Shown here: positions 1 through 64,000 of the stretch, one piece after another
Position numbering within the stretch: the first letter of the stretch is position 1
How the letters are laid out: every line of letters starts with the position of its first letter
Source of the DNA: an uncultured virus (IMG/VR IMGVR_UViG_2061766007_004224)
Lineage: Duplodnaviria > Heunggongvirae > Uroviricota > Caudoviricetes
IMG/VR virus record: IMGVR_UViG_2061766007_004224
Strand: one strand, 5' to 3'
DNA length: 64,000 nucleotides
Notes under the pieces: generated by a model
The model's input: only the letters and a program-made list of their open reading frames with translations
What the model was told of the DNA's origin: nothing
Databases searched by the model: none
Position numbers and translations under genes: made by a program

Positions 1-5
1 GAACT

Positions 6-323
6 TTGAAAGATGAAAAGAAAGCATATGAATTCTACCTCAAGGCGGCGAACTCGGGGGATTCAGAAGGCGCAAAAAATGTTGGAATAGCTCTGTTGAT
101 TGGTCTCGGTGTAACAAGAGACCCGGGCAAGGCGGCTGAATGGAATTTGAAAGCGGCACAAGCGGGAAATGCGCATGCACAGTTCAATTTAGCGAAACAG
201 TACCTATATGGAGATGGAGTCCGACGAGATTATGATCAAGCTTTCTATTGGCTCAAAGAATCAGCGTATCAAGGCCACCAGCAAGCCATTCAAACAATTA
301 AAGATCTGGGCATTGAGGTTTGA
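6..323 (+). CDS. Sel1/TPR-repeat protein, 5'-truncated by window edge (outside the prophage)
   Basis: Sel1 repeats, e.g. AQFNLAKQYLYGDGVRRDYDQAFYWLKESAYQG. Confidence 0.85.
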   Translation: MKDEKKAYEFYLKAANSGDSEGAKNVGIALLIGLGVTRDPGKAAEWNLKAAQAGNAHAQFNLAKQYLYGDGVRRDYDQAFYWLKESAYQGHQQAIQTIKDLGIEV

Positions 324-461
324 ATGGAATGGCACCTCTATTCTTTTCGAGCGCATCATTGGAGCAGTTGTCTTGTGTTTCTCCTTGTTATACGATACTC
401 CTGCTGGTGTACCGGATTGACCGGTTAAAGCAGATATGACAATCGCCTGAAATTTTGGTTT

Positions 462-507
462 TGTTGTTAATGGCGTTAACAACAATGTTGTTAATGATGT
501 TGTTAAT
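462..507. repeat. TGTTGTTAAT repeats, integrase arm-type-like sites
   Basis: Direct copies at 462-471, 486-495, 498-507; inverted GTTAACAACA at 475-484. Confidence 0.6.
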
Positions 508-546
508 TGCGCGAATCGGCGAAATTTGACCCCATGTAAAAACATG

Positions 547-584
547 AAAAACCCCTCGATTTCTGCATGAAACCAGGGGCTTTT
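547..584 (-). terminator. Intrinsic terminator-like hairpin downstream of the tRNA 3' half
   Basis: Minus strand AAAAGCCCCTGGTTTC-ATGCA-GAAATCGAGGGGTTTTT. Confidence 0.6.
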
Positions 585-586
585 GC

Positions 587-628
587 TCGAGGTGACGGGA
601 TTTGAACCCACGGCCTTTTGGTCCCGAA
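587..628 (-). tRNA. 3' half of tRNA-Pro(CGG), prophage att core (partial tRNA)
   Basis: Minus strand TTCGGGA (anticodon loop) CCAAA AGGCC GTGGG TTCAAAT CCCGT CACCTCGA; no D arm or 5' acceptor strand upstream; about 95 bp from integrase 3' end. Confidence 0.85.
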
Positions 629-689
629 GCAAACTTTCGGCCCCTCGAAAACCCTGTAAAATCAAGGCTTTCCGACTACAAGCCCTGCG

Positions 690-711
690 TTTTTACCACG
701 TTTTTACCACG
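690..711. repeat. Tandem TTTTTACCACG x2, putative arm-type site of this integrase
   Basis: Perfect 11-bp tandem repeat between att core and integrase stop. Confidence 0.6.
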
Positions 712-722
712 TCAGCCTAAGA

Positions 723-1946
723 TTAAGGCCCTTCGGGGCCTTTTTTCTCGTCTGGAGGAGACAATTTTAACCACCCATCAAGGAACCCTGTGAGCTGGCT
801 GTTGGTCGCCTTTTCCTTTTCCTGAGACAAGTGCGTGTACAGTTCCAGCGTCATGCGGATGTCTGCGTGTCCGAGATAATACTGCGCAGCCTTCGCCGGG
901 ATTCCTGCCTCAAAAAGCGCCGTTGCGAATGTGTGCCTCAGATCGTGCGCCCTGACGTTGAACAGGATATACGCTTCGCCGCGTTCCTCAGCTTCCTCGA
1001 TCTTCTTTTCGAGGCTCTTGCGTTTGCCTGCCTGCACCAACGGCTCTCCGTTCAAAAAGCGCTGCATCGCGGTATTAAATCCATCCCATCCGCGAAAGAA
1101 AGAGGATTCCGTCAACTGTAGTCCCTTCGACGATACGCAGATCAGCCCGTGTCTTTTCTCAGGAGGTGTATGATCCAGAGCATCCAAGAGTGGTTTGCAG
1201 ATCGGGAGGACCCGGATGCCAGCGGCGCTCTTTGCCCGTGCCTCTATCTTCGTGGCGCTCTTGTTGACGACGGCGACCTCGCAGACAGTAATTGTCCTTC
1301 GCTCCATGTTCACGTTTTCCCATCGAAGGCCCATCATCTCCCCACGACGTAGACCAGCCAGCAGCATAAGCATTGCCCAGATTCCGGCGCGGTGTTTCTG
1401 CCAGTTCTGGATGATGCAGTCTGTTTCCCATCGGTCAAGGGCGCGGTGCGTTCCCTTCGTTCCCTCTGGAATAATCAAGTCCGTTGCCGGGCTGGAAGCG
1501 ATGAGGTTGTTCTTCACTGCCCGCAGGAAAACCCGCTTTATCGCTTGCTGGTATTTGTCGATAGTGGATTCGCTCATGCCAGCAACCTGATTCAGAGCGT
1601 TCTGAAGATCAGCCTCGCGGACGGAAGAAAGCACCATATCGCCGACAGCCTCACAAAGACGATTGTACGGCACGTCGTCGATGTTCAGGTAGGCAGGATT
1701 CACTTTCGAGCGATAAATGGCCTTGAACTGCCTCACCCATTCCGCTACGGTGATGTCGTCCCCTGATAGGCGATGAGACCCACGAGACTTGTATTCTTCC
1801 CGCTTCCGCTCGGCCTCTGTGCGTGTTTTCCCGTAGAAAGAAATGCGGTTGGGCTTCCCGTCTTCACGGTAGCCGTCCGTGTACGTTACCTGAATCAGGC
1901 CGTCCTTCCGCTCTCCCCGCTTCTTTCGCGTTTTCTTTTCTTCCAT
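723..1946 (-). CDS. int: Tyrosine recombinase (phage integrase)
   Basis: GLRRGE, HDLRHT, LGHADIRMTLELYTH catalytic motifs; N-terminal FYGKTRTEA arm-binding region. Confidence 0.97.
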   Translation of the reverse strand: MEEKKTRKKRGERKDGLIQVTYTDGYREDGKPNRISFYGKTRTEAERKREEYKSRGSHRLSGDDITVAEWVRQFKAIYRSKVNPAYLNIDDVPYNRLCEAVGDMVLSSVREADLQNALNQVAGMSESTIDKYQQAIKRVFLRAVKNNLIASSPATDLIIPEGTKGTHRALDRWETDCIIQNWQKHRAGIWAMLMLLAGLRRGEMMGLRWENVNMERRTITVCEVAVVNKSATKIEARAKSAAGIRVLPICKPLLDALDHTPPEKRHGLICVSSKGLQLTESSFFRGWDGFNTAMQRFLNGEPLVQAGKRKSLEKKIEEAEERGEAYILFNVRAHDLRHTFATALFEAGIPAKAAQYYLGHADIRMTLELYTHLSQEKEKATNSQLTGFLDGWLKLSPPDEKKGPEGP

Positions 1947-1960
1947 ATTATATCACCTAT

Positions 1961-2097
1961 GCGAACAGATGTAGACAGACGTATGAATCTGTTTGCATTT
2001 GCAAACGGATTCACGCAGATTCTCCCGATATTCGATATTCGATATTCGTACTACCTTACGGTAGTAAGATATACGTTTTATTATATATTATATATAT
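1961..2097. repeat. Origin-like iteron block (CAGAT/ATCTGTTTGCA boxes, GATATTC x3, AT-rich tract)
   Basis: GATATTC tandem at 2027-2047; AT-rich 2071-2097; 32/36 identity to inverted copy at 61214-61249. Confidence 0.55.
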
Positions 2098-2217
2098 CCG
2101 AGAGTACGGGGAGAGATACTCATAGCTATACTATAAAGCATAGACAGATGGCGCGTGTCCAACGTCAACACGCGCTACTGTCTTTTTGATTTGCGGTAAT
2201 CATCGAGGGAAACGACA

Positions 2218-2949
2218 TCACGCGCTCGCGCCAGCCTTATCCCCCTGTTCAGAGATCACGCGCTGTTTCTGCTCAGTCGCAGTACCCAGCACAATCCTTC
2301 TGCCATCCTTGTCCAGCAGCGACCACATGGACAGCAGGTCATGTTCGTCATCGCTCAGGCGCATCTTGTCAAGGTCCATCCCTTCGGGTAGCACGCCGAC
2401 CATCTCATACAGCGAGCGAGAAAGAGCTGTTGCGTCTTCCCCCTCCATCTTTGCCTGCTTGTTGAAGTCATACGGGAACGAGGCGACCCAGCAGATCAGG
2501 TCGCGGAGCTGCCTGTGGAGTGCGCTGCTGGTGGACATGCTCAGTTCTTCGCAGGAAGCACCGGAAGACACAAGCCCCTTCCTGCCGTCGCTGTACATAT
2601 AGCGGACGAGAGTGTTTATGAGCGCCTTATACCGAAGAAGCAGTTCCCGCAGGTTTTCTTTCAGGATGGTCTTTTCATCCGTCGAGAAAATCCTCTCCTG
2701 CATCCAGCGATCAATCCCGACATTGTAGATCATGATAAGGTCGTCCACGTTCTTTACATCCGTCCGTCCGATGAGGTAGTCAACAGACACCCCGAAGAAG
2801 TCTGCGATTCGGCCCAGCACTTCGATGGACGGCTTCGCCCTGCCGACTTTCCAATCCGATACGTTACCCGTTGAAACGCCGATTGCGGTTGCCAGTTGCT
2901 TCTGAGAAACCCCCTTTTCTTCGAGGAGTTCAAGGATTCGAGCTATCAT
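2218..2949 (-). CDS. XRE/CI-like immunity repressor
   Basis: N-terminal HTH (SQKQLATAIGVSTGNVSDWK); divergent from Cro-like gene. Confidence 0.9.
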   Translation of the reverse strand: MIARILELLEEKGVSQKQLATAIGVSTGNVSDWKVGRAKPSIEVLGRIADFFGVSVDYLIGRTDVKNVDDLIMIYNVGIDRWMQERIFSTDEKTILKENLRELLLRYKALINTLVRYMYSDGRKGLVSSGASCEELSMSTSSALHRQLRDLICWVASFPYDFNKQAKMEGEDATALSRSLYEMVGVLPEGMDLDKMRLSDDEHDLLSMWSLLDKDGRRIVLGTATEQKQRVISEQGDKAGASA

Positions 2950-2993
2950 AAACCCACCTCCGAAAAATAATTCGTTAAATTCGAGATTACCCC

Positions 2994-3022
2994 TTTACAA
3001 TCTCGATAGTTCGTGCTAAGAT
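2994..3022 (+). promoter_or_regulatory. Rightward (lytic) sigma-A promoter
   Basis: TTTACA-17 bp-TAAGAT with TG extension. Confidence 0.7.
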
Positions 3023-3041
3023 TATTACAACGACCAATCAA

Positions 3042-3070
3042 ATTATAGCATTTGGCTGGCTCGAAAGCAA
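3042..3070 (-). promoter_or_regulatory. Leftward sigma-A promoter for repressor
   Basis: Minus strand TTGCTT-17 bp-TATAAT with TG extension. Confidence 0.7.
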
Positions 3071-3079
3071 GAGAGGAGG

Positions 3080-3316
3080 ATGAAAATGGCATATTTCGGG
3101 AAGCGAAAATGGCTCGAAGACATCCGATACCAGAAACGGTGGTCTCAGGCCCGTACAGCCGCCGAAGCCGATATCTCCCAGTCGATGTACTCGCGGATTG
3201 AGATGGGCTACAGCGAACCTTCTGAGGAACAGGCGACAGCGATTGCAGCGGCTCTGGGATTCGATGTCAGCCGTTTCGGGAAGGAAGACGCAGCGATGCG
3301 GGAGGCGGCAGTATGA
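3080..3316 (+). CDS. Cro-like HTH regulator
   Basis: SQARTAAEADISQSMYSRIEMG HTH; SD GAGGAGG. Confidence 0.9.
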   Translation: MKMAYFGKRKWLEDIRYQKRWSQARTAAEADISQSMYSRIEMGYSEPSEEQATAIAAALGFDVSRFGKEDAAMREAAV

Positions 3317-3774
3317 CGAAAAACTGCATCAGATCACGGCTGGAAGAATCCGGCATAACCCAGATCGAAGCCGCTGCCTGTCTGCCAGACGATGTAGGGC
3401 GTGTCGGAATGTCCTTCATCGTCACAGGAAAGGTGCTGCCGACCAAGAGCAGCCTCGAAGCGCTCTGTGGAATGTTCGACTGTACGCCATCTGACCTGTA
3501 CGACCCGGACGACATCAACCTGCTTGCAATCGGAGCTGATGCCATCGAGGAAACGGTCAGGTTCGACCCCGGCAACGTGTCACGGTCAGGCAGGCAGCAT
3601 GACGGAATGACAGAGCTGAGGGCATGGCTGCGGCCCTACGAGAAAGAGGCCCTTGCCAACGCGGTAGATGAACTCGGTTACAGAAGCATCGCTGAGTGGC
3701 TGCGCGAGATGATTCGGAACACTGTGGCCCGCAACAAGAGGCTTCAGGTCAAAGCCCCTGTGCGTCCAGTTTGA
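3313..3774 (+). CDS. HTH regulator with possible C-terminal ribbon-helix-helix
   Basis: ITQIEAAA...LCGMFDCTPSDLY; C-terminal LRAWLRPYEKEAL...GYRSIAEWLREMI. Confidence 0.7.
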   Translation: MTKNCIRSRLEESGITQIEAAACLPDDVGRVGMSFIVTGKVLPTKSSLEALCGMFDCTPSDLYDPDDINLLAIGADAIEETVRFDPGNVSRSGRQHDGMTELRAWLRPYEKEALANAVDELGYRSIAEWLREMIRNTVARNKRLQVKAPVRPV

Positions 3775-3834
3775 CCACACGGAATCAAACCATCCGAGCT
3801 GTGCTCAGTATAGCATCAACAGGAGTGAATTGAT

Positions 3835-4281
3835 ATGGCGGTGTTCGCAGGAATTGACCTCAAAAAGTGGCGAGAATCGCAGAAAATCAGCGCCGCAGAC
3901 CTCGCAGAGCGCATTTCCTGTGACGCAACCACGATCTACCGCTACGAGAGCGGTAAGCTGAAGCCGGACCCGGATGTGATGTACGAGCTGTGCGATGCAC
4001 TCGGCGATGTCGATGTCTGGACAACGTGGATGCGTACAACGTACCCGGCCAGCTACGGCAGAGTTCACCCGGAAATCCCACAGATGAGCTTCGAGGGAAA
4101 ACTTCTCTCGGCCTTCGCGGAGATCGAGGACGTGCTGAATCTCAGGAACGAAGCCATGAAGGACGGCGCGGACGGCAAGATCGACGACGACAGGCTCCGG
4201 TATCGGCTCTGGACAGAGTGCAACGAGGCAATCGGAGCCTTGCAGGGCTTGGCAAACTCACTCAGGAACAAGGGCGGTTGA
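3835..4281 (+). CDS. XRE-family HTH protein
   Basis: ISAADLAERISCDATTIYRYESG. Confidence 0.85.
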   Translation: MAVFAGIDLKKWRESQKISAADLAERISCDATTIYRYESGKLKPDPDVMYELCDALGDVDVWTTWMRTTYPASYGRVHPEIPQMSFEGKLLSAFAEIEDVLNLRNEAMKDGADGKIDDDRLRYRLWTECNEAIGALQGLANSLRNKGG

Positions 4282-4285
4282 GACT

Positions 4286-4525
4286 ATGGCTGAATGTCTC
4301 TACTACGATACGCAGGACATCATGGACCTGCTGAAGGTCGGGAAACACAAAGCCAATGAGATCATGCACATCTTCGAGGCCAGAGGCGAACTGTTCAAGC
4401 TCGGAAAGACAATGCGCGTCAGGAAGAGCTACTTCGACGCTTGGCTGGCCCGCATGGATGGCCCAGAGAAACGCAGAAAGATTCTCGACAATGAATTTCA
4501 GCGCACCAGCGCACGGAGGAAATGA
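4286..4525 (+). CDS. Putative excisionase / winged-HTH protein
   Basis: YDTQDIMDLLKVGKHKANEIM...KLGKTMRVRKSYFDAWL pattern; position in early operon. Confidence 0.65.
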   Translation: MAECLYYDTQDIMDLLKVGKHKANEIMHIFEARGELFKLGKTMRVRKSYFDAWLARMDGPEKRRKILDNEFQRTSARRK

Positions 4526-4526
4526 T

Positions 4527-4844
4527 ATGTTCGCCTACATACTCGTCTACGTTTTCGGAATCGGCACAGGGGCCGGGCTGCTGATCGCCAACAGGCGCAG
4601 CGTGGATAAGGCGGTCAACACCGAAAAAGTCCGCTCACAGCAGATCATCGACCGCTTACGCAAGGAGAACGATCAGGCTTGGCAGGAGCGCAACGAGCTA
4701 ATCCGGCAGCGCGACATCAACCGCGCTTATCACGAGGGCAGGAAGTCCCCGCTTTCCGAGGTTGAGAGGTTCGCTGAGACCCTTGAAAGCCACGGAGCAA
4801 AGTTCGTCAATACGAGCGCTAAGCCCTCAGGCAAAGCCGGATGA
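4527..4844 (+). CDS. Hypothetical membrane-anchored protein
   Basis: N-terminal hydrophobic segment then coiled coil; SD GGAGG. Confidence 0.65.
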   Translation: MFAYILVYVFGIGTGAGLLIANRRSVDKAVNTEKVRSQQIIDRLRKENDQAWQERNELIRQRDINRAYHEGRKSPLSEVERFAETLESHGAKFVNTSAKPSGKAG

Positions 4845-4875
4845 GACGTAAAATTCAGTATTTTCATCTGTTAGT

Positions 4876-4907
4876 CTATTGCAATTTATCTCATAATGTG
4901 GTATGAT
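4876..4907 (+). promoter_or_regulatory. Repeated promoter, copy 1
   Basis: TTGCAA-tttatctcataatgtgg-TATGAT. Confidence 0.8.
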
Positions 4908-4972
4908 AATAGTGATGGAACACAATTCCACCCCGTCAGAGTTCCGACATTACGAGATAGGGAGGTCACAAC

Positions 4973-6956
4973 ATGGAGGTCAAGATTCTGAAGTTGAAGA
5001 TGGCGAATTTCAAGGGCATACCCGCTCTGGAAATCGACATGGACGGCAACGACGTGGCAGTTTACGGTCAGAACGCCACGGGCAAGACGACGGTGTTTGA
5101 CGCTTTTACTTGGTGCCTGTTTGGGAAGGACAGCACGGACAAGTCCGACTTCTGGGTCAAGCCCCACGATGCGCACGGCGAGGAGATTCATAACCTCGAA
5201 ACGGTCGTGGAGACTTGGCTGCTGATCGACGGCAAGCTCCAGTCCTTCCGGCACATGGTCGCCGAGAATTGGGTCAAGAAGAACGGTGAGGCTGACCGCG
5301 TGTACTCCGGCAACACGCACAGCTATTGGGTCAACGATGTCAGCAAGTCAGCCGGAGAATACACAAAGACGGTCGGCCAGATTGTCAGCCCCGAAGTTTT
5401 CCGGCTCATCACCAACCCGATGGCCTTCAACGCCGTCAAGTGGGAAAAGCGCCGGGAGTTCCTTCTGAAGCTCAGTCCCGTAGACGTGGACCAGATCATG
5501 CTCGGAAAGACCGAGTATCAGCCCATCCGCGAGGCAATGGAGCAGCACGGCACAGACATCTACGGTGTCAAGAAGGTCAAGATGGAAGCCAAAAAGCGGG
5601 ACAATACCGAGATGGACCAGATTCCCGTCCGCATCTCCGAGCAGACCGCCACGCGGGACGCTCTTGGAGCCTGCGACGTGGAGGCCGCCAGAGCGGAGAT
5701 CACCTCCATTGACAGCCAGATCGAGCAGATCGAAGCCGCCATGAACAGCGGCGCGGAGATAATCGAGCAGATCAAGGCCAAAGCCGACGCTGTTGCTCAG
5801 GCAGAAAGCGCCCTGCGCAATGCGAAGATGGCCGAATACCGCGCCCGGACAGACGCGCACGGGAAGGCCAGTACGGAGCTTGCCACTGTCAAGGCCCGGC
5901 TGAAGAGCGCGAAGATCACGCTGGACGACATCGAGGTCCGCGCCCTCAGAGATCAGGAGGAGCTGGACAGGCTGAACGAACAGCTCGTCAGCACCCGCGA
6001 GGAATGGTACAGGGTGGACGATGAGAAAGCGCCTGAATACGAAGGCTCCACCACCTGCCCCACCTGCGGTCAGGAACTTCCGGCAGACCAGATCGAACAG
6101 GCGAAGGCCCGGTTCCTTCAGCGCTTCGAGGAGGATAAGACCCGCCGCCTCGACAGCATCAGCAAGCAGGGCCGCTCCATCTCCGACCAGATCAAACGTC
6201 TGGAGGAACGCATGAGCCGGGATAAGGTGGACACTGAAAAGCTCCGAGCCACAGTGGCGGNNNNNNNNNNNNNNNNNNNNNNNNNNNNNNNNNNNNNNGG
6301 TCGCAGCGCTGTCTGGGGAGCCTGATTACAGCCAGAGCAAGGTCATCCAGCAGTTTGAAGAAAAGCTCAAAGCGGCGAAAGAGGCATACGAACAGGCCAT
6401 GGACAGTCAGGCCCCTGCAGACGAAGCCCTCATCCAGAAGAAGCGCGACCTGATCGCCCGGAAGAACGAGCTGATGAAGGTCGAAGCAAAGAAGCAGCAG
6501 CTCGACATCTGCAATACCCGCATCGCCGAGCTGGAGAAGCGCCAGCAGGCACTGGGCGTTCAGATCGCCGACACAGAACAGTTCCTCATGCTGGTGGACA
6601 AGTTCGTGGCCGAGCGGTGCAGTCTCTTGGAAGAGAGCATCAATAGCCTGTTCCCGTCCGTCCGCTGGTCGCTGTTTGAGCGCCAGATCAACGGCGGCAT
6701 GAAGGACACCTGCATCTGCCTGATCGGTGGCGTTCAGTTCTCCGATGCGAACAACGCCGCCCGCATCAATGCTGGTCTGGAGATCATCTGTGTACTCAGC
6801 AAGCACTACGGTGTGACCGTCCCCGTGTTCATCGACAACGCCGAGGCGGTCAACAGCCTTCAGAAGATGGAAGCCCAGCGGATTGCGCTGGTAGTCACAA
6901 TGAACGACGAGACGCTGCGCGTGGAACGCGGCATTCCGAATGAGGAGGTAGCGTAA
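4973..6956 (+). CDS. SMC/Rad50-like ATPase (one gene split by N gap)
   Basis: Walker A GQNATGKTT, coiled coils, zinc hook CPTCGQ, C-terminal VFIDNAE. Confidence 0.85.
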
Positions 6957-7852
6957 TGAGCGAACAGAGAAACATGCTCGCGGAGCAGGAGGCGGCTCAG
7001 GTTCAGATGGGCGCTGACCCGATAGCCCAGAAAGACATCACGGACAGCGTTCTCCGCAAGGTCAACCAATTGGAGCAGTCGAAAACGATCAAGATGCCCG
7101 CTGGCTATAATCCGGGCAACGCCCTGAAAGCCGCGTGGCTGAAGCTCCAGACGGTCGTGGACAAGAACAAAAAGCCAGCTTTGGAGGTATGCACGCGGGT
7201 GTCCATTGCAAACTCCCTGTTTGACATGTGCATTCAGGGACTGACCCCGGCGAAGAATCAATGCTATTTCATCGTGCGCGGAAATGAGCTGACCCTCATG
7301 CGCTCGTACTTCGGCACGGCGGCGGTCCTTAAGCGGCTGAACGGTGTGGAAGATGTCTTCGCTCAGGTCGTTTACAAAGGCGACGTGTTCGAGTACATCA
7401 TCGACGGCGGCAATATCGTCGTCACGAAACACGAACAAAAGCTGGAGAACATCAACACCGATAACATCGTTGGCGCATACTGCGTGATCGTCAAGGATGG
7501 AAAGCCCCGCTGTGAGATCATGACCATGACCCAGATCAGGCAGGCGTGGACGCATACCACAAACGGCGGCGGCGTTCAGAAAGAGTACCCGGACCAGATG
7601 GCAAAGCGAACTGTCATCAATCGTGGCGCGAAGATGTATGTCAACACGTCCGATGACGCGGATGAGCTGATCGAATCCATCAACCGCAGCACCGAGAATG
7701 AGTACGATGACAGCCCGGTCGAGAACGGTGAACCTGTCACTCTGCCCGCAGCCACGGTCGCCCTCCCTGCATCCCAGGCAGCCATCGAGATTCCCGCTGA
7801 AAGCGTTGTTCAGGCTGAAGTCGTGGCCGAACGCAGAAAGCCGGGGTTCTGA
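6956..7852 (+). CDS. recT: RecT-family recombinase
   Basis: GLTPAKNQCYFI, RSYFG, AQVVYKGDVF, QMAKRTVINR. Confidence 0.92.
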   Translation: MSEQRNMLAEQEAAQVQMGADPIAQKDITDSVLRKVNQLEQSKTIKMPAGYNPGNALKAAWLKLQTVVDKNKKPALEVCTRVSIANSLFDMCIQGLTPAKNQCYFIVRGNELTLMRSYFGTAAVLKRLNGVEDVFAQVVYKGDVFEYIIDGGNIVVTKHEQKLENINTDNIVGAYCVIVKDGKPRCEIMTMTQIRQAWTHTTNGGGVQKEYPDQMAKRTVINRGAKMYVNTSDDADELIESINRSTENEYDDSPVENGEPVTLPAATVALPASQAAIEIPAESVVQAEVVAERRKPGF

Positions 7853-7853
7853 T

Positions 7854-8615
7854 ATGTGGCTCCGGGTGATCGGCACGGGAAGCAGCGGCAACGCATACCT
7901 GCTCCAGCAGGGCGATGATTCGCTACTGCTGGAAGCGGGGCTGAACTGGACGGCGATTCTCGGCGCTCTGCCTCACGGCCTGCATACAATCAGGGCCTGT
8001 CTGGTGACACACGAACACAAGGACCATTGTAAGTCTGTCAGCCAGATACTCAGATTCGGCATCGAGACCGTGATGAGCGCCGGAACGTGGGGCGAGATCA
8101 GGAAGACCGACAAACAGGCCAGTTTAACGCCTGTAAATCGGCTCAGGCTGGTCAAAGCGGGAGAGGCCATATACTTACCACCATTCACAGTGATGGGCGT
8201 ACAGGCCATGCACGACGCGGTAGAGCCGATGGCGTTCCTCATTCGGCATGACAAAACAGGCGAGACAGTCCTGTACGCCACTGATACCTACATGCTCCCG
8301 AACCGATACCCCGGCATCAATCACTGGCTGGTCGAGTGCAACTACACGATGGCGAAGGCTGAGGAACTGCTCGCCTCGCCAGAAAAAGCCCCGCTGTATG
8401 ACCGTTTGATGAAAAGCCACCTATCACTTGAAAGGCTGGTCGATGCGCTAAAGGCCAACGATCTGAGCCATACGCGCACAATCGTCCTCATCCATATCAG
8501 CAACGAGCGCGGAGATTCGCCGCTCATGCAGGAGACGATCAGGCGGGCAACTGGAATCCGCACCATCGCCGCGAAGAACGGCATGGATATAACACTTGGC
8601 GAGTGTCCATTTTGA
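7854..8615 (+). CDS. Metallo-beta-lactamase-fold nuclease
   Basis: GTGSSGNAYLL, THEHKDH, HDA, TDT, ECNY; usual RecT partner. Confidence 0.9.
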   Translation: MWLRVIGTGSSGNAYLLQQGDDSLLLEAGLNWTAILGALPHGLHTIRACLVTHEHKDHCKSVSQILRFGIETVMSAGTWGEIRKTDKQASLTPVNRLRLVKAGEAIYLPPFTVMGVQAMHDAVEPMAFLIRHDKTGETVLYATDTYMLPNRYPGINHWLVECNYTMAKAEELLASPEKAPLYDRLMKSHLSLERLVDALKANDLSHTRTIVLIHISNERGDSPLMQETIRRATGIRTIAAKNGMDITLGECPF

Positions 8616-8631
8616 GGAAAGGAGAAAACCA

Positions 8632-9009
8632 ATGGCAGAAAGACCGATCAAATCCCTTGACGATCTGATGGACGGCGGCGTAGCCGAGCGGTTCAATCAC
8701 GAGCTGGCGAAGGTCTGGGCGAACGTCTATGACCCGAACACCGATGCCCGGAAAGCCCGCGCCGTTGTCCTGACGGTGAAGGTCACGCCGAATGAGCGGC
8801 GCGATGCCTGCGACTTCCGCGTAAGCGTCCAGTCGAAGCTGGCTCCGCAGGTTGACCTCAGCCAGACCGTGATGATTACCCAGCGCGACGACGGCAGCGT
8901 CCTCGCGACAGAGCGCACCGATCAGCTTCCCGGTCAGCTCGACATCAACGGAGAGGAAGCCCCGATGCCCCGCACCATCTCGTTTATGAGAGCAGCAAAT
9001 CAGGAGTAA
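8632..9009 (+). CDS. Conserved phage replication-region protein
   Basis: GGVAERFNHELAKVWANVYDPNTD motif; good SD. Confidence 0.75.
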   Translation: MAERPIKSLDDLMDGGVAERFNHELAKVWANVYDPNTDARKARAVVLTVKVTPNERRDACDFRVSVQSKLAPQVDLSQTVMITQRDDGSVLATERTDQLPGQLDINGEEAPMPRTISFMRAANQE

Positions 9010-9021
9010 GGAGGAGAAACC

Positions 9022-9849
9022 ATGGCAACCGCAACCGAAGAAAAGGCCATGAAAGCCGGATTTTTCAACGGCGCGTCCGAGGTCGTAAAGACCATCCACC
9101 AAATGGGCGCTGAAGCTCAGAAGAACGCTGACCTGCTGGAGCAGGAGCTGAAGGAGATCGACGGAGTGACGTTCTTCTGGAGCCGAGGAAACTACCGCTG
9201 GGAGCCTCTGCGCATCCCGCTTCCTGAAGATCAGCCGCATCCCGAAAAGCTGGCGTTCTTCACGTTGGACGGCATGATCGACTACATCCAGCAGAACGTG
9301 GAGGGCCTGCTGCCCGGCATGGGAAGCTCGGAGCGCCTGATGCTTCAGGTGGTCAACGAGAAGTACGTCGTCCTCTGGAGCAAGCCGTCCACATTCCGCA
9401 AGGACCGCCACATCATCGCAGAGTGTACCGCGCACACGCCGAAGATTTACTTTGACAGCTATATCGGCACGGATGACTTCAATACCATGCTGCTGTCGAA
9501 CTTCGTCGGCACTCCGGCTCGTGATGAACTGTTCAAGGTCGTCAAGTCACTGACCAACGAGCAGAGCATGAACACCGCAGACGATGGCGTGTCTCAGGTC
9601 GTCACCGTGAAGCAGGGCGTGTCCCTCGCGTCCAACTGCCAGTTCAAGAACCCCGTTCCGCTGGCTCCGATGCGCACGTTTACGGAGGTCGATCAGCCGG
9701 AATCCAACTTCACCCTGCGCGTGAATGAGAAAGCCAACGTAGCGCTGTTCGAGGCTGACGGCGGCGCTTGGAAGAACGAGGCAGTGGCGCTCGTCAAGGA
9801 ATACCTGAAGAGCAACCTTGCAGGCTACCCGGTCGTCGTCATTGCCTAA
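9022..9849 (+). CDS. Conserved phage protein
   Basis: DDGVSQ, NPVPLAPMRTFTEVDQPESNF, LFEADGGAWK. Confidence 0.8.
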   Translation: MATATEEKAMKAGFFNGASEVVKTIHQMGAEAQKNADLLEQELKEIDGVTFFWSRGNYRWEPLRIPLPEDQPHPEKLAFFTLDGMIDYIQQNVEGLLPGMGSSERLMLQVVNEKYVVLWSKPSTFRKDRHIIAECTAHTPKIYFDSYIGTDDFNTMLLSNFVGTPARDELFKVVKSLTNEQSMNTADDGVSQVVTVKQGVSLASNCQFKNPVPLAPMRTFTEVDQPESNFTLRVNEKANVALFEADGGAWKNEAVALVKEYLKSNLAGYPVVVIA

Positions 9850-9857
9850 GGCAAAGC

Positions 9858-9885
9858 ATAGGGGCGGCGTGGTTGCCGCCCCTAT
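9858..9885. terminator. GC-rich hairpin (terminator or processing stem)
   Basis: ATAGGGGCGGC / GCCGCCCCTAT perfect 11-bp stem; no clear U tract. Confidence 0.45.
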
Positions 9886-9909
9886 ATCCCCATCAGGAGG
9901 TCAAAGTAA

Positions 9910-10650
9910 ATGCCGAGCAGGATATTGAGCCAGAAGATCAACACCAGCAACAGCCTTAGCCATCTCAGCCCGATGGAAGAAATCGTATTCCTGCATCTCA
10001 TCGTGAGCTGTGATGATTACGGCAGGTTCTTCGGCCATCCGTCCATCTTGAAGGGAATGATGTTTCCGCTGCGCGAGTTCAAGGAGAGAGACATCGAGGC
10101 CGCTCTGCTGAAGCTGGAATCCGAGGGCATGATTCATAGATATGTGCATGAGGGAACCGTGTACCTTGAATTGACCGCGTGGACGAAGTACCAAACGCCG
10201 AGGGCGAAGGGCAGCAAATTCCCCGGTCCGGCAGATGGAGAGACCAGCGCGTATTTGCCGGAAGATGAAAACATATCCGGGCAGATGCAGGAAGAAACGA
10301 ACAAACCTGAACAGAAGCAAGCGAAACCGAAAGAGGACGAACGGTTCGAGGTGTTCTGGAAAGCCTATCCAAAGAAGGTCGGGAAGAAAGACGCTGCGAA
10401 GGCGTTTAAGAAGATCAATGTCAGCGACGAACTGTTGGAGACCATGATATCCACGATTGAGCAGTCGAAACAGTCCGTACAATGGCAGAGGGATGACGGC
10501 CAGTATATCCCGAATCCGTCTACATGGCTGAATCAGGGCCGCTGGGATGACGAACTGAAACCAGCCACCTCAGCAGTGGGCAGACAAGGAGGCTATACGC
10601 CAAACCATCATATCACGGACGGTCAGTCCGATAATCCGTTCAGGAAATAA
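9910..10650 (+). CDS. Phage replication initiator / replisome organizer
   Basis: LIVSCDDYGRF N-terminus; FEVFWKAYPKK and YIPNPSTWLNQGRWDDE C-terminus; precedes DnaC. Confidence 0.88.
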   Translation: MPSRILSQKINTSNSLSHLSPMEEIVFLHLIVSCDDYGRFFGHPSILKGMMFPLREFKERDIEAALLKLESEGMIHRYVHEGTVYLELTAWTKYQTPRAKGSKFPGPADGETSAYLPEDENISGQMQEETNKPEQKQAKPKEDERFEVFWKAYPKKVGKKDAAKAFKKINVSDELLETMISTIEQSKQSVQWQRDDGQYIPNPSTWLNQGRWDDELKPATSAVGRQGGYTPNHHITDGQSDNPFRK

Positions 10651-10665
10651 TCTGGAGGTGGAAGC

Positions 10666-11547
10666 GTGGAACATGTGCAGGCAGGAAACGCATTTGCGGA
10701 GATACTTCTTCGTAATGTCGGCTCCGATCTGGGAGGAGTAAAGGACGGAGATTATAAGGACGCAGCAGACGGCCTTTGGCATTGCGGCGTATGCAAGGAG
10801 CCAATGCAGAAAGTTCTTCACCTTCCACTTCCCGGATTCGAGAACCGGGTCGTCAGGTGTCAGTGCAGGTGCGAACAGGAAAAGTACGCGGAGGAACAGC
10901 GCCGGGAACAGTTCAGGAAAGATCAGGATGCCATCGCCCGCCTGCGCGGTGCCAGTCTCATGGATGAGAAGTTCGAGGATAGCACCTTCGACAACTTCCA
11001 GATCACGCAGGACAACGCACGGCAGTTGAAGGTCTGCAAGCGGTACGCGACGGCCTTTGATACAATGTGCGAGAAGAATCAGGGGATGCTGCTCTGGGGA
11101 AACCCCGGCACAGGGAAAACCTACGCGGCAGCTTGCATCGCCAATTACCTGCTGGAGCAGAAAAAGCCAGTAGTTATGACTTCTTTTGTCAAGCTGATCG
11201 CGGCCCTACATAAGCCGCAGGACGGAGAGACGGAAGAGACGATCATCGCCAGACTGAACCGCGCCGCCCTGCTTATCATCGACGATCTGGGTGCGGAACG
11301 GTCCACCGATTACGGTCTGGAGCGCGTGTACAGTGTCATCGACAGCAGGTATAGAACGAAGAAGCCTATGCTGTTGACAACGAACCTGACTATGAAGGAA
11401 ATGCAGTCCACAACGGATATTCGGTATGCACGCATCTATGACCGTGTGTTTGAGGTCTGCTATCCGCTGGAGTTCAAGGGTGAATCGTGGCGGTTCATCG
11501 AGGCAGAACGGCGATATGATGAGATGCGGGAATTGTTGGAGGGCTGA
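10666..11547 (+). CDS. DnaC/IstB-like helicase loader ATPase
   Basis: GNPGTGKT, LLIIDDLGAE, TTNL, RIYDR; N-terminal CxxC/CxC. Confidence 0.92.
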   Translation: MEHVQAGNAFAEILLRNVGSDLGGVKDGDYKDAADGLWHCGVCKEPMQKVLHLPLPGFENRVVRCQCRCEQEKYAEEQRREQFRKDQDAIARLRGASLMDEKFEDSTFDNFQITQDNARQLKVCKRYATAFDTMCEKNQGMLLWGNPGTGKTYAAACIANYLLEQKKPVVMTSFVKLIAALHKPQDGETEETIIARLNRAALLIIDDLGAERSTDYGLERVYSVIDSRYRTKKPMLLTTNLTMKEMQSTTDIRYARIYDRVFEVCYPLEFKGESWRFIEAERRYDEMRELLEG

Positions 11548-11549
11548 CA

Positions 11550-11942
11550 ATGGCGACAAAGAAAATCCCCTGCCCACCTGAAGCGGCAGAGCAGACATGG
11601 CTATTCCAGTGGGCAGCTCAAATGCAGCACTACAAGTGGCCGGAGCTGGAGCTTCTTTATCACGTCCCGAACGGTGGAAGCAGAAACCGCGTGGAAGCTG
11701 CGAGACTGAAAGCTCAGGGCGTGAAACCCGGCATTCCTGACGTTTGCTTGCCCGTTGCGAGGTGCGGCTATCATGGTCTCTATATCGAAATGAAGCGGCA
11801 GCACGGCGGCGTTCTGTCCGAAGATCAGAAGGAAAAGATACCGAAGCTCAGAGATCAGGGCTACCGCGTGGAGGTCTGCAAGGGCTTCCAGCAGGCGGCA
11901 GATGTGATCGAGGCATACATGGAAGGAAGGCTGACGGCATGA
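11550..11942 (+). CDS. VRR-NUC nuclease
   Basis: HVPNGG, GVKPGIPD, LYIEMK, LSEDQ. Confidence 0.9.
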   Translation: MATKKIPCPPEAAEQTWLFQWAAQMQHYKWPELELLYHVPNGGSRNRVEAARLKAQGVKPGIPDVCLPVARCGYHGLYIEMKRQHGGVLSEDQKEKIPKLRDQGYRVEVCKGFQQAADVIEAYMEGRLTA

Positions 11943-12046
11943 AGAAAAAGAACAGGATTCGCAGAATTGTCATCCGGGTGATTCGGACGCTATTCTGGGC
12001 TATCGTCTTCATTCTCGCCTTTTTTGCTTTGGTTTCAGGAGTTGTC

Positions 12047-12380
12047 CATGTCAACCGTTGTTAAGCCGTCCACAGATGATCTGCTGGTAGCCATCCGCGC
12101 TCATTGTCTGGAGTGCAGCGGAGGATGTCGGAAAGAAGTTGAGCGGTGCAGGATGAAGAAATGCCATCTATACCCGTACAGGTCAGTCACAGCGATAGGC
12201 GGCGGCAAAGAAAAGAATGACAAAAGGCAGGTCAGCCTATTTGATGTTTTGAAGGAGGTACAACATGGCGAAACAGTTTATTCTCAGGAGCGAACTGATG
12301 AAGAGGATGAAGGGGCTGGAGAAAAAAGCTCAGGAAACAGGAGACCCAAAGGCCGTCGAGTTCGCGGTCAAGGCGTATAA
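12047..12380 (+). CDS. Cys-rich hypothetical protein
   Basis: AIRAHCLECSGG...C..KCHLYPYR; SD AGGAG. Confidence 0.6.
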
Positions 12381-12456
12381 CGCCGCCCTGTCTACGCCTG
12401 TCGAAAAGCATATCTACTGCCAGTGCTGCGGAGAAAAGATCAGGGAGGCGATCTGA
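12265..12456 (+). CDS. Hypothetical protein
   Basis: SD AAGGAGG; stop overlaps next start. Confidence 0.6.
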   Translation: MAKQFILRSELMKRMKGLEKKAQETGDPKAVEFAVKAYNAALSTPVEKHIYCQCCGEKIREAI

Positions 12457-13274
12457 TGGGCAGCAACACGAAAATTGACTGGTGCGACAGTTCATGGAAC
12501 CCGGTCACGGGCTGTCTGCACGGATGCGAATATTGTTATGCGAGGAACATAGCAAACAGGTTTGGTGGCTTTGACTTCTGTAATTGCGCTGATATTGAGC
12601 AGCCGTCACAAGAGATCAAAGACATCATGAAAGGGATGCGGTATTACAGATACCCGAAAAACGGAGGCGATGCTGCTGTCGCTCCTTATCCGTTTGGGTT
12701 CACCCCGACCATTCACCGTGACAAGCTGGACGAGCCTCAGAAGTGGACGCGACAGAGGACGATCTTCGTCTGTTCAATGGCTGATCTGTTCGGCAAATGG
12801 GTGCCGGATGAATGGATAAAGGCTGTGTTTGATGCCTGCGACAAAGCGCCTCAGCATCGCTATCTTTTCTTGACCAAGAATCCGAATCGGTACATTGAGC
12901 TTGCAAAGAAGGACATACTGCCACGCAAGCATTGGTACGGCTATTCGGCCACACGTGAAGATCAGCTTTGGAATTTTCACCATGCGGACGATTGCCCGTG
13001 CATCAACCTTTTTGTCAGTATTGAACCGATTCTGGAGCCTATGGCTCCGTGCTTTTCTACTCACACCCCGGCAGATTGGGTCATTATCGGAGCGGAAACC
13101 GGGCAAAGGAAAGACAAAGTGATTCCGAAAAAAGAGTGGATTGAGAACATCCTCTTGCCGTGCCTGTATTCTGGAATACCTGTCTTCATGAAAGAATCAC
13201 TCAGGCCGATCATGGGTGAGGACTTCCGGCAGGAATATCCGTGGGAGGTAAAACATGCTGAAGACAGCCCGTGA
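12456..13274 (+). CDS. DUF5131 (phage Gp37/Gp68) radical-SAM-like protein
   Basis: TKIDWCD.SWNPVTGC..GCEYCYA, IFVCSMADLF, LTKNP, SIEP, WVIIGAETG. Confidence 0.92.
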   Translation: MGSNTKIDWCDSSWNPVTGCLHGCEYCYARNIANRFGGFDFCNCADIEQPSQEIKDIMKGMRYYRYPKNGGDAAVAPYPFGFTPTIHRDKLDEPQKWTRQRTIFVCSMADLFGKWVPDEWIKAVFDACDKAPQHRYLFLTKNPNRYIELAKKDILPRKHWYGYSATREDQLWNFHHADDCPCINLFVSIEPILEPMAPCFSTHTPADWVIIGAETGQRKDKVIPKKEWIENILLPCLYSGIPVFMKESLRPIMGEDFRQEYPWEVKHAEDSP

Positions 13275-13458
13275 AAAAGCCATCTGTGCCAAATACAGCG
13301 CACAAGACAGCGAAGGTTTCGTCCATTGTCACGAGTGCCCGCTTCAGGTTGGCGAGTTCAAATCCGACTGCATGTGCAAGGCGACCTGTCACTATAATAG
13401 GCACACGCGGGAATGGGAGTACGACGATTTCAAGGAGGATAAAGACGATGAAGGTTAG
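13255..13458 (+). CDS. Small Cys-rich hypothetical protein
   Basis: SD GGGAGG; VHCHECPL; overlaps neighbours. Confidence 0.6.
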   Translation: MLKTAREKAICAKYSAQDSEGFVHCHECPLQVGEFKSDCMCKATCHYNRHTREWEYDDFKEDKDDEG

Positions 13459-13975
13459 TCTGATCTACGGACCGAGCGACCGTGAGCTGCTGCTGTTCAA
13501 GAGGTGCATCTGGGTCACAATGGGAAAGACGGAGAACCCGAAAATCCTTCCGTCAGAAAAGCTGCTGAAGGGTGCACTCAAAGCGCGGCACAGCCCCATC
13601 CGCGTCCTGAATTTTGCGTTTTTGATCGAGGGCATACCTTCCAACATATCCACGCATCTGGCCCGTCACGTCCACGCTGTCCCCTTCATCTCCAGTCTCC
13701 GCAACGACAGGCAGGAACGCATGGACGGAGACGCTGCCCGCAGGGACACGCCTGTTGATATGATCTACTACGTCAACGCCGAGGAACTTCAGGTCATCGC
13801 CAACAAGCGGCTCTGCATGAAGGCAAGTCAGAAGACACGGGAGGCTGTCATGGCGATGTGCGCTCTCGCGGAAAAAGCATTGCCTGAGATCGGCGAGTGC
13901 CTGATTCCAGCGTGTCAGTATCACGGCGGCCTGTGCTACGAAATCGAAGGCTGCGGAAAGTGCATGAAAGCATGA
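13448..13975 (+). CDS. ThyX-like (flavin-dependent thymidylate synthase fold) protein
   Basis: HSPI, STHLARH, NAEEL..IANKRLC..A..TRE. Confidence 0.75.
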   Translation: MKVSLIYGPSDRELLLFKRCIWVTMGKTENPKILPSEKLLKGALKARHSPIRVLNFAFLIEGIPSNISTHLARHVHAVPFISSLRNDRQERMDGDAARRDTPVDMIYYVNAEELQVIANKRLCMKASQKTREAVMAMCALAEKALPEIGECLIPACQYHGGLCYEIEGCGKCMKA

Positions 13976-14193
13976 GCGGCGACAAGGTTCCGCTCAGGAA
14001 CGAAGAAGGCTATCTCGATCTGACTGCGCATGATGCCATGGTCAACGTCATGAACGAGAAACGGATGGACGAAGCGGATTATCGGCACTGGCGGCTGATA
14101 AAAACGCTCCTAAACCTGATCGACCTGATGGGCTACGATCTGCTGTCCAGAATCGAAGTCAGGGACAGAAAAAGTGGGAGGACCTACAAATGA
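13972..14193 (+). CDS. Hypothetical phage protein
   Basis: RNEEGYLDLTA...RIEVRDRKSGR motif common in Firmicute phages. Confidence 0.75.
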   Translation: MSGDKVPLRNEEGYLDLTAHDAMVNVMNEKRMDEADYRHWRLIKTLLNLIDLMGYDLLSRIEVRDRKSGRTYK

Positions 14194-14720
14194 TAAGGCA
14201 GCCAGACGCAGAAGGAAAGTACCCGCTTTCCGGCAGAGAGTATTACGCGCTCAGGCAGTTGTTCGGAATTGCCAGTGGCTTTGAAACCACGATGGGCGCT
14301 CTGGAAGATCGCGCGAAACTGATACCCGGAACGTGGCGCGACATGAAGATGATCTCGTCCGTCAGCGACAAAGCCATAACTGCCATCGTGAAGACTATTC
14401 CAGTCCGTAAGCTCCAGCATATCCTGACGGAGCTGAAGAACACTGTCGTCAGTGTTGAGGTGAGGGGGGGCGCCGGGCTACCAGTATCGAGGCGGGAGCC
14501 GTTCTGCTACGCTCCTGAGAAGTCCATCGAACTGCTCATCCAAAACACGCTGGAATGGCAATGCTTCGCCTGCCAGAAGTCCCCCAAGGAAGCGAAGAAG
14601 TGTCCATACAGAAAAGCCATCGACGACGTTTTCCCCTACGAACAGCCCGGAGATACGCCGGAGCTGTGCAAATACAGCGGCTTGAATCTGGAGGCAGAGT
14701 ATGAAGAAGAGACAGAATAA
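14190..14720 (+). CDS. Hypothetical protein
   Basis: ATGA overlap with previous gene; 176 aa. Confidence 0.7.
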   Translation: MIRQPDAEGKYPLSGREYYALRQLFGIASGFETTMGALEDRAKLIPGTWRDMKMISSVSDKAITAIVKTIPVRKLQHILTELKNTVVSVEVRGGAGLPVSRREPFCYAPEKSIELLIQNTLEWQCFACQKSPKEAKKCPYRKAIDDVFPYEQPGDTPELCKYSGLNLEAEYEEETE

Positions 14721-15042
14721 GCGAGCCGACATAAGCAGGCGTGTCCTCCAAAAGGCGAACAGCGACCCTACCGTCACCGTGATCTGCGACACGTTCTGCG
14801 GCGTGAATTGGTTTGAGAAAGTCAAAGTGTTCCCCATCTTCACCGTCTACTTCAACCCGAAGGATTTTCCGGGGAAGTACGTTGTCCGGCTGTTCGACGC
14901 CGCAAAACCTCTGCGCCTGATAACCGTCAGGGACACGTTAGAACAGGCGCGGGCGACCATCCCGCAGGGGCCGCCTCTCGGATTCCACAGGCTTATGCGT
15001 TTTCCATCTGACGACCCTGTAATAGTTGAGACGTGGTTGTGA
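14701..15042 (+). CDS. Hypothetical phage protein
   Basis: PKDFPGKYVVRLF...DDPVIVETWL. Confidence 0.7.
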   Translation: MKKRQNKRADISRRVLQKANSDPTVTVICDTFCGVNWFEKVKVFPIFTVYFNPKDFPGKYVVRLFDAAKPLRLITVRDTLEQARATIPQGPPLGFHRLMRFPSDDPVIVETWL

Positions 15043-15061
15043 CCACGAGAAAGGAAAAGAT

Positions 15062-15703
15062 ATGAACCTGAACGAGTTTTCCAAGGAAGTACACAAGAAC
15101 GCTGTCGATCATGGCTGGTGGGAAGGGGAGCGGGCTTTGCCTGAAACGCTGGCCCTGATTCATTCCGAGTGGTCCGAGGCACTGGAGGAAGCACGAGCTG
15201 GAAGGCCGATGGTATACCGCGTCTGCCACGAAGACCCGGAAGAAGAAATGATCTGCAATCCGCAGGATTTGACAGACTGCACGAGTTTCGGTAAGGAAAA
15301 GGATTGCAAATATTATGGCAAAAAGCCAGAAGGAATCGCTGTCGAGTTGATCGATGGCTGCATCCGCATCCTCGATCTGATCGGAAAGTCCGGGATTCAG
15401 CTTCAGAAGCACTACACCCTCGAAGAGCTGATGAAGGACGTTCCTGCTGCCGCTGTTCCTGAAGAACTCTCCCATCTGGTCACGCTGCTTCACTGGTATA
15501 TCTCTATGGTATACGCCGCGCCAAAGGGAAAGGGAATCTCCGAAGGGCCTGCCGCTTTCAGGGAAAGGGTGTCCCGCCTATTTGAGGCGATGGGGATTGC
15601 TTGCGTCTGGGTCAAGAAGCATGGGTGCGACCCGGAAAAGCTGCTAATCGAAAAGCATGAGTATAACAGGACCCGCCCGTATAAGCACGGGAAGAAGTTC
15701 TGA
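15062..15703 (+). CDS. MazG-like NTP pyrophosphatase
   Basis: LALIHSEWSEALEE, VELIDGCIRILD, KHEYNRTRPYKHGKK. Confidence 0.8.
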   Translation: MNLNEFSKEVHKNAVDHGWWEGERALPETLALIHSEWSEALEEARAGRPMVYRVCHEDPEEEMICNPQDLTDCTSFGKEKDCKYYGKKPEGIAVELIDGCIRILDLIGKSGIQLQKHYTLEELMKDVPAAAVPEELSHLVTLLHWYISMVYAAPKGKGISEGPAAFRERVSRLFEAMGIACVWVKKHGCDPEKLLIEKHEYNRTRPYKHGKKF

Positions 15704-15873
15704 TTTCGGAGGAAGGCCATGGAAGAGATCATCCAACTGCTGATAATCGTCCTGATGTTTGACGCTGCAATCGTGGCGGTCGGGCTGCTCAGGAAGAAGA
15801 ACATGTGGCATTTCATCTGCGCATACTGGGTAATTCTTACGATCAAGAACACTCTGGAGGCAATAGAAAAGCT

Positions 15874-16296
15874 ATGAATGACGCGAAGTTTATTGGCAAC
15901 CTGACCCGTGATCCAGATGTCAAGGTGATGACCAACGGAAAGCCGAGGGCGATGTTCACCGTCGCCGTCCAGCGGAGGTATACTAACCAACAAACAGGGA
16001 AACGGGAGGCCGACTTCATCAGCTTCATCGCCTACGACAAAAATGCAGAGCTGGCAGAGAAGTACATGACCAAAGGCCGCAAGGTGGCAATCGAGAGCCA
16101 CGTCAGAACGGGCAGCTATGAGAGGGACGGCAGGACCATCTACACCACGGAGTTTATCGTCGATCATATCGAGTTCCTGACCTCGGCTCAGTCTCAGGGA
16201 CAGCAGGAGCAAGAGCAGACACCGCCGTCTGAAGAAGCACCGCCTGAAGCTATGGGCGGGTTTACAGAAGTCGATGACGAGGAACTTCCGTTCTAA
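15874..16296 (+). CDS. ssb: Single-stranded DNA-binding protein
   Basis: IGNLTRDP, ADFI, KGRKV, acidic tail DDEELPF. Confidence 0.95.
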   Translation: MNDAKFIGNLTRDPDVKVMTNGKPRAMFTVAVQRRYTNQQTGKREADFISFIAYDKNAELAEKYMTKGRKVAIESHVRTGSYERDGRTIYTTEFIVDHIEFLTSAQSQGQQEQEQTPPSEEAPPEAMGGFTEVDDEELPF

Positions 16297-16311
16297 GCGG
16301 CAATAGGAGGG

Positions 16312-16821
16312 ATGAAAATGCTGCCGGAGAAAGCAGATCAAATGCTCAGGGAGTACAAGGTGTTCCTTGGGCGGTGTAAATACCTGACCGCGCTCATTCC
16401 TGAGCTGAAGGCTGAAGCGGCAGCGTGGAGGGAAAACCTCGCCGATGAACTGGCGGGCATTGGTGCTCAGAATCTCGACGGCATGCCACACGGTACGTCT
16501 GTCGGCAATCCGACAGAACGCCTTGGAATCATGCTTGCGGACGGATACACGCCGGATGGCCTCAAAGAATTGGAGCAGCAGATCGTCGATTACCAGCGGG
16601 AACTCAACGAGAAGAGCGTCACCGTTCATTTTGTTGAGGCGTGGCTGGACGGGCTGACAGAGAAAGAGCGCTGGATAGTTAAGATGCAGGTGGTCGAAGG
16701 AGCATACTGGCGCGAGATCATCATGGAGTACCATCGACGGTACGGAGAAGAATACAGCCGCGAAGGGCTGAAGAAGATCAGGGACGCAGCAGTCGAGAAG
16801 ATTCACCAGATGGCATCCTGA
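16312..16821 (+). CDS. ArpU/RinA-like late transcriptional activator
   Basis: LDGMPHG..VGNPTE, WLDGLTEKERWIVKM...W; last gene of replication module. Confidence 0.75.
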   Translation: MKMLPEKADQMLREYKVFLGRCKYLTALIPELKAEAAAWRENLADELAGIGAQNLDGMPHGTSVGNPTERLGIMLADGYTPDGLKELEQQIVDYQRELNEKSVTVHFVEAWLDGLTEKERWIVKMQVVEGAYWREIIMEYHRRYGEEYSREGLKKIRDAAVEKIHQMAS

Positions 16822-16824
16822 CCG

Positions 16825-16857
16825 ATACGGGCAGTTCGACTTGCCCGTATTTATTTT
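16825..16857 (+). terminator. Intrinsic terminator
   Basis: ATACGGGCA / TGCCCGTAT stem followed by TTATTTT. Confidence 0.8.
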
Positions 16858-16887
16858 GTGGAAAATCTGAAAAATTCTTGATTTTTA

Positions 16888-16945
16888 CTTGTTTGCCTAT
16901 TGCAATTTATCTTATAATGTGGTAAGATATAGACATAAGGAACCC
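16888..16945 (+). promoter_or_regulatory. Repeated promoter, copy 2
   Basis: TTGCAA-tttatcttataatgtgg-TAAGAT; 58 bp identical to 21501-21558. Confidence 0.9.
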
Positions 16946-16980
16946 CACCACCCACCAACCATTATTTAGGAGGTACAGCC

Positions 16981-17310
16981 ATGACTACCACTTATACCAA
17001 CAACATGTTCCACTTTGAACAGACCAGCCCCTGCGGTGGCTTTGTGGATGCTTACGTCAAGAAGGATAGCGACCTCGGACGGAAACTCACTCGGAACAAC
17101 AAGGAAATGCTCGACAACATGGTCAAGCTGTTTGGCGATGCGAGCAAGGTTCCGGAGGGATTCATGCTCCACATCAATCAGCCTTCGGTGAAAGTCAATG
17201 GAACCGAGTATATCTTCTACGATCACGCGACCTTCGGCGTGTGGGACCTCCGTCCAGAGGAAATCCGCAAGACCTGCAAGCGCTTCGTGAAGACCATCGA
17301 ACGGCAGTGA
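16981..17310 (+). CDS. Hypothetical protein, first gene of accessory island
   Basis: SD AGGAGG directly after repeated promoter. Confidence 0.8.
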   Translation: MTTTYTNNMFHFEQTSPCGGFVDAYVKKDSDLGRKLTRNNKEMLDNMVKLFGDASKVPEGFMLHINQPSVKVNGTEYIFYDHATFGVWDLRPEEIRKTCKRFVKTIERQ

Positions 17311-17323
17311 GGAGGGCACGGAA

Positions 17324-17509
17324 ATGAAGTTTCAGGTAATGTACAGGTTCAACCTCGGCGGCAACCGCAGGGGAGAATGGCATTTCCTCTCTGAGCATAC
17401 CGACATCATCAGCGCAAAGATGGCTGAAAGGTCCATGAAGAAGTACCTCGGTTACAAGGGCGGTAGTGTCAAGATCGTGACAGTAAAAGAGTTTTCCATG
17501 GATGACTGA
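17324..17509 (+). CDS. Small hypothetical protein
   Basis: SD GGAGG; operon context. Confidence 0.65.
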   Translation: MKFQVMYRFNLGGNRRGEWHFLSEHTDIISAKMAERSMKKYLGYKGGSVKIVTVKEFSMDD

Positions 17510-17525
17510 GAAAGGAGCAAACAAA

Positions 17526-17663
17526 ATGAAATGGTTCGTAGTACGGAACGGGAGCATCGTTTTCAGTGGGAGCGAAAAAGAGTGCTCGGAGATCGTCGCA
17601 AATGATATGAGCGGAGAACTGGAAATGTACCCAGCATCAGCGAAGACAGAATGGCCCTATTGA
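17526..17663 (+). CDS. Small hypothetical protein (45 aa, not in ORF track)
   Basis: SD AAGGAG; MKWFVVRNGSIVFSGSEKEC... Confidence 0.55.
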   Translation: MKWFVVRNGSIVFSGSEKECSEIVANDMSGELEMYPASAKTEWPY

Positions 17664-17692
17664 GAAGAGCCAACAAGCAAGGGGGGAAGATC

Positions 17693-17953
17693 ATGGAAAA
17701 GACCTATTTCGTTTCTGAGCTTGACGGTGAGAATACCGTCCATGAGTTCCCGGCTAACACCTCCATGGGAGAGTTCTTCTTCAAGGTCAGCAAGGCGATT
17801 TCCTTCAGCGACTGTTCAGGCGAGAACATCGTCGAGATCGTATTCCGGGACGAGGACTTCGAGTATCAGGGCTGGCGGCCCGGTGAGCTGTTCATCTACA
17901 TTGGCTCGGAAGGCAGCACGTGGGATGGTTGCTATCCTGAGTTCGATCATTGA
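17693..17953 (+). CDS. Acidic hypothetical protein
   Basis: G-rich SD before MEKTYF; D/E-rich. Confidence 0.7.
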   Translation: MEKTYFVSELDGENTVHEFPANTSMGEFFFKVSKAISFSDCSGENIVEIVFRDEDFEYQGWRPGELFIYIGSEGSTWDGCYPEFDH

Positions 17954-17965
17954 GGAGGTGCGATT

Positions 17966-18421
17966 ATGGGACGTGGGAATTACTGCCCGTCAGGGGAATT
18001 GACCGATCAGTGGTATATCGACTACGACGGCTACGTCTGGGACGATGACGAGCATGAGGAATGGGAACGGGATTACGAGCTGCTGGAAGAGGATGTATGC
18101 CAGATCATCGAGGCCATCGAAAAGCGGTTCCCGTCCTTCAGCTCCATCGACACGTGGGGAAGCAACTATTGGGGAGAGCATTTCCGTCTGGAGAACAAGT
18201 TCTTCCGCATCGGCACGGCTGACAACGAGTGGTCGCAGGCGGTGTTCATCCAGATGAAGGATGACCTCTGGCCGGAAGAGGTGAATCTTGCCAGCCATCA
18301 CTTCCAGACGTATTGCGATGGCATCATGTCGATCATGCTTGACACCCTCGGAGAGATCAGCCTGAGATGCGGCGCGTGGTGCTCCAGAACGGTAAAGAAA
18401 GGGGAGGCGCTGGCGGTATGA
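17966..18421 (+). CDS. Acidic hypothetical protein
   Basis: SD GAGGAGGTG; MGRGNY N-terminus. Confidence 0.8.
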   Translation: MGRGNYCPSGELTDQWYIDYDGYVWDDDEHEEWERDYELLEEDVCQIIEAIEKRFPSFSSIDTWGSNYWGEHFRLENKFFRIGTADNEWSQAVFIQMKDDLWPEEVNLASHHFQTYCDGIMSIMLDTLGEISLRCGAWCSRTVKKGEALAV

Positions 18422-18846
18422 AGTACACGATGGAAGAATGGCGGCAGCAGCGGGAAAAGTTCAGAGAGATGACCTGCGACGGAAATGCAATCGACGACAT
18501 GATGCGTCCGTACACCAAGAAGCTCTGGGAGGGCATCGAGGTCGGCGACGGCGTGACCGTCAACTACTGGACCGACCGCCACGCCTACACGGTCATAAAA
18601 CGGACGACGAAGACCCTGACCCTCCGCAGGTGCAAGGCGACCATCAGCCCAAGCTGGAAGCCTGAGTTCTATCCGGGCGGCTTCGCTGGGCACACGGCGA
18701 ACAACGCCGATCAGACCTACACCTACGAGGAGGACGAGAACGGCAGCATCGTGGTCGTCCATTGGTCAGAGAAGAAGTGCGGTTTTTTCTCAGGCTCGCT
18801 CTCGTGCAGCCCCGGTCGGCGTGAGTTCTACGATTTCAATTTCTGA
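18418..18846 (+). CDS. Hypothetical phage protein
   Basis: VGDGVTVNYWTDRHAYTVI...GRREFYDFNF. Confidence 0.8.
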   Translation: MKYTMEEWRQQREKFREMTCDGNAIDDMMRPYTKKLWEGIEVGDGVTVNYWTDRHAYTVIKRTTKTLTLRRCKATISPSWKPEFYPGGFAGHTANNADQTYTYEEDENGSIVVVHWSEKKCGFFSGSLSCSPGRREFYDFNF

Positions 18847-18912
18847 TTTCGGAACGAGATATTTTTTTACCCTTCAATCTCGAATTTTCGTATTCATGAA
18901 AGGAGAATGGTC

Positions 18913-19152
18913 ATGGAAAACTCGAAACAGGTGTATCGCTACTATACCCTCTACCGCCCGCCGATGCCCGGAGGCATTCCGAAAGGAACAGTCAACGTCA
19001 GGACAATGGGCAGCCGCCCGTACATCTCGGAGATCGGTCACACGGCTTGGGGCTATGTCGATTACGAGCGTCCGCTGACCCGGCAGGAGATCAGAGACTA
19101 TGAGCTGGCCCCGGCAAACATGGTTCAGCAGCCTATGGAGGTGGCGGTATGA
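18913..19152 (+). CDS. Small protein resembling the DarA (defence against restriction) C-terminal domain
   Basis: YRYY..YRPPMPG.IPK...AWGYVDYERPLT.QEI.DYEL motif. Confidence 0.65.
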   Translation: MENSKQVYRYYTLYRPPMPGGIPKGTVNVRTMGSRPYISEIGHTAWGYVDYERPLTRQEIRDYELAPANMVQQPMEVAV

Positions 19153-19385
19153 AGATTTGCACAGTTACGATCATCGAACGCGACGATCACGAAATGGAGC
19201 CGTGGGTCACGAGCTTCAGCAGCAGGGAAAAGGCCGAGGCGTTCATGGACAAGGTGACGGCGAAGCTCCGTGAGTACGGCGCGGAAAACGATGTCAGCGT
19301 CACCTATGACAGCGGCGATCTGGACGACGAGATGTATCTCGATTGGGTCGATGCCCGCTGGGAGCCTGAAGAAGAGGAGGAGTGA
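19149..19385 (+). CDS. Acidic hypothetical protein
   Basis: ATGA overlap; SD GGAGG. Confidence 0.7.
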   Translation: MKICTVTIIERDDHEMEPWVTSFSSREKAEAFMDKVTAKLREYGAENDVSVTYDSGDLDDEMYLDWVDARWEPEEEEE

Positions 19386-19879
19386 ACATGGAACAGGTAA
19401 TCGGTGTCAGAAAGTTCGGCAGCAAGGTTGATATTACGGACCCCTGCTATGACAAGGACGTATGGTGCAGGATGAACGGCGTTGAAATCCTGCCCGGCGA
19501 GTACGAGTGCTTCGTCGATGTCTGGGACAACGAGCAGACGGGCGGCTGGGGCGAGCGCGTAGCCCGCCTCGGCATCCGGCGACTGCGCAGCGAGGAAACG
19601 GTCTTCCACCAGATCGGTGAGATCGGCGTGGACGCTGGACTGGCTGGTATATTCGAGGACAAGAAAGATTTTACCGATGACGAGTGGTCGGAGCTGTGCA
19701 ACAGCATCGACCGTCCGGGCGAAAAAGCATGGCTCAGGGACGACGGCTTCTTCAGCAGTTCCGGCTATGGCGACGGCGGCTATCCCGTATTCGCCGCCAA
19801 GAACAGCAGGGGTCAGGTTGTTGCACTGGAGATTCAGTTTATCTGGGAGGAAGATGAGGAAGAGGAGGACGAGGAATAA
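19382..19879 (+). CDS. DUF4241-like acidic protein
   Basis: ITDPCY, IGVDAGLAG, SSGYGDGGYPV. Confidence 0.75.
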   Translation: MNMEQVIGVRKFGSKVDITDPCYDKDVWCRMNGVEILPGEYECFVDVWDNEQTGGWGERVARLGIRRLRSEETVFHQIGEIGVDAGLAGIFEDKKDFTDDEWSELCNSIDRPGEKAWLRDDGFFSSSGYGDGGYPVFAAKNSRGQVVALEIQFIWEEDEEEEDEE

Positions 19880-20118
19880 TGGACAGCGTTATGAAGTTTT
19901 TCGAGGAACTGTACGACAATCTGGAGGCGGCTGGCGTGTACAGCTTCATCGACAAGGCGTGTCCGTATGTGATCGGCGCAGGTATCGGAATGGTCATCCT
20001 GCTTGCGTTTGAGTGGTGGGAGAGCGGGCTGCCTCTGAAGACGTTTCTGCTGGAGACCATGTTCGTCATCGAGGAAGACGACGATGATGAGGAGGGCGGT
20101 CAGATTGACAGGGCGTGA
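19879..20118 (+). CDS. Small membrane protein
   Basis: One hydrophobic segment VIGAGIGMVILLAF. Confidence 0.6.
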   Translation: MDSVMKFFEELYDNLEAAGVYSFIDKACPYVIGAGIGMVILLAFEWWESGLPLKTFLLETMFVIEEDDDDEEGGQIDRA

Positions 20119-20338
20119 GATTTTGGACAGCATCAAGGGCGAAGACATCTTCCTTCGCCCGGATGCCTTCGATGGGTTCTCATGGTACGGCCAGCTCAGA
20201 GTGTTCCTCTCCATCGGCATATGCAAAGTCACGGAGAGAGAAGTCGAGGAAATCCGAAAGGCTCTGCTGGGCTTGGGCTACCAGACAAGGACACGCGTAA
20301 AGCCGGATGAACCGGGCGTGTATGTGATAGGAGCGTAG
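20084..20338 (+). CDS. Hypothetical protein (start uncertain)
   Basis: Fills the gap in a tightly packed operon. Confidence 0.55.
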   Translation: MMRRAVRLTGREILDSIKGEDIFLRPDAFDGFSWYGQLRVFLSIGICKVTEREVEEIRKALLGLGYQTRTRVKPDEPGVYVIGA

Positions 20339-20341
20339 ATT

Positions 20342-20620
20342 ATGGAGCAGTACACGAAAGAATGGTTCACATTCCATCTGCTGAAGATGCGGGACACGTT
20401 CTGGAGCACGGACGGCAGAATGTGGGATGAGCTGCCGGACCTCATCAGGAAGATCGGAGATGCCGTCGCTAAGATCACTGGCATGGGGCGCGAGGGTGTG
20501 GCTTCTTTGGTCGCGGATAAGCTCATGGACAGCGAGACCGAGCGACAGGCGTTCTTCAGGCGGTACGATATTCCGTCTGCATCTGATAACATCTGTTTGC
20601 AAATGCAAACAAGTGCGTGA
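20342..20620 (+). CDS. Hypothetical protein
   Basis: SD AGGAG; 3' end carries an iteron-like motif. Confidence 0.65.
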   Translation: MEQYTKEWFTFHLLKMRDTFWSTDGRMWDELPDLIRKIGDAVAKITGMGREGVASLVADKLMDSETERQAFFRRYDIPSASDNICLQMQTSA

Positions 20621-20634
20621 AGGAGGAAACAGAT

Positions 20635-21027
20635 ATGATCGAGAAGTTCACCGAGGAAGAATTGGCTCAGATCAAAAAGGAGCTGAAGGAACGGGACAGC
20701 AAAAGCCAGAAGGAGTATCTGACCGACAGAGAAGTCAGGCGGTTGGAGATGTTATTCCCGCGTCAAGAGTATTCTCCGCAGGGCCTGTACCCGGCGAGTG
20801 AGCTGAAGCTGGCGCTGTTCATGATCTGCGACTATTGCACGAACAACTTCACGGTGAAGAACAAATCGACAGCGCGGCATCGCGGAGCGCACGTCGTCAG
20901 GGCCACCTGCGTCCCGGACGCGCTCGCGGAGAAGTACAGGAACATCTATTGTTCAATCGTGGATGTGATCGAAGAATGGAACACGCCTTTTTCCGAGTAT
21001 AAGATCGAAAAACAGGAAGATCAGTAA
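20635..21027 (+). CDS. Hypothetical protein
   Basis: SD AAGGAGG before MIEKFTEEEL. Confidence 0.75.
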   Translation: MIEKFTEEELAQIKKELKERDSKSQKEYLTDREVRRLEMLFPRQEYSPQGLYPASELKLALFMICDYCTNNFTVKNKSTARHRGAHVVRATCVPDALAEKYRNIYCSIVDVIEEWNTPFSEYKIEKQEDQ

Positions 21028-21035
21028 TTATCGCG

Positions 21036-21064
21036 TTGACAAATATGTGATAAGGTGGTATAAT
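21036..21064 (+). promoter_or_regulatory. Consensus sigma-A promoter with spacer related to the repeated promoter (copy 3, diverged)
   Basis: TTGACA-aatatgtgataaggtgg-TATAAT. Confidence 0.85.
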
Positions 21065-21090
21065 ATATGAGCGATGCGGAAGGAGGAATT

Positions 21091-21435
21091 ATGAAGAGGT
21101 ACGTTGACATCACCTTCGAGGACGGCGTAAAAACCAAGGGCATTGTGGAGACTTCCGGCGAAGAGCCGACCATCACCGTGGGCGGCATGCCCTACGATCT
21201 GGAATCCTTCGCCGCAACTGGAGCCACGGTCGCCGTGAATGACAACGAGACCATGAAGCTGCTCCAGAGCGCCGGGGTCAAGGCGCGGCCCACGCCGAAG
21301 CAGATCACGATGACCATATCCGTTACGAAGGACTTCAAGGAACGGCTGACCGCCGCAGCCAAGGAACGGCACACCAGCGCAACAGGCATCCTGTGTGAGG
21401 CTGGCGAGGCATGGCTGAAAGAGAATAATTACTGA
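21091..21435 (+). CDS. Putative ribbon-helix-helix regulator
   Basis: C-terminal ITMTISVTKDFKERLTAAAKERHTSATGILCEA; own promoter and terminator. Confidence 0.7.
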   Translation: MKRYVDITFEDGVKTKGIVETSGEEPTITVGGMPYDLESFAATGATVAVNDNETMKLLQSAGVKARPTPKQITMTISVTKDFKERLTAAAKERHTSATGILCEAGEAWLKENNY

Positions 21436-21442
21436 GTATCGC

Positions 21443-21469
21443 ATAGCTGCCCCCGGCAGCTATTTTTTT
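21443..21469 (+). terminator. Intrinsic terminator
   Basis: ATAGCTGCC / GGCAGCTAT followed by T run. Confidence 0.85.
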
Positions 21470-21500
21470 GTGTAAAAACTCCGAATTTCAGTGCTTTTTT

Positions 21501-21558
21501 CTTGTTTGCCTATTGCAATTTATCTTATAATGTGGTAAGATATAGACATAAGGAACCC
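21501..21558 (+). promoter_or_regulatory. Repeated promoter, copy 4
   Basis: Identical to 16888-16945. Confidence 0.9.
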
Positions 21559-21584
21559 ACCAACCACCAAGGAGGAACGAGACA

Positions 21585-22004
21585 ATGATGTGGAGAGAGT
21601 TCGAGGAAATCGCTGGTTACGAGGTCAGCTATGAGGATTACGCCAACGTGATCGAGCCGATGTACATGGCAACTAACCTGACCAAGAAAGAGTTCGTGAA
21701 AGTTCTTGACAGAAAGCAGTTCGACCTCGGCTACAAACGCAAGCAGCTTGAAAAGAAGCTGATCGGCCAGATGAAAGAAATCGCGGAAGAGATCAAGGAC
21801 CTGTGCGGCCACACCACCACCTACGAAGAATACGAGGAACTGAGGAAAGTGGCGAGGCAGTACATAGATGAGTTCCCGGAATGGCTTGCTCCGCATCACG
21901 AGTTCGAGTATAAGCGGGGCTACGGCAACTGCACTTACTACTCCGCTCTGGTCTACTACGACAAGGATTGGAACGAAGTCAAGCGGGTGAACTTGGTAGC
22001 CTGA
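21585..22004 (+). CDS. Hypothetical protein
   Basis: EFEEIAG...Y..VIEPMYMA...KKEFVK; SD AAGGAGG. Confidence 0.8.
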   Translation: MMWREFEEIAGYEVSYEDYANVIEPMYMATNLTKKEFVKVLDRKQFDLGYKRKQLEKKLIGQMKEIAEEIKDLCGHTTTYEEYEELRKVARQYIDEFPEWLAPHHEFEYKRGYGNCTYYSALVYYDKDWNEVKRVNLVA

Positions 22005-22052
22005 GCAGAGTGACAGCCGGGGGCGCAAGCCCCCGGCAGGAAGGAGGACAGT

Positions 22053-22647
22053 ATGAGCAAGGCATGTACACGCGGAGGAATGATCGACACGGAGATGTAC
22101 CGCATCTCTCAGCTTCCGAGCGGCTATTGGGCCGTCTGGTACGGCGAAGAATGGGTGGAGGCGTCTCTCCCCTCTGAGGAAGCTGCGCGACAGTTCGTGG
22201 CCGAACGCGAGGGCCGACTGCATAACACCAACTACATCTCGATGGTGAACAGGACGGACCCGCAGTATCACCGCAGCCCCATCATCCTGCATCGGGAGAA
22301 TATGTTCTATCTCGCGGAGTTCCAAGACGAAGACCAGTTGCGTGAGTTCGCGCAGATGATGGGCTTCACCTACACGCTCCGCAAGGGTGAGACGAGCCGC
22401 AGGTTCGGCTGGNNNNNNNNNNNNNNNNNNNNNNNACGATCACAACGGCTTTAGTCGCCTCGATCAGTTGCCGGAAGGAGCGAAGCCGTTCCTCGGACTG
22501 AGCAACGGCAGCATTGTCACCTGTTACTTCACCAATGACGGCGAGACGATCAGGATTTACCGCCCGAATCCAAATTGCCCGGACATCTACAACCCGCTCC
22601 CGCTGAAGGAACACATCGCCCATCATAGGCGATTCGGCATCATCTGA
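22053..22647 (+). CDS. Hypothetical protein split by N gap
   Basis: Open frames on both sides of gap 22413-22435. Confidence 0.6.
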
Positions 22648-22661
22648 GAGGAGGAAAGACA

Positions 22662-22934
22662 GTGGAAACTATGCAGACCAAAGTCCGCTACTGGTACACG
22701 GAGGCGTATCAGCACGACGATCTGGGGCAGGAGATCGACCCGGACCTGACCTTCCAAGGGCTGTTCGATGCCCTCGACCATTACGAGGACGTGTACAAGG
22801 TGCTGGGCGTGGGCGACAGCCTCATCCGTGAAAACTGCTTCCTGAAGCTGTCTGAGATCATCGGCACCGATTACGGGTACATCTACGACCAGTGGCTCAA
22901 AGGGGCCGGGATGAGGAGGAATCGCCGTGGGTAA
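22662..22934 (+). CDS. Hypothetical protein
   Basis: DDLGQEI...TF......DVY..LGV.DSLIRE..F pattern; SD. Confidence 0.7.
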   Translation: METMQTKVRYWYTEAYQHDDLGQEIDPDLTFQGLFDALDHYEDVYKVLGVGDSLIRENCFLKLSEIIGTDYGYIYDQWLKGAGMRRNRRG

Positions 22935-23838
22935 GGATTTCGACATCTACGAGGTGATCGCAGACCGTATGATCGCTGAAATGGAGAACGGCAGCATCCC
23001 GTGGATGAAGCCGTGGCTATCCGTCACGGAGGGAGCGGTGAAGTACAGGAACGGGGAACCGTACAGCCTGCTCAACCAGCTTCTGCTGGGCGAACCCGGC
23101 GAGTACCTGAGCTTCAAGGAGTGCAAGGAGCGCGGCGGCAAGGTGAAGAAGGGCGCGAAGAGCAAGATGGTCGTGTTCTGGAAGTTCCTCACCTACGAGA
23201 AGAAGGACGAAGGAGGACACATCGTCTTCGACGATCAGGGCCGCGCACAGATCGAGATGGTCCCGTATCTGCGGTACAGCAACGTCTTCCACATCCGCGA
23301 CTGCGAGGGCATCGAACCGAAGTGGGAGAAGGAGGTGAAGCTGAACGATATTCAGCCCGACGAAAAGGCCGAAGCCGTCCTCACAGATTACCTGAACAGG
23401 TCAGGCGTTGGCTTTATCAGCGAGAAGCAGAACCGGGCCTGCTACAGCCCCGTATTGGACCGTATCATGCTGCCGCTCCGAGATCAATTCTCATCTACCC
23501 CGGAATATTACAGCACCGCATTTCATGAGGCTACGCACTCCACGGGCCATCCGCTCAGGCTGTGCCGCTTCGCCGCTGATTCCTCAGCAGCCGCCTTCGG
23601 CAGTGAGGACTATTCCAAGGAGGAGCTGGTGGCAGAGATCGGGGCTGCCGCCCTGATGCACGAGATCGGTCTTTCCACAGCGGAGTGCTTCAGGAACAGC
23701 ACAGCCTACGTCCAGAATTGGCTGAAGGCCCTGAAGGACGATAAGCACATGATCGTCAGCGCGGCTGGAAAAGCCGACAAAGCCGTCCGGCTGATCTTGA
23801 ATATCCAGACCGAAGCAAATGACGGGCAAATGGCGTAA
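22927..23838 (+). CDS. ardC: ArdC-like antirestriction protein (ssDNA-binding plus zincin metalloprotease domains)
   Basis: IPWMKPW, Y.L.NQLLL, GGKVKKG, FHEATHSTGH, YSKEELVAE, AY..NWLKALKDD. Confidence 0.92.
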   Translation: MGKDFDIYEVIADRMIAEMENGSIPWMKPWLSVTEGAVKYRNGEPYSLLNQLLLGEPGEYLSFKECKERGGKVKKGAKSKMVVFWKFLTYEKKDEGGHIVFDDQGRAQIEMVPYLRYSNVFHIRDCEGIEPKWEKEVKLNDIQPDEKAEAVLTDYLNRSGVGFISEKQNRACYSPVLDRIMLPLRDQFSSTPEYYSTAFHEATHSTGHPLRLCRFAADSSAAAFGSEDYSKEELVAEIGAAALMHEIGLSTAECFRNSTAYVQNWLKALKDDKHMIVSAAGKADKAVRLILNIQTEANDGQMA

Positions 23839-23890
23839 CCCCTATATATACAGTATTCGTAGGGGAAATATTCTGTAAAATACAATATTA

Positions 23891-23922
23891 CTATTGCAGT
23901 ATATCGTATAATGTGGTACAAT
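23891..23922 (+). promoter_or_regulatory. Repeated promoter, copy 5
   Basis: TTGCAG-tatatcgtataatgtgg-TACAAT. Confidence 0.8.
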
Positions 23923-23975
23923 ATAGATAAGGGGACAATAAATCCCCAGCAGGGCCAAGAAAGGAGGTCGCAGAA

Positions 23976-24152
23976 ATGCAGGAAGGAATCAGGAAGGAGA
24001 CCGACGAGATGTCCGATGTCGTCAACACATCGCGGGAAGCTGAAGCACTCAGCATCTTGCGGATGCTCGACAAGGCCATCAAGGACGGTAAGGGCATCGA
24101 ACAGTTCCAAGCCGAACTGGATGCCTACGTCGAAGGGTTGCAAAAGAAATAG
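23976..24152 (+). CDS. 58-aa protein (not in ORF track)
   Basis: SD AAGGAGGT; MQEGIRKETDEMSDVVNTSREAEALSILRMLDKAIKDG... Confidence 0.65.
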   Translation: MQEGIRKETDEMSDVVNTSREAEALSILRMLDKAIKDGKGIEQFQAELDAYVEGLQKK

Positions 24153-24279
24153 GCCATCCGATGGAAGTTGAAAGGTCCCGGATGACCTAAGCGCAACAGG
24201 TAGGGGCTGCGCCCGCTCTGCCACAGCCCCTATTCTATCACAGGTGGAGCAGGAAAGCAAGTAAAATCGGAGGTAGAGT

Positions 24280-24897
24280 ATGGGAGAGTATTTCGATGGT
24301 CATAAGCTGGGAACGTGCTGCCATCTCATGTATGTCACCCGTGAAGAACTGATTCAGTTTCCGATGAAACGGAGGAACAAGAGCGGCGGCAATCTGCCAT
24401 TCATCGAAGATTATCTGGATGTGAAAAAGCGCTGGCTGTATCGTTTCCCTCGCAAGCACGATCAGGCCACACGGCTGGAAGACATCGACCGCAGGAAGCC
24501 GGATGATTACCTGACGCTGTACGTCCCCGGAAAACTGGAAGTGCCGCATAAGCAGTCCTCCCAGTTCCTGCTGACCAGCAGACGGACTGGATTCGAGGAG
24601 ACGTTCGATCTGGACTTCTGTCCTATGGACGCGAAGCAATGGTCGAAGGGCCTGCGCCCCACATGGTCGGTCGGGCTGGAATTAAAGCCCGAAGAAGTGT
24701 CCAATATCCCCATCTACGTGATCGGAAATCAGTATTCCGAGGAAAACCCGGACGGCTACACGGTCTTCGCTACGGTCTGCTGTGATATGTGGTTCTCCTG
24801 CAATCGGGAGGAGATCGAGCGGTACATCTACCCCGATATGCTGTCTCGTGGTCTGGATTGGGAGGCTCAGTTCATCAAAGCTCGTGAAAACGTGTAG
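24280..24897 (+). CDS. Hypothetical protein
   Basis: SD GGAGGT; MGEY...KLGTC..LMY. Confidence 0.8.
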   Translation: MGEYFDGHKLGTCCHLMYVTREELIQFPMKRRNKSGGNLPFIEDYLDVKKRWLYRFPRKHDQATRLEDIDRRKPDDYLTLYVPGKLEVPHKQSSQFLLTSRRTGFEETFDLDFCPMDAKQWSKGLRPTWSVGLELKPEEVSNIPIYVIGNQYSEENPDGYTVFATVCCDMWFSCNREEIERYIYPDMLSRGLDWEAQFIKARENV

Positions 24898-24902
24898 ATT
24901 TT

Positions 24903-24967
24903 CGGAAAGTACCCGGAAAGTACCCGGAAAATACCCCTTTACAGCTCGAATCTTCGTGTGCTATAAT
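24903..24967 (+). promoter_or_regulatory. Putative late promoter with three upstream 11-bp direct repeats
   Basis: CGGAAAGTACC x2 plus CGGAAAATACC abutting TTTACA-18 bp-TATAAT. Confidence 0.7.
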
Positions 24968-25077
24968 ATACTCACTCGAAAGAGCAGGGGTCAGTATAAG
25001 GGATTCCTGAGTAGGGTACTCCGTAAATCCTCTATAAGATAATGTTACACCTTAAAACCGAGAGGAGATACGCAGTA

Positions 25078-25614
25078 ATGCTCTATGTAAGCAGATTCTC
25101 AAATCCTGAGCTTCGCAGCGGGAAGTACACGGCTGTCAGAATCAGCATCGGCGCTCCAAAGTGGCCGCTGGGATATGAGGTCGCCGGAGAGATCAAGGAC
25201 CTAATGCCGTGGGGCCTGCTGAACAAGTTCAGCCATGAAGAGTTCGTTCCTCGGTACAGGGCGCGGCTCGACAGCATCGGCGTTGACCGCATCTGGGACA
25301 GCATCAAGCGGTTCGAGGCCATGGGAAAGCCAGTCGTGCTGCTGTGCTACGAGGATGTGAGAGTGCCAGGCCAGACCTGCCACCGCACGACGTTTGCCGA
25401 ATGGTGGCTGGAGCAAACAGGAGAGATCATCGAAGAATTGCCTGACCCGTCAACGCCGAAGACGGCGAAAAAGCCCGAGGAGAGTAAACCAGCGCTTCAG
25501 CCGAGTAGGTCGCTCGCTCAAATGAACAGCGCTATGAAAAGGGCTGAAGAGCGAATCAGGGAGCGCGAAGCCGAGAACATGCAGATCAGTATGTTCGGTA
25601 ACGCCGTCTGGTAA
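25078..25614 (+). CDS. DUF488-family protein
   Basis: VRISIGAPKW, RYRARLD, VVLLCYE....CHR. Confidence 0.8.
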   Translation: MLYVSRFSNPELRSGKYTAVRISIGAPKWPLGYEVAGEIKDLMPWGLLNKFSHEEFVPRYRARLDSIGVDRIWDSIKRFEAMGKPVVLLCYEDVRVPGQTCHRTTFAEWWLEQTGEIIEELPDPSTPKTAKKPEESKPALQPSRSLAQMNSAMKRAEERIREREAENMQISMFGNAVW

Positions 25615-25649
25615 GCCCAGCAAGGGGAGTTAAATGCTCCCCGCTACAT

Positions 25650-25722
25650 ACGGAGGTCGTCTAAGAGAGGACGTTGGGTTCTCAGCCCGACAACGAAGGT
25701 TCAAACCCTTCCCTCCGGTCCA
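25650..25722 (+). tRNA. Phage tRNA-Glu(CTC), atypical
   Basis: Cloverleaf: CGGAGG/CCTCCG, GTCT/GGAC, TTGGG-TTCTCAG-CCCGA, GAAGG-TTCAAAC-CCTTC, encoded CCA. Confidence 0.75.
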
Positions 25723-25782
25723 TTAAAAGAAGTCCGTTTGGTCGCGGGCTTCTTTTTCATTTTCAAAAAGGAGGCGCGTCGG

Positions 25783-27177
25783 ATGCCGACAACAGGCTCA
25801 ATCTTCCAAGGCGTGACTACCGCGCCGTGCAGAGACTTCATCGCTCTGCAAATCGTCGCCGCAGACAAAAAGCGCGTCTACATGCCGTGCGCGGGCCGCT
25901 TCGGTTCGGCTCTGGCGTACATCGGACACGCGAAGAAAACCGAAGGGCTGCTGACCTCGGACATCTGCCTGTTCAGTTCCATGATCGGCTACATGTTCGA
26001 CCAGCGGCACAGCATCGAAGAGCTGGACATCAGGAACGAAAGCGTCATTCAGCCCCGCAGTCAGGAGCCAGACGAGATCGTCGCCGCTGCCATGCTCGCC
26101 CTGAAGTATGCTCAGGTGAAGCCGACCTCACTGTACGGCGTGAACATGCGCCGGGAAATCCTCTCAAACCGTGACCGCTACCTTGACCAGATCATCGAGC
26201 GGAACAAAGTCATGTGCGATCTGCTGAAAGGCTCGCGCTATGATATTCAGGATGTTTGGGATGTGATCGAAGAAGCGGCAGAGGATGAAGACGCTGCCCT
26301 GTTCGTCAACGTCCCCACCTACAAGGGCGGCTACGAGCGGATGTTCAAAGACAGTGGCATCAAATGGAATGAGCCGCAGATCGGACAGTTCAATCCTGAC
26401 ATGTTCGCCCAGATGGTCGAGCGGCTGACCGATGCGAAGTGCGACGCTTTCGTCTATTCGCAGAAGAACCTCGACAAAATCCCGGAGGACGGATGGAAGA
26501 CCGTGTATGCCCAGCCGTATGGCCCGGATAGGACCGATTACGTCGTGGCAAACCATCATACCAAGCAGAGCTACGCGGTCCAATCGACCAAGGTTAAGCC
26601 CATCAAGATATACCAGATATACGACGACGAGGAGATCACGCCTGACACCAAGATCGAGTTCGTTCAGGTGGATGAGACGACCGCGCTGTACTACCGCGAT
26701 CTGTTCGTCCATAAGCTCGGCACCACGACCGCCGAGGCGTTCTACCTCATGCTCATTGACGGCAAGGTAAACACCGCTTTGGGCCTCAGTATGCGCGATG
26801 TGTTCACGCAAAAATCAAAATACATCGGCGAAGTCTTCGGCATCAGTCGCAGTTCTGTGAGGTATAAGAGGCTGGGCAAGCTGTTCATGATGTGCCTCAC
26901 GTCCGGCGATTTCCTCAAAATGCTGATGAGCAAATACAACTTCGGTGTTCGTCAGCCCCTCGGCATCAAGACTTCATCGCTCACCACGCATTGGGAGGGC
27001 AAAACTGACAGGTCAGTCATGAAGCTCACCTACCGCGAGCAGTTGCCGTCCGGCACCTTCCGGGTCATTTATCAAGGCGACTTCCGGGAAGACACCTACC
27101 GCGACTGCATCGTAACGTGGCTGAAGCGCTGGGGAGATAAAAAACGGGAGGAAGTAAAAAATGGAGATTCTGCTTGA
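25783..27177 (+). CDS. Adenine-methyltransferase-like protein with extra C-terminal (possibly GNAT-like) domain
   Basis: Motif I-like MPCAGRFG, LTSDI, motif IV-like FVNVPTY. Confidence 0.65.
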   Translation: MPTTGSIFQGVTTAPCRDFIALQIVAADKKRVYMPCAGRFGSALAYIGHAKKTEGLLTSDICLFSSMIGYMFDQRHSIEELDIRNESVIQPRSQEPDEIVAAAMLALKYAQVKPTSLYGVNMRREILSNRDRYLDQIIERNKVMCDLLKGSRYDIQDVWDVIEEAAEDEDAALFVNVPTYKGGYERMFKDSGIKWNEPQIGQFNPDMFAQMVERLTDAKCDAFVYSQKNLDKIPEDGWKTVYAQPYGPDRTDYVVANHHTKQSYAVQSTKVKPIKIYQIYDDEEITPDTKIEFVQVDETTALYYRDLFVHKLGTTTAEAFYLMLIDGKVNTALGLSMRDVFTQKSKYIGEVFGISRSSVRYKRLGKLFMMCLTSGDFLKMLMSKYNFGVRQPLGIKTSSLTTHWEGKTDRSVMKLTYREQLPSGTFRVIYQGDFREDTYRDCIVTWLKRWGDKKREEVKNGDSA

Positions 27178-28027
27178 CATCGGAGCGGGCCTGAAGATCG
27201 CCAAGGTCAACGTCGAGGAACTGCGTGAGCAGGACCTGAACGCCCGCCACATGGACAAAAAGATGTTTGAGCGCCTGAGCGCCAACATCCGGCACGATGC
27301 CCGTCTCGAGAGCCTGCCCTTCGTCGCTCAGACTGAGCGTGGGCTGGAGATCGTCTCTGGACACCACCGCGTCCGCGCAGCCCGCAGCGCAGACCTGAAT
27401 GAAATCTTCATCATTCTGGATGATACCGGGCTGTCTCAGGACGAGATCAGATCGAAGCAGTTGTCGCACAATTCGCTTCAGGGCGAAGACAACATGCAGT
27501 TGGTCAAGGAAATCTACGCCATGATCGAGGACGCTGACCAGAAGCTGTCGGCGTACATCGACGCTGATCTGGAGCTGATGTTCGACAAGGCGCAGGTCAA
27601 GGATGTCACGATTGACTTTGACATCAAGCACATCCTCGTCACGTTCCTGACCTACGAAAAGGCCGTGTTCGACCGGGCCGCTGAGAAGATCAACGGCAAG
27701 TACGATGAGCTGTACGTCGCCGACATGAAGCAGATCGAGCCGTTCACTCAGGCCATGACCCGCGCCGGGAAGGAGTACGACATCCGCGCCACCTCCACCC
27801 TGTTCTCGAAGATGGCTGAGATCGTGCTTCAGCATCTCGGCGAAGAGATCGACGAAGCCGAGCGCACAGCCATCCGTGACATCATCGGTACGGCGTACAT
27901 CCCCACCGAGGCCGCTCAGACCATTCAGGCCGCCATCGACAAGATGAAGAAGAACGGCGAAATCACCAACGCCAACAAATGGCAGGCGCTCGAATACATG
28001 GCTGCGGACTACCTCGGCGGGCGCTGA
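27161..28027 (+). CDS. ParB/Srx N-terminal domain protein
   Basis: NARHM, L..NI, EIVSGHHRVRAAR, QLSHN. Confidence 0.85.
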   Translation: MEILLDIGAGLKIAKVNVEELREQDLNARHMDKKMFERLSANIRHDARLESLPFVAQTERGLEIVSGHHRVRAARSADLNEIFIILDDTGLSQDEIRSKQLSHNSLQGEDNMQLVKEIYAMIEDADQKLSAYIDADLELMFDKAQVKDVTIDFDIKHILVTFLTYEKAVFDRAAEKINGKYDELYVADMKQIEPFTQAMTRAGKEYDIRATSTLFSKMAEIVLQHLGEEIDEAERTAIRDIIGTAYIPTEAAQTIQAAIDKMKKNGEITNANKWQALEYMAADYLGGR

Positions 28028-28042
28028 GGAGTGTGATTTGCC

Positions 28043-28687
28043 ATGGCAGGAGCACCGCCGAAATTCAATCCGACTTTTCACATACCGTGGGCGTTCTCTC
28101 TTGCCTGCGACGGCAGGACGGAAGAAGAGATCGCCGATGCGATGCACGTCTCCAGAATGACCATCGACCGATGGAAGCACGTCTGGGAGAAAAAAGAAGA
28201 AGTAGTCCGTGACAAAGAGGGCAATCCCGTTCTCGATGAAGACGGAAAGCCGAAGAAGAAGACGAAGATGGTCCCCGTCCTCGACGAGAACGGCGAGAAA
28301 AAGCTGTCTGAGTTCGGCCAAGAGCTGTTCCGTGGAAAGAGCGTCGCGGATGCTCAGATGGAGCAGAGCCTTTTCAAGTCCGGCACGGGCTACACCATCG
28401 AGGAAAAAGAAGAAATCGTCGAGGTCGGAAAGGATGGCAGACCCAAGCCACTGAAGATCAGGAAGACGACAAAGTATGTCCAGCCAAACGTCATGGCTCA
28501 GATATACTGGCTGAACAACCGCAGCCGCAATACAGGAAAATGGAGACAGAAGCAGGAGGTCGCTGTCGAGGGAACGATCGACGTGAAAGCCCAAGATCAG
28601 AAGATCAGGGACGCTCTCGACAATCTGACCGACGAGCAGCTTGAACAGTACGAGGCCCTGTGTGAGACGATGAATCCGCAGACCTGA
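28043..28687 (+). CDS. terS: Terminase small subunit
   Basis: HTH TEEEIADAMHVSRMTIDRWK, AQIYWLNNR; precedes TerL. Confidence 0.8.
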   Translation: MAGAPPKFNPTFHIPWAFSLACDGRTEEEIADAMHVSRMTIDRWKHVWEKKEEVVRDKEGNPVLDEDGKPKKKTKMVPVLDENGEKKLSEFGQELFRGKSVADAQMEQSLFKSGTGYTIEEKEEIVEVGKDGRPKPLKIRKTTKYVQPNVMAQIYWLNNRSRNTGKWRQKQEVAVEGTIDVKAQDQKIRDALDNLTDEQLEQYEALCETMNPQT

Positions 28688-28706
28688 CCTGAAGGGAGGG
28701 TCCGCT

Positions 28707-30149
28707 ATGAGTTCGCACACAATCCGAAGCCTGCCGATGCTCAGCAAGGCCGACTTTGAGGCTGCGCGGGCGCGTCGGAGCTTCCTCACCTACTGTGAAA
28801 AGGTGCATGAGGGCCGATGGACACCAGCCCGTCACCATAAGCTGATCGCTCAGAAATTGCAGGATGTCGCGGACGGCAAGTGCAAGCGCCTCATGGTCTG
28901 GCTGCCGCCCCGCCACGGAAAGAGCATGGAGATCACCGAAACCTTCCCGTCGTATTTCCTCGGCAAGCATCCTGAGAAGCACGTCATTGAGGTGTCCTAC
29001 AACAACGAGTTCGCTGAGAAGTTCGGAAACGCCAACCTTGCCAAGATCGACAAGTTCGGCGAGAGCATCTTCGGGCACCATCGTTCAGAAACGAAAGCCA
29101 CGAAGACAAACTGGCTGCTGGACAATGACATCGGCGGCATGCTTTCGGTCGGCGTAGGCGGTGCTATCACGGGCGAAGGCGCGGACCTACTTCTCATAGA
29201 CGACCCGATAAAGAACCGCCAAGAGGCCGAATCCGAGACGTACAGGCGGCGCTTGTACGAGGAATATCAATCCACCCTCTACACCCGCGTACAGCGTGAC
29301 GGTGCGATCATCATTGTTATGACCCGCTGGCACGAGGACGACATCTGCGGCAGGCTGCTGAATCCATCCATCTGCGAGCCGGAAGGCTGGGAGATACTGG
29401 ACATCCCGGCAGTCTGCGAAACTGAGGATGATCTGCTCGGAAGACAGATCGGCGAAACCATCTGGCCGGAGATCGGCTACGATGAAGCATGGGCAGCCCG
29501 CACAAAGGCGGCTGTCGGCACATACGCATGGGCAGGCATGTACCAGCAACGCCCCGCGCCGCTGGAAGGCGGCCTATTCAAGCGTCAGTATTTCAACTTC
29601 TACAAGGTCGCCCCGTCCGGCATGTCTCAGGTCGTTCAGTCTTGGGACTGCACGTTCAAGGAAGTGGACACCAGCGACTACGTGGCAGGTCACGTCTGGG
29701 GCCGTAAAGGCGGGGACTTCTACCTGCTCGACCGTGTACACGCGAAGATGGGCATAACCGCCACGATGCAGTCGATACGGACGCTCACGGCGAAGTGGCC
29801 CACCGCCCGCGCAAAGTACATCGAAGAAGCAGCCAACGGCGCAGCCGTGATCGAGCTGCTGAAAAGACAGATTCCCGGAATTGTGCCTGTGCATCCTGAC
29901 GGCGGCAAAGTCGTCAGAGCACAGGCAATTATGCCGTTTGTGGAGGCCGGGAATGTTTACCTGCCTGACCCAAGCATAGCCCCGTGGATTCACGATTTCA
30001 TTGAGGAGTGCGCAAACTTCCCAAACGCACTGCATGATGACGACGTGGACGCGATGACGCAGGCACTGAACCAGCTTGGAGCTATGCCGAATTTCGCTCT
30101 GCCTCCGTCCGATTACGGGAACGACAGAGTAAGTTACTGGCAAAGATGA
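28707..30149 (+). CDS. terL: Terminase large subunit
   Basis: PPRHGKS, LLIDDPIK, MTRWHEDD, YQQRP, HDDDVDA. Confidence 0.97.
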   Translation: MSSHTIRSLPMLSKADFEAARARRSFLTYCEKVHEGRWTPARHHKLIAQKLQDVADGKCKRLMVWLPPRHGKSMEITETFPSYFLGKHPEKHVIEVSYNNEFAEKFGNANLAKIDKFGESIFGHHRSETKATKTNWLLDNDIGGMLSVGVGGAITGEGADLLLIDDPIKNRQEAESETYRRRLYEEYQSTLYTRVQRDGAIIIVMTRWHEDDICGRLLNPSICEPEGWEILDIPAVCETEDDLLGRQIGETIWPEIGYDEAWAARTKAAVGTYAWAGMYQQRPAPLEGGLFKRQYFNFYKVAPSGMSQVVQSWDCTFKEVDTSDYVAGHVWGRKGGDFYLLDRVHAKMGITATMQSIRTLTAKWPTARAKYIEEAANGAAVIELLKRQIPGIVPVHPDGGKVVRAQAIMPFVEAGNVYLPDPSIAPWIHDFIEECANFPNALHDDDVDAMTQALNQLGAMPNFALPPSDYGNDRVSYWQR

Positions 30150-30163
30150 GGTGAGATGAGACA

Positions 30164-31582
30164 ATGCCAAGCAGCATGAAAGAATACGGCAGCATAGGTC
30201 AGCGCCGATACGCCGGGATATTCAGCGAAGAGTTCCTGAAGGAGCTTCAGGGCAAACGCGGCATCGAAGTGTACCGCGAGATGTCCGAGAACGACGACGT
30301 GTGCGGTGCTATCCTGTACGTTATCGAAACCCTCATCCGGCAAAGTTCGTGGAGCATCCAAGCCGGAGGCAAATCTGCGAAGGATGAGGAGTGCAAGGAG
30401 TTCTTGGAGAGCTGCATGGATGACATGCAGGACACGTGGACCGACACGATTTCCGAAATCCTGTCCTTCCTGACCTTCGGCTGGAGCTATCACGAGATCG
30501 TATACAAGCGCAGGACGGGCAACAGCCGCGACCCGCGCCTGAAATCACGGTACACAGACGGTCTGATCGGCTGGCAGAAGCTCCCGATCAGGTCACAGGA
30601 AACACTGTTCCGCTGGGAGTATGACGAACAGGAGAATCTGATCGGCATGACCCAACTCCCGCCGCCAAACTACGTTATGGCGACAATCCCGATCACCAAG
30701 GCGCTGCACTTCAGGACGAAAAGCCGTAAGAACAACCCGGAAGGCCGCTCCATCCTGCGTACCGCGTACCGAGATTGGTACTTCAAACGCCGGATTCAAG
30801 AGATCGAGGGCATGGGCATTGAGCGCGATCTCGCGGGCCTGCCTGTTCTGACAGCTCCTGAAGGAATGCCGATCTGGGATATAAACGACCCGCTGATGCA
30901 GCAGACGTTCCAGCGGGCCGAAAGTATCGTCCGCAACGTCCGGCGCGATGCAACCGAGGGCCTTGTGCTTCAGAACGGCTGGGAGTTCCAGCTACTCACC
31001 TCTGGCGGCACACGGCAGTTTGATACCAACGCGATTATCGAGCGGTACGATACCCGCATCGCCATGACCACGATGGCCGACTTCATCCTGCTTGGGCATC
31101 AGAAGGTCGGTTCCTTCGCCCTGTCCTCAGATAAGACGGAGCTGTTCAGCATGGCGCTGGGCGCTTACCTCGACATCATCTGCGAAGTGTTCAACAATCA
31201 GGGCATCCCGCGCCTGATCGAGATGAACGGTGACCATTTCCGAGGTATCACCGAGTACCCGAAGCTGACCCACGGAGACGTGGAGACCCCGGACCTGAAA
31301 GACCTGTCCGCTTACGTCAAGGAGCTGACAGGCTGCGCCGCCCTCACGCCTGACGAAGACCTCGAAGCCTACCTGCGGAAGGTCGCCAACCTGCCTGAGC
31401 GTCTGGAAGATCAGCAGTTCGATCAGGAGACGCGCAGACAGCAGCGGCAGCAGAACCGCATCAAGCAGGACGAGGCCAAGGACAAGAAATCGGCTCAGGA
31501 AGGTCAGGACATCGACATGGATGAGCTGGCCGACGAAGAGGCCGAAGCGGAGGCGGCAAAGAAGCGTCTGGGAAGGGGCTGA
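30164..31582 (+). CDS. Portal protein (DUF935-like)
   Basis: NPEGRSILR, GIERDLAGLP, GSFALS; follows TerL. Confidence 0.9.
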   Translation: MPSSMKEYGSIGQRRYAGIFSEEFLKELQGKRGIEVYREMSENDDVCGAILYVIETLIRQSSWSIQAGGKSAKDEECKEFLESCMDDMQDTWTDTISEILSFLTFGWSYHEIVYKRRTGNSRDPRLKSRYTDGLIGWQKLPIRSQETLFRWEYDEQENLIGMTQLPPPNYVMATIPITKALHFRTKSRKNNPEGRSILRTAYRDWYFKRRIQEIEGMGIERDLAGLPVLTAPEGMPIWDINDPLMQQTFQRAESIVRNVRRDATEGLVLQNGWEFQLLTSGGTRQFDTNAIIERYDTRIAMTTMADFILLGHQKVGSFALSSDKTELFSMALGAYLDIICEVFNNQGIPRLIEMNGDHFRGITEYPKLTHGDVETPDLKDLSAYVKELTGCAALTPDEDLEAYLRKVANLPERLEDQQFDQETRRQQRQQNRIKQDEAKDKKSAQEGQDIDMDELADEEAEAEAAKKRLGRG

Positions 31583-31586
31583 TTGA

Positions 31587-32996
31587 GTGGATATTCATGA
31601 TCTGCTTGACAGCTTCATCGACCGTGTAAGTCCACGCCCTGCCCGTTTTCTGACCCGCATGTGGGGCGATCAGCAGAAGGCTATTACCTATCACGAGCTG
31701 AGAGATGCGATCTTAGATGGCTCTCTCAGCCTCGATTACCTCAGCCAATGGGAGCAGGATTATAGCGTGTTCCTGACTGAGTGCTACGGACCCGTTGTGG
31801 ACGAGGCAGCGAAGGCAGCCCACGAGATGCTGGCCGCTCAGTACGGCGGTTATCTTCAGGACCCGATGCGCGGCCTCATGGACAATTACGTCCGAGATCA
31901 CGGTGGGCGGCTGATTCGAGAAGTCAGCGAAGGCCAGTACATGGCAATCAATACGCTGGTACGTCAGGCAACGCTGACCGACACGCTGACCGTTGACGAG
32001 CTGGCCCGCTGCATCCGGCCATGTATCGGCCTGACCCAGCGGCAGGCACAGCAATGCAAACGCTTCTATGAGCAGTTGCGCGAGGACGGGTACAGCAAGA
32101 ACGCCGCCCTGAAAAAGGAGGCCAACCTCGCCGCCAAGATTCACCGCCGCCGTGCTGCACTGATCGCCCAGACGGAGATGGCCTACGCAGCCAACGAAGG
32201 CATGGATGCAGTCATTCGCCAGAACGTCGAGCAGGGCATCATCAGCCCGGACGTTGAGAAGGAATGGTCCACCGCCAGAGACGAGCGCGTCTGCCCGGTC
32301 TGCGGCGGTCTCCACGGTGAGAAGGTGCCTGAAAATGAACCATTCTCAAATGGCGTGATGCTGCCACCTGCTCATCCCGGTTGCAGGTGCGCGGTGAAGT
32401 ATCATCTGAAACCTGCAGGAAAATCTGTTACGGAAGAATTGAATTGGGAAGACAAACTCACAAAAGAGGAAAAACAAGCGGTCATAGACTACTCAGGCAG
32501 TTCGTATAGTGCCGTTAATTCTTACATGGGCGGGGAGGAAGAATACGGAACAGATGCTGTTAAGCGGATTGCTCATGACCTCGAAAGCGCTTTGAGCAAA
32601 GCTTCCCTCCCAGAAAGAATGACGGTTTATAGGGGAACAGACCTCCGAGAAGTCGCCGGACTATTTGGCGGGAACCCAAACAGGTATTATCGCTTTGAAG
32701 AGATTGAAAAGCTCGAAGGTTTAATCGGAAAGACTGTAACGAACGACAGATTTGTCAGCACTTCATACGACGAGGTGCTCCCACAATACGCACAAAAAGG
32801 TGTTGTGATGCACATATCATTGCCTGAAGGCGCACAGGCTGCCGACATTAGTCATATTTCAAGGCACAAGGAAGAAGAAAGAGAAGTGCTGATTAATGTA
32901 GGTCAAAAAATGAGAATCACAAGCATACAAGCCAATGCGGACGAAGAAGGGTTTGTGAATGGTTTGATTCACCTTTTTGTTGAAGTTCTGCGTTAA
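31587..32996 (+). CDS. MuF/minor head protein fused to ADP-ribosyltransferase
   Basis: RAALIAQTE, DERVCPVC, PPAHPGCRC, then VYRG, FVSTS, EREVL. Confidence 0.88.
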   Translation: MDIHDLLDSFIDRVSPRPARFLTRMWGDQQKAITYHELRDAILDGSLSLDYLSQWEQDYSVFLTECYGPVVDEAAKAAHEMLAAQYGGYLQDPMRGLMDNYVRDHGGRLIREVSEGQYMAINTLVRQATLTDTLTVDELARCIRPCIGLTQRQAQQCKRFYEQLREDGYSKNAALKKEANLAAKIHRRRAALIAQTEMAYAANEGMDAVIRQNVEQGIISPDVEKEWSTARDERVCPVCGGLHGEKVPENEPFSNGVMLPPAHPGCRCAVKYHLKPAGKSVTEELNWEDKLTKEEKQAVIDYSGSSYSAVNSYMGGEEEYGTDAVKRIAHDLESALSKASLPERMTVYRGTDLREVAGLFGGNPNRYYRFEEIEKLEGLIGKTVTNDRFVSTSYDEVLPQYAQKGVVMHISLPEGAQAADISHISRHKEEEREVLINVGQKMRITSIQANADEEGFVNGLIHLFVEVLR

Positions 32997-33011
32997 AAAG
33001 GAGTTTGAGAT

Positions 33012-33482
33012 ATGAGTAAAACATTCAAGGATTATCTGATCTGCAAAGAACAGCAGCCGAGGGCTGACCCCTGCCCCGGTTCGCTCCAATGCAACTTCAA
33101 AATCCAGAAATCGGACGATGAAGAACGCCTCGTTTTCGGCTGGGCCTCAGTTGCGGAACGCACCAATGGCGAAACGGTCGTGGACTGGCAGGAAGACATC
33201 GTTGAGATGGAAGAGCTGGAAGCTGCGGCCTATGATTTCGTTCAGTTCTACCGGGAAGGCTCTGAGATGCACGAACGCGGCGGCCTCGACATCGGTGTCG
33301 TCGTTGAGAGCATGGTCTTCACGGCTGAGAAGATGCGGCTGCTCGGCATTGGAGAAGGCGTTGTCCCTTACGGCTGGTGGGTGGGCTTCCGCGTCATTGA
33401 CGACGACGTTTGGAACAAGGTCAAGGATGGGACCTACCGCATGTTCTCCATTGAGGGACAGGCAATTCGAGAGAAAGTATGA
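33012..33482 (+). CDS. XkdF-like putative prohead serine protease
   Basis: RLVFGWA, EMH, VVESMVF, GWWVGF, VWNKVKDG, FSIEG. Confidence 0.88.
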   Translation: MSKTFKDYLICKEQQPRADPCPGSLQCNFKIQKSDDEERLVFGWASVAERTNGETVVDWQEDIVEMEELEAAAYDFVQFYREGSEMHERGGLDIGVVVESMVFTAEKMRLLGIGEGVVPYGWWVGFRVIDDDVWNKVKDGTYRMFSIEGQAIREKV

Positions 33483-33499
33483 AAGCGAGGTGATCGGCA

Positions 33500-34702
33500 A
33501 TGCCCACGAAACTGAAAGGCTTGAAAATCAAGCGCGTTGCGCTGGTAGACGAGGGCGCGAATCCTGATGCGTACATCAAGTTCGCCAAAAGTAAAGACGG
33601 TGAAGAACCGATGGCTGACGTTGGAATGACCAGCGAGCAGGCCATCGGTTTTTTCGAGCGTATGGCGGCGATTGTCCGTAAAGCATTCTCAGGTGAGAAT
33701 GTGGACAAGTCCGCGTATACCTTCGCCGAAACGAAGGAGCAGCGCAACTATGACAAGGTGATGTCCGATGAAATCTATCCGACCATCTGGGCGTTTACGG
33801 ACAGCATTTGCTCCATCCTGAACGACCCTGAGAAGACGGATGATGAAAAGGCATCCATGATGAAGCAGAGCGTCACGGAGTTTTCCGATACCTTTAGTTC
33901 CTGCGCCGGAGCATGGTCTCAGGCTCAATCGGCGCAATCGAACATCGTAAAGGACGAAGCCGTGTTGACCAAGATGCGTGACAGCATCGCCGCCCTGATC
34001 GAGAAGAAGGCTGACAGCGGTGAGGAGCAGCCGAAAGATGAGGGCAAGGACAATGACGGCCCGGAAGATTCCGACGACGACAAAGACGACGGCGGCGAGG
34101 AAAAGCCGCCTGTGAAGAAAGGAGCTACTGAAATGGAGTTCGATACTTCCCGAATGACCCCCGAAGAAAAGGCTCAGTTCGATGATCTGGCGAAGCGGTT
34201 TGGCAAGCCCGAAGAGAATCCTGCGCCTGCCCCCGCTGCCAATCCTCAGCCCGCCGAAAATCCGGCTCCCGCTGGTGACGACGTGAACAAGGGCCTGACC
34301 CCTGAGCTGAAGGCCGAGATCGAAGCCCTCCGCAAATTCCGTCAGGATGCTGAGGAAAAGGAGCTGGCCGAAGTCGCCAAGCGCTATGAGATCATCGGCA
34401 AGAAGCCCGATGAGCTGGTGCCCGTCCTGAAGTCCCTGAAGGCGGCTGGCAAGGAAGCCTACGATCAGTTCATCGCTGGTCTGGACGGTGCTGTGAAGGC
34501 TGTTGAGGAGAGCGGCATGTTCTCCGAAGTCGGCAAGCGCGGCGCTCCCTCCACATCCGGCGACGATGCGTGGGGCAAGATCGAAGCCGCCGCCCACGAA
34601 ATCCAGAAGGCGAAGCCTGACATGCGCTGGCCCGATGCGGTTGACGCTGCCTGTGCTGCCCATCCCGATCTCGTGGAACAGTACGAGAAGTCCCGCCGCT
34701 AA
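33500..34702 (+). CDS. Putative scaffolding / head assembly protein
   Basis: LKIKRVALVDEGANP N-terminus; acidic and Pro/Ala-rich linkers; position. Confidence 0.75.
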   Translation: MPTKLKGLKIKRVALVDEGANPDAYIKFAKSKDGEEPMADVGMTSEQAIGFFERMAAIVRKAFSGENVDKSAYTFAETKEQRNYDKVMSDEIYPTIWAFTDSICSILNDPEKTDDEKASMMKQSVTEFSDTFSSCAGAWSQAQSAQSNIVKDEAVLTKMRDSIAALIEKKADSGEEQPKDEGKDNDGPEDSDDDKDDGGEEKPPVKKGATEMEFDTSRMTPEEKAQFDDLAKRFGKPEENPAPAPAANPQPAENPAPAGDDVNKGLTPELKAEIEALRKFRQDAEEKELAEVAKRYEIIGKKPDELVPVLKSLKAAGKEAYDQFIAGLDGAVKAVEESGMFSEVGKRGAPSTSGDDAWGKIEAAAHEIQKAKPDMRWPDAVDAACAAHPDLVEQYEKSRR

Positions 34703-34728
34703 TACCGGGTGGGAGAAAGGAGAAGATC

Positions 34729-35124
34729 ATGTCTTACCTGAATCACAGTTACAATGACAGCCCGGTCATTCACGGCGAAGCGAACGCTGCCCTGACTGCC
34801 CCGGCCATGAAAGCCTTTGCCCTGAACTCCAGCGGCAAGGTGATCCTGCCTGCTGCTTCCGGCGATTTCGCCGTGGGTATCGCTCTGGCGAATACCGACG
34901 ACGTGGCCGCTGGTGGCCGTATTGACCTTCAGGTCAAGGATGGCTGCTACGCCATCGCTGGCGAAACCATCAAGCGCGGCGACCTGCTGATGGCTCACAC
35001 CGATGGCACGCTGAAGAAGGCGACCGCTGGCAAGAATGTGCTGGCTATCGCTCTGTCCGATGCTGCCTCTGGTAAGCCCTGCGAAGTCTACATCATGCGG
35101 ACCCTGATTGCGCCTGCGTCGTAA
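34729..35124 (+). CDS. Capsid decoration/cement protein (DUF2190-like)
   Basis: 131 aa Ala/Gly-rich, just upstream of capsid gene. Confidence 0.75.
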   Translation: MSYLNHSYNDSPVIHGEANAALTAPAMKAFALNSSGKVILPAASGDFAVGIALANTDDVAAGGRIDLQVKDGCYAIAGETIKRGDLLMAHTDGTLKKATAGKNVLAIALSDAASGKPCEVYIMRTLIAPAS

Positions 35125-35151
35125 TCAGCCGCAGAGAAAGGAGAATGACCC

Positions 35152-36171
35152 ATGAATGCTATGAGCAATGAAGCCATCGCTGTTCAGATCGCCAAGGGCT
35201 GGAAGCCCAACAACTATCTGACCAACCTGAGCGTGGCTCACTTCCAGCCTGACGACTGGTTCGTTTCCCCGTTCGTGTTCCCCATCCTGCCCGTGCAGCT
35301 TTCCACCAGCTACTACTACAAGTTCAACAAGGCCGATCTCGCCCGTGACAACGTGCAGAGGAAGCCTGAGTTCGGCAAGGTTCAGCCTATGATCTTCGGC
35401 ACCGACAAGGAAATCTATTCCTGCGAGGTCGATCAGGTCATTATCGGTCTGGACCAGATTCGCTCTCAGGACTACAGCCGCGCTGGTACTCCGGGCATCT
35501 CTGACCCCCGCCGTGCGAAGGTTCGTCTGGCAACCGAGCAGATGAAGGTCCACATGGACCGCGTCTTTGCTGAAGGTTTCTTCAAGGCTGGCGTGTGGTC
35601 CACCGAGTACGAAGGCAAGTCCAGCACTCCCGGCTCCGGCGAGTTCTGGAAGTTCGACAACGCCAACTTCGACCCGATCAACTTCTTCGGCGGTCTGCGC
35701 ACGAAGATGATGCAGAACGGTCGCCGCAAGCCGAACGTGCTTGCGCTGGGCGTTGAAGCCTACGAAGGCCTGAAGCAGAACCCTGACATCCTCGACCGCG
35801 TGAAGTATTCCGGCTCCACCGCCAACCCCGCCACCATCAACCAGAATGTGCTGGCGCAGTTGCTGGAGATCGACCGCGTTGTCGTGCTGAACAGCGTGTA
35901 CAACGCTGGCGCTCTGGGTGTCGAGGATATGCAGTTCGTCTGCGATTCCAAGGCCGCCCTGCTGTGCTACGCCGCTCCCAACCCCGGCATCGACATCGCC
36001 ACCGCTGGCATGACCTTTGCGTGGGATATGCTGGGCAACGGCCAGTACCTTGCCTTCGATCAGTGGGAAGGCGAGAAAGGCACTCACACCGAGTTCATCG
36101 AGGGACTGTGCAGCTACACCCCCAAGAAGGTGTGCGACGAGCTGGGCTACTTCCTGAAGGATTGCGTGTAA
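35152..36171 (+). CDS. Major capsid protein
   Basis: LTNLSVAH, FPILPV, RKPNVLALG, PDILDRVKY; strong codon bias. Confidence 0.9.
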   Translation: MNAMSNEAIAVQIAKGWKPNNYLTNLSVAHFQPDDWFVSPFVFPILPVQLSTSYYYKFNKADLARDNVQRKPEFGKVQPMIFGTDKEIYSCEVDQVIIGLDQIRSQDYSRAGTPGISDPRRAKVRLATEQMKVHMDRVFAEGFFKAGVWSTEYEGKSSTPGSGEFWKFDNANFDPINFFGGLRTKMMQNGRRKPNVLALGVEAYEGLKQNPDILDRVKYSGSTANPATINQNVLAQLLEIDRVVVLNSVYNAGALGVEDMQFVCDSKAALLCYAAPNPGIDIATAGMTFAWDMLGNGQYLAFDQWEGEKGTHTEFIEGLCSYTPKKVCDELGYFLKDCV

Positions 36172-36181
36172 GACCTTATCC

Positions 36182-36325
36182 GCACCGCCCTATAAGGGTA
36201 GCCGCATGCTTTTCACCTCCTGGGCATGGGTGACAGCCTCGCTTCCGTGGTACGCCCTGCCCTCGCGTACAGCAGCCCGACCACCTGCTGTTGTCCACGG
36301 AAGTGCAAAGGCGGTCTAACGGTGC
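36182..36325 (+). ncRNA. Candidate structured RNA element (strand uncertain)
   Basis: Nested helices incl. GCTTCCGTGG/CCACGGAAGT, GTACGC/GCGTAC, ACAGCAG/CTGCTGT, GCACCG/CGGTGC. Confidence 0.5.
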
Positions 36326-36356
36326 TTTTATTCCATGAGAAAGGAGGACGTTGACC

Positions 36357-36659
36357 ATGCAGAAATTCATCAGCAATAAGCCGTGTAGGTTTGGCGAGCG
36401 TAATTTCATGATCGGTGAGGAGATTCCCACTGATCTGATCGCCCCAGCCCGCGTCCCTGCGCTGCTGAAGTACGGTACTATCGTGACCGTCGAAGTGCCG
36501 GACAAACAGCCTGCTCCCGCTCCCGTTGAGCCTGAGCAGACCGACCCTGCCGCCACGGGTGAGAACTCCGAGGAACCTCACGCCGAAGAACAGGCTCCCG
36601 TTGAGCCTGAGCAGCAGGAAAAAGCCGCGAAAGGCAATGGAAGGAAGGCTCAGAAATGA
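36357..36659 (+). CDS. Hypothetical head-associated protein
   Basis: SD AAGGAGG; APVEPEQ repeated twice. Confidence 0.75.
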   Translation: MQKFISNKPCRFGERNFMIGEEIPTDLIAPARVPALLKYGTIVTVEVPDKQPAPAPVEPEQTDPAATGENSEEPHAEEQAPVEPEQQEKAAKGNGRKAQK

Positions 36660-37102
36660 GCACCTACACCTATAATCCGTCTGAGATCAGCAGCAGGTCG
36701 GTAAGCCGCGCCCGCTTTGAACTCGGCGATGTCATGGTCGATGGCGGGGAAGAAACCTGTTACCTTGCGGATGAAGAGATCGAGGCTGTGCTGGCTGAAA
36801 CGTCCGGCTGGAAAAGGTGCCTATTCAGACTGGCAGATGCCGTCTGTATGCGGTTGTCCTTTGAAACCAACTGGCGTGACGACGGTACGGCCTTTGATCT
36901 GAACCAGCGTGCAGAACGATGGATGAAACTGCGCGACCGCTTTGAGAAGGAAGCCGAGATCGAGGCATGCACGCCTCAGTCCGGGGCCGTAGAAGCCTCT
37001 CTCCGCAACGAAGAGGACGGCGGCCATTACTTCTATGGTGGCATGCAGCAGTCTCCGTATGTGAAGCCTCCGCTGCCTTTTGAAGGTGATACAGGATGCT
37101 GA
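36656..37102 (+). CDS. Head-tail connector/adaptor
   Basis: RFELGD, LADEEIEA; position. Confidence 0.75.
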   Translation: MSTYTYNPSEISSRSVSRARFELGDVMVDGGEETCYLADEEIEAVLAETSGWKRCLFRLADAVCMRLSFETNWRDDGTAFDLNQRAERWMKLRDRFEKEAEIEACTPQSGAVEASLRNEEDGGHYFYGGMQQSPYVKPPLPFEGDTGC

Positions 37103-37467
37103 AACACGGTCGCATCGGCATAACCCGCCCCGAACAGTTCCCGAAGCTGTTCCACGTTTACAGCGTAGCCACGGACACGTCCGATGTCGGCAGAATCCGG
37201 CACGGCGACAGGGAGCTTTACACCTCCCTGCGGTGCATCCTGTCCATAGCGAAGCCTGAAGAAGCGGAACGCTTCAGTCAGATGGGTGTGACGGTCACAC
37301 ATACCATCTTCCAGCGCGGCGCACCCGCCGCAAAAGAGCATGACATCTTTGCTTTGGTGAAGAAAGGCGCGGAAACGCGCTTTTTTGAGGTTCAGGCCGT
37401 TCACGACAAAGGCGAGATGAACATAGATACCACCTATTACTGCAAAGAAAGGGGGGACAGGAAGTGA
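37096..37467 (+). CDS. Head closure protein
   Basis: Size and synteny; VTHTIFQRG. Confidence 0.65.
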   Translation: MLKHGRIGITRPEQFPKLFHVYSVATDTSDVGRIRHGDRELYTSLRCILSIAKPEEAERFSQMGVTVTHTIFQRGAPAAKEHDIFALVKKGAETRFFEVQAVHDKGEMNIDTTYYCKERGDRK

Positions 37468-37868
37468 AAGCCATTGGCATTGAAGCTCGCGTCAAGGAGA
37501 TCGAGAACAATATCAGGTCTCAGCTTCCGTCCCGCGCCTTCCGCGCAGCCAACGAGCTTCGCAACGCATCGCTGGAAGTCCTCGGCGGCTCCCGATCTGG
37601 CAGAACGTATCGCTCGCCTCTCGGCGGCAGCTATACGGCATCTGCTCCCGGTGAACCTCCGGCAGTAAGAACTGGCGCACTCCGCAGGCTATGGAAGCCT
37701 CTTGCGACAGGTGCGGGCGGTATCAATCCTGCCATCGAAACGGATGTCCCGTATGCGTGGCTGGATGAAGGCTCTCCGGGCGGGAAGATCAAACCGCGCC
37801 CCTATGTGAAGAAGATCGTGGAAACGGCGATGCCCGCCATTGATGCGATCTATTCCGAACCGTACTAA
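37464..37868 (+). CDS. HK97 gp10-like neck/tail completion protein
   Basis: ASAPGEPPAVRTGALR, YA.LDEG, IKPRPY. Confidence 0.8.
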   Translation: MKAIGIEARVKEIENNIRSQLPSRAFRAANELRNASLEVLGGSRSGRTYRSPLGGSYTASAPGEPPAVRTGALRRLWKPLATGAGGINPAIETDVPYAWLDEGSPGGKIKPRPYVKKIVETAMPAIDAIYSEPY

Positions 37869-37880
37869 GGGGGCTGCGTC

Positions 37881-38993
37881 ATGGAACTGTACAAGATGAT
37901 ATTCCAGCGGCTCGTCAATGACGATACGCTCGAAGAGCTGCTTGCCAGCTACAATGACCGCCCCGCAGTCTTTTACCAGCACCCGGCAACATCAGACGAC
38001 CCGGAATGGGGCAAAGTGCAGTACCCCCGCATCGACTACATCGTCGATATGCAGGAGAATCCGGCACGGAACACCAGCGGCGTTCTGATGGTCAACATCT
38101 GGTGTGATTCAGAGTACGGGACTGAGCCGGAGAGCATCGAAAAGGCCGTCCGCGACCTGCTCCATGCGACCTTCGCTCAGACGGACGATTACCCGTATTG
38201 CTTTGCGTGGGTACGGTCTGACACCTTCGACGGCTCAACCGACAAGGAGAAGGACATCCACACAATCGGCGTTACGGTCGTGTTCGACCTGATCGCCTGT
38301 CCCAGCCAGTACACCATTTACCCAGACCCGATCAAGGGGCTGAACGAATGGACACACAGCGTCCTCCCGGATGCTGTTGTGATCGGCAGGGATGAAATAG
38401 ACGGCTGGCTCGTTCCCACACGGGAGCGGCCAGTTATTTATTGGCGACTGACCGCCCAAGGAAAGGCGCAGCAGCATTTCGCGTGGACGTGGCTTGACAT
38501 CAGCGTCGAGTGTCATGTCTACTGCCGAAGCGCAGCGGACCGCCTGTATAACTTGGTGCAGTTGAACACGGCCCACGCCCTCACGGGCCATATCACCTTG
38601 GAGGACACGTCCCCGCTGTTCCTGAAGACGTTCAACCTCCAACCACACATGAATTACATCGCCACCGGGCAGATACGAGCGACTGGATATTTCGGCATCC
38701 TTCAGCCTGAAAGCCACCTCTCCAACAAAGGGACGGGCTACAAGCTGAACAATCCCATCTACTGGCGCGAGAAGATCACGTCGGATGAGGATGTGATCGC
38801 TGTGAACGGTTCAACCTCTCAGGCGCATCCGTTCACATATCCCGCTGCTTCCGAATCTGCCGAAGCAGGAACAATACCAGAAACAAGCACCTCTGGGGCG
38901 GCAGCGTCGTCCTCAGCAGGTGTTTCTTCGTCTATGCGCGGCTATGTCAAAACCTATGACGCAGCCAGCAAGAAGAAGTACACCAAATCGTGA
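37881..38993 (+). CDS. Putative tail terminator-like protein
   Basis: Position before sheath; YPRIDY motif; Ser/Ala-rich tail. Confidence 0.65.
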   Translation: MELYKMIFQRLVNDDTLEELLASYNDRPAVFYQHPATSDDPEWGKVQYPRIDYIVDMQENPARNTSGVLMVNIWCDSEYGTEPESIEKAVRDLLHATFAQTDDYPYCFAWVRSDTFDGSTDKEKDIHTIGVTVVFDLIACPSQYTIYPDPIKGLNEWTHSVLPDAVVIGRDEIDGWLVPTRERPVIYWRLTAQGKAQQHFAWTWLDISVECHVYCRSAADRLYNLVQLNTAHALTGHITLEDTSPLFLKTFNLQPHMNYIATGQIRATGYFGILQPESHLSNKGTGYKLNNPIYWREKITSDEDVIAVNGSTSQAHPFTYPAASESAEAGTIPETSTSGAAASSSAGVSSSMRGYVKTYDAASKKKYTKS

Positions 38994-39008
38994 AAGGAGC
39001 GATAAGCA

Positions 39009-39215
39009 ATGGCTGAAAAGAAACCTGAAGCCGTGGTCGAAAAGGCCCCGGTCGAGACGTTCGATGCCGAGGAAATCGCGCAGAACGCTGACCATCTGTT
39101 CGGCTACAGCCACGATCTGGCGGCCACCGCTCTGGAGCTGGCTGGCGTGAAGCGCTGCACTCTGGACGATGCGAAGCAGATCATCAAAGAGTTCGCGGAA
39201 AGGAAGGTACAGTAA
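39009..39215 (+). CDS. Small conserved protein preceding sheath
   Basis: SD AAGGAG; AKQIIKEFAERKV. Confidence 0.75.
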   Translation: MAEKKPEAVVEKAPVETFDAEEIAQNADHLFGYSHDLAATALELAGVKRCTLDDAKQIIKEFAERKVQ

Positions 39216-39216
39216 C

Positions 39217-40644
39217 ATGGCAGGAAGATTTACTGCTGGCGAGACCAAGACCCGTCCGGGCATTTACTTCCGTCAGGAAAACGGCGGCGGTCTCGACCTG
39301 ATCGGTGCGTCCAATGGCGTTGTCGCCGTCGCGTTTCAGGCGAACTGGGGTCCGCTTGGCGAGATCGTGACCATCGAAGACCCCTCTGAAATCCCCTACA
39401 TCTACGGCGACGATTCCGGCAGCAACAGCAACGTCGCCATCCTCACCAAGATTTTTCAGGGCGGCGCGTCTGTCATCAAGGCTGTTCGCGTTGGCACTGG
39501 CGGCACAAAAGCCAGCGTAACCCTGAAGGACACCGCGTCCACTCCCGCAAACGTCGTCACCCTGACGGCAAAATACGCCGGGACCCGCGCCCTGTCTGTG
39601 ACCATCAAGGACAGCCTGTCCGTCAATACCGAGCGCGAGTGCATCATCTACGCTGGCACCAAGGAACTGAGCAAAGTCACCTTCGAGAAGGGCAATGCCG
39701 GAGAAGTTGACGCTCTGGTTGCCGCCATCAATGCCAGCGAAGACTTCGTCTGCATCGCCACCAAGGTTGCCGCTGGCAACGGTGAGATGGCTGCCGTCAC
39801 TCAGACCGCCTTTACCACGGCGGGTGTGTCCCCGGTCATCGCATCCACGGACTACGATGCCGCGTTCGCGGTACTGGAAGCCGATGTGTGGAACACGATC
39901 TGCATTGACACCAACGACAATACCATCCACACCCTGCTGAAGACCTTCATCAACAGGGCCAATGATGCGGGTCTGATGGGCATTGCGGTCGTAGGCGAAC
40001 CCACCTCCGTCGCTTTCGCTACCCGCCAGAGCCGCGCCGCCAGCTACAATAGCGAGAACTTCGTCTATTGCCTGAACGGTTTCAAGATCGGCGATGTCGT
40101 GTATGAGGGCTTCGATGCTGCCGCTGTCATGGCGGGCTACATTGCGTACCTGCCCTGCAACGATTCCATCACCCACAAGATCATCGCGGGCGCGACTGAG
40201 ATTGTCGGCCCCCTGACCAACAGCCAGATCGTGAACTGCCTGAAGTCCGGCTGTCTGTTGTTCACCCCGTCGTCTTCCGGCGCTGTGTGGGTTGAGCAGG
40301 GCATCAACACCCTCGTCATCCTGTCCGGCACTCAGGACGCTGGCTGGAAGAAGATTCGCCGCACCAAGACGAGGTTCGAGCTGATCACCCGCATCAACCA
40401 GAACTCCGAGGGCATCATCGGCGCGGTGAATAACGATGCCAACGGTCGTGCCACCTTCATGGCGATTGCCAATGGTGTCATCAATCAGATGATTGCTGAG
40501 GGCAAGCTCCAGAGCGGTTCCTGCGTCGAAGACCCCGCCAACCTGCCGAAGGGCGATTCCGCGTGGTTCGTGCTCGACATCCTCGACCTCGACAGCATCG
40601 AGAAGGTGTACCTCGTGTACCGCTTCCACTTCTCCGATGACTAA
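39217..40644 (+). CDS. Tail sheath protein (XkdK-like)
   Basis: KTRPGIY, NWGP, TAKYAG, EQGINTL, WKKIRR. Confidence 0.93.
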   Translation: MAGRFTAGETKTRPGIYFRQENGGGLDLIGASNGVVAVAFQANWGPLGEIVTIEDPSEIPYIYGDDSGSNSNVAILTKIFQGGASVIKAVRVGTGGTKASVTLKDTASTPANVVTLTAKYAGTRALSVTIKDSLSVNTERECIIYAGTKELSKVTFEKGNAGEVDALVAAINASEDFVCIATKVAAGNGEMAAVTQTAFTTAGVSPVIASTDYDAAFAVLEADVWNTICIDTNDNTIHTLLKTFINRANDAGLMGIAVVGEPTSVAFATRQSRAASYNSENFVYCLNGFKIGDVVYEGFDAAAVMAGYIAYLPCNDSITHKIIAGATEIVGPLTNSQIVNCLKSGCLLFTPSSSGAVWVEQGINTLVILSGTQDAGWKKIRRTKTRFELITRINQNSEGIIGAVNNDANGRATFMAIANGVINQMIAEGKLQSGSCVEDPANLPKGDSAWFVLDILDLDSIEKVYLVYRFHFSDD

Positions 40645-40667
40645 TCCGAAGAAAGGAGATTAAAACC

Positions 40668-41132
40668 ATGGCTGTTTTGAATACCTACCCGGTCGTGGAC
40701 GTGCGCAAGGTGATGTCCGGCAAGGACGGCGCTCTCTACGACGAGGCGGGCGTGATGCTCATGTCCGCCGAACAGTTCCAGTCTCAGGTGACGATCAACA
40801 ACGCCACCTATCAGCCCCTGGGCGATGCTCAGGAACACGGGGCCATGACTGGCTTCCGCGTCACCCTGAACTTCAATGAGATCATCATTGAGGACAGCCG
40901 CTTCTTCCAAGAGCTGATGGAGGGTCTGCGCCAGCACAAGATGCCCGTCTGGACTTTCCGTGGCATGATGCGCTCCCCCTACAACGGCAACGAGGAACAG
41001 GTCATCTATCGTGATTGTGTGCCTGATGGCAACATCGACATTCAGAACATGCAGATCGGTGAACTGTACCGCCGTCCGTGGAGCTTCATCGTCAACAAGC
41101 CCCCGGAACTCCAGAGCCTCATCAAGGCGTAA
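40668..41132 (+). CDS. Tail tube protein (XkdM-like)
   Basis: MSGKDG N-terminus; follows sheath. Confidence 0.88.
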   Translation: MAVLNTYPVVDVRKVMSGKDGALYDEAGVMLMSAEQFQSQVTINNATYQPLGDAQEHGAMTGFRVTLNFNEIIIEDSRFFQELMEGLRQHKMPVWTFRGMMRSPYNGNEEQVIYRDCVPDGNIDIQNMQIGELYRRPWSFIVNKPPELQSLIKA

Positions 41133-41173
41133 ACGGCACGTCTGACGGCCTGACGGATAACCCTTATAAACTC

Positions 41174-41204
41174 CCACAGGAGGGCAGTCAAGGCCCTCCT
41201 GTGG
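41174..41204 (+). terminator. Hairpin after tube gene (terminator or stabiliser)
   Basis: CCACAGGAGGGC / GCCCTCCTGTGG, 12-bp stem. Confidence 0.65.
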
Positions 41205-41242
41205 CGTTTAATTTCGTTTAACGCATAATCAAAAAGGAGGAC

Positions 41243-41767
41243 ATGAAAATGGCTAAGGTCAACGACGAAATCATCAACACCGAGGAAGCCCCCGTGACCA
41301 CCGAGGAGCTTCAGAACGAAGTGGCGATCAATGAAGCGGAGCTGCTGCGGGCGCTGACCCGCAAAGACCATAACGAGGACACCACCACGATTGAGGTCAA
41401 ATTCCGTGGCGTGGTATTCCGTTTCCGCATCCGCGCCCTGTCCGAGCGCGAGTACGATGACTGCCGCGAAAAATGCACCAAGTACAGCAAGAACCGCAGG
41501 CTGGGCAATATGCGGCTGCCGGAGAAGACCGACACCGTGCGTTACCACACCCTGCTCATCTATACCGCCACTGTGGACGAAGATCGGGCCAAGTTGTGGG
41601 ACAACAAGACCCTGTGGGATGCCGTGAACGCCGTCACTGGTACGGACATGGTTGACCGCCTGATTCCCACCGCAGGCAAGAAGCAGTCCATTGTGGAACA
41701 GATCGAAAAGCTGTCCGGCTTCGATGACGAAGACGAGGCGGCCTTCGAGGAGACCGTAAAAAACTGA
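41243..41767 (+). CDS. Tail assembly chaperone (XkdN-like)
   Basis: FRIRALSE, LSGF; between tube and tape measure. Confidence 0.85.
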   Translation: MKMAKVNDEIINTEEAPVTTEELQNEVAINEAELLRALTRKDHNEDTTTIEVKFRGVVFRFRIRALSEREYDDCREKCTKYSKNRRLGNMRLPEKTDTVRYHTLLIYTATVDEDRAKLWDNKTLWDAVNAVTGTDMVDRLIPTAGKKQSIVEQIEKLSGFDDEDEAAFEETVKN

Positions 41768-41979
41768 TAGTTGCTGGGCCAACATCGCGGCTTCTGCATC
41801 ACATCTTCCAGCGTACAGGAGTTATGCCGGACGAAGTGATGCGGAAGCCTCGTTTTGCACGTATGTTCATGCTTAAGTCGATGGAGGTCCAGCTTGAAGC
41901 TGAAGCAGAACAGGCGGCGCAAGCAAGAGCGGCCCGGCAGCAGGCAGCCGCACAAGCCCAATCCCGAAGGAGGCGATAG
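41758..41979 (+). CDS. -1 frameshift extension of tail assembly chaperone
   Basis: A AAA AAC slippery heptamer 41758-41764; -1 frame open to TAG 41977-41979. Confidence 0.8.
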   Translation, partial: KKLIVAGPTSRLLHHIFQRTGVMPDEVMRKPRFARMFMLKSMEVQLEAEAEQAAQARAARQQAAAQAQSRRRR

Positions 41980-41982
41980 CCC

Positions 41983-44900
41983 GTGGACCAAGTGTACCGC
42001 ATTGAAATTCCGATTGAAGCGATAAACGAAACGGACGCTTCTGCCCTCCGTTCGCTGGAAACGGCTTTGCAGCGCATCTTCACTCAGGCCAACAAGAGCA
42101 AATCTGCCGCGCAGGACGCAATGGACAGCATCAGCAGCAGCGCGTCCGGCGCGGCTTCTTCTATGAAGACCCTTGACGGAACACTGGACAAAACCGCTCA
42201 GGGCTTCGAGAAAACCGCTGATTCCGCAGAGGATGTCGGCACGGCAGGCGAGNNNNNNNNNNNNNNNNNNNNNNNNNNNNNNNNNNNNNNNNNNNNNNNN
42301 NNNNNNNNNNTAAGGACACCGGGAAGGCCGCGAAAGAAGCCGGACAGGGCGCATCCTCCGCTTTCAATCAGGCAGGCCAGCAGGTGGACAAGTTCACCCA
42401 GCGCACCGAGAAGAGCCAGCAGTCGCTCAGGAAGATGTTTGCCCAGAAGCTCCAGCTCACGCTGGCAGCCATCGACAAGGTGTCTCCCATCCTGAAAAGC
42501 GTCGGTTCTTCCCTCAAAAACCTGACCGCGAAGGCATGGCACGTCGCCGTCAGAATGACCGACCTTGTGACCGCGCCATTCCGAAAGCTCGTGCAGATGA
42601 TAACCAGCCCCATTGCCATGACCCTATCGCTGGCAGGTGTGGGGCTTGGCGCGAGTTCCTTCCTTACCACCTTCACAGATTTTTCGGCGGGCATGAGCAA
42701 CGTGAAGGCCCTCTCTCGTGCGACCGATGAGGAATTTGAGCGTCTGACCGAGACCGCTGAAAACCTCGGCGCGACTACGAAATTTACGGCGGCTGAAGCC
42801 TCCGAGGGTATGCAGTACCTCGCCATGGCTGGCTGGGACACCAACCAGATCATTGAGGCCATGCCCGGTCTGCTGGACCTCGCTGCGGCAGGCGCAACCG
42901 ATCTCGGCACCGCTGCCGACATCGTGTCTGACGTGATGACCGCCATGGGCATGAGCGCAGATCAGGCCAGCACCGCCGCTGACATATTCGCCCGCACCGC
43001 CACCATGACCAACACGACCATCAGCATGATGGGCGAATCACTGAAATACGCAGCGCCTATCGCTCATTCCTTCGGCCTGTCCTTGTCCGAAGTGTCAACG
43101 ATGGTCGGCATGATGGGCAATGCGGGCATCAAAGCGTCTCAGGCTGGTACTGCCATCCGTAGCTCCCTGCTCAGTATGGCCTCTCCGTCCAAGGAAGCGG
43201 CTGACCTGATGAAGCAGTTGGGGCTGTCCTTCAGCAACGCGGACGGCAGCATGAAGAACATGGGCCAGATCATCGGCAATCTTCAGGAGGCTTTCGCTGG
43301 CCTGACCGCAGAGCAGCGCCTGAATTACGCCGAGACCCTGTTCGGTACGATGGCTTCCTCTGCATGGCTCGGCATGATCGACCAGGGCGCGGACGAGTAC
43401 AACCGTCTGTATCAGTCCATCGACAACAGCACTGGCGCGGCGAAGGAAATGTCTGAAATCCAGCTTGACAACCTTCAGGGCGACATGACCCGTCTGCAAA
43501 GCGCAGTTGACGGCATGAAGATTTCCCTGATGAAAGAACTGGACCCGTACCTGCGTAAAGGCGTTCAGTGGCTCACGGGCAAAATCCCCATGCTGACCGA
43601 GAAGATCGGTGAGTTCGTCACCAAGGGCATTGAAAAGGCCAAGGAGTTGAAAAACTTCCTTCAAGGTGTATTCACGTCCGCAGACTTCCAGAACGCGGAC
43701 GGATTCATCGACAAGTTCTTCGTGGCGTGGGACAAGATCATCGCCGAACCGTTCCAGAAGTGGTGGGACGGCGGCGGTAAAGACACCATCCTCGGCGCAG
43801 TCAGCAAGATCGGCAAGAATCTTGGCGACCTCTGGCATGGTATCATCAAAGGCATTTTTGCCGCCCTGAAAGGCGAAGACATCGACTTCGGAGGCATGAA
43901 CCTGTCCGGGCTTGCCCAAGCTGGAGCTGAGGCAGCGAAAACCTTTATTACATCCTTCAAGGAAGCCTTCAATCTGGGCGACCTCTGGGACAGCGCCCCC
44001 GGCCTGCTGAAAGCCGGGCTTTTTGGCTTTGGCGCTTTGAAGCTCGGTGGCGGCGCTCTCGGCATTGCAAAGACTATCGGCCAGATCAAAACCGCGTTTG
44101 TCGGCGTAAAAGTGGCAGCGGGAGCAGCGACCACCGCGACGACTGCGTTTGGCGCTTCTGCCGCTGCTGGGGTTGCCGGGACAAGCAAACTGGCCGCAGG
44201 GCTTGGTCTTGTAAAGACCGGGCTGGCTGCGATTCCTGTATGGGGCTGGGTGGCTACTGCTGCTCTCGCCGCAGTTGTGGCAGGCGTGGCGCTCTACAAC
44301 AAAGCGCAGGAAGACGAGCGCCAGCGCATCCTGCATCTGGGAGATTCTGTCGTTGCCGCTGTTGATAAATGCAAAGAAAGTGCTGCACAGGTCAATGAAG
44401 CGATGGACGTGATCGGCCAGATCAAAGAAATCGAGTTGAAGGTTACTGAGAACAAAGGTGGCAACGCTCAGGTCATCAAGGAATTTCAGGACGAACTGAG
44501 CAAGATCGAGTATGACGCTATCGTCCTCTACGCGAAGATGGCAGACAAGGCCATCTCTGACGAAGACAAGGCGAAGTTGCAAGAGGAGCTGAATCGGCTC
44601 GAATCCGAAAAGCAGGCGTTGATTCATACCAAACTCGCAGGAATCAGCCGCATCGACAGGGCCTTGCTCAATCTCAAGATTGCCACGCTTGCGCTGAATG
44701 ACGCTCAGATATATTCGTCCCTGAATGAGCCTACAGAGGCAGATATAACCGCGATGAACGAGAAAATCGCAGAAATCCAACTGCAAAAGGCGCAGGTCTA
44801 CGCACAGTTGTCCGATACAGTGGACCCAGAAGAAGTCGCGGCACTGAATGCGACCATCACCGCGCTTACGCTGGCAGAGTTGACCCTGAAAGCGAAGCTC

Positions 44901-47765
44901 GGAACCATGAGTGCCGAAGACACCGCGACGGCGAACAGTTACATTGCAAGCCTCGGAACCACGCTCGACACGATCAAGCTCAAAGCTGCCATGGGTACGC
45001 TCACGGAAGAAGACATCGCTGCAGTGAATGAGATGATCGCTGGTCTGGAGTTCCAGAAGGCCACCATCCAGACGATTCTGGATGCTGGCAATGGCACGCT
45101 CACCAAGGAAGAGGAAACCAGCCTGAAAACGCTGATTGATGCTGTCGAGGCGCATAAGGCAGAGATCGAAGCGAAGCTGAAGAACGACGGCACACTCACG
45201 GACACGGAAAAGGCCGCGCTACAAGGCGAGATCGACAACCTGAACGCGAAGAAGGTTCTGATCGAATCTCTGCTTGCCAACAGTGGCAGCCTCGACGCGA
45301 CGACGAAAGCCGCGCTCGTTGCAGAGCTGGCAGAACTGAACAAGGAACAGATTTCAATTTCCGCTGCTGTCGGAGGTACTGTTGACGATACCGTTCTCAA
45401 AGATTGGCTTGCTCAGAACGACAAAAAGGAAGTAACCCTCAAAGCGACACTGGACGCGAGCGGGTATAACTATCTTCAGGTTGCCCTTATTTCGTCTCAG
45501 GTAAATTCCATCGACGAAGCGAAGAAGGAGTTTGCTCTCGTTCTTACCGACAACTCTACTCTTACGCCCGATCAGATAGCAGGATATACGGATAAGCTGT
45601 CAGCTCTTGCCACTAAGCAGTATACATACGATCTGATGATACAAGGCGCTGGTATGAGCAAGGATGACATTATCAACCTGAAGACCGAACTCGATAAAAT
45701 CAAAACGAAAACCGCAACTCTTACGCTGTCTCTGAACGACCAAAACCTCACTGCCGATCAGAGACAGTCGATCATCGACGAGATAAACGGTCTGAAAAAC
45801 ACGGCGGCAGATATTGAACTTGTCCTGAAAGGAGCTGAATCTGCCGGAAACACGAAAGAGATCAATACAATGAAGGCTGAACTGGGCAAAATTCGAGGCG
45901 AAGAAGCTGCAATTCTCCTGAGCCTCGGGCTGGACCCGAACAGCGAAATCTCGCAGGCTGATCTGGACAAAATGATCGGACTTATAAACGGTGTCGGAAC
46001 CATGAACGCCCGCCTGAATATCACACTGGCAGATGGCAGCCTGTCTCCTGAAGAACTGGAAAACGCAGCCAGCGCCCTTGACACGATGTACCAGCGACTT
46101 GCCGATATGAGCGGAGGTGCATTTACCGCTGAAGATCTGAAAAGCGGAGCTGCTACCGCCGAGCAGGTGCAACAGTATTTGCAGACGAGAGCAGACAAGG
46201 ACATCTACAGCCTGCAAGCTGAAGTTGAGCAGGCGAGGTCAAAGGTCGATGCTGGCGTTCAGGCGAGAGAGCGGTATAAGGCGAATGCTGAGGCAGCAGC
46301 CGCAGAAGAGGCTGGATATAATCAGCAAATTACACAGTTGAAGCTGCTTGAAGGCGAACGCCAGACGCTTAACGCTCAGAGAGATGTTATGGAAGGAAGG
46401 CTCGCCAGGAAAGAGATAAGCGCCGATGATTATATTGCGTGGGAAGAAGGAACCTACAGACCCGGAATCTGGGGGATGCAGGATAGGTACAAAGAAATCA
46501 CAGGGAATGCCCACGCTCCGACTTATGGTTTTCTGGAAACGGCAGCAGAAAACGGCTTTGACACATCCACGCTTGAAATGTATTCCCAAATGGCGCGGGA
46601 AGAAAAAGAAAGGTATCTCGGTGACTACAACACGCAAAACGCATCCCTTCAAAAGCTCTATGCAGGGGAAAAAGACCTCATGGAGCGCCAAACCTTCAAC
46701 GGAACAAGCGTTTCCGGGTATTCTCTCGAAGAACTGGCTGAACAGTACCACATGATTGACGAAGCAGGGCAGGAGGCTTTTGCGAGCGCCATAGCTGGCC
46801 TTGTCGAGCTGAATGACGCTGCCACATACTTGTCCGACAACGATAAGGTTGACATCGGCAGCATTCTCGGCACGGCAGAAATGAGCGTCACAGCTGATGC
46901 TAACCTGCAAGTGCTTGGCGATATGAACAAAGTGTTCAGCGATCTAAGCGAGCAGTATCAAGGTCTCCAGCAAACGATGGCTTCTACAAACGACGAAAAC
47001 TACATCGCAAATCTTCAGGCGCAGATGGACAGTCTGGATGATGCAAACCTGAAGGCGGTCAACGCGGCGCTCGAAGCCCTCGGCCTCGACAAGATCGACA
47101 GCATCGGCGACCTCAGCGCAAAACTCCAAGAGATCGCAGCCATTGACCCGTCCGGCCTTGACTTCACCGCTGCGGCAGCGTCACTCGAAGCACTCGGCGG
47201 CGATGCAACCTCAGCAAAGGAAAAGGTCGCGGCAGCCAAGGCGCAGATCGAAGCCATTGCAAAGACGTGGAATATAACCATCAAATACAACGTGGTCGGC
47301 AGCATCCCGGACGCTCCAAAGACAAACGCCATGGGCGGCATCTACGACGGCGCTTTCCTGAGCTGGGTAGCTGAGGATGGCCCGGAGGCCATTATCCCGC
47401 TCGGAAACGATAAGCGCGGGCGTGGCCTCGACCTCTGGATGCAGGCTGGACGGATGCTCGGCGTGAACGAGTTCGCGGACGGCGGCATCATGGCTCCGTA
47501 TGCCGGAGCCATTGCCGATCTGCCGGACTTCGTTCTGGAGGATGAAGACGCGCCTGCCCCGATTGCCGTACCGACTGGAAGCAGCGGCGGCAAAGGCCAG
47601 CAGACCATCGAAGTGTCCATCGACAGCAGCCCGACATTCGAGATCAAGGGCGGCAGCCCTGACGACATCATGGCGGCGCTGAAAACCCACATGAAAGAGC
47701 TTGCTGAACTGCTGGGAACCGAGTTCGCCGAGCAGATCAGCGACATCGTACTTAACATAGCATAA
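41983..47765 (+). CDS. Tape measure protein (split by N gap)
   Basis: TP901-type core (TKFTAAEAS...LAMAGW...PGLLDLAAA); C-terminal AMGG...AEDGPEAIIPL. Confidence 0.93.
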
Positions 47766-47777
47766 GGAGGGAGCGGC

Positions 47778-48497
47778 ATGGATATTTACCTCACAGCGAA
47801 CGGCGAACGGTTGAGAATCCCGCTGCTCCCGGACCGCCTCAGCGTGAAGATGGGAACCGTGTCCATCGGCTTCCAAGTCATCAAAAAAGGCGAATACAAG
47901 ATACCCCGTGGGACCTCTCTCACGGGGTATTCTTGGAATGGTGTTTTCCCCGGCAAAGCGATGGCAGAAGCATCGTTCGTGCATGACTGGCAGGCACCGA
48001 CCCGAATCATTTCCACCTTCAGCAGATGGATGGAACAGAACCTAACCGTCCATATCATGGTCACGGAAACCACGATCAACGATGATGTGTTCATCGAAAA
48101 CTTCGTCTTCGATCACTTCGGCGTGGACAATGTTTCCTACACCCTGACCCTGACCAAGTATAGGCCGCTGTACGTCACTACAGCCCCGCCTCAGCCTGAG
48201 GTTATCATTCCTACACAGGAGGAGGAAAAAGTGGAAACCAAGACCGATACGAAGACGAAAAGCACACAATCGACCAACAAGAACGACCAAAGCACCAAAA
48301 AAGACCAGAAGACCAATACGGATAACAACACAAAGACAAAGAAGCTGTCGGCGACGATTCCGACAAATAAACTTGCTTTGCCCGCTGCAAAGACCGCAAC
48401 AAAGAAGCCTGCCGTAGTCGTCGATACAGGCAATACCTCAGGGCTTGCTCGCGGCAACGCCCTGAAGCGCGACATGGTAATGGTCGCTCTCAAATAA
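47778..48497 (+). CDS. XkdP-like baseplate/tail-initiator protein
   Basis: IPLLP, GVFP, YTLTLTKYR; T/K-rich C-terminus. Confidence 0.75.
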   Translation: MDIYLTANGERLRIPLLPDRLSVKMGTVSIGFQVIKKGEYKIPRGTSLTGYSWNGVFPGKAMAEASFVHDWQAPTRIISTFSRWMEQNLTVHIMVTETTINDDVFIENFVFDHFGVDNVSYTLTLTKYRPLYVTTAPPQPEVIIPTQEEEKVETKTDTKTKSTQSTNKNDQSTKKDQKTNTDNNTKTKKLSATIPTNKLALPAAKTATKKPAVVVDTGNTSGLARGNALKRDMVMVALK

Positions 48498-48512
48498 CCG
48501 AGGAGGAGCAGT

Positions 48513-49517
48513 ATGGGACAAGTTGACCTCTCGAAAATCAAATACAACGTGGTCGCTGTCCTATCTGGCGGCGGTCAGGTGAATCTGGAGAATGTCGCTG
48601 AGAATATTGCGTGGGAAGAGAATGAGAAGGAGCTGGCCGTCCGGCTGAACATCACCATTCGGGATGTGAAAAATGGCGGCGGCAGAATAGCCCAGCAGCT
48701 CGCTCTCTGTACCGCGCTCGTTCTGTATTACGACACTGGCTCCGGCCCGCAGGAAGCGTTTCGCGGAACGATCTGGGAATGGGGCCACTCGCAGGTGAAT
48801 GATGACGAGATCATCATAACCGCCTACGATATGCTGTTCTATCTCCAGAAGTCTGAAGACTACAAGTATTACGAAGCCGGGAAAAGCACAAAAGCGATCA
48901 TCGGCGACATACTCGGCTCGTGGAGCGTTCCGATGGGTGATTACTCAGGTCCGTCCGTCACCCATGAAAAGGTGGTCTACAAATCGCAGGCAGTCAGTTC
49001 GATGCTGACAGCCGCGCTCGATGAGGCCGTAAAGAAGACGGGCAAGAAAGGTATAATCCGCGCCAAACAGGGGAAGTGCGAGATCGTAAAGCAGGGGACG
49101 AACTCTGAAATCTGGACCTTCGCTGCCACAACGAATCTGCTGATGGCGAGCGATAAGTACAGCATGACCGACCTCGTGACCCGCGTCAAAATCTTCGGTA
49201 AAGAGGACAAGGACGGCACGAAACGCCCGCCTGTCGTGGCGGTCGAGAATGGAGCCACCAACTACGGCACGCTCCAGAAAGTGCTGATGGTTGGCAGCTC
49301 CACGGTGGATGAGGCAAAGGCCGAGGCCGCGAGCATCCTGTCAGACAAGGGCAAGCCCAAACGGACGCTGACCCTCAGGTCGCCTGATATGCCATGCATC
49401 CGCAAGGGCGACCGCATCCGGGCGATACTGGACAATATCGACGGTTATTTTTTTGTCCTGAGCGTTTCCCATAACGCGACCACGATGCAGATGCAGATGG
49501 AGGTGGAACCTGCATGA
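48513..49517 (+). CDS. XkdQ-like baseplate hub
   Basis: TAYDMLFYLQKS, YGTLQ, IRKGD. Confidence 0.85.
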   Translation: MGQVDLSKIKYNVVAVLSGGGQVNLENVAENIAWEENEKELAVRLNITIRDVKNGGGRIAQQLALCTALVLYYDTGSGPQEAFRGTIWEWGHSQVNDDEIIITAYDMLFYLQKSEDYKYYEAGKSTKAIIGDILGSWSVPMGDYSGPSVTHEKVVYKSQAVSSMLTAALDEAVKKTGKKGIIRAKQGKCEIVKQGTNSEIWTFAATTNLLMASDKYSMTDLVTRVKIFGKEDKDGTKRPPVVAVENGATNYGTLQKVLMVGSSTVDEAKAEAASILSDKGKPKRTLTLRSPDMPCIRKGDRIRAILDNIDGYFFVLSVSHNATTMQMQMEVEPA

Positions 49518-49906
49518 GCCAAGGCGACAATACGCCCGGCATGAGCAAATTTGCCGGAGTGATCGACAGCATGATTCAGAAGCGGAAGGACACTTCGCTG
49601 CTTCTGGACTACGGCGTGATTCAGGATGACCTGAGCCTGATAACAAACACTTTTCCAATTCCCATCCCAAAGAAGGATTATATGTGCTGCCGTCACTTGA
49701 AAGCCATCCCGGAGAAAGATCGGTGGACGACGGAGTATGCCGGGACGCACACGCACCCCGGAGGCGATGGAGGCAGCGCAGGCTCACACGCCCACAAATT
49801 CCAGCCTCATTGGGTGCTGAAGAAGGGAGATCGCGTTCTGGTGGCGTGGGTGCAGAACGACCCCGTGGTCATCGACGTGATCGTCCATGCAAACGAAGTA
49901 TTCTGA
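49514..49906 (+). CDS. XkdR-like baseplate spike protein
   Basis: HTH/HAH His pairs, LKKGDRVLV, VVID. Confidence 0.75.
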   Translation: MSQGDNTPGMSKFAGVIDSMIQKRKDTSLLLDYGVIQDDLSLITNTFPIPIPKKDYMCCRHLKAIPEKDRWTTEYAGTHTHPGGDGGSAGSHAHKFQPHWVLKKGDRVLVAWVQNDPVVIDVIVHANEVF

Positions 49907-49921
49907 TGGGAGGTGTGATAG

Positions 49922-50368
49922 ATGGCAGAACAGCTTTTCCCTGTCTTCGAGATACCGTCCATCGTCCAGAATGAAGAGAGCGAGAAGGAACAATACTTCT
50001 ACCCTGGCCCGCTGTTTGATTTCAACTCAGGAGACTTCGTACTGGACGGTGCGCATCAGTTCACGATGGTAGACGGCCTCGACGAGTACATAATCTGGTG
50101 TCTGAAAACACTCAAAACGCAGGTAGGTTCATGCGCGAGCTACCCGGAGTACGGCATCGACATTGACGGCGCTCTGTCAGAGCCGAACCATGAGGCCATC
50201 TGCTCCGCTTTCGAGCGCACGATCACTGAGGGCCTGATGAGAAACCCACGTACAGAACGGGTGTACAGTTTCGAGTTCGTATGGACTGCTGATTCTCTCG
50301 CAATCCTGTTTATCATCAAGCCTAAGAATCTTGACGCTTTCGACATCACAATGACCGTCGTGACATAA
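49922..50368 (+). CDS. XkdS/DUF2634 (gp25-like) protein
   Basis: FDFNSGDF, WCLK.L.T, YG, RTITE.L..PR. Confidence 0.85.
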   Translation: MAEQLFPVFEIPSIVQNEESEKEQYFYPGPLFDFNSGDFVLDGAHQFTMVDGLDEYIIWCLKTLKTQVGSCASYPEYGIDIDGALSEPNHEAICSAFERTITEGLMRNPRTERVYSFEFVWTADSLAILFIIKPKNLDAFDITMTVVT

Positions 50369-50382
50369 GGAGGTGAACACAA

Positions 50383-51540
50383 ATGATTGATATTCAGCCG
50401 TACACGCCCCCGGCGATTCTGGACGATACGGACGTGGACACCATACACGCCCGGATGCTTGCGGACCTGCCTGAGAATATCGACCAGACGGAGGGCGGCT
50501 TCGCGTGGGACATGACCCGGCCCTCAGCCATTGAAAAGTCCTACGCGATGGAGGCCCTGAACTACGTCGTTCAGATCATGTTCCCCGAATGGGCGACGGG
50601 CTATTTCCTCGACCTCCATGCCAGACGATGCGGCATCTCCCGGAAAGAGGCCGTGGCAGCCACGGGCTACGTCAGGGTGATCGGTACGACCAACGTGCTG
50701 ATCGCCCGTAATTTCGTTTTCTGTACGCCAGCGACCCCGATCTCATCCTCTATCGAGTTCCTTGTGACCGAGGCCACCACGCTGGAGTACGATTCGGAGA
50801 ACGAAGATTACCGCGCCACCATCCCCGTGGTCTGCGCCGAGAAAGGCATCGTCGGAAATGTGCCGAGCGACAGCGTAATCCTTATGTCAGTTCCGCTGAC
50901 GGGCATCACGTCGGTCACAAACCCGGCAGCCATGGGCGCGGGCGCTGAGGAAGAGACGGATGATGAGCTGCGCGAGCGCATCATGGAGATCGACCGAACC
51001 CGCGAAACTTCGTTCATCGGCAACGATAACGACTATGTACGCTGGGCCAAGCAGATTGAGGGGGTCGGCAGTGCGGCTACCATCCGAGAATGGATGGGCG
51101 CTGGGACGGGTACGGTGAAGGTTCTGATCATGGACACAGAGGGAGCGCCTGCGAGCCAGACCCTGATTAACAAGGTTTACAACCACATAGCAGGGTCCGA
51201 CGATGACCCGTCTACCCGGCTTATGCCCATTGGCGCAATCCTGACCGTGGCGACTGCAACGCCGCTGGGCCTCGATATTGCGGCAGAGGTAGAGCTGGCC
51301 GATGGATATGCCATCAGCACCATCGAGGCATCCTTCAGGACCGCGCTGCTCGCTGTCTTCGACAAGGCCAAGGAAGAAAAGGTCCTTCGGTACACCGACG
51401 TGTGCAACGCACTCCACGATACAGCCGGGGTGCTGGATTACTTCAACCTCACCGTCAATTCGGGGACACAGAACGTAACCATCGCCATTGACAATTTCCC
51501 GACTGTCTCCACGATGTCCCTGACGGAAGCGGGTGATTAA
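50383..51540 (+). CDS. Baseplate J / XkdT protein
   Basis: ATGYFLD, G..GNV, EETDDELRER, GN.NDY.RWA, GTVKV, PIGA. Confidence 0.92.
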   Translation: MIDIQPYTPPAILDDTDVDTIHARMLADLPENIDQTEGGFAWDMTRPSAIEKSYAMEALNYVVQIMFPEWATGYFLDLHARRCGISRKEAVAATGYVRVIGTTNVLIARNFVFCTPATPISSSIEFLVTEATTLEYDSENEDYRATIPVVCAEKGIVGNVPSDSVILMSVPLTGITSVTNPAAMGAGAEEETDDELRERIMEIDRTRETSFIGNDNDYVRWAKQIEGVGSAATIREWMGAGTGTVKVLIMDTEGAPASQTLINKVYNHIAGSDDDPSTRLMPIGAILTVATATPLGLDIAAEVELADGYAISTIEASFRTALLAVFDKAKEEKVLRYTDVCNALHDTAGVLDYFNLTVNSGTQNVTIAIDNFPTVSTMSLTEAGD

Positions 51541-51543
51541 CCC

Positions 51544-52357
51544 ATGAACGATCAGACCTTCAAGGAGTACATCGTTCAAAGCACGGCTGCAAAGCGCATG
51601 ATCGGCACCGTGTCCCCGATCTACGAAGACGCATACGCTGGCTGCTGGCTGTTCGAGGACATAGGACGCGAGTGGGACCGCCTCTGGGAGATCATCGACC
51701 AGTTGCCGGATGAGCTGTTTCCGCAGACGGCGACATGGCTGCTGGGGCTATGGGAGCGTCGCTACGGTATCACGCCGAATGAGGGCGACACAATCGAAGT
51801 TCGCCGCCAGCGCATCGAGGAGATCGAGGCGTACCCGAAGCCGTTTACTCCGTGGACGCTGGACAGGTGGTGTCAGATCACCATGGGCCGGAATGCTGTC
51901 GTGGAAGATCATGTATCGGCATACACCTTCGGCGTTACGCTCGTCAGCCATCCCGATTCTCTGCCGTTGGACATCAAGAAAGTCCGGGAATACATCAACG
52001 GACATAAGCATAGCCACATGAGCTATGAGCTGACGTTTCAGGCTCAGTCCCGCATCCTGCTCACCATCGAAACGGCTTACTGGCGCTTCCACTACGAGAT
52101 GTCCGGCACCAAACCATACAGGAACATCGTGGGCGGTCTGTCTGGCGGCGAGATCACCGTCACCCCTGCCCCCCACGGCTACGTCTTTGAATACCCCTTC
52201 GCTGGCACGGATGAGGCGGGCGTGCTTCCTCAAATCAATATCACCAGCGGAGGCGACCAGAGAGGCATACTGGCCGCTACTGGCGGCAACGGCTANNNNN
52301 NNNNNNNNNNNNNNNNNNNNNNNNNNNGTTGTCAACGCTGGCGGGGGTATTTTATAG
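51544..52357 (+). CDS. XkdU/YmfQ (DUF2313) baseplate protein; 3' end approximate because of N gap
   Basis: FPQTATWLL..WERRYGI, RRQRI. Confidence 0.8.
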
Positions 52358-52381
52358 CAATCGAAGAAAGGGGAATCCGTC

Positions 52382-52693
52382 ATGCTCACCAATACCGCGC
52401 TGACTTCTCTGAAAAATCACCTGAAGAACAGCATCAAGTTCGCAAAGTACAAGGTCGGCAACACCTACTACCAAGCGGACATCCGAAGCGCCTACATCAT
52501 GGATGATGGCAGGGTGGCGATCACTTTCCTGATCGACCACACCGTACCCGGCAATATCACCGTGACCGAGGTGCAGCTCTACGATCACAACGGCAGCCTC
52601 TGGGCGAGCAAAGCTGAAAGTATCACCCGCGCCAACGTGCAGGAGGGTATTCTCTACCGCTTCGCCTTCACGATCACGGAAGAAGAAACCTGA
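52382..52693 (+). CDS. Tail-fibre attachment-like protein
   Basis: TVTEVQLYD.NG..WA; SD AAAGGGG. Confidence 0.75.
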   Translation: MLTNTALTSLKNHLKNSIKFAKYKVGNTYYQADIRSAYIMDDGRVAITFLIDHTVPGNITVTEVQLYDHNGSLWASKAESITRANVQEGILYRFAFTITEEET

Positions 52694-52726
52694 TTCCGAA
52701 TAGGCTGAGAAAGGAGGAACCCATAT

Positions 52727-53359
52727 ATGCCTTATCCCCAGACCGATTGGAAAGACCATGTAACGGAGTATGAAAACCGCTACACGGAATCCACGAACCC
52801 GGACGGCTCGATCACCCACACCAAAGTCGAGGGCGAGGTCATCCAGCAGGGTACGCCCATGAGCGCAACCAACTTCAACCACCAGGAAGATGGCATTGGC
52901 GAAGCCGCTGCGCTGGCTGACGCGCTCTTTACTCAGGTCCTGCTCCTGCTGGGCCACGGTAAGTATTCTCTGGAAGAGCTGGACGCTGCGAAGCTGGACG
53001 TGAACGGCAAAGCTGCCGACGCTGCGAAGGCCGATAAGCTCGGTACGCCCCGGACGATTGCCATTTCTGGCGGTGCGACCGCTGCTGGCGTGTCCTTCGA
53101 CGGCAGCGGGAACATCACGATCATCGTGACCGAGCTCGACCCCTCGAAACTGTCTGCTGCCGTAGCTGTCGCAAAGGGCGGCACTGGCGCTACGGATGCT
53201 GCCGGAGCGCGGACGAACCTCGACGTGCCGTCCAACACAGACACTATCTCGGCGATGATTCTTGGGGATGCGCAGCGCTCCGTCGATCAGGCGGTGCAGC
53301 GTGACCTCGATGAACGGCTGATCACCGCCGAAGCGCAGATCGCCGCGATGGGAACCTAA
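52727..53359 (+). CDS. Short tail fibre protein
   Basis: QQGTPMSATNFN, ADKL.TPRTIAISG...SFDGS.NITI, VAKGGTGAT.AAGARTNL. Confidence 0.8.
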   Translation: MPYPQTDWKDHVTEYENRYTESTNPDGSITHTKVEGEVIQQGTPMSATNFNHQEDGIGEAAALADALFTQVLLLLGHGKYSLEELDAAKLDVNGKAADAAKADKLGTPRTIAISGGATAAGVSFDGSGNITIIVTELDPSKLSAAVAVAKGGTGATDAAGARTNLDVPSNTDTISAMILGDAQRSVDQAVQRDLDERLITAEAQIAAMGT

Positions 53360-53379
53360 GAGAAGGGAGGAAGAACGCG

Positions 53380-53598
53380 ATGCCTGAGAACATCGAGGAT
53401 TCCGTCGTGCTGACGGAAGAACCCGAACCCGGTCCCACGCCGGAACAGGAAGAAGAGTGGGAGCGTGAACGGAAAGCTCGCTGGGAAGCGAAGATTCAGC
53501 CGTACCGCGACTTCAAGGCTCAGGTCAATGAGCATGATGACCTGATGGCCGACGCTCTCTACGAACTGACCTTGCTCGAACTTGGAATGGAGGAGTAA
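53380..53598 (+). CDS. Small tail-associated protein
   Basis: SD GGGAGG; C-terminal ADALYELTLLELG. Confidence 0.7.
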   Translation: MPENIEDSVVLTEEPEPGPTPEQEEEWERERKARWEAKIQPYRDFKAQVNEHDDLMADALYELTLLELGMEE

Positions 53599-53601
53599 AC
53601 C

Positions 53602-53766
53602 ATGGCTTACAACCTGATGAAGCGCATCATCGAGCGCGACAAAAAGGCCGGGACGCTGGACAAGGCGGCGATCATGGACAAGCTCGACGCTTTCCTTGCT
53701 GCCGACCGTCTGACCACGGCACAGTATCAGGAGCTGGTGGCTCTCATGGATGCTGATGCCGAATGA
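53602..53766 (+). CDS. XkdX-like small protein, copy 1 (not in ORF track)
   Basis: MAYNLMKRII...MDKLDAFLAADRLTTAQYQELV. Confidence 0.8.
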   Translation: MAYNLMKRIIERDKKAGTLDKAAIMDKLDAFLAADRLTTAQYQELVALMDADAE

Positions 53767-53846
53767 ACAACCTGTTGACCAAATTTGCCATCTGGTGGAC
53801 AGATCGGCAATTTGAGAAATCTCTCAGAGAAATGGAGGACTTCGCT

Positions 53847-54011
53847 ATGACCTACAAGCTGATGAAGCGCATCATCGAGAATGGCCTGAAGAAAGGCAAT
53901 CTCGACGTGGAATCGACCATGCAGAAGCTCGACGTGTTCCTCATGGCTGACCGTATCACCATTGAGGAATATCAGGAGCTGGTCGAACTGATCGAAGGGG
54001 GTAACACCTGA
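53847..54011 (+). CDS. XkdX-like small protein, copy 2
   Basis: MTYKLMKRII...MQKLDVFLMADRITIEEYQELV; SD GGAGGA. Confidence 0.8.
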   Translation: MTYKLMKRIIENGLKKGNLDVESTMQKLDVFLMADRITIEEYQELVELIEGGNT

Positions 54012-55216
54012 TGAACGTCAAAGAGAGCATTGAGCGCTTTGCGAAAGATCAGGGCTGGGTGGTCAAGTACGCCGCCGATGGTACGCCCAACTTCTTCTAT
54101 CCCATCTACAAGTGCAAGAGCAGCGACCTCGATGCTTCGCTGCCGAATCACACCCACCCGGCGTTTATCGTCAATGGGCAAGAAATCCCCAGACGTTTGA
54201 TTGCCGTATACAAGGGCGGCAACTTCAACAATGCCTGCCACAGCATTCCCAACGTCGCCCCGCTGGTCAACCTCGGCGCTGACCAGTTGCTGAACAAGAT
54301 CAAAGCCTGCGGCGCTGGCTTCGGCCCCAAGACCGTTGCTGACAGCGGCCTGCTTCTCCTGCTGGCTAAAAAGCTCGGATGCAGCACCATCAAGGGCAAC
54401 AACGACCGTGGCGTGGACTACCGCGACGGCACGAAATGGACTGCCGGAGTGAGTATCACCGCTGGCAATACCCGCGTATTCCAGGGTGTGGAGTATACCG
54501 CGCTGGTTTCCCATACGTCCGCGCTGGAGAACAAGCCTGATGTTGCCCCCCTGTACTGGGAGCGTGGCAGGCGCATTGGCGGTGTGCCCGTGGCCTCTCA
54601 GATCAGCGACAGCGAGCCGAACGGCCTGAATACCCTGACTGGTTCCGGCCCCAAGAGCTGGCGCTTCGGCGGCAAGGCCAACGGCATTGATGATCTGACT
54701 GGCAACTGCTACGATCAGGATTACGGCTATCGCATCGTCGGCGGTGAAATCCAGATTCTGGAGAACAACAATGCTGCAGACCCGGATGCCGATCTGGGTG
54801 CGGACAGCGCCGCGTGGAAGGCCATCCTGCCCAGCAGCGTCGATGGGTCCTATACGCTGGTCGCCCCCGGTACTGCCGGAACGCTGAAGTGGAACTGGCT
54901 GAACAGCAAGATCACGCTGGACACCGCCACCGACACTACGCTGGGCCAGAAGAGCACCGTTTTCAAGGACCTCGCTGTCAACAGCGTCAACGTCCCCTAT
55001 GTGCCGTATATCATGTACGAGCTGGGTCTGTTCCCCATCTCCGGCGATCAGACGCAGGGAACGGTGTACATCGAATTCACGACTGCGGAGCGGTTCCCTC
55101 GTCGCGGCGGCTACTGCAACTACGCGTCTTCCTCAGGTTTGGGCATCGTGAGCGCCTCCCTCGCGCGGTCGTACGCGAGCTCGTACTATGGCGTGCGCTC
55201 CGGCTTTGTTGAATAA
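54011..55216 (+). CDS. DGR target protein, Mtd-like (CLec-type fold) receptor-binding protein
   Basis: THPAFIVNG, LTGSGP..W, GIDDLTGN, C-terminal RGG...G.R variable region. Confidence 0.9.
   Translation: MNVKESIERFAKDQGWVVKYAADGTPNFFYPIYKCKSSDLDASLPNHTHPAFIVNGQEIPRRLIAVYKGGNFNNACHSIPNVAPLVNLGADQLLNKIKACGAGFGPKTVADSGLLLLLAKKLGCSTIKGNNDRGVDYRDGTKWTAGVSITAGNTRVFQGVEYTALVSHTSALENKPDVAPLYWERGRRIGGVPVASQISDSEPNGLNTLTGSGPKSWRFGGKANGIDDLTGNCYDQDYGYRIVGGEIQILENNNAADPDADLGADSAAWKAILPSSVDGSYTLVAPGTAGTLKWNWLNSKITLDTATDTTLGQKSTVFKDLAVNSVNVPYVPYIMYELGLFPISGDQTQGTVYIEFTTAERFPRRGGYCNYASSSGLGIVSASLARSYASSYYGVRSGFVE
55088..55205 (+). repeat. DGR variable repeat (VR) incl. GC-rich/IMH end
   Basis: Ungapped 118-nt match to TR, 20 mismatches, 19 at TR adenines. 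Confidence 0.97.
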
Positions 55217-55261
55217 CTGGTCTCTGGTCTCTGGTTCCTGAAAGGGGCGCGAAAGCGCCCC
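55217..55261 (+). promoter_or_regulatory. DGR cis elements: CTGGTCT repeats and GC hairpin
   Basis: CTGGTCT CTGGTCT CTGGTTC then GGGGCGC-GAAA-GCGCCCC. Confidence 0.85.
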
Positions 55262-55287
55262 CGTTTCCTCATTCCTGCAAGGAGTAT

Positions 55288-55662
55288 ATGGCTATGAGCG
55301 ACAAAGAACTCATCCTGAAGGAAAAGGTCTGCGACATGCTGGACTATATGCGCGACCGCCTGAAGAATTTTCCCAAGGAAGAGCGAAGCGGAATCACGCC
55401 GCGCATCCGGGCGGCGGGCTATGAACTGCTGGAGATTGCGTCGGACATCGGCAACGGCTACTATACGCAGACGAATCTGAAAGCCTTTGACCGAAGGAAG
55501 AACGCCATGTCCGCATTTCTGGATTATTCCCTGCGCTGCGGCTATATCACTCCGCACCAGCACAAAACATGGGGCGGGATGCTGACAGAGATCGGGAAGA
55601 TCAACGGTGGATTGATGAAGGCTCTGGAGGCGAAGCAGGCTGCGCAGCCGCGCAGACGCTGA
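55288..55662 (+). CDS. avd: DGR accessory variability determinant
   Basis: FPKEER, EIGKINGGL; 124 aa, between target and TR. Confidence 0.92.
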   Translation: MAMSDKELILKEKVCDMLDYMRDRLKNFPKEERSGITPRIRAAGYELLEIASDIGNGYYTQTNLKAFDRRKNAMSAFLDYSLRCGYITPHQHKTWGGMLTEIGKINGGLMKALEAKQAAQPRRR

Positions 55663-55716
55663 CCCTCCGGGCCTTTTCTCAATAGGGAATAAACTGCATA
55701 GCGCAGCGCCTTTTTT

Positions 55717-55834
55717 GAGCGGTTCCCTCGTCGCGGCGGCAACTACAACAACACGTCCAACACAGGTTTGGGCAACGTGAACGCCAACAACACGCGGTCG
55801 AACACGAACACGAACTATGGCGTGCGCTCCGGCT
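55717..55834 (+). ncRNA. DGR template repeat (TR)
   Basis: AAC-rich counterpart of VR (11 AAC codons in VR frame). Confidence 0.97.
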
Positions 55835-56020
55835 CTGCTTCCAGCATCCGCGCATCTGCGCGGTGGAAAGACCAGTATGCGAGGGCGGCCACGGCTTCCC
55901 TCGAAGTGCCACGGAAGCAAAGGAGTTTATTTCCACTGGCGGTGAGGACAGCCCGCCATGAACATGATTGCCGTGTAGATAGGAATATCACGCACGGCGA
56001 GGCGGTGCGGGAGGTGCATC

Positions 56021-57151
56021 GTGCAAAAGGCAACGAATGTCATGCAACGCATCGTGGCCTATGAAAATTTTCTCCGTGCCGACAAGGATAGCAGCAAGAG
56101 CAAACGGTTTCGCCCGGAGGTCATGGCTTTCAATAACCACCTCTGCGAGAACCTGCTTTCCCTCGAAGCCGATTTCCTCTCAGGCGAATACGAAAGCGGC
56201 CTCTACACGGAGCGTTATGTCCGCGTTCCCGTGACACGGCTCATTGAAGTGTCGCAATTCAGAGACCGCGTGGCACAGCAGGCCATTTACGGAGAACTGT
56301 GCCAGATTCTCGATAAGCATTACATCTATCACAGCTACGCCTGCCGCAAGGGCAAAGGCGCGATAGATGCCTCGCTCAATCTGCAAAACTGGCTCAGGCT
56401 GATTCGCAGGAAGCCAGACGCTGAGAAATGGGTATGTGGCAAGATCGACGTGGCGAAGTTCTTTTACCGCATCGACCACAAGGTCGTCATGGACCTGTAC
56501 GCCAAGTACATTGACGACCCGCTCACGCTTCAGGTGATCGGCAGTATCATCAACTGCAAGCATACGCCTTTCGGCCTGCCGGAAGGGAAAGGCTGCACCG
56601 AAGTACCCAAGGAAGAGCGGCTGTTCGATGTGGGTGTCCCCATCGGCAGCCTGATGTCGCAGACCACGGCGAACATGGTTATGAACGAAGTGGACCAGTT
56701 CGCCAAGCACAACCTCCACATCCATTTTTACACCCGGTACATGGATGACATCATCATCCTTGCGCCGGACAAAGAAACGCTGCATCGCTGGATGGCCGAG
56801 ATCGAGCGGTTCATGCTGGAGCGCCTGAAGCTGAAATGCAACCGCAAAACCCAGGTCATCCCGCTGTCCCACGGCATCCCGTTTGTCGGAAAGCGCATAT
56901 GGGCCAACAAGATTCTTCTTCGTAAGTCCACCGTCAAGCACATGAAACGGGCGCTCCGCAAGATCGCCGAGGAATACAGGAATTACGAGATCACCCTCGA
57001 CCGTGCCATGCAGACGGTTATCAGCTACATCGGCCTGCTGTCCCATTGCAACGGCGAGGGCCTGAAGGAATGGATTTCCCAGAATATTTCGTTCACGCAC
57101 GGAGATTCCTATGGAGAATGGAATGGTGAATATGAGCAGATCGCCGCATAG
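56021..57151 (+). CDS. DGR reverse transcriptase
   Basis: FRDRVAQ, SYACRKGKG, KIDVAKFF, GVPIGSLMSQ, RYMDD; GTG start after GGAGG. Confidence 0.97.
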   Translation: MQKATNVMQRIVAYENFLRADKDSSKSKRFRPEVMAFNNHLCENLLSLEADFLSGEYESGLYTERYVRVPVTRLIEVSQFRDRVAQQAIYGELCQILDKHYIYHSYACRKGKGAIDASLNLQNWLRLIRRKPDAEKWVCGKIDVAKFFYRIDHKVVMDLYAKYIDDPLTLQVIGSIINCKHTPFGLPEGKGCTEVPKEERLFDVGVPIGSLMSQTTANMVMNEVDQFAKHNLHIHFYTRYMDDIIILAPDKETLHRWMAEIERFMLERLKLKCNRKTQVIPLSHGIPFVGKRIWANKILLRKSTVKHMKRALRKIAEEYRNYEITLDRAMQTVISYIGLLSHCNGEGLKEWISQNISFTHGDSYGEWNGEYEQIAA

Positions 57152-57392
57152 AGACACCAATGCACCGCGAGATCACCCCAGAAGGTTTTACTCCATCATC
57201 GAGCGCGAGGACGGCCTCGTGGATGTGTATCTCGCGCCGGAAGTGACCGCTTATGACACCGATGTGGGCATCCGTGAGTACGACATATCTGTCATCGCCG
57301 TCTGCGGCGTGGTGCCGTGGCCGGGTCTGGAAGAGGACGTTCGGAAGCGTTTCGATGCGTGGTGCGAAAGCGGAGAGGAGATTTACCTATGA
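57132..57392 (+). CDS. Hypothetical protein overlapping RT 3' end
   Basis: Overlaps RT stop and next start; LEEDVRKRFDAW. Confidence 0.6.
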   Translation: MSRSPHRDTNAPRDHPRRFYSIIEREDGLVDVYLAPEVTAYDTDVGIREYDISVIAVCGVVPWPGLEEDVRKRFDAWCESGEEIYL

Positions 57393-57520
57393 AGGAGTTT
57401 GCCATCGTCCTTGCCGTGGTGCTCGTCATGTTCGTGCTTCTCAGCGTCCTTCTCATGGTCGCCCTGTACTGGACACACTACCCATACGGAAGGAGCAAGA
57501 AATGGCGAAGGAAAAAATAG
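57389..57520 (+). CDS. 43-aa single-TM peptide
   Basis: SD GAGGAG; FAIVLAVVLVMFVLLSVLLMVALYW plus basic tail. Confidence 0.6.
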   Translation: MKEFAIVLAVVLVMFVLLSVLLMVALYWTHYPYGRSKKWRRKK

Positions 57521-59076
57521 CCGACATCAGCACCTATCAGGATGATGTGGACTGGCAGAAAGCGGCGCAGGAGCTTTCGTTCTGCATCCTCCGCGCCAGC
57601 ATCGGCCAGAAAGCGGATTCCAAATACCTGCGGAACGTGGACGGCTGTATTCAGCACAACGTCCCGTTCGGAGCCTATCACTACGTCAAGGCCGGGACCG
57701 CCGAGGACGCGAAAGCGGAAGCGCGGTTCTTCGTCCAGACGACGGCGGCAGCGGCGACCAAGCCGCTGTTTTATATTGCGGACATCGAGTACAAGGCCCA
57801 GGACAGCGCCACCACGGAGCCTGTCTGCGTCGCGTTCCTCGAAGAACTCCGCGCCCTCGGCTGCTCGAAGATCGGCCTTTACATCAACACCCGGTACAAG
57901 TGGGCGGGAGCCGCCATCCCCATGTGCGACATCATGTGGATTCCCCATTGGGGCAAGAACGACGGCAGCATCCCCGCCCCTCAGTACGAACCGAAGAACC
58001 CCTGCGACCTTTGGCAGTATACCTCCAAGGGTACGCTCGCCGGGGTAAAGGGAGACGTTGACCTGAGCGCCTGCTACGGTGGCAGGGACGTTTCCTTCTT
58101 CACGGAAGGATGGAACCCGGAAAGGGGTGTCAGCACCATGTTTACCAATCTTCAGTTCGCCGCGTATTGCCTCGCGGTTTTCGCGGCGAAGTGGGTCTAC
58201 TGGTACGGGACCTGCGGGTACGAATGTACCATCTCCCTGTACAACCGCAAGAAGGAACAGTATTCCAAGTATTACACTGATGCCCGTGCCAGCGGTTATA
58301 AGGCCGACATCGCCAACGGCTGCATGTGCGCGGATTGTGTCGGCCTCATCAAGTCCTTTTTCTGGAAGGGCGGCGACCTGAACGGCAAGAACGTGTATCA
58401 GGCCAACAACTGCCCCGACCGCAGCGCGGACGGCATGTTCTCGCTCTGCGTGGAAAAAGGTGCGATCTCTACCATCCCCGACATCCCCGGCCTGCTGGTG
58501 CATAAGAGCGGGCATATCGGGGTGTACGTCGGCGGCGGGTACACCGTCGAGATGAAGGGCTTTGCCTATGACTGCGTGAAGCAGAAGGTCACGGATGGGC
58601 CGTGGACTGAATGGGGCAAGCTGCCCGACACCATGCTGGCCTATCTCACCGAAGGCGAGGTCGAACAGCCTGTCGCCTTCAAGCTCGGTGATCGGGTCCT
58701 CAGCAAAGGCAGCGCTGGCGAAGACGTGTCCGAATTGCAGGCGCATCTCGTGACCCTGGGCTACAATATCGGCGCGTCCGGCCCTGCCAAGGATGGCGTG
58801 GACGGCGACTTCGGCTCCAAGACGCAGGCTGCGGTCAAGGCGCTCCAGAAGTCCGCTGGCCTCGACCAGACGGGCGTGTTCGATGCCAATACTCATAAGG
58901 CGCTGCTCGACGCGCTCGTGCCGTCCACGGTCGATGACCAGAACGACGATACCCCGGAGGGCGGCGGCGCTCCCGCCTACGTCCTCATTCTCGAAGGCGA
59001 TGAGAAAACGCTTCGCCTTGTCCAAAGCGCCTATGGTGGGACGCTGGCAGCGGTAGACAGCGTAACCGTGGGATAA
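57502..59076 (+). CDS. Endolysin: GH25 muramidase + NlpC/P60-like peptidase + peptidoglycan-binding domain
   Basis: DISTYQ, DIE, LWQYTS; DCVGLIK...GHIGVY; KGSAGEDVSELQ...DGDFGSKT. Confidence 0.92.
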   Translation: MAKEKIADISTYQDDVDWQKAAQELSFCILRASIGQKADSKYLRNVDGCIQHNVPFGAYHYVKAGTAEDAKAEARFFVQTTAAAATKPLFYIADIEYKAQDSATTEPVCVAFLEELRALGCSKIGLYINTRYKWAGAAIPMCDIMWIPHWGKNDGSIPAPQYEPKNPCDLWQYTSKGTLAGVKGDVDLSACYGGRDVSFFTEGWNPERGVSTMFTNLQFAAYCLAVFAAKWVYWYGTCGYECTISLYNRKKEQYSKYYTDARASGYKADIANGCMCADCVGLIKSFFWKGGDLNGKNVYQANNCPDRSADGMFSLCVEKGAISTIPDIPGLLVHKSGHIGVYVGGGYTVEMKGFAYDCVKQKVTDGPWTEWGKLPDTMLAYLTEGEVEQPVAFKLGDRVLSKGSAGEDVSELQAHLVTLGYNIGASGPAKDGVDGDFGSKTQAAVKALQKSAGLDQTGVFDANTHKALLDALVPSTVDDQNDDTPEGGGAPAYVLILEGDEKTLRLVQSAYGGTLAAVDSVTVG

Positions 59077-59142
59077 CTCCAAGCGCACGGGCATTTTGCC
59101 CGTGAAATTGCCATCACGGGCAGAATGAAAGGACGTGATACC

Positions 59143-59460
59143 ATGCCTGAAGAACTCCAGAAAATGCTCCAGACCATCGCCACCGAGCAGGTCAGAATGG
59201 GCGAGCAGATCAAGACCCTCTTCAATCAGCAGGAAGAAACCAAGCGGCTGGCTGAAAGTGTCCACGAACTCGCCACGTCGGTTAAGCTCCTCGCCTCCGC
59301 TCAGAAGTCCACCGAGAAGAAGGTGGACGATCTGACGGGGGATGTGGAGGAGATCAAGACCAAACCTGCTAAGCGTTGGGATGGAGCCGTCACCGTGATA
59401 ATCACGGCCCTCGTCACGGCTGTGATTACCTTCGCCCTCACTAAGATTGGGCTGAAATAA
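59143..59460 (+). CDS. XhlA-like lysis accessory protein
   Basis: Coiled coil, KPAKRW, C-terminal TM. Confidence 0.75.
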   Translation: MPEELQKMLQTIATEQVRMGEQIKTLFNQQEETKRLAESVHELATSVKLLASAQKSTEKKVDDLTGDVEEIKTKPAKRWDGAVTVIITALVTAVITFALTKIGLK

Positions 59461-59480
59461 GCCCGGAAAGGAAGGACCCT

Positions 59481-59912
59481 ATGAAGAAACTCGTTTGCAT
59501 CTGCGCTCTCATGCTGGCAATGGTGTGTATGCTCCTGCCTGTGTACGCCTTTGCGGAGGATGTACACCCGCCCGAAGCCGACACCGAAACCACCGCCGTG
59601 ACCGTGGCCGAGGCTGACCCCCAGCCCACCCCCGGCGAACCGCTGACGTGGGCGTACCTCGCTACCATCGCCGGAGCGACCGCCGCCACGCTGCTGATCG
59701 TACAATTCCTGAAAGTCCCGCTGGACAAGGTGTGGAAGATTCCCACGCGGGCCTTTGTCTACTTCATCGCGCTGATCATCCTGCTGGTGGCGACCGCGTT
59801 CACGACCGGGCTGACCCCGAATACAACTCTGCTCACCGTGGTCAATGCCTTCATCGTGGCGCTCACCGCATACGGCGGCTATGAAGTCACCTTCCGCAAG
59901 CTCGAACATTAA
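59481..59912 (+). CDS. Holin
   Basis: TWAYLATIAGA..ATLLIVQFLK, KIPTR, several TMs, N-terminal signal-like segment. Confidence 0.8.
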   Translation: MKKLVCICALMLAMVCMLLPVYAFAEDVHPPEADTETTAVTVAEADPQPTPGEPLTWAYLATIAGATAATLLIVQFLKVPLDKVWKIPTRAFVYFIALIILLVATAFTTGLTPNTTLLTVVNAFIVALTAYGGYEVTFRKLEH

Positions 59913-59916
59913 CATG

Positions 59917-59954
59917 GGGCCGTCATCCTTCGGGGTGGCGGCCCTTTTCTTTTT
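59917..59954 (+). terminator. Intrinsic terminator of late operon
   Basis: GGGCCGTCATCC-TTCG-GGGTGGCGGCCC then T tract. Confidence 0.88.
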
Positions 59955-59999
59955 GTGGTATACTGTCCGCAGGTCAATAAAATCAAAGGAGGCGCGGAT

Positions 60000-60935
60000 A
60001 TGGCGAAATGTGTCCGATGCGGAAGCAAGGGTCTCGGCGTTCATGTGAACGGGAGGGGCTTGTGTTTCAACTGTCTGGAGAGAGAAATGCGGAAGAAGCA
60101 GGAAGAAACAGAGAGAAAGCTCGATGACGAAAAGCGCAGGAACCAGAAGCTCTCTGAGGATAACGATAGACTGAAATCTGCCATGGAAGAAATGATAGCT
60201 GCAATTCATCAACAGGTCAAGGCCGCTGAAGAACAACCGATCATCGAGGCATATTGCGACGAGTGCTTCACATCTGTTCCAAGAGAGCATGCGGAAGCGA
60301 GAAAGCCTTGCCCGAAGTGTGGTAATACCTTCTATGCTGTTCTGAACCGTGAACGTCCTATGCCAAACGGAAACTTCGCCTATTTCATGCAGAGGCAGGA
60401 AAACATGACAGCCAACTCAGATGCACATATAGAAATGCAGTCCATCCGCAAGAAAACCATGACAAGAGAGGATTATCAGGCGTTTATAGAAGCAGGAGAA
60501 AGAAGCATCGCCACGCTGGAGAAAGCCCTCGAAGAAGAATTGGAAATGCTGCGCCGTGCGCATTGCTCACATGTCGAGCTTCCTCCATATATCCCGGCTC
60601 CGTATGAACTGCCAGATATGTATATGCGTTACGGGCATTGGGACGATGCGCAGCGGATATACGACTTCTGCTCGAAAATGGAAGTGCTGAAACAGTCCAG
60701 CTTTGACTTCCCCAGACTGAAAGCGGAATGCGAAGAAAACAGGCTGTGTGCTGCACGGCTTACAGAGATCGTTTCATCAGGCATCCACTCACAGAGGCAG
60801 ATCAAAAAAATGGTCAAAAACAAGTTCAGCCCTCGTGTCATAAACTTCATCCTCGGAAAGTACGCTGGATTGACCCGCGAGAAGTCCGGCTCCGATTTCA
60901 TAGTAACCATCTCTCCGAAAGAGGAAATGTTCTGA
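60000..60935 (+). CDS. Moron-like protein with CxxC zinc ribbons
   Basis: CVRC, CFNC, CDEC, CPKC; SD AAAGGAGG; TGGTATACT upstream. Confidence 0.75.
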   Translation: MAKCVRCGSKGLGVHVNGRGLCFNCLEREMRKKQEETERKLDDEKRRNQKLSEDNDRLKSAMEEMIAAIHQQVKAAEEQPIIEAYCDECFTSVPREHAEARKPCPKCGNTFYAVLNRERPMPNGNFAYFMQRQENMTANSDAHIEMQSIRKKTMTREDYQAFIEAGERSIATLEKALEEELEMLRRAHCSHVELPPYIPAPYELPDMYMRYGHWDDAQRIYDFCSKMEVLKQSSFDFPRLKAECEENRLCAARLTEIVSSGIHSQRQIKKMVKNKFSPRVINFILGKYAGLTREKSGSDFIVTISPKEEMF

Positions 60936-61064
60936 CCCTCTCAGCGCCACGCTAAGGCCGTTCGATTTTTACCCTATAAATCCCACACCAGAAGCAGGCA
61001 GACCCATTAACGGGCGTTTAATCGCGTTTAACGCCCATTCAAAACCAGATCACGAAGATCAGAG

Positions 61065-61100
61065 ACAGCCTTCGGTTCATCCGAGGGCTGTTTACTTTTG
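61065..61100 (+). terminator. Intrinsic terminator
   Basis: ACAGCCTTCGG / CCGAGGGCTGT then TTACTTTT. Confidence 0.7.
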
Positions 61101-61283
61101 CGTGCATTTGTTCGCGGATGTAAACGGATGTTTTGCGTCCCTTTTCTCTCCCCCTCACCCCCTCTTATAACCCTATACGTTGTGTTGTTTATTATATTCT
61201 ACATCTCACATAATACGAATAACGAATATCGAATAACGGGAACATCTGCAAGCATCTGTTTGCATCTGTTTGCGAATGTTCGT
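61101..61283. repeat. Second origin-like iteron block (inverted relative to 1961-2097)
   Basis: GCATCTGTTT x2, CGAATA-type heptamer x3, C-rich tract 61141-61174. Confidence 0.55.
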
Positions 61284-61322
61284 AGGAGCAGTATTAACGT
61301 AGTAAAAATTTTCGTATTTTTG

Positions 61323-61366
61323 TGTTTGCCTATTGCAATTTATCTTATAATGTGGTAAGATATAGA
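61323..61366 (+). promoter_or_regulatory. Repeated promoter, copy 6
   Basis: 44 bp identical to copies at 16.9 and 21.5 kb. Confidence 0.9.
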
Positions 61367-61416
61367 TGATGAAACCAACACCAACCACCCAGAGGGCAGA
61401 ATGAGGAGGAGCGACA

Positions 61417-61638
61417 ATGAAAGCCAGTATGATGATGAAGTCCACGAACACGGAATTTCAGGCCATCTTAGCCCGCAGGCGCGGAACCCCGAAGGGCGTT
61501 ATGCTCTCCCGCATCCTGAAGTCTGGCAAGCCCGGCAAGCCCACCTTCTATCAGTTCTTCGGTTGCGAGCACTCCGCTCAGGACGTTATCAACCGCATGG
61601 AAAGCAACAATCCCGGCGATAAGTGGGTTGAGGCGTAA
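61417..61638 (+). CDS. Hypothetical protein
   Basis: SD GAGGAGG after repeated promoter. Confidence 0.75.
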   Translation: MKASMMMKSTNTEFQAILARRRGTPKGVMLSRILKSGKPGKPTFYQFFGCEHSAQDVINRMESNNPGDKWVEA

Positions 61639-61669
61639 GACGGCAGAAATAGATCAGGAGGACAGAGCC

Positions 61670-62872
61670 ATGAAAGAAACCTACACCATCCCCGAAGTGA
61701 GGCGCGAGGACGTTCAGAAACTGATCGCCCGCCACCAGCGCAAGGCTGAAAAGTACGGCGCTCCACTGACCGTCGAGTACGGCGAACCCTACGCAAAGAG
61801 CATCCCGGTCTACGAAACGGACGGCTACGTCCAGACGAAGGTTGACGAAGTGCTCTACGAAGTCTTCGACATGACCATCGAGAGCGAGATCATCCGCAAG
61901 GACGGCTACACGGTGGTTGCGAAGATCGAACATCTGGAGGGCGGCAACGTGGTCAGCACCTTCGGCTGTGACTGCCTGCCTGAATGGGCGACGATGCCGC
62001 CGCATTGCGATCATTGCAACGGCAACCACGGCCAGCGCGTGACCTTCATCGTCCGGCATGAGGACGGAACGGAGAAGCAAGTGGGTCGCACCTGCCTGAA
62101 AGACTATTGCGGCATCAATCCGCAGGCCATCGGCTGGGCGAACGAGCTGAACGAGATTCTGCTCGACGAGGACATCGACCGTTACGATTGGGACGAGCAC
62201 CCCATCCGTCCGGCGCTCTACACCAGCGACGTGCTGGCGCTGGCCGTAATGCTCCAGCGGACCAAGGGCTACACCGCGTCCTCTGAGCGCATGAGCAACA
62301 AGGAGATGCTGACCCATCTGGTCGCCGAGCGCGAGGAAGCCCCTCAGCAGGATTGCGACCGGGCAAAGGAAATCGAGGATGCCATCAAAGCGATGACCAG
62401 GGACGAAGCCTTCGATGCCTGCCTGAACAACGTCAAGAGCCTGCTGGATTGCGGGTACTGCAAGGAAGGCCACTTCGGGTATATCGCCTACGCTCCACTG
62501 GCTTTCGAGCGGTATCAGAAAAAGCTGGCTGCAAAAGCGGACCGCGAAGCCGCCAAGAGCGCAGAACGCGCCGCCTCTCAGTACGTCGGTGAGATCGGGC
62601 AGCGGCTGACAGTCGATGCGGCTGAGATCACCCTGCTGACCTCGTGGGAAGGGGATTGGGGCTGGACCTATCTCTACAAGATCGTGGACACGCAGGGCAA
62701 CGTCCTGATCTGGTACGCCTCTAAGGTATTCGGGCATTGGGTCGAGGATGAGCATGGGGTTGAAAACTACGAAGAATACAAGGGACAGTTGAAGATCAAG
62801 GCGACCGTGAAAGACCACTCCGAGCGCGACGGTGTGCGGCAGACCATCATCACCCGCTGCTCGGCGGCATGA
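61670..62872 (+). CDS. Conserved phage protein with Zn-binding motif and possible C-terminal OB fold
   Basis: CDHC...QVGRTCLKDY; SQYVGEIGQR...KATVKDH....QT..TR. Confidence 0.8.
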   Translation: MKETYTIPEVRREDVQKLIARHQRKAEKYGAPLTVEYGEPYAKSIPVYETDGYVQTKVDEVLYEVFDMTIESEIIRKDGYTVVAKIEHLEGGNVVSTFGCDCLPEWATMPPHCDHCNGNHGQRVTFIVRHEDGTEKQVGRTCLKDYCGINPQAIGWANELNEILLDEDIDRYDWDEHPIRPALYTSDVLALAVMLQRTKGYTASSERMSNKEMLTHLVAEREEAPQQDCDRAKEIEDAIKAMTRDEAFDACLNNVKSLLDCGYCKEGHFGYIAYAPLAFERYQKKLAAKADREAAKSAERAASQYVGEIGQRLTVDAAEITLLTSWEGDWGWTYLYKIVDTQGNVLIWYASKVFGHWVEDEHGVENYEEYKGQLKIKATVKDHSERDGVRQTIITRCSAA

Positions 62873-62886
62873 AAGGAGGAAGACCC

Positions 62887-63051
62887 GTGAGGAGAAAGCG
62901 GAAGTATATCTGGGCGTATCTGGACGGCGAAAAACTGGTCGAAGTGATTCAGGCGGCCCTCGACAACAACATGATGGTCGATGATCTGAAGAAGGTTTTG
63001 GTTCAGGAGAACCCCGGTCACATTGTCACATTCAAGATCGAAGAATATTGA
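62887..63051 (+). CDS. Small hypothetical protein
   Basis: SD AAGGAGG, GTG start. Confidence 0.65.
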   Translation: MRRKRKYIWAYLDGEKLVEVIQAALDNNMMVDDLKKVLVQENPGHIVTFKIEEY

Positions 63052-63064
63052 GGAGGGAATAGAA

Positions 63065-63301
63065 ATGAGAAATTACCCAGTTCTTGTCACCGAATTGCTT
63101 CAAGCCACCGTCAACGTCAAGGCCAACAGTGCGGTGGAAGCCGTTGCCAAGGTGAAAGAATCGTGGGCTGGCGGCGGCATCATGCTGGACGAAGAACACT
63201 TCACTGGCGTTGAGATCAGCGCCTGCGAAGGTAGCCTGAAATCCATCCTGCACCGCGACAAGTACGGAAACGAGTACTTGGAAGGGAGGGCTGCGAAATG
63301 A
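63065..63301 (+). CDS. DpnD/PcfM-like protein
   Basis: Y.V.VTE.LQ.TV.V.A.S..EA...V...W.....LD...F.GV. Confidence 0.75.
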   Translation: MRNYPVLVTELLQATVNVKANSAVEAVAKVKESWAGGGIMLDEEHFTGVEISACEGSLKSILHRDKYGNEYLEGRAAK

Positions 63302-63843
63302 TGCAGGGCATCTACTCGGAGTACAGTGAGTATGACCAGAAGTACAAGGCCCGGAAAGAGCAACTGGAGAGGCTGATCTACAAGCATAAGCGGACGCTGG
63401 AACGCCTCGAACACAGTCATCAAGGCTGGTTTGATCGGGTACTCGTCCCGCTGGCTGTCGCCATTTCATCCGAATTGGGCGGTCTGCCATATGAGTTCTA
63501 CGGTCCCTTCGGTCTGAGCTGTGAAACGTCCGTCTATTTCTTCCCGACCGATGGTCACGACATCTGCAAGGATGAAACGTACAGCCTGACGGTCTTTCCC
63601 GAATGGAGCGAGGGCGGCTACGGCTACAGGGACGGATTCTATCTGGCCTACGATACGGGCCGCAGGATGAATCGGTATAAGCCGGGAAGCATCGGCGATC
63701 TGAACCGCTTCAACACGGTAAAGGAAGAACTGCCGGACAGTCTGGAAGAGATCATTGCCCTGCTGAAACATAGCCACTACGAGGGCGAAGGCTGGGACAT
63801 GGCTATTAAAGTATCTCAGGAAATGGAGGAGGAAAGAAAATGA
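63298..63843 (+). CDS. Hypothetical protein
   Basis: YGPFGL, YDTG...Y..GSIG.LN.FN. Confidence 0.8.
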   Translation: MMQGIYSEYSEYDQKYKARKEQLERLIYKHKRTLERLEHSHQGWFDRVLVPLAVAISSELGGLPYEFYGPFGLSCETSVYFFPTDGHDICKDETYSLTVFPEWSEGGYGYRDGFYLAYDTGRRMNRYKPGSIGDLNRFNTVKEELPDSLEEIIALLKHSHYEGEGWDMAIKVSQEMEEERK

Positions 63844-64000
63844 TCTTCGGCAAGAAAGAGAAAGCCATGAGTGAGTTCGAGTTTGCAGCGGCGGTTCTTC
63901 AGGAAAAGCACGACCGCCTCAGCAATCCGAACACGGAGCTGGCCGCAAAGCTCCGCAGCACAATCGGTCTTCTGAAGTACCGCGAGAAGATGGAACAGCA
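63840..64000 (+). CDS. Hypothetical protein, truncated by window end
   Basis: SD GGAGGAGG, ATGA overlap, frame open to end. Confidence 0.6.
   Translation, partial: MIFGKKEKAMSEFEFAAAVLQEKHDRLSNPNTELAAKLRSTIGLLKYREKMEQ

Follow-up and report, generated by a model that had tools for sequence, protein, structure and literature searches.

Phages of Clostridia-type bacteria were found to contain a family of small RNAs with four arms. One member occupies positions 36182-36325 on the + strand of the window, i.e., the whole 64,000-nucleotide stretch of viral DNA analysed here, between the major capsid gene and a gene for 100 amino acids. With a probability of roughly 45%, we regard it as a portable cis-acting RNA, in which the loop of the third helix (P3) would pair with the next gene's Shine-Dalgarno (SD) sequence and step its translation down. 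The parts of the RNA and the two flanking genes are as follows.

35152..36171, + strand: major capsid protein gene (phrog_1005 major head protein, E 3.3e-67).
36182..36325, + strand: four-way-junction RNA, defined by folding and covariation, in a single copy (no second copy was found within the window).
36182..36186, + strand: 5' strand of P1, pairing with 36321-36325; four of the five pairs are doubly changed among 26 members.
36187..36199, + strand: P2 hairpin with a U-A-N-A-A loop (36191-36195; UAUAA in the window), which probably takes a T-loop fold; the most conserved sequence of the family.
36201..36231, + strand: P3 hairpin (GCC/GGT, bulged G36204, CATGC/GCATG), with double changes at 6 of 8 pairs in the plain alignment and 8 of 8 in the fitted one.
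36213..36221, + strand: anti-SD loop L3, TCACCTCCT; CCTCC is kept in 25 of 36 members, even after loop insertions of 30-90 nt.
36232..36316, + strand: P4 arm, defined by covariation, made of an 8-bp junction helix (36232-39/36309-16), a bulge, a lower helix (36240-49/36295-305) and a variable distal part.
36250..36270, + strand: inserted hairpin, variable and unconserved; both L102, a relative with a 99% capsid, and rumen RNA contigs have it replaced.
36270..36290, + strand: tip hairpin with a 9-nt loop, CCCGACCAC; among 36 members, 26 have GACC in their distal arm.
36306..36308, + strand: three-nt bulge CAA beside near-invariant CU/AG pairs, the proposed receptor of the P2 loop; its last A is present in 26 of 26.
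36317..36320, + strand: junction linker TAAC, with its U in 26 of 26.
36326..36329, + strand: short U run 3' of P1, with no terminator call; in 25 of 36 members, TTT is no more than 2 nt away from P1.
36340..36347, + strand: SD of the next gene, AAAGGAGG, by complementarity the proposed partner of L3, 16 nt past P1.
36357..36659, + strand: next gene, 100 amino acids, the proposed regulated gene (phrog_17721, E 2.5e-7).

The stop codon of the capsid gene lies 10 nt upstream of the RNA, and the surrounding operon is of the head-tail type of a contractile-tailed phage. The product of the next gene (36357-36659) had no Pfam match, and DUF7210 was obtained as a sub-threshold lead only. A sigma-70 scan of the + strand from 34500 to 37200 detected no promoter, and no terminator was called at the element; therefore, the RNA most likely lies within the late transcript. 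Assembled contigs of gut metatranscriptomes from three studies cover the operon, and two RNA-library contigs from two of the studies, strandless and possibly DNA, bridge the capsid gene and the whole element. Both of them stop at 36346, and the depth figures imply that a contig of run X1 goes on to about 36390. Because that contig seems to continue and the strand is unclear, 36346 was not taken as a transcript end.

Several other features of the window were recorded. A MuF-like head-morphogenesis gene with a C-terminal ADP-ribosyltransferase-like domain is located at 31587-32996 (phrog_2468, E 7.8e-35; phrog_3895, E 5.3e-13). At 25738-28027, directly before the terminase genes, a gene that is both Dam-like and GNAT-like (PF22555, PF22559) stands together with one that weakly resembles ParB, possibly as a DNA-modification pair. 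The late operon is preceded by a single isolated tRNA-Glu(CTC) at 25650-25722, whose acceptor and T arms are unusual. A long hairpin 3' of the tail tube gene (41173-41204), with GGAGGG/CCCTCC in its stem, may be a second step-down point in the same operon. A run of N (an assembly gap) is found at about 42200-42260, near the start of the tape-measure gene.

The preliminary description had called the region a multi-branched RNA-like structure of no recognised family, with far more structure than a terminator needs, and strong covariation together with the lack of an Rfam match bears this out. The + strand folds at -63.1 kcal/mol (z = -3.11) and was better than 199 of 200 shuffled sequences, with 1 of the 200 equally stable, and the value for the - strand was z = -1.61. 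The conserved fold is a four-way junction, consisting of the closing helix P1 and the arms P2, P3 and P4. In a plain MAFFT alignment of 17 sequences, 97.2% of the cells were paired and 18 of the 35 pairs were changed on both sides, which none of 500 shuffles reached; slid controls were 30-47% paired. RNAalifold, unaided, yielded the same core. An alignment of 26 members fitted to the model gave 96.2% paired cells and 29 of 35 pairs changed on both sides, figures to be read with the leaning of fitted alignments toward their model in mind. The covariation is strong, and the RNA structure is real.

The strand is also clear from the family. There were 43 G-U cells vs 9 A-C cells, z was -2 or lower in 31 of 36 members on the + strand (median -3.9) vs 19 of 36 on the - strand, and the + strand was the more stable one in 32 of 36. 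The minus-strand frame MRLPL, which had been described behind a perfect SD, does exist in the window, but an SD, a start codon and a five-codon frame are present on the - strand of only 10 of 36 members, and the frame is a by-product of P2 and P3.

The folded members share the same four-way junction, three long-insert members only partly, on a compact scaffold of 85-210 nt across the family. P1 has 5 bp family-wide, and the sixth pair is specific to the window. Near-invariant positions are found at the P1/P2 junction and in the P2 hairpin (C-U-A-N-A-A-G) with the A-G behind it; in P4 they are the first pair and the CU/AG pairs, together with the three-base bulge whose last base is A, and a single U of the linker is near-invariant as well. 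In a second subfamily, the P2 loop is 7 nt long, AUYGMAA, and an A-rich linker precedes P2. The P3 loop and the distal part of P4 accept insertions of up to about 90 nt, and CCUCC remains on the 3' side of the loop. The P2 loop and the bulge are invariant, and the distance from the junction to the bulge is fixed at 8 bp. This combination fits a tertiary contact, in which the P2 loop would dock on the bulge of P4.

The sequences quoted in the preliminary description are all in place. Its closing helix (our P1), its CCCT-ATA-AGGG hairpin (our P2) and its long GCTTCCGTGG/CCACGGAAGT helix with two inner hairpins are supported by both folding and homologues. Two others fell away: TAGCCGC/GCGG-T-CTA can form in 1 of 36 members, the window alone, and TCACC/GGTGA in 9 of 36, and both clash with covarying helices, GCC/GGT, CATGC/GCATG and GACAGCCT/AGGCGGTC, which had been missed together with the conserved CAA bulge at 36306-08. 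Because these two helices are unconserved and clash with the covarying ones, the anti-SD is displayed in an open P3 loop and is not buried.

Capsid searches of three collections gave 240 loci, duplicates between the collections included, and the element is present in each of the 70 loci whose capsid identity is 69% or more. The capsid-clade set comprises 30 distinct sequences including the window, of which 28 are complete and two are cut by contig ends. A covariance model built from 13 clade members matched every one of 25 clade loci and none of 75 outgroup capsid loci. Related phages have the same capsid and downstream gene without the element, and in the more distant capsid loci, among those listed, the next gene mostly begins within about 10-30 nt of the stop. 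Since the SD of the next gene follows the stop almost directly in the outgroups, it is an insertion that separates the capsid gene and the next gene in the clade. A quick capsid tree was built from 92 representatives, and in it the 19 rows with the RNA formed one group with one change and a support of 85, the RNA label being based in part on the identity of at least 69%. A single insertion in the ancestor of the RNA-bearing capsid clade is the simplest reading. No copy elsewhere was found in the outgroup records and genomes G003-G005, G306 and G307, where the genomes may be incomplete. By tblastn spacing, the clade with the RNA has a post-capsid gene of about 70-130 aa, and the outgroups mostly have one of 150-225 aa.

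The RNA is not confined to this site. Pattern scans of viral contigs and model searches gave 12 distinct non-capsid members among the 36 analysed, all on the same strand as the gene or tRNA upstream of them. L280, L358 and L359 are located 3' of a phrog_1863 gene in what by eye is apparently the lysis region, L306 lies after ssb and before a promoter-like (sigma-A-like) sequence, and L353 lies between a minor head/neck gene and a tail terminator gene. L354, L360, L374 and L377 are found in tRNA clusters, and the element starts 0-1 nt from the 3' end of tRNA-Gly in L360 and L354. L355 (after a holin-like gene, by eye), L368 and L391 stand before a terminator-like hairpin with a U run. Its occurrence also after ssb, neck and lysis-region genes, at the 3' ends of tRNAs and ahead of terminators makes the RNA a portable module, and a role specific to the capsid is unsupported.

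Every searched genome with a match had one copy; the carrier genomes with a name are two MAGs, labelled Peptococcales and Bacillota. When genomes related to one carrier were searched with the models, 5 of 151 and 4 of 151 matched, and among the relatives of G001 it was 1 of 151 (G001 itself). The pattern-scan candidates, sorted by models, contained many chance matches, and the new members amounted to 2 of 9, 1 of 19, 0 of 13, 5 of 61 and 0 of 28. L397 (26 bits) was dropped as lying inside an ORF and L350 (23 bits) as lying inside a terminase-like ORF, and three further pattern matches were judged to be non-members by eye from the fold alone. For the members with the lowest scores (28-35 bits), membership depends on an exact P2 hairpin and on the junction geometry, and the most diverged ones were probably under-sampled by the covariance models used. 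Cultured phages and plasmids gave no match spanning 80% of a compact member.

tRNA-like sequences were observed near several members. T-arm or acceptor-like tRNA remnants adjoin the RNA in L360 (just 3'), L009 (4211-4245) and L377 (just 5'), and the L374 cluster (171-246, 498-571, 697-813) holds a tRNA-like or tmRNA-end-like fragment, tRNA-Gly(CCC), several hairpins and the four-way-junction RNA. The tip loop of the window (36276-36284) and its homologues, CYGACCAH, is complementary to UGGUYRG words, as in tRNA D-loops. In one case, the tRNA upstream of L377/L418, the D-loop has UUGGUCA, matching the tip-loop complement.

The anti-SD at 36213-36221 had already been noticed as complementary to the next ribosome-binding site, and this was confirmed: CCTCCT (36216-21) pairs with AGGAGG (36342-47) over 6 bp, 16 nt after P1. 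Members without CCTCC have other pyrimidine-rich, anti-SD-like words in L3. In 18 of the 29 members tested, the loop had its best complement within 130 nt in an SD that lies 5-26 nt past P1 and precedes a start codon; in the window itself, a site in the coding region scored slightly above the SD. Since any anti-SD loop fits most SDs, only a co-change of loop and SD counts. Such a double change is found in the lysis-region members (L280, L358, L359), where the loop CCCAUCCU (CAUCCU) faces an SD of (A/G)GGAUG. When the lysis-region and capsid-type partners were swapped, the duplexes weakened from -10.0 to -6.6 and from -8.3 to -5.9 kcal/mol. GAAAGGATG occurs only once in the 37-kb record of a lysis-region member, at its SD, and a rough count of AGGAGG-type vs AGGATG-type sites before open frames in the same record was 9 vs 4. 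Because the near-identical relatives share this co-change, it is one clean event only.

Other members give a mixed picture. The loop of L353, UCACCUU, faces an SD of GAGGUGA, and 0 of 26 foreign tails bind the loop better; the canonical capsid loop, however, binds the tail of L353 at least as well as its own loop does (-11.4 vs -9.2). In the sister pair L006/L044, GCCUCC faces GGAGAC with 4 bp only. No SD is in reach of L368/L391, L355 and L306, because a terminator-like element (in L306 a sigma-A-like promoter) intervenes, and no close loop partner was found for L009, L360, L374 and L377. L368 has a 9-nt complement of GAAAGGAUG in its loop, yet no such site is present in its 34-kb record. The A of ACCUCC is mostly kept, though most downstream SDs have A or G opposite it. 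The tally is one double change and one specific fit vs one mismatched lineage and four or more members that have no SD in reach. The terminator stem of L355 repeats CCCATCC, the word of the P3 loop of the lysis-region members.

The cis-acting RNA could work as follows. It would fold into the four-way junction right after the stop codon, or after the 3' end of a tRNA, in the polycistronic transcript, and the junction would probably be locked by docking of the P2 T-loop on the bulged A of P4. The resulting rigid scaffold may present the P3 loop, and a predicted pseudoknot between this loop and the tail would take up the next SD, 5-26 nt beyond P1. The next gene would then be uncoupled from its highly expressed upstream neighbour and translated less. 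The gene regulated in this way would be that of a small head-region protein here, and of a tail terminator or lysis-region protein elsewhere. A translational step-down switch, an RBS-binding sRNA and a virion-assembly RNA had been suggested before, and the step-down is the best supported of the three. The switch part found no support, since the pairing that would hide the anti-SD is unconserved and neither a ligand nor a partner was found; because no trigger was found, the RNA is possibly a fixed attenuator.

It is also possible, though unlikely, that the RNA is a discrete sRNA, which is cut from the phage transcript and pairs in trans, through its anti-SD and GACCA loops, with ribosome-binding regions of host or phage mRNAs, so that its placement serves expression only. 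The 5' and 3' ends are paired together, as such an sRNA would have them. L360 and L354 begin 0-1 nt after the 3' end of tRNA-Gly, L374 and L377 belong to tRNA clusters, T-arm-like remnants stand beside L009, L360 and L377, and L360 has a CCGACCA loop on a separate hairpin just outside the junction. The pre-terminator members retain the anti-SD loop, and the loop of L368 would pair at -13.8 to -15.3 kcal/mol with SD tails of the GGAUGA type that other members have. On the other hand, no own promoter was detected on the + strand of 34500-37200, GACCA tip-loop targets within the window were at chance level (15 matches vs 14.7 expected), the co-change in the lysis region is local, and the RNA-library contigs, strandless and possibly DNA, run from the capsid gene through the element. 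The trans-acting sRNA fits the tRNA-adjacent and pre-terminator members better than the cis clamp does, and the two are not mutually exclusive.

We consider it improbable that the RNA is a processing element, either a new self-cleaving class or a catalytically altered relative of twister-sister, which would cut or mark the polycistronic RNA. Its gene-independent siting between genes and its abutment on tRNA 3' ends recall the theta ribozymes (PMC10879173). The helix order is that of twister-sister opened in P3, with GCAAAG/CUC opposite the GCAAG/GCUCAU of twister-sister (PMC5660989), a U-N-N-A-A hairpin stands in the position of SL4, and the invariant bases concentrate at the junction, the P2 loop and the bulge. 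However, the scissile C-A step of twister-sister and its non-canonical loop are missing, and the corresponding positions are Watson-Crick paired and vary with compensation, whereas A63 is essential in twister-sister according to PMC11620745. The RF02681 model had no match at the element in five records, the invariant unpaired bases are few, and two RNA-library contigs span the entire element. If the RNA is self-cleaving after all, it would represent a new ribozyme class.

An elaborate terminator or 3' stabiliser, which would shield the upstream mRNA and reduce read-through with the anti-SD being incidental, is quite improbable. The RNA usually lies close 3' of a stop codon and follows highly expressed genes (capsid, ssb), and the TTT of 25 members would suit such a role. 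The U run of the window is only about 4 nt, and no intrinsic terminator, defined as a short GC hairpin with at least five U in 8 nt, was called in the window, and 11 of 36 members have no TTT. L355, L368 and L391 carry a separate ordinary terminator right behind the RNA, and the conserved loops and bulge are left unexplained by this function. A virion-assembly or packaging RNA like the phi29 pRNA, suggested by the position after the capsid gene and by a loose resemblance of the three-base bulge to the CCA bulge of pRNA, or a leader of the minus-strand micro-ORF with its SD and MRLPL, is very improbable, because 12 of 36 members lie after non-capsid genes or tRNAs, 75 outgroup capsid loci have no element, both loops are C-rich and cannot pair mutually, and the frame occurs in 10 of 36 members only while the G-U pairs favour the + strand.

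In tailed phages, hundreds of capsid subunits and a few copies of the next protein are made from one transcript, and this difference is rarely explained at the sequence level. Regulatory RNAs in the phages of uncultured Clostridia are almost unstudied. The natural loop/SD variants of the family define mutant and rescue pairs in advance. If the tertiary model is true, the RNA could serve as a portable tuning part for Gram-positive operons.

At gathering scores, Rfam recognised only the tRNA in the whole window and nothing at the element; the region 35900-36700 gave no match at E <= 10, and six loci with compact members had no meaningful match there. Loops that are exposed, rich in pyrimidines and complementary to SDs are a feature of the C-rich-loop sRNAs of Firmicutes (RNAIII, RsaE/RoxS). 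The phage RNA differs from these in that it has no promoter of its own, has a compact junction with a conserved core, is phage-borne and intra-operonic, and has no Rfam match. It differs from int-alpA (RF02996) in being four-armed with a T-loop hairpin and in not being tied to nuclease genes, and the RF02996 model matched 0 of five records at E <= 10. A literature search covering few subscription papers found no description of the four-armed family. The portion of the supplement of PMC10690425 that was searched, out of 10,006 listed viral structured-RNA candidates, contained no match, and the family could be among these candidates. We regard it as a new RNA family of a known functional kind, uncatalogued in Rfam. 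There is a real chance that it is more than a known functional kind.

Theta ribozymes are small phage RNAs set against tRNA 3' ends, as are 2 of our 36 members. They are HDV-like (PMC10879173), while the phage RNA is a nested four-way junction, and no HDV-family Rfam match was obtained, so that an assignment to the theta/HDV-like ribozymes was rejected.

The cobalamin riboswitch (RF00174) is closer in plan. According to PMC7367189, it is a four-way junction, in which L4, a T-loop with the consensus UAAAA, receives L6, and L5 kisses L13 downstream. The order of the parts, namely closing helix, T-loop hairpin, kissing-loop hairpin and receptor helix, is the same in the phage RNA, at the level of secondary-structure order only. 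The pocket-forming linkers J3/4 and J6/3 of the riboswitch correspond to 0 and 3-4 nt in the phage RNA (with a 5' linker of 6-8 nt in one subfamily), and the proposed loop partner is an SD in the open tail instead of the P13 hairpin. Cobalamin riboswitches precede B12 genes, whereas the phage RNA lies inside phage operons with capsid, ssb, tail terminator and tRNA neighbours. It was not classed as a cobalamin riboswitch: RF00174 scored 0 of five records over the cut-off and none at the element, the linkers are reduced, and the RNA is not a leader of cobalamin-related genes.

Four-way twister-sister (RF02681), according to PMC5660989, has the order P2, P3, P4 with SL4, and P5, and L1 consists of GCAAG/GCUCAU. 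The phage RNA shares the helix order, if twister-sister is opened in P3, as well as the U-N-N-A-A hairpin and the GCAAG-like and CUC-like strands. In twister-sister a bulged A (A7) lies beside A8-U61 and G9-C60, and the phage RNA likewise has a bulged A by A-U and G-C pairs. The SL4 hairpin of twister-sister has a U-A closed triloop, which takes up an extruded A from L1. The U-A-N-A-A loop and a bulged A are conserved in the phage RNA and may correspond to these, but it has no equivalents of the extruded G59, G35 and U36 and no C-A cleavage step; the scissile step of twister-sister is C62-A63 (PMC5660989, PMC11620745). The phage RNA has an 8-bp junction helix and a 3-nt bulge where twister-sister has a 5x6 internal loop. 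A permuted twister-sister was rejected, the catalytic-loop positions being paired, variable and mostly C-G. RF02681 gave 0 of five records over the cut-off and none at the element, a model that would miss a permuted form.

The boldest reading of these likenesses, which we hold to be doubtful, is a new tertiary-structured RNA class built on a T-loop and a bulged A with the helix order of twister-sister and the cobalamin riboswitch. It would act as a ligand-free clamp or as a new self-cleaving RNA between genes and after tRNAs, and through a re-programmable anti-SD loop, its folding or cleavage would be coupled to how the next gene is translated. The tertiary model, if true, would mean that a riboswitch, a ribozyme and a ligand-free translational clamp have one junction architecture in common.
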